20,000 nt of DNA from Raillietiella orientalis (GCA_036172245.1 JAYWIR010000002.1:7434554-7454553); one strand, 5' to 3'; positions 1 through 20,000 are shown, counted from the stretch's first letter. The notes: a model not told the origin generated them from the sequence alone. Made by a program: numbers and translations.

Positions 1-68
1 CCCCTTACAATATGCCGCTTTTATTTAGAAAAAATCTTCATAAACCCAATCAAAATACAATGACTATA
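1..68 (-). pseudogene. nad4L: possible 5' fragment of mitochondrial ND4L within the NUMT
   Basis: Minus strand in mito code reads MVIVFWLGLWSFFLNK, then KRHIVS in a shifted frame, resembling ND4L GLFSFVSNRKHLLS. Position and strand match the arthropod/Trichinella-type order. Short and weak. Confidence 0.35.
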
Positions 69-124
69 CCCATCTCTACTACTGAATCAGTCCTGGATAT
101 ATCTCCCAACAAATCTCCAGATTA

Positions 125-565
125 AACCATCATCTACACACCCCTTGCATACTCATAATTACAACCACATCTCTCCTTTACTGTTCACATACCAACCCAA
201 TAATCATAGCTCTCTTCCTAGCCATAACTTCACTAACCATTTCCATCACCATCAACCTCCTTTCCATAACATCACGACACGCCGTCATCATATTCCTCGA
301 CTACGCCGGAGGAATCCTAACCATCTTTTCTGACATAACATCTCTAACATAGAACGAATTACCTTAATTCAATTAGACCCCATTATTACTGCTCTTACCC
401 AATTCACCTCAACCCACTTCCCCCTCTTCACCCCACTCATCAAAAATCGTACTATCACTACCCAACATTCCAATAACCTGATTCCTCGTATCCTACCTAA
501 TACTAACATTAATCATTATCCCATACATAATTTTGCAAACTGAAACACCCCTCCGCTCCCTTCTT
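125..565 (+). pseudogene. nad6: mitochondrial ND6 pseudogene (NUMT)
   Basis: Frame at 146 gives NPMIMALFLAMTSLTISITINLLSMTSRHAVIMFLDYAGGILTIFSDMTSLT*NE, matching the ND6 pattern HPL...FLxxLGGMLVLFxYxxSLxxNE. In-frame TAG at 350-352. Ends KHPLRS-like directly before cob. Start is approximate. Confidence 0.75.
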
Positions 566-567
566 TC

Positions 568-1113
568 ATGACAAACCCAAACAAAAAAATGAACCACACA
601 ATGAACATACGCATACCATCAAACGTTTCCTACTCTTGAAACCTGGGCTCCATAATAGGAATCTTTCTAATTACCCAACTGTTTACAGGCATCATCATTT
701 CTATACATTACACCCCCATACCTCATCAATCATCAACATGATGCACAACACCAACAACGGATGACTCGTACGATACGTCCACGCCCACACCGCCTCCTTC
801 TTTCTCATAGCAATCTGCCCACACACTTTCCGCGCATTAAACTCCTTTTCCTACAAAAACACTGCAACCTGAATATAGGGATTACTTCTACTCATTTTAC
901 TAATAGTAACATCGTTTCCTAGGTTATGTCCTTCCTTGAGGACAAATATCTTTTTGAGCCGCTACAGTTATCACCAACCTATTTTCCACCATCCCTCTCA
1001 TCGGACAACGCATCATCTCATTTTTATGAGGATATTTCTTCGATTCTTTTCCCTACACTTCATCTTACCCTTCGTCATAATACCCATCTCTCTATCACGC
1101 CTATTTTTCCTCC
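568..1113 (+). pseudogene. cob: mitochondrial cytochrome b pseudogene, 5' half (NUMT)
   Basis: Reads [75 protein letters not shown] with TGA=Trp. TAG at 876-878, frameshift near 918, deletions near 720 and 1032, and one heme-ligand His position now reads Arg. Confidence 0.95.
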
Positions 1114-1389
1114 GGTCGGTAGCTGCTGCTCGACCATCGAGCGCTACGCGATACTGCAGTTAAAGCCATGTCCGCGCGAGAAGGAGTTCGCATCCATGGA
1201 CCGCCCGAGAGCAGCGGGTAGGTCTGCTCCGAAGTCGCAACAGACTACGCGATCCTTCTCCCAGTCGCGCGACCCAAAGCTTCGAGCACAGCTCGATATC
1301 AGAATTCACCAAGGTGATCGGACGTCAGTTGTTGAGGTATCGCAAGTCCCCGCCTTTCGGCAGGAGACGCACCTTCGCTGACAAGATGC
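1114..1389 (-). mobile_element. L1/Tx1-like RT fragment (RT motifs 1-2), inverted relative to adjacent copy A
   Basis: Minus strand reads SAKVRLLPKGGDLRYLNN*RPITLVNSDIELCSKLWVARLG...GRSMDAN, clearly homologous to 12350-12600. Confidence 0.85.
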
Positions 1390-3348
1390 ACCAGACTGAG
1401 AGACCTGACGCTCGGCCTCTTGCTCTTGGCAGCACCTACTTTGAGTGGGTGCTGAGGGCGTGCAGGGAGACTCTAGCTCGCCTGCCGCGAGCGTGCCCAA
1501 GCACACCGTCCGCGTCAGAGTATGCAGACGAGGGCTGCCGCTGCTCTCCAAGTGCACTCCGCCTTCGGCGCTCGAAACTTTCTTCTGGTAGCTAAGCCAT
1601 GGAACAGGACTCGAGGTGAACAGGACGAAGTCGTCCGTGGTAGCAGTCGGTGCGTCGTGGCAGGGTAGCAAGACTGGATCCGCTCGGGTGTCCCCACGGT
1701 TGGGTACTTTACGTACCTCGGTGTGCCGTTGCTGGACTATTCTCCTGAGGAGGAGGCGTCCAGCTGCCTCCAGAAGGCAGAGAAGGCGATCGGCCCGTTC
1801 CTGGCTGGCAAGTTTTTCCTGCCGGAACAGGCCGCGGTGTGGAACACCTTCGTGGCCCTCCTCCTCCGCCCCCTGCTTTTTGTTTGCCCCACCAAGCGGT
1901 GTAAAGAAGAGGACAAAGGAACTCCTGAGGACCGCCTTGTAGGGCGCAGGGAGTCCCCGAGTCCGCCTGAAGCACTTGCGCGCTCCACGTCGGGACGGCG
2001 TTCTTAGCCTCCTGACGCTGGAGCGCGTGGAAATTCAGCTGCGATGGCGCACCCCCGCCATCGCAGCGAAGATGTGGAGCACCCCTTGGTGCATTCCGGC
2101 TCGCCTACTCGCCAGTCGTGTGTCCCGATGCGAAGGACTCGCGTCTTTTCTTCTGTGCTCCGGCCGGAAGATCCGAAGATGCGGCCTACTGCTCGGGCGC
2201 ATGGCAACCCTGGCGAAGGAGAACAGCTGGATGGTTTGTAGCCTCGCCAACTCCTCCGCCTGGCTGAAGGAGACTGCTGGCACCTGGGCTAAGCTAAACC
2301 AGAGGAGTGAAGATCCCATGAATTGCCTGCGTGTCGGCCCATACGCCCGCCGCACCCTGCGGGAAATACTTGAATTTCCCGCGGGTTGCACGTGGGCAGA
2401 GAGGACCCCCCTTGCTACGGCGATGCCCTACCTCCGGAGGGCGCTTAGCGGCATCCAGAAGCCGAGGTGGCAAGTCTCCTGCCGAATCGCAGGCAGGGAG
2501 AAGATGTTAAGCGGCTGGACAACAAGAGAACTGGCGGACCCACGCCACGGCCCCGAGCGTCCAGCCGAGAGGACTTTTGCGATGGGGTGAGCTGCTCGCC
2601 ATCCCCATGGATGCGCTGAAGTGGCCCCCGGTGTTGTTGGAATCGAGGATCCTGCCCCTTAAGTGGCAAGAATCGGCGCTGCTACTGCTGCATTGGGGTT
2701 TACCCTGCAACGCACGCCGCTTCCACTGGACAAGGGGAGCGGTGGATCCTCAGTGTGCCAGGTGCGGAGAGCGGGAATCGTTCTCCCACCTACTTGTTGA
2801 CTGTGCTGCCCTCCGACCCCTCTGGGAACGGTTTGGGACGACCCTCGGGCTCCCGGTGGGCAGCCAACCCAGAGACGTTCTCCGCCTTCTCTTCGTGCGG
2901 GACGCCCTTGAGCCAGCTGCAGCCGTGGCAGCACTCTGCTGTATTCGAGGCATCGTGGCGGCCTGGAGCGATACCTGCGGCGAAGGAGTGGATTCAAATG
3001 CGATGGCTGTCATCCCGTATGCTGTTCGCTTCCTGCGGAGAGCTATTGGATGGCCCCAGCTGGGAAGATTGAAGATGGACATCGAGGATATCCTGCTAAG
3101 GATGGACCCTCCTCCCAGTGGACTGTGATCCCTTCCTTTCCCCAAAAAAACTCTTTTTTTTTTGGTTTACTGGTTTATTTTTCTTTTTGTTTCTCCCCCC
3201 ATCCCCTTCCACTTCCGAGGAGAGTCACACCGGGCTGCGTCCCGGTGTCCCGGCAGGTCCGGTATTGCGTGGACGTTAGTGGGGCCTTGTACCACGTTCT
3301 GTACTGACAGATGAAGCGTTTTAATAAACGTCCCGGCGTACCCGGGTG
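1390..3348 (+). mobile_element. L1/Tx1-like non-LTR retrotransposon copy A: 5'-truncated, degenerate ORF2 C-terminal half plus 3' UTR
   Basis: Reads FEWVLR...SEYADE (YADD-like), YLGVP, RRDGVL (DGGLG-like), then zinc knuckle CARCGERESFSHLLVDC with stop at 3128. Followed by a T-rich tract, AATAAA 3323-3328 and a terminal hairpin 3332-3346. Several frameshifts. Confidence 0.88.
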
Positions 3349-3950
3349 GCATCACCGACCGACACTATGGACGACTTCGCTCCACCCACTTCCCCCTACC
3401 TTAGCCCTGTTCACCTACAGGCCCGCTGCGATAAGGACCTATGGTCTTCTCGCTCCTCGGTTGGTGGTTGCTTTCGTTTGTGAGTGTGCTGTGCGGAGAT
3501 TCGGTGGTGGGTAGGGTAGTGGGTAGTAGCCTAACACCACATCACGAACGAAGGCCGTGTGTCGATGTCCGCATCGGCCCTAGACGCTATGGGAATGTGG
3601 GGGCCCGCCATTGTAGATTTGTCCCCCGCTCCAGCGAGGGCATGGCACGCCGCGGCTCCGTTGCCTGCAGCCATGTCCGAGCAAACGATTTGCTTTTAAG
3701 AAGGCTATAATACCTTCTTCACAGGGTAGGAATCGCTTACACCTCAGATTGCGCGCGCGCCTTCCTGAAGGAGCTGCGCGCTCTCAACGTTAAACAGGAG
3801 GAGCCTCGAGCAATGACCTTTCGCAACGGGGGTCAGTACCCTGAGGTGGTTTGTAAGGAAGCCTGAACGACTGCTGAGGGACTTTTAAGAACTCCCGTTG
3901 TGATGGGAGGCAGGAGGCTGCTACCGATCATTGTGGACCGCTAGGTGGTT
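3349..3950 (+). mobile_element. highly decayed retroelement-like sequence; 3700-3950 resembles an L1/Tx1 ORF1 N-terminus
   Basis: Across frameshifts reads ARAFLKELRALNVKQEEPRAMTFRNGGQYPEVVCKE...AEGLLRTPVVMGGRRLLPIIVDR, a pattern reminiscent of ORF1 RRM-like regions. GC-rich like its neighbours. Pattern-level resemblance only. Confidence 0.3.
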
Positions 3951-4995
3951 TATCACCCCGGTGTGCCGGGGAGTTTATTATAAAAGCAAACATACAAAGT
4001 GTAGGGCCATCGGCCCTACAACGTCCTAGAGAGTTCGGAACCTATCGAGTACTGGCACGCACGCTGCCGAGCTTCGCCTCAGCAGCGGAGGGGAACAATC
4101 CCACGTAGACAGCAAAGAGCTGCTGGAACTACGGCAGGCGAAAGGGCGTTGCTCACAAAGCGGCGCTTGAACGCGTCTCTGGCAGCGTTCACTGGTGCAC
4201 CTAGGGCCGTTGCGGATGGCAACCACAAGGGCCGGAGGGCAGCACAGTCAACGAGCAGGTGTGGGAGGGATTTTCGCTCCTCGCACCTGCTGTAGTTCGG
4301 GTCCATGCCCTCCCGGGTCCAGTGAGACCAACAGGCGTTGCGCAGGATGCCTCAGTGCAACAGCAAAAGTGTCGACTCTTGCCACTTCAGGGGGAAGGCC
4401 CGGTTCTTCAGCACTGGGGGCCACTCGTGGTCTTTGTGCGAGATTCCCAGCAGCTCACTCCAGCTCGATAGTTCCTTTGGGCGCAGCGTCCGTGAGCTGG
4501 CCCGTGGTCCGACCAACTAATTTCTACCCTCTTCCACCGATCTCACATCGGACCTTCCATTGGGCCGGCTGACTACTGCCCCGGTGTTCCCTGAGATAGG
4601 GTACAGCTGCTGCTAGGGAAGTCCTTTCTGTCCACCCACGCTTGATGGGCTGCACGATGACGTCTTCCTGCAGCGAGCGGTTGTTATAAACAGAGTACAG
4701 CAGTCTCTGAGGCATCTCCTGGCTCGGTCGTTATTCCGGGTCCATGTGCGAACGGTTTCCTGTAACCAAGCGCTACCTTTCGCGGGCAGGCTGGAAATCC
4801 AGTTGTTCGTCCTGGTCAGCTTGGCCACTCGCCGAAGCTCCACTCCGTAAGGGAACAGGTAGCGTCTTAGGCCCCGCGGCATGAAGAAAGACAGTCCCGC
4901 GCAGCCGCTGGCTCTCTGAACCCAGGCGTCGTGCAGGCGGCTCGCACCACTCGGTGCTCCACATCTTCGCTACTAGGGCGGATGTCCTCCACTGG
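3951..4995 (-). mobile_element. L1/Tx1-like copy B: 5'-truncated ORF2 C-terminus plus 3' end
   Basis: Minus strand reads WRTSALVAKMWSTEWC..., LPLKWQESTLLLLH*G, YSRCEERKSLPHLLVDCAALRPLW, homologous to copy A. AATAAA at 3979-3974 and a CCCCGG/CCGGGG hairpin at 3956-3971. Confidence 0.88.
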
Positions 4996-5188
4996 TGCCG
5001 GTCGGTGCGCCGTCGACCGGACGGTCGGATCGGATCCCCTCGAGAATCCCCACGGGCGGGTACTGCAAGTACATTGGCGTTCCGTTGGGGGACTTCTGCG
5101 TTGCAGAAGTCTGATCCGGCCGTCTATAAAAAGTGAAGATGGTCGTTCCATAACGGCGAATTTCACTGGAACGAACGGGCGTCGTTGT
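4996..5188 (+). mobile_element. L1/Tx1-like copy D, left part (interrupted by copy C)
   Basis: Reads VPVGAPSTGRSDRIPSRIPTGGYCKYIGVPLGDFCVAE...ERA, homologous to VPVGSTYERQSDWIRLGISTGRCFKYLGVPLGDFCPAE in copy C. Continues co-linearly at 12791. Confidence 0.8.
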
Positions 5189-7019
5189 TTGTTACCCGGT
5201 TGCTCCGGGACGTTTATTATAACAAATCATCTGGGAACATAGTTCCCAGGCAAGGGAAACAGAAGTTAAGGGGGAGGGTTTCCCGACACGCAGGTCGGGC
5301 ATATTGAAGGCTCGGAACGGCAGGGAGGGGACAATAAATAAATAAAAATAGTGGACGGGTAGGTACAGGGGGTCTGCAGCTTCAGCCGTTCCTATTCTCA
5401 GAACCGGCGGTGAATCCTCACTTCTTCGTCGAGGTGTGGTCACCCGGAAGCCAATTCCAAATGGCAGGCTGCACTGTCGGGGATCGATGTTGGGACCGCT
5501 CGCAGCTGCAATACGTGGCGGCGGGCCCTGACAATGGCGCGGACGCAGCAGATGATTGCGACGACCGCTCCCAGAGACAGGCCGTGAAGAAGCGGCGCAT
5601 CCAGTCCATTGCGGTGTTCCCTGGATGCAGGAGCGCTGAAGACAGCCGCCGCCACAGTCCCTGGAGGGCACCGCAGTCGAATAGCAGGTACAGGAGCGAT
5701 TCCATCGCTCCGCATTTTGCACAGTTGGGGGACGCGACTCCTGCGGAAAGCAGGTGCGCGCGCTGGTTGGAATACAGACCCCAATGCACCAGCAGAAAAA
5801 CGTCATGTTTCTACCGGAGGGGGAACACAGTCGTGTGCAAGCACGGGGAAGGGACCACAAGTTCTTCGGAGGGCACCCTCAGGAGCTCGCTCCACCGAAG
5901 AAGTCCCTTGGCACGAATGCGAGGCGTGGCAGCATCTGCCAGCTCGCCGGTCCTCCAGCCGCCCAGGAGTCGGGTGTCGCCTGCGATGGCGCAGGCGACC
6001 TCCCACCTTGCCGGTAGGCCACTGTCTTCTCGTGCCCTTAGGGGAGACAGCTCTTCGGCGAGGGACGTAGAGGCCAGGCGAGTCCATTTGTCCTGGTTTT
6101 GCAACACTTCCTCCACTGGAAAGTATGGAGAAAGGTACACGCAACGGAGTTCCAAACGGGACACATCCTGTTGCGCTGCCCAGGACGATAAGGCTTCCTG
6201 CCGCCAGGCGTTAACGTTCGTCGGCCGGCAGGAGATCCACGAATGCGTTCCCAGAAGCGAGGCGAGCTGCCTCAGCGGGAAGCCGAATCCTCTCATGGCG
6301 CGCTCCGTATGCAGGTGCAACGAACGCAGTCCGTCGCCACTCGTGCAGCGCCGCAGCAGCAACCGTGCGGGAGCACACCAGGGAGTCGTCCAAAGCTGGG
6401 CGAAAGCGCCAGCATGAGAAACTGCACTAGCAGTCCGATCCGCTCCAGCGTCAAGATGCCCAAGCCCGCATCCCGACGATGAGCCGCCAAGTCCTTGAGT
6501 AGGATCCTGAACCTCGCCGGTCCCCAGAAGGCGTTCCGCAACAGGCGTTTCGCCCGGAGCTTGACCGAGTAGGGAGGGGGACAAACGGAAAAGAGGGGAC
6601 GGAGGAGCGGGGCAACGAAAATGTTCCACACGAAGGCCTGCTCCGGCAGGAGGAAACTGCGACCTTGCAACGGGCCCAGAGCAGTCTCGGCCTTGTGAAG
6701 GTAGTCCGACCGCGCTTCTGCTGGACAGAAGTCGCCTAACGGAACGCCAAGGTACTTAAAGCACCTGCCCGTGGAAATCCCCAGGCGGATCCAGTCGGAC
6801 TGCCGCTCATACGTAGAGCCAACCGGTACAACGGTGGATTTCGGTCTGTTGACGCTCACGCCCGCTCCCCGACGAATGAGCACGAAGAAATCTGCGAGAC
6901 TGGGCGCCGGGGTGGACGTGGGCAACAGGAGAGGTAGGTCGTCAGCATGGGCGGCCACGGCCGGCGTTCCCGGGCAGGAGCTCGGCAGGTTGGCCCGGGG
7001 AGTCAGCCTGTACCGTGCC
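5189..7019 (-). mobile_element. L1/Tx1-like copy C, 3' part (RT motif 5 to 3' end)
   Basis: Reads AVAAHADDL (YADD changed to HADD), FKYLGVPLG, RRDAGLG, CAKCGAMESLLYLLFDC. AATAAA at 5218-5213 and a terminal hairpin at 5195-5209. Confidence 0.9.
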
Positions 7020-10000
7020 TTTCTGTGTCTCCTCCAAACTGCAGTATCCGTTTTTCATCTCTAGAACAAACTACAAAGTATCCTATTACTGCCCCAAACC
7101 CACCTTATATTCGCCTTAGAACAACTCGTGCCTTTCGAGTAGCTATCCCCCAACGGTTGCATCCGTGCTCCCTCCGCGAAAAATATTCCGCCGAAGTGCG
7201 ATCCCTCGAAAAGATCCCCGATTCGATCGGGATACCATGCGAAGCTTCACCTGTGGCGAACGCTCCACATACCGTAGATAGCTCCACACAACAAAATTCT
7301 TTTCCAGCGATCCACAAACGAAACAACCGCTTCCCACCTCTCACTTTGCATCCATCACACACCTCCGCATCTCGACAGCACAAAAGACCTCCTCCAACGT
7401 TTCATCGCAATCCAGTACCACCTAGACTCCATCGATCTTCTAGACAGTGTTTAGCTGCACCACCACCCAATCGGACCCTTCCTGGCTATCCAGCCTCTCC
7501 TCCAACCACCGCCCGTCCTACTACCCCTCCAATTACGAACCTCCCACTCCCACCAATTGCTAAGCGGCTCTTACACCTGACAACGTCCTTTTGGTTCGAT
7601 TTCCCGTATCTCGCACACTATGCTGCATACTGCCATCCTGTCCCTGGAGAACACAAACTCTCGATGCAAGCAACACACTTCGGTGTCACTTGACGACAGC
7701 ACGCAAGCTTCCTTTCCACAAGCACAGGTCACTCTGTAGGAATTGCAACTCCGATCCTACTCAACATCACCCGCGCTTCGAACACTCCGCTCGCCCTCAA
7801 CCCCCCACGGTCTCCCTTTCTTTTCAATGTAACATTCCTAACTGTATGGCCACTTTTCCTTCTATGCGTGGATTACACATATGCGATGTCATGGCACATA
7901 CGCCTGCCAAATCAAAGCAACAAACCCCTCTCCCCATTTCGCACTTCTCGTCCGATACCCACTTTCAACCGTTTTGATGCGATAGAGACACCCGGACCCC
8001 CCACACCTGTAGCCATAGAAACAGCGCATCCTATCCCTACAACAGCCCGTACGTCCACAAGATCAGTACCTCCCATAGTTCCATCAAATTCATCTTCCTC
8101 CGAAGCCTTACAACAGCAAGAACAACCGATACGTCCGACTGACTCCCTTATACCCCTTGCACTCAACCAACAAACCTGCACCTTACGTCTACGCTGCACA
8201 ACAGGTTCTGCCAAACACCCAACATATACTACACACGAGCACACATTCCGTCCTTAGTTCTTACACTCCGATCCTCACGACCCTTCTTGCACAATCGACG
8301 TCTAATGACACTTGGCAACGTACGCTGCATACCCTCAACGAAATTATGAATACCACAACTCCGACATTCCACATACGCCCATTTAACCCTTCCACAAGGC
8401 CTACATCCTCTTCCGATGCCTTTCGCCTTACCTCACCGAAACTACTTCACTCCCTGTGTCGGCGGCGAAACCGAAAACGAGCCATTCGCACTCTTGTTCA
8501 CCCGAATCCCATTCAATTTAACGGCTGCAAATCTATGGTTCAAACTATTTTTAGTGAAAAGTTCTCAGCAAAGACAATGAACGCGGACGTACTGCAGGAA
8601 AGCCCTTTAACCCTGACTTCTTCGGAAGTGAATTGCGCAAACATCACCCCTGAAGAAGTTCTGTGGACGTTGGGGAACTCCCAAGACACTGCCCCAGGAA
8701 ATGACGGGATCCCGTACTCCCTCCTGAGGAAAGCAGACCCAGACGGATCTTGTCTTGCAGCCCTATACAATTCATGTGTCCGTCACTTGCGTATCCCTAA
8801 CGACTGGAAAACATCACGCACAGTCCTAATCCCTAAATCTGGAGCATCTGATCCGGCAGATGTAACGCAGTAATCGCTCCATAGCAATCTCCAATACCAT
8901 TGGCAAACTATTCTGCAAAATCCTTGAGAAAAGAATGCGCTCGTGGATCCTCAACAACGGAATCCTTGGACACCATCAAAAGGGATTTCTTCCCTATGAT
9001 GGCGGGCTGGAGCAAAGCTTTGTCCTGACCACTGCACTCGAGCGCTCCCGAGTGCACCACCAAGACATCGCCATTGCATGGATAGACTTTAAAGACGCGT
9101 TTACGCCCATCCCCCATCAGCCCATTCTAGACACGTTGACCGTGCTAGGGGCTGGTAGTCAGTTCCACGGAATCATTGCGGAAATGTACTCGGAATCTAC
9201 GACAACGACAGTGGCTTCGGGCGGACTTACGATCCCAATACTGATTCGTTCCGGAGTGAGCCAAGGTTGCCCCCTAAGTGGGCTGTTATTTAACATCGCT
9301 CGAGGACCCTTCATCAGAATCCTGAAACACCAACACCCCTCTATTATTCCGCTTGCTTATGCAGACGATGTTGCGCTTATTGCTAGCTCGATAAATGAGC
9401 TACAAGTGGCCGTCACCACACTGGCAGATTCGACCCGAGCTGCAAACTTGCAAATAAATACCGATGAGTGCGGCTCCTATCACTACGTAGCTTTCCCGCC
9501 ACAAGTGCGAAATTCCCCAATATCTGTGAACGGTGCAATAATTCCGTCCCTTTCCCTACAAGATACTTACAATTACCTAGGGAAACCGATTGGCTTCGAT
9601 CCACTCATGTACGACGGAAACCTTTATTGCTCATTTCAAAATCATTGCCGACTCCTCCTTAGCCCCATGGCAGAAACTGGACGCCATCAAATGCTTTTTC
9701 TTGCCATCATTTATACACGACCTTCGTCTTGGCACAAAGCCACTATCGTCATGGGCCAAGATTGATAAATCAATACGGAATACACTGAAGCAAAACATTC
9801 TCCCGCGTACCCAAGGATCATCGAACGAATACCTATACGGAAGTGTTCGCGATGGATGCCTCGGGATAATGCCTCTTGTTGAAGAAGCACCAGCAAGGAT
9901 CGCTTACTCTGCGTTCAAACTATTAAGGTGCCCGCATTCCCATGTGACTGATCTCGCCTTCTCCTCCCTTTCCGACGCCGTACATAGGAAGGCTCACGTG

Positions 10001-11321
10001 CCGCCAAACCTGGTTCTGTTCTCTCGGTTCCTCAATGGATGCTGTTCGTCCCCCTTAGACCGCCCAAGTGATGATCCCCGCACGATGTGGTCCACACTAC
10101 GGGAAGCAAGGAAGCACCTTCCCATAACGTGGAATTTTGATGACAATAATGTGACGCTCTCTTTATCCTTCCCCGAACATGAAAACCCCCCAAATCCTCT
10201 CCTTTCGACAGCAGCGACAAGTAGCACGAACGATACGTGCTCACTTTCGAGAGCAAAAACGCTTATCACTTCTAGCCAAGCCAGACCAATGTGGGATAAT
10301 AGAATGTGTAGCCTTCCACGAAGCCTCCTGCATGTGATGGATTCCGCTTTGCAGACTGGCGATTTATACACGGTGCCCGTTTGAACCTGTTATTTGTCAA
10401 CGGAAATCGGAAAACGCCTAGTGAAATTGAGCGACGCCGAAGATGTGGTTACGTAAAAGAAACATTGGCGCATGTCCTGTGTCACTGTCCAGTTTATCTT
10501 GGGACAATGTTCACCCAACGACATAACGTTGTTATCGACACCTTGTTCAAGATCCTCTCTCCTCGATGGCCCGTTGCCCAAAAGGATCGCCGAGTAGATG
10601 TGTTAAACTCCACTCTTCGCCCCGACATATTTTTGCAGAATGCGTCCACAGCTGTTATCATTGACGTTGTGATCTCCTTTGAAAATCGTACATCATCGCT
10701 ACAGCGTGCAAGCAAGAGAAACCAAAATCCTGAAGTACGCAGAGATCGAGACCGCCCTCAAGAATCAAGGCTTGCGCACCATCAACCAAGCATCTGTAAT
10801 TGGTGCGCTCGGATCATGGGATCCCGAAAATGATAAGCTCCTAAAATTGCTCGCAATTCCTCCAAGAACAATTACCGCGATCTCCAGGCATCTATGTACA
10901 GAAACTATAGAATTTTCCCGGGACATATACATCAACCATATCTCCACGCCCAACCCATCTTCGTATCCAGCAGAAAACCTCGAAGGAAACCTTCGCCATG
11001 AAGGTATGTACCAAACACACGGAGAACTATGCCCTATATCCCAAATACAAACAGGAGTCCTCCCCTATCACAATGTAGGTCCGCAAGCAGATGAAATCCT
11101 TTTGGACGGTTCTTCCGCATCTCCAATAGCAGAAGCTATTCAGGTGCTAACGTCCCTCTAAGTGCTAATTTAATACACCAACCCTCTTTACAAGTTCCAC
11201 CCTCAACAGCTGTGTATCCAAAGACAATTGAAACCTCTGTAAAATTAAACTTTACAAACGTATTGTAAAACTACCCTTTATATAAGGTACAAATGTAATA
11301 AGAATGCCGTAATAAATAAAA
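7020..11321 (+). mobile_element. Utopia/NeSL-like non-LTR retrotransposon with restriction-like endonuclease; near full length, degenerate
   Basis: N-terminal zinc fingers at 7615-7900 (CILPSC..H, CRNC..H, CNIPNC..H). RT motifs APGNDG, ADPDG..LAALYN, QKGF, WIDFKDAF, GVSQGCPLSGLLFN, LAYADDV, YNYLG. Utopia-typical SSLAPWQKLDAIK, NEYLYGS, FADWRFIHGARLN. Degenerate CCHC RRCGYVKETLAHVLCHC, RHN, RPDI..IIDV..FEN, KILKY. Ends aataaataaaa at 11311-11321. Stop at 8871 and several frameshifts. Confidence 0.9.
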
Positions 11322-11559
11322 CCTCATCACCAGCTCAAAGAAGATGCTGAAGAGCAGAGGGTTTGAGCTGTCCCCTTGCCTGATGCCCCGCCGTATGGGG
11401 ACGCCGTACACGTGGCAGCCGCTGAAAGAGATACAGCATAACGTATGGTGCCAGCAGGAGCGCAAGTAGGCGACGAGGTGCGTCGGGAGGCCTAGGCGTC
11501 CCAAGAGCTCCAGAAGGAGGTTCTGGTTTGCGCAGTCGAATGCCTTGTAGAGATCGACC
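11322..11559 (-). mobile_element. L1/Tx1-like copy C, middle part (RT motifs 3-4)
   Basis: Reads VDLYKAFDCANQNLLLELLGRLGLP...RRGIRQGDSSNPLLFSIFFELVMR and joins in frame to ARYRL...AHADD at 7018. Confidence 0.9.
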
Positions 11560-12245
11560 CTCCCCTTAAAATGGCAGGAGTCGGCTCTCCTGTTGCAGCA
11601 CTGGGGACTCCCCTGCAACGCCCGCCGACACCACTGGACCTGGGGTGCGGTGAACCCCAACTGTGTTAGGTGTGGGGAACGGGAGTCCCTCCCCCACCTC
11701 CTTGTGGATTGTGTTGCCCTTCGGCCCCTTTGGTTCCGCTTTGCCGCGGCCATCGGAATTCCCTGCGGCAACCCCAGGGACACATTGAAAGCCCTCTTCG
11801 TTGCCGACGCCCTTCGGCCTGCGGCCTCGTTAGCAGCGCTGTGCTGCCTACGCGGGATCGTCGCCGCTTGAAGCAAGGCTACGGGAGGACCTCGCGATAA
11901 AGGTGCCATCCAGCACGCCGCCGAATTTTTGAGGAGGTCGTTGCGATGGCCCCACCTGGATCCAAGCACACAGAAAGAGCTTGCCGGCATCCTGCGAAGG
12001 ATGCAGCGGCCCCAGCAGCAACTGTGATCCCTTCCCGTACCCTCCCACTTTTTCTTTTCTTTTTGCTTAGTTTTTTTGTTTCCCCCCTTCCCCCTGCTGC
12101 CGTGGTGGACCGTACCGGTCTGCGAACCGGTGACTCGGCAGGCTCTGTGTTTCTTCGTGCGTGGCTGGCACAATGGTCCAGCCACTGCACGTCTTTGTTA
12201 AAGTTTGTTTTTATAATAAACGCCCCGGCGAAACCCGGGTGAAAA
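11560..12245 (+). mobile_element. L1/Tx1-like copy F: 686-bp 5'-truncated insertion flanked by a 24-bp TSD
   Basis: Reads LPLKWQESALLLQHWGLPCNARR..CVRCGERESLPHLLVDC, close to copy A. AATAAA 12215-12220, hairpin 12224-12239, then gaaaa. TSD tcgaa[t/c]gccttgtagagatcgacc at 11536-11559 and 12246-12269. Confidence 0.92.
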
Positions 12246-12790
12246 TCGAACGCCTTGTAGAGATCGACCGCGACCGCTAAGGCGCCCGGCGTTCCCTCGT
12301 GCCGCAAGCACCGTCGCTTGTCCTTGGCAGCGGCTCATCCGGCTGCCTGGCTCTGCTGCGCAACGCGTTGCTGCAATTCGAGCCATGTTCGTGCGAAGAA
12401 GAGATTCGCGTCCATGGACCGTCCGGGAACCGCATACGTGTGCTCCGGGCTTACCAAGGACTCGGCGATTCTCCCCAGCCGCGCGACCCACAGCTTTGAG
12501 AACAACTTGACGTCCGAATTCACCAAGGTGATCGGACGCCAGTTGTTGAGCTGGCTCAAGTCGCCGCCTTTCGGCAGAAGACGCACGTTTGCTGAGCAGA
12601 AGGAAGCGGGAACATCTCCCGTCTTCCGCATCAGCGCGGAAAGGCTCAGCACCAGGGGGACGAGCTCTGCCGCGAAGCACTGAAAGAACTTCGCGGGCAG
12701 GCCATCCTCCCCAGGAGCCTTACGCCTCTTCAGGCCCGTTATGGCGGAAGACACTTCTTCCACCGTGCAGGGCAAATCCAAATTCGTGCA
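12246..12790 (-). mobile_element. L1/Tx1-like copy C, 5' part (RT motifs 0-3), 5'-truncated
   Basis: Reads LDLPCTVEEVSSAITGLKRRKAPGEDGLPAKFFQ..LLPKGGDLSQLNNWRPITLVNSDVKLFSK..PGRSMDAN..AVDLYKAFD, typical L1/Tx1 RT. Confidence 0.92.
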
Positions 12791-13630
12791 GCGTTGTCGT
12801 GGAGCGCGTTCGCGGCTCCCCTCCTTCGCTCTCTACTTTCTGTTTGTACCGTCCCACCCCAGATTGGAAAGCGGACCAAGGACCCCCTTAGAAAAGCCCG
12901 CTGGGGAACAGGGAGTTCCCGAGTTCGATTCAAAGACTTGTGTGCTCCGCGTAAGGATGGTGGACTGGGTCTCCTTACGTTGGTCTCCTTAGGATGAAGC
13001 GTCAGCTCTGGCTAAGAAGACCCGCCCCCGCTGCGAAGTTGCGGATCACGCCTTGGTGCGCGCCTGCACCACTCCTCGCCAAGAGGGCAACGGCTGCGGA
13101 GCTGTGAAGGACTTCGGTCTTCGTGGCCAGCGAGACCAGTTTGAGGCAAGGTGGCCTGCAAACTGCGCGAGGTGGTTATCTTGGTACAGGACAACGGCAG
13201 GATATCCCGCCTACCCGTTAACTGCACTGCCTGGCTCCAGGAGTCGGTCACAGCATGGGGAAAGATCCACGGCTAAAGCGAAGCGGAATACGCCTGCCTG
13301 CCTCCGGAAAGGAAGGTACGCTCGGAGGGTAGAACGCGTGCGACCCACGCAAGCTGCTGCGGTCATCGTTCACCCCCCTTGCTCCAATGCAGCCCTCCTT
13401 ACGAGAAGCAAAGGACAGCGATATACCGGCGAGATGCGAAGTGCCCTGCCGCATCCAAGACAGCAAAAAACCTTTTAAGAGCGTGCACAACTCGGCAGCT
13501 AGCGGACGCTGCGACCCCGGGTGTACCGCCAAAAGGACTGCCACGCTGGGGCGAGCTGGTATCGCCATACCTCCGGAGGAGGCGAAGTGACCCCCAGGCT
13601 GGATTCGGACGGTGCGTTTTTACGCTCTTC
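12791..13630 (+). mobile_element. L1/Tx1-like copy D, right part (3' end missing)
   Basis: Reads WSAFAAPLLRSLLSVC..RVRFKDLCAPRKDGGLGLLTL..TPWCAPA..IPARCEVPCRI. Homology fades near 13630, so the end is approximate. Confidence 0.8.
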
Positions 13631-13813
13631 CCTCCCCCTACCCACCTTCCTCAGAGCGGAACTCGCCGGGCAGACTGCCTGCTATCAGGAACGCCTCCAG
13701 GATTCCTCGGACTACAGCGGGACGCAGGCCCTCCTTTGGACCGTCGAGCGAGGACGAGCGCGCCGGCCGGCGGCCGCACGGAGGCGAAATGAGCATCTTT
13801 GGAGCACGGGGAA

Positions 13814-13833
13814 CGCGCGCGCGCGCGCGCGCG
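13814..13833. repeat. (CG)10 microsatellite
   Basis: Perfect alternating CG over 20 nt, read directly. Confidence 0.95.
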
Positions 13834-14626
13834 ACCCAACTTCCAGGTTCGGAACCGGTTCGTACGCGAACCGGCCGCAAAGTGGCTGGCTCGCGGCAAA
13901 GGTCGCTTGCGTGAGACGCGTGCCGATCGCGATCCGCACTTGCGAGAGTTCCTTCGGAAGGAAACGCACCGCCAGTGCCTTGGCACATTCCGCTGGGTCG
14001 AAGAGGGAGCCAAAAAAGGGTCTTTGCAAAGGAAAGCGCACTTTGAATCGGTGCCCGCAAAGACGGTTCAAGTGCCGAGCTGCTTTCCGGATGTCCGAAA
14101 GCCCGGGGTTCTTACCATCTTCGAACGCTTTCCTCGAGCTTGTTCGGCTATCGCCAAAACCAGTAGTCGGCAAAAAAAAACACCCAATCTTGGAAACCAC
14201 ACTTTCCGAGTAACATATAGCAATTTATTTCGCACGCTTTTTGGTGTGAGGAAAAAGTGATGAAATTTTTTCTTCTTCTTTATAATCACGGAACGATGCT
14301 ATGAAACCAAATGCATGGGGGGTGGGGGTGGGGGTGGGTGAAAAACACAGACGATCACGATGTGCGCAGACAGCCGCTTCCCTGATATTCTCTCAGGTCC
14401 ACTTCCTCTTCCTTGGCAACGCGAGCGTCATTCGCGTGTGGCACTATGACTGCTCGCACGATGCCACCTTAGCACATCTTCTCTGCTTAGTGTCTCGCCT
14501 CAATGTTTTGGGTGCTGGTCTTCCGATGGACTACGCCTCTGAAGTGGCTACAAACCCCATTTCAATAGAGTACCGGATCTCTCAAAACGTTCGGGTAAAT
14601 GCATCCAGGAGGAGGCATTTCGCTGA

Positions 14627-17600
14627 TCAGGAAACCGCTGTTGTTCTGTGATTGGGGTTTTCCATCCACTGAAGGCTTGGAACGTAGGCTGTGTTACGAA
14701 AACCCATATCTGCTACGATCGGTTGTTTCGGATCAACCACTCTGGACTTCTTTTTCCCGGACAGTGAACTCTCCGACTCGCTGCTGCTTGTATCACTTTC
14801 GCTTTCCTTTTCCTTGGATCCGCGCTTCCTCTTTGCCGCCTTCTTCGTTACCGAGCTTCTCTTCTTCGTCTCTTTCGACTTCTTCGCCTTTCGCTCAGCC
14901 TTTTTCTTTTTGTGTCCACGTTTCACACCATCTTGACCCACGCCTTCGGCTTCCTCTTCTTTGTTGACCGTGGACTTCTCCTTCCTTCTCTTCTTGCTTT
15001 TTCGTCTCTTGTCATCTGGCTTCCTCTTGCGCTTTTTCCTATCTCCTGTTTTTCGCTTAGCTGCCACGCCATTCGGAGCCAGGTTCTCTTCATCCGACTC
15101 GTCAGAACTCTCTACATCCCCGGATCTTTGCTTTGCATTCTTCTTTTTCTTTCGGGATTTCTTTTTCTGTTTTTTATTCTTTCTTGACGTTTTTTTGTGT
15201 GCTCCCTCCGATTCCGAATCTAAACAAACATGAAACAAGAACAAGAGCACCCTTTTAGAGCAAACCTGGGCTGCCGGTGCTGCTGCTGCTGCTATTACTG
15301 CCACTGCTGCTACTACTGCTGCTGCTTTCCAGATTTTGAATCAACTCTTGAAGTTGCGGCTTCACGACAGCTGTTGGTTTGGTCTGCTGCTTCAAGTGCT
15401 CACGGAGCTCATCGCTGAATCGACGAAAACATCGCAGTTGGAAAAGCTGGTATTTGTTTACTTACGTCAGGCCACCAAGCCCAATGGAGGTGAAAAAATT
15501 GATGACGAAGCGCGTGTTTCGAGGATTATCCCGTGGCAACAACCCAACAAAGCACTCCTGCAGTGTCCTGGTGTCAACGTGAAACTCAGGAAAACAAATG
15601 AGTTCTACTCACGGATCCTGGCACCGCTCGTGGAGACGTGCTAGACCCATATCCTCTGCTAGTTCTTGGAACAGGATTTTGATAAAGATGCGACTGGATG
15701 AAGTGGTGTCATCCTCATTCAGCTTTACGTGAGTCAATACAGTCCACGGCAAGGCATCTGTGTACAACAAATGAGCAAAGAACTTGGCAGCATTCCTCAG
15801 CTTGTTGTTATCAAATCGATGGATAGTGTCATAAGCATCTTGGAAAACCACTTCGAATTGCTCCTGGTACACTTTATCCAAATCACAAAATCTCTGCAAC
15901 CGAAATGCAAAGTACTGAACAACTTTCCATTCTGCTTTCTCACCTGGGCAAGAAGTCCAAAGAACTTTTCATAAGTTCGCATCTGAGCACAGCAATCGAG
16001 AATCATATGACAGAGTTCTTTTTCTTGGCCAGGACGCATCTCCATCTTAAGAAGCTTATGAGCACATTCCTCAAAGTCCAGGCTGGATTGGATTGTCAGA
16101 TAAATGGTGCGCCGTAAAGACACCAATTCAGTCTCTGTGCTATCTAAGATGTCCTTGTTCTTTCCTAGAACCAAACTGTGCGATGATGTTTCAAAGTGGA
16201 CATGCACACTTGCCTTCCTCATTTTCTTCAGAACCTTCTTCCTCAGATCCACCTTCTCCCTCAGAACTCTCTTCAGAGCTGCCCTGATCCAGGATTTCCA
16301 TTCTCATGGCACGGTACCGCTCTTCATTTTCTTCAAAAGCGGGATCCAAAGTAAAGATATCTGCAAAAATCAACCATCGACGATGCAAGCACTGCACAAC
16401 TCCAACCAACTTAGAGTTTCCTGTCCATTAGTCACATCGTCCAGAGTTGTCAAATGAGTGAACTGATCTTCCTCATCAACAAGATCAAGTTCCTCTATGA
16501 TGGATGGATTGTCTTTGAAACCATCCTTCCTCACAGCGAAAATAACTTCGATCATGTACTGATACTGCATACAAAGATAACAAAAGAACAAGAATGCAGA
16601 GACGAAACACACGTACCCGTCGATCCAAATTTGCCTCATGCAAGATATTACGCAACCTCTCAAATATGGCATGAACTCCCTTTGGAGATACCTCCATTAA
16701 CTTCATGCCACATTCCTTCAGGAAACCCACTGCAATCTCCACAGAATCCTCAGTAGCATTTTCCAGAAGCAACGTGAGAATTTCCAAAGCCAACACCTCA
16801 TGTGCCTGGTGCAAGAGTCACTCCACATCTACACACTGCCCACCACTCCCTTCCACTTACTACTTGCTGATTTATCAAATGAGCTAAAAATCGAGTGGCT
16901 GACAAACAATTTGCTTTGTTGTTCAATCTATAGCCCCGTTTAAACTGAATGATGAGTCGATGGAGCAGCAGCTCCCCAATCTGTGGGAACTTTGTGTTTA
17001 TAATGGCCACCAGTGAAGCATACACATGTGTAAATGTGGGAGAAGCAGCTTGAGCTTGCATAATTGCTCTGCATAAAAGACCACGACCACGAATCAGATT
17101 CTCTTGGAAAAGTTCTTCCTTTACTATGATGGTGATGTTTGATACATTCACTTTATTGATAAGTCCATTCAGTGACTTTTTCAGAGCTTCCCACGCCAAT
17201 CTTTGATATGCTGGACTGGAATAAAGCAACAACACATCACCAACTGCACTCTGCAACTGACCCCAAAATCAAAATAAAGGAAAACTGCACGACTTCTACA
17301 AGGTACAAATCGTGTCCAGTACATTCAAAGCAACCAACCTGGATTTATCTGTTATTTCTTTCTGCATCATTTTCAGCTTTGCTGGTGGAATGTATGCCCC
17401 TCCAGTTTTTAAAGTCAGAAAGTCATCCTTTGGCTTATTTGCATCGACATTTCTTACTGCACCATGGGTCTCTTCTACTTTGCCATCCTTGTTTGCATCA
17501 GGATCTTTATCAGTATGGTGCTTAGCATCAGACTTTCCCATTTTTTCCATTTCAACATGTGCTTGTGCATCACAACTTTTTTCAGCACCCTCAATCACCT

Positions 17601-18285
17601 TGCTTTCATTTTCCTTCACGTGTGCCTGATTGCTATCTGATTTGCAAATTTCCTTTGCATCATGGCGTCTTTCAGAATAGGAGTCTCTATCAGCATCACG
17701 ACGTCTCTCTGCATTGCGGTCTCTGTCTGCATCATGGCGTCTCTCTGGGTTGTGGTCTCTATCAGCATTACGTAGCCTCCCTGAGTTGTAGCCTCTATCT
17801 GTATCACGGTGACGTCTCTCTGAATTGTGGCTTCTATCTACATCACGGTGATGATGATGTCTCTCTGAGTTGTGGCTCCTATCCACATCACGATAATGGC
17901 GTTGTCTTTCTGAGTTGTGGCTTCGATCTGCTTCACGATGTCTCTCAGGGTTATGGTCCCTATCCAAATTACGACGCCTTTCAGGATTGTGGCCTCTATC
18001 TGAGTGGCGACGTCTCTCTGGATTGTGTCCTCTATCTGAATCACGATGCCTTTCAGAATTGTGACTTCTCTCTGACTTGTGGTGTCTCTCAGAACCATGA
18101 TGCCTTGTTACATTGTGATGTCTATCCAAGTCACATCTTTCAGCATTTGGTTCCTGATCGGAACTTTTTTTCCCAGTTAGATTTTCTCCTGCACTGGAAT
18201 CCTTTCCGGATACAGATGTCCTTGCCGAATCATGACACTTATTCTTATCAACAGTTTCGGCCAAATCCTTTGATGGAGAACACAT
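14627..18285 (-). CDS. CWC22: pre-mRNA splicing factor CWC22 (nucampholin / let-858 homolog; MIF4G + MA3 domains), 10 coding exons
   Basis: Conserved blocks [119 protein letters not shown]. In-frame exons: 18285-17339, 17215-16861, 16805-16617, 16564-16411, 16360-16214, 16164-15944, 15893-15613, 15567-15466, 15414-15266, 15219-14627. The start codon and the final exon end are less certain. Confidence 0.96.
17656..18126 (-). repeat. coding tandem repeat of about 12 units of ~36 nt (DRxHNxERRxxx) in CWC22 exon 1
   Basis: Units include [63 protein letters not shown]; frame is preserved throughout. Confidence 0.9.
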
Positions 18286-18859
18286 AGCTGATACCCAGAA
18301 CCAGTGGGACTTGCTTAACAATTTGTTCACACCGTATCTGTCCTACTATCCTGGTAAGAAACATGAACCCTTAACAATACATCTACACCAAGCAAACACT
18401 GCACAAAGGTCATGCCATGTTTTTCTATGGATGAAGAACATCGTAGAAGCAGAGAAAAAACTTGCAGACTCTGCTGCTGCCAAATCCAATGAACTCTGTT
18501 GCTAGAAATTGCTCTGTTGAGGATCAGAAAAAAACTACTCAGGACAAAGGTCAAAACTTTTAAACAAATTCCAACGTATCTAAATTCTGAGCACATAATA
18601 ACTGTGTAAGAAAAAAAAAAAAAAAAATGAGCGCTCGCATCCGGCTTCTTCCTGTCGCTCAGCTACTTCAAGGGCGACCCGTTTGAGCTGTGGTTTGCAA
18701 GAAAATGCTCTTCATCTACTGACAACTCTCCTTGAGCTTTGCTCACTGAGAAGACAACTCTGAGGCAAATGTGTGGTAGCGGAAGGGACTTCATGGGCTT
18801 GGAAAGGAGTAATTCAGCATTGAGCGTGAACGGCAAAAGTCTCTGCGTGCTAACCGAAG

Positions 18860-20000
18860 GACCAGCTGAATTTCCCAAATTGCGAGCCGGAAAAGGATCA
18901 GTTTCGTGAGCAGATTCTGTCACCGTTCCAACCAGTTTAGTTTTGGTAAGGCTACGGTACCGATTGATGAAAATGGGCCTCTGAAAAAATAGGTATCCAC
19001 GAAACACATGCAATTCCTCTCGTAGACACTCCCGAGCAAAGCGTGTCCTACGGGCTGGAGCCGCCAAAACTGTATTCCAGAAGACTGCATACTGACACGG
19101 CCAACAAGTGTGAGGTTGAGAAACTCTACAGGATGAATGGACGGAGGACCATTAGGGTTAATAATGGATCACCAGGAGATCAGATGCCAAATTGATCCCA
19201 ACTTAGTCGAGAAGCATCTCCACGAACAGCTGAAACTCTTGGAAGAAACGGGACAAGACTTGTGCAAAAGTATCTTCTCGGGGAAGAACACGTGTATAAC
19301 TCCCCTGAAAACCACTTTCTTTTCTTCAGAGGGGGTTGCCATGCTGCTAAGAAACGCAAAAAATTCCATCATAGATTAACATCATAGGCCGCAACTGGCA
19401 CAGTGAATCCTTCTAGGTTCTTAAGGCATGGACTTGATAGTTTTATCGGATATTATTACACATTCGTGTCTGACTGGTTGTGGGGCACTCAAGCATGTGT
19501 AATACATTCGTGTTGCATTTTTTTTGTTATTATACATATTTTTTTTAGTAGGTCGTTGAGTCAAAGACGTTTGCAATCACTTATGCGTCCTTGGACGAAA
19601 GCTCATTAATCAGAAGTTCATTCTCGAACAAGCCTCCGTGATAAGTTTTCAGATTCAGTAGTTGAACGAGAGTGACGCACTGAAATTCCTTGGCCATCTT
19701 GCAATTTCTCCGTCCGTTCCTGAATGGACCGTTGAAGTTGCTGCCTGTTGTTGAATTCCGTGATGGCGAGAGAACAGGGCAGCACAAGTACCACGCAGGA
19801 GGCTGAAATTCACGAGTCCGCCTCAGCTTTAGCAAGTTTTGAAGAAAAAGCCATTCAAAATATGAATCAGGAGTAAGAGCGATTTTCAGCAAGACAAAAG
19901 GACATAATCCTTCCGAGCAAGCTATGGAAGCGCAGCTTCCGAACGAGGAAGCTTCCCTTCTACGCATCTTACACGCCAAAGGAGCCCACAGCATGCAGTA
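18860..20000 (+). mobile_element. ancient, heavily decayed Utopia/NeSL-like retrotransposon relic
   Basis: Across frameshifts reads EVEKLYRMNGRRTIR / LIMDHQEIRCQIDPNLVEKHL...FSSEGVAMLLRNAKNS / RLT..VNPSRFL, later FQIQ*LNESDALKFLG, KSDFQQDK, QLPNEEASL. The motif order parallels the pre-RT and thumb regions of the 7020-11321 element; the RT core appears deleted. Confidence 0.5.

Follow-up and report, generated by a model that had tools for sequence, protein, structure and literature searches.

The hairpin with a CUGCGW loop (HP1) found in 3′ untranslated regions (UTRs) belonging to an L1-like LINE family in Raillietiella orientalis is one of three conserved hairpins that together form a structured 3′-terminal RNA module of the element. 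In the window, the whole stretch of 20,000 nucleotides analysed here, the module is carried by four insertions (A, B, C and F), and all hairpin comparisons cover these four UTR sequences from a single 20-kb window. The order common to the four UTRs is HP1, a second hairpin (HP2), AAUAAA and a third hairpin (HP3), with a pyrimidine-rich tract preceding HP1 and a U-rich stretch holding the AAUAAA between HP2 and HP3. The original prediction, which described the CUGCGW hairpin, was thus right about HP1 but incomplete, as HP2 and HP3 are also present in every UTR. An Rfam cmscan of the whole window (E ≤ 1) returned zero matches in the UTRs, its sole match being unrelated and weak (2527-2626, minus strand, E = 0.31).

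Judged by their sequences, the four insertions are independent copies of one L1-clade LINE family. Against residues 443-571 of human L1 ORF2p, the reverse transcriptase (RT) piece of a fifth insertion of the same family, G, gave E = 1.8e-19, compared with E = 1e-5 for R2; P0013, a family relative sharing 63% identity with the RT of G, matched ORF2p 395-773 at E ~1e-39 and R2 at 7e-17, which bears out the label "L1-like". A CCHC zinc knuckle (CxxC-x7-H-x4-C) can be read in the C-terminal domains of A, F, B and C, with Pfam zf-RVT scoring E = 2.7e-4 and 22 bits on the C-terminal ORF of A, under its gathering score of 27.5 bits; this domain lies on the RT strand, contiguous with the C-terminal half of the RT on the plus strand of A. 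All five copies (A, B, C, F and G) are 5′-truncated or 5′-inverted, an APE-type endonuclease gave zero matches in the frames scanned, and ORF1 and the EN-RT linker are retained in none of the copies within the window. G has no usable 3′ tail, and its weak UTR-like remnant (13631-13721) does not keep HP1. An unrelated LINE, D, lies at or near the cut on the 5′ side of C.

The copies are separate lineages and not local duplicates, given that their C-terminal domains differ at saturated synonymous distances (dS 1.6-1.9, dN/dS 0.14-0.34), that the 5′ inversions of A, B and G each have their own junction (tblastn, with P0013 as ruler), and that F has its own 24-nt target-site duplication (23/24 bases identical, 95.8%, blastn). 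Duplications sought for A, B and C were not found. The family had also been labelled "Tx1", which is not supported: the four 3′ flanks are all different, and F sits inside the RT gene of G, in its VDLYKAFD motif (minus strand, by translation). We therefore see no sign of site-specific insertion, a verdict against one fixed target sequence that covers four junctions.

Table 1 Coordinates of the insertions, their parts and the 3′-end hairpins in the window. RT residue positions in A, B, C and G follow P0013 numbering (tblastn); shuffle counts give the shuffles that folded as well.
Feature	Position	Strand	Details
Insertion A, L1-like, 5′ inversion	1100..3350	+	tblastn with P0013
A, RT residues 217->118	1100-1381	-	tblastn with P0013
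A, RT residues 295->611	1425-2368	+	tblastn with P0013
A, C-terminal domain	2511-3125	+	intact 205-aa ORF; stop 3126-3128
A, 3′ UTR	3129..3350	+	pyrimidine-rich tract, HP1, HP2, AATAAA, HP3
A, outer helix	3212-3217 with 3251-3256	+	one T.C mismatch
A, HP1, acaccggg-CTGCGT-cccggtgt	3227..3248	+	8-bp stem, loop 3235-3240
A, HP2, degraded	3279..3295	+	GTGG/CCAC plus G.U and C-G pairs, loop CTT
A, AATAAA and HP3, CCCGG-cgtac-CCGGG	3323-3328; HP3 3332-3346	+	
Insertion B, 5′ inversion, sense on minus	3944..5147	-	tblastn with P0013
B, P0013 residues 367-417	4995-5147	+	tblastn
B, P0013 residues 496->615	5012-4647	-	tblastn
B, C-terminal domain, in-frame stop	4501-4094	-	
B, HP1-equivalent, ggca-gcgtgcg-tgcc	4068-4054	-	TGCG kept; 4-bp GGCA/TGCC stem only
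B, HP2, TGTAGGGCC-gat-GGCCCTACA, 9 bp	4000..4020	-	-15.8 kcal/mol, 0/200 shuffles
B, AATAAA and HP3, CCCCGG-caca-CCGGGG	3979-3974; HP3 3971-3956	-	
B, tail TGATAAACCACC	3955-3944	-	
Insertion C, sense on minus	5184..6994	-	tblastn with P0013
C, P0013 residues 313->588	6991-6165	-	tblastn
C, C-terminal domain	5960-5583	-	
C, HP1, CCCGAC-CTGCGT-GTCGGG	5299-5282	-	direct read; also in whole-UTR fold
C, HP2, CTGGGAAC-tat-GTTCCCAG, 8 bp	5231..5249	-	-12.4 kcal/mol, 0/200 shuffles
C, AATAAA and HP3, CCCGG-agcaa-CCGGG	5218-5213; HP3 5209-5195	-	
C, tail TAACAAACAAC	5194-5184	-	
Insertion F, 5′-truncated, 686 nt	11560..12245	+	C-terminal domain (one in-frame stop) and UTR
F, target-site duplication, 5′ copy	11536..11559	.	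3′ partner 12246-12269
F, outer helix, perfect	12097-12102 with 12136-12141	+	
F, HP1, ACCGGT-CTGCGA-ACCGGT	12114..12131	+	extra U.G pair 12113/12132
F, HP2, 12 bp, one-base bulge	12157..12190	+	-24.5 kcal/mol, 0/200 shuffles
F, HP2 core, GTGGCTGG/CCAGCCAC	12161-12168 with 12178-12185	+	
F, AATAAA and HP3, CCCGG-cgaaac-CCGGG	12215-12220; HP3 12224-12239	+	
Insertion G, 5′-inverted, same family, F nested within	11316..13600	+	tblastn with P0013
G, P0013 residues 307->56	11316-12781	-	tblastn
G, P0013 residues 422->584	12743-13261	+	tblastn

Direct reading returned the CUGCGW-loop hairpins of A, C and F at the claimed coordinates and with the claimed sequences, and the proposal of a constant loop on compensating stems holds in these three diverged copies, with both-side changes in four of the eight HP1 stem pairs (MAFFT alignment A4). 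The hairpins also withstood comparison with shuffled sequences (200 dinucleotide shuffles per hairpin), being equalled in local folds by 0-4 of 200: 0 for A (-14.0 kcal/mol), 2 for C (-10.3 kcal/mol) and 4 for F (-9.5 kcal/mol). The weaker hairpin proposed for B is present, one base off the 4055-4069 given for it, but its fold (-7.0 kcal/mol) is equalled by 90 of 200 shuffles and so stands at chance level; in its stead, immediately upstream of this position, there is a 10-bp hairpin. An outer helix had been described for both A and F; it is perfect in F, holds in A with a single mismatch, and is not supported in C. An asymmetric internal loop separates it from the hairpin in A and F. As a word by itself, CTGCGW shows no enrichment across the window, with 25 occurrences where 21.3 would be expected. 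Some 110-125 nt separate HP1 from the 3′ end, a greater distance than in the functional stem-loops of tails of the UnaL2/ZfL2 type, which counts against the ORF2p reading given below.

HP2 is stronger than HP1 and covaries more. Its stem of 8-12 bp varies, except that G-G/C-C and a closing C-G are retained, and its loop is a short N-(A/T)-T. In alignment A5, pairing reached 84.2% against 65.2 ± 6.1% in shuffles (0/500 as high), 6 of 11 pairs showed both-side changes (reached in 6/500) and the covariation score was 0.500 against 0.162 (0/500 as high), for segments that were picked around already-seen hairpins, so that a slid control is favoured for HP2. The copy in A has one G.A mismatch, and its local fold, equalled by 124 of 200 shuffles, is no better than shuffles. 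Both the poor HP1 of B and the degraded HP2 of A could be either post-insertion decay or a true lineage difference.

HP3 follows the consensus CCCGG-N4-6-CCGGG, and a short A-rich tail begins a few bases past it. Its stem sequence is simply conserved, showing no covariation in the alignment of the four UTRs, and local folding sets it only slightly apart from shuffles, of which 2 to 69 in 200 do as well. The tail motif TAATAAAC-N2-CCCGG-N5-CCGGG, allowing ≤3 mismatches, occurs exactly four times in the window against 0.01 expected by chance, one site at each of the four LINE 3′ ends and none elsewhere in the 20 kb.

The 3′ UTR is under constraint: its structured part has 0.52-0.61 matches per base, compared with 0.34-0.38 in shuffled pairs (maximum 0.50), while across the same copy comparisons roughly two in three synonymous sites differ. 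When HP1, the outer helix and HP3 were counted together in alignment A4, the share of paired cells was 82.7%, where column shuffles gave 73.1 ± 2.6%, and the covariation score was 0.333 against 0.121 (0/500 as high in both cases). With as few as four related rows, shuffle controls may make significance look greater than it is. Pairing dropped to 27-51% when the partner was slid by 1-3 columns. By our own count, at least 12 separate double changes preserve pairing in the HP1 and HP2 pair tables. The suggestion of a selected RNA element is thereby borne out, because pairing is kept through double changes at saturated dS, in copies diverging under purifying selection, and because shuffles seldom match the hairpins.

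An account without function, in which the hairpins are ancestral DNA palindromes renewed by one-step events such as short template switches, or products of GC-rich chance, appears very improbable to us. It draws on there being four sequences only, on CCGG-rich UTRs in which short stems form easily, on HP3 alone being not clearly above shuffles, and on the poor copies of HP1 in B and HP2 in A. However, when all perfect Watson-Crick hairpins of the four UTRs were listed without bias (2000 shuffles), five stems of ≥8 bp came out against a shuffle mean of 0.069, a total reached by 0/2000 shuffle sets; one of the five, in A, merely pairs A7 with T7 and is of low complexity. Every UTR had at least one such stem, where 0.012-0.023 were expected per UTR. 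The listing recovered HP1 in three of four UTRs (B missing), HP2 in three (A missing, its copy being imperfect) and HP3 in all four, in constant order alongside a few 5-bp extras. The same order at matching places despite saturated synonymous sites, and the pairing-preserving double changes, also speak against an absence of function. Minimum-energy folds of whole single UTRs, on the other hand, did not bring out the hairpins consistently and recovered HP1 in one of four (C), with z-scores of -0.5, -2.4, -1.8 and -2.8 for the four UTRs; competing pairings join the 5′ arm of HP1 with the 3′ arm of HP3 in A and form GACCG-tac-CGGTC in F.

Recognition of the tail module by ORF2p, with priming at the UTR/tail boundary, is the function best supported by these data, and we put it forward tentatively. 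The exact element end of F (...CCCGGGTGAAAA) is fixed by its 24-nt target-site duplication: TGAAAA lies between HP3 and the duplication, so that the element ends four A's past HP3, directly against the duplication, which indicates that reverse transcription began at the UTR/tail boundary in this one dated insertion, the source of the short-tail evidence. With a nicked target that is not rich in T (...TTCGA), annealing of primer to poly(A) alone explains the start poorly. Stringent-LINE signals usually sit at the true 3′ end, the place that HP3 occupies here.

The module would act in cis on the element's own transcript, as a handle by which its ORF2p could seize its own RNA, and would fix the start of target-primed reverse transcription (TPRT) at the UTR/tail boundary. 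The constant loop of HP1 would most likely make the sequence-specific contact, with HP2 and HP3 serving as helical anchors and spacing; HP3 would probably also shape the poly(A) site, cleavage and polyadenylation being placed 1-2 nt past it.

This last role could also be the main one. The module may serve 3′-end formation and RNA stability and not template choice, with HP3, set between AAUAAA and the cleavage site in a U-rich/UGUA context and joined by HP1 and HP2, giving an efficient poly(A) site without the downstream element that a retrotransposon cannot carry along; the hairpins might protect the 3′ end from exonucleases as well. We consider this possible although on the whole unlikely. 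AAUAAAC is invariant, with HP3 starting 2 nt downstream, in 4/4 copies, F ends at a normal cleavage distance (~24 nt past AAUAAA), the HP3 stem is conserved without covarying, as in a composite processing signal, and in vertebrate L1s poly-C/poly-T tracts resembling those here are reported to precede a terminal AATAAA and poly(A) (PMC5381506). Left unexplained, however, are the constant HP1 hexaloop on changing stems ~90 nt upstream of the signal and the start of reverse transcription in F only four A's into the tail. To our knowledge, canonical poly(A) sites require no such hairpins.

A constant loop on variable stems is the pattern of a protein-recognised hairpin and does not indicate which protein. 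Binding by ORF1 protein or by host factors in place of the reverse transcriptase, the latter acting in export, localisation, control of translation or escape from silencing, is nevertheless improbable in our judgement, as the very 3′ position and the cDNA start of F just past HP3 fit priming better, and the LINE 3′ stem-loop partners documented in the sources cited here are ORF2 proteins (PMC4176376, PMC10830416).

Recognition by ORF2p has precedents. Stringent LINEs are reported to require an ORF2-bound 3′ stem-loop for retrotransposition (Hayashi et al. 2014, PMC4176376). In UnaL2, ZfL2-1 and ZfL2-2 of the L2 clade, the model on which the original prediction drew, the cognate ORF2 protein recognises both the structure and the loop of a single terminal stem-loop, with binding proven, and the tails end in short tandem repeats (PMC4176376); here, by contrast, the constant-loop hairpin, a putative contact, stands >100 nt from the end, and the 3′ end has AAUAAA and an A-rich tail. 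SART1 (R1 clade), as cited in PMC3472496, ends in poly(A) yet needs a structured 3′ UTR stem-loop, which shows stringent recognition to be compatible with an A tail, although it belongs to another clade and, unlike the family here, is telomere-specific.

Closer parallels come from the L1 clade, in which hairpin-bearing "stringent" LINEs have been published for maize/sorghum and Chlamydomonas (PMC3472496). The 3′ hairpin of the maize/sorghum LINE1-1_ZM group has a compensating stem and a conserved loop, as here, and was taken as a sign that the template is recognised by its sequence, in a clade usually supposed to depend on poly(A) alone (Ohshima 2012, PMC3472496; review PMC3747384). Compared by description, it differs in its UCU loop with a conserved CGAG 3′ flank, against CUGCGW here, and in being one hairpin within ~50 nt of the end, shared with SINEs, against three hairpins here (PMC3472496).

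The contrast drawn originally with mammalian L1, said to rely on poly(A), is dated, as human ORF2p engages a stem-loop near poly(A): a template stem-loop beside the poly(A) tract rests on the protein's RBD, thumb and C-terminal segment, and unpairing that stem gives heterogeneous initiation sites, the stem-loop helping to define the TPRT start (Thawani et al., PMC10830416). In that account, recognition is largely shape-based and the well-supported stem-loop is that of Alu, the L1 3′ UTR being described without a similar one; the hairpins here are element-borne, one with a sequence-constant loop. The 3′ stem-loop predicted for human L1/Alu (Grechishnikova and Poptsova 2016, PMC5135761), whose loop measures 5-7 nt and whose 8-10 bp stem is bulged at 4-6 bp from that loop, has a geometry like that of HP1 taken together with the outer helix.

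LINE 3′ hairpin signals are thus already known from other elements, and the addition here is an L1-like family with a three-hairpin tail, in which template choice by L1 may take a stringent or semi-stringent form.

The GC-rich blocks of the window (~1100-13600) derive from a single non-LTR retrotransposon family, whose insertions are nested among other repeats. A self-comparison, together with tblastn searches that used reading frames of the family itself, located four 3' ends in the window (copies A, B, C and F), while a fifth copy, G, lacks a usable tail. In translation, the C-terminal domain preceding each of the four 3' ends contains a CxxC-x7-H-x4-C knuckle, with a Pfam zf-RVT match at E 2.7e-4 (under its gathering score); none of the family copies retains an intact ORF2. 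The family reverse transcriptase (RT) is L1-like: the RT piece of G matched human ORF2p residues 443-571 (E 1.8e-19), and P0013, a public protein of 619 aa that shares 63% identity with the RT of G, matched ORF2p 395-773 at E about 1e-39, versus 7e-17 for R2. Of the L1/Tx1-like label in the original prediction, the L1 half agrees with these E-values, whereas Tx1-type site specificity is unsupported, since the four 3' flanks are all different.

Next to A and G, RT sequence is found on the opposite strand. With P0013 as a coordinate ruler for placing the RT residues of each copy, A, B and G prove to be L1-style 5'-inverted insertions, with junctions that differ among them (see table). Such inversions, present in three of the five L1-like insertions, show varied junctions, a pattern ascribed to twin priming in mammalian L1. 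The opposite-strand RT adjoining the C-terminal domain had raised the idea that A, G and C are DNA-level duplicates of one rearranged copy. This was rejected on the three separate 5' inversions and their differing junctions on the P0013 ruler, and dN/dS well below 1 also argues against neutral duplicates. Between copies, dN/dS in the C-terminal domain was 0.14-0.34 at dS of 1.6-1.9, meaning that synonymous sites are saturated, and the RT piece common to A and G gave 0.29; the divergence between copies arose in functioning lineages.

Target-site duplications were sought around A, B, C and G and none was found; F is flanked by one. F is inserted antisense into a fellow family member, at the VDLYKAFD motif of G's RT, and in this single case the nicked end of the target, ...TTCGA, is not rich in T. 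Human L1 has a target preference of TTTT/AA. The duplication of F sets the end of the element at four A's past the last hairpin, and its cDNA synthesis began at the UTR/tail boundary.

Coordinates of the family insertions, their 3'-terminal hairpins (HP1-HP3) and other features of the window
Feature	Position	Strand	Details
A, 5' inversion	1100-1425		P0013 residues 217 to 118 inverted, then 295 onward direct
A, 3' end	near 3350	+	HP1 3227-3248; HP2 in a damaged version only; post-HP3 tail none
B, 5' inversion	4995-5147		P0013 residues 367-417 inverted, then 496 onward direct
B, 3' end	near 3944	-	HP2 TGTAGGGCC/GGCCCTACA; post-HP3 tail TGATAAACCACC
C, 3' end	near 5184	-	plain truncated copy, from P0013 residue 313; HP1 5299-5282; HP2 CTGGGAAC/GTTCCCAG; post-HP3 tail TAACAAACAAC
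F, 3' end	12245	+	truncated, 686 nt; HP1 12114-12131; HP2 GTGGCTGG/CCAGCCAC, extended to 12 bp; post-HP3 tail TGAAAA
F, target-site duplication	11536-11559 and 12246-12269		24 nt, 23/24 bases identical
G, fifth copy	11316-13600		without usable tail
G, 5' inversion	11316-12781		P0013 residues 307 to 56 inverted, then 422 onward direct
G, possible UTR remnant	13631-13721
(CG)n run and hairpin past G	13813-13874		hairpin 13855-13874
D, unrelated LINE	~6938-11335	+	RVT_1 8866-9765
A+C-rich segment	1-1117		cytochrome b match in frame 900-1160
Tandem repeat	17631-18128	-	period 36 nt, 9-12 units
Open frame around the repeat	17296-18342	-	348 aa

The hairpins with a CUGCGW loop (HP1) were found in A, C and F exactly as originally described, and as local folds they lie far from chance, with -14.0 kcal/mol in A (0/200 shuffles as good), -10.3 in C (2/200) and -9.5 in F (4/200). 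The weaker hairpin claimed for B is also present, but it sits one base away from its predicted position and folds at -7.0 kcal/mol, a value reached by 90/200 shuffles, so that it is indistinguishable from chance. The hexamer CTGCGW alone is not enriched in the window (25 matches, 21.3 expected).

Alignment of the four UTRs, together with an unbiased listing of all perfect hairpins, revealed three hairpins in the fixed order HP1-HP2-HP3, only the first of which had been predicted. HP2 is located 13-30 nt upstream of AATAAA. HP3, CCCGG-N4-6-CCGGG, starts 2 nt past AATAAAC in all four copies and is followed, except in A, by T(G) and then a short A-rich run. The resulting tail motif is TAATAAAC-N2-CCCGG-N4-6-CCGGG; scanned with a loop of N5 and three mismatches at most, the window has four sites, versus 0.01 expected. 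The four UTRs contain five perfect stems of at least 8 bp, one of them an A-run/T-run pairing in A, compared with a shuffle mean of 0.069 (0/2000 shuffles reach five); the 13 stems of at least 6 bp include six register variants of this pairing, which inflate the count.

Set beside the saturated synonymous sites, the structured part of the UTR retains 0.52-0.61 matches per base, versus 0.34-0.38 in shuffled pairs (maximum 0.50). In the alignment covering HP1, its outer helix and HP3 (four rows, all related), 82.7% of positions were paired versus 73.1 ± 2.6% in column shuffles, the covariation score was 0.333 versus 0.121 (0/500 shuffles reach either value), and pairing fell to 27-51% with slid partners. 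The co-varying stems proposed for HP1 were borne out, with both-sided changes in four of its eight pairs. A separate alignment for HP2, from segments picked around hairpins already seen, gave 84.2% versus 65.2 ± 6.1% paired (0/500 shuffles), a covariation score of 0.500 versus 0.162, and both-sided changes in 6 of 11 pairs (matched by 6/500 shuffles). The three-hairpin module is maintained through compensating change. RNAalifold, on its own alignment, predicted HP1 and HP3.

HP3 showed no covariation among the four copies, its two 'broken' columns being alignment artefacts from unequal loop lengths, and single-sequence folds of whole UTRs were inconsistent (z-scores -0.51, -2.38, -1.79 and -2.81), with HP1 appearing in C only, by dot-bracket reading, and competing pairings in A and F. 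A's UTR offers the 5' arm of HP1 (3227-3234) a second partner, the 3' arm of HP3 with the TG(G) that follows it (3342-3349), and this long-range helix is preferred in the whole-UTR minimum-energy fold. The cross-complementarity is absent in C and may thus be accidental; an alternative or switching fold of A's UTR is conceivable.

A canonical AAUAAA is present, with a conserved hairpin between the signal and the element end. The module might help the poly(A) site to function or stabilise the RNA; it might also bind another protein partner or, least likely, have no function. The best reading is that the tail module would be the cis signal by which ORF2p holds its own RNA, a grip that would determine where target-primed reverse transcription (TPRT) starts. 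This cis-signal reading agrees with three lines of published work: human ORF2p cradles a template stem-loop by its C-terminal segment, RBD and thumb, and stem unpairing scatters initiation (PMC10830416); the ORF2 proteins encoded by ZfL2 elements bind to the stem-loops cognate to them (PMC4176376); and in maize and sorghum one L1 lineage carries a 3' hairpin that covaries while its loop is conserved (PMC3472496; review PMC3747384). The UTRs described here begin with pyrimidine tracts, similar to those of frog and lizard L1, for which the available sections of PMC5381506 report no conserved 3' structure and call for experiments. Tentatively, and with some doubt, we suggest a lineage of the L1 clade, not from green plants, that would still be stringent (structure- and sequence-specific) for its own 3' end, with the CUGCGW loop of HP1 as specificity determinant for ORF2p and with HP2 and HP3 placing the start of reverse transcription at the first tail bases.

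The loop motif, unrecognised in the original prediction, had no match in Rfam, and a word-based search of open-access texts found neither a CUGCGW-loop hairpin nor this three-hairpin tail described; the kind of element is already well known, and the idea itself is not new. A's C-terminal domain had no match of near or greater length in a word-indexed protein library, and 11 matches at E <= 0.001 in an exhaustive representative library, the sole close one being P0001 (87 aa, 52% identical). A three-row alignment of this domain gave 112 pattern matches in metagenome contigs and 29 in viral contigs, with none confirmed, and P0013, P0001 and an RT alignment gave no loci in viral contigs (one confirmed stretch in one search). 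The tail pattern hit 54 metagenome, 2 viral and 45 prokaryote-genome loci, all dismissed as chance matches, as tblastn and blastn found family protein or UTR similarity beyond the pattern in 0/101. The protein atlas returned generic RVT_1 and zf-RVT clusters only.

Elsewhere in the window, D, a lower-GC LINE with frameshifted ORFs between C and G, carries an RVT_1 domain (E 3.7e-23); among solved structures, the RT of Bombyx R2 is nearest to D (E 1.5e-19; L1 ORF2p about 1e-11). The AT-rich 3' end of D has no tail hairpins in common with the L1-like family. G's possible UTR remnant scored 35 against A's UTR (null 22.8 ± 2.9, maximum 31); being marginal, with HP1 not kept, it was left out of the analysis. 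Immediately beyond G, itself truncated, a (CG)n run is accompanied by a perfect hairpin with an 8-bp stem, CCGGTTCG-tacg-CGAACCGG; both are unrelated in sequence to HP1-HP3. The segment at 1-1117 (GC 0.40, GC skew -0.61), whose weak match to cytochrome b (PF00033, E 0.0055) contains several stops under mitochondrial codes, resembles mitochondrial DNA that inserted and then decayed; it adjoins, and apparently cuts, A's inverted 5' segment. The imperfect tandem repeat lies inside an open frame without Pfam match, in a low-GC, presumably host, region. A tRNA scan found none.

How a LINE enzyme chooses its own RNA is a long-standing question. LINEs are usually split into stringent elements, which require a tail hairpin, and relaxed ones, which require poly(A) only, L1 being the relaxed type case. 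If our reading is true, an L1-clade family with AAUAAA and an A-tail that keeps three hairpins, here in four copies from one window, would blur this split. It would be consistent with recent structures giving human ORF2p a template stem-loop surface, and would provide a natural cis counterpart to the Alu stem-loop anchor on that protein. The tail would supply a compact natural RNA (~140 nt) on which a non-mammalian L1 enzyme could be assayed for binding and TPRT, and it gives a model with which to search the source genome for partner SINEs. The family would then represent a surviving instance of the ancestral state, from which mammalian L1 has been proposed to have relaxed to poly(A) only.
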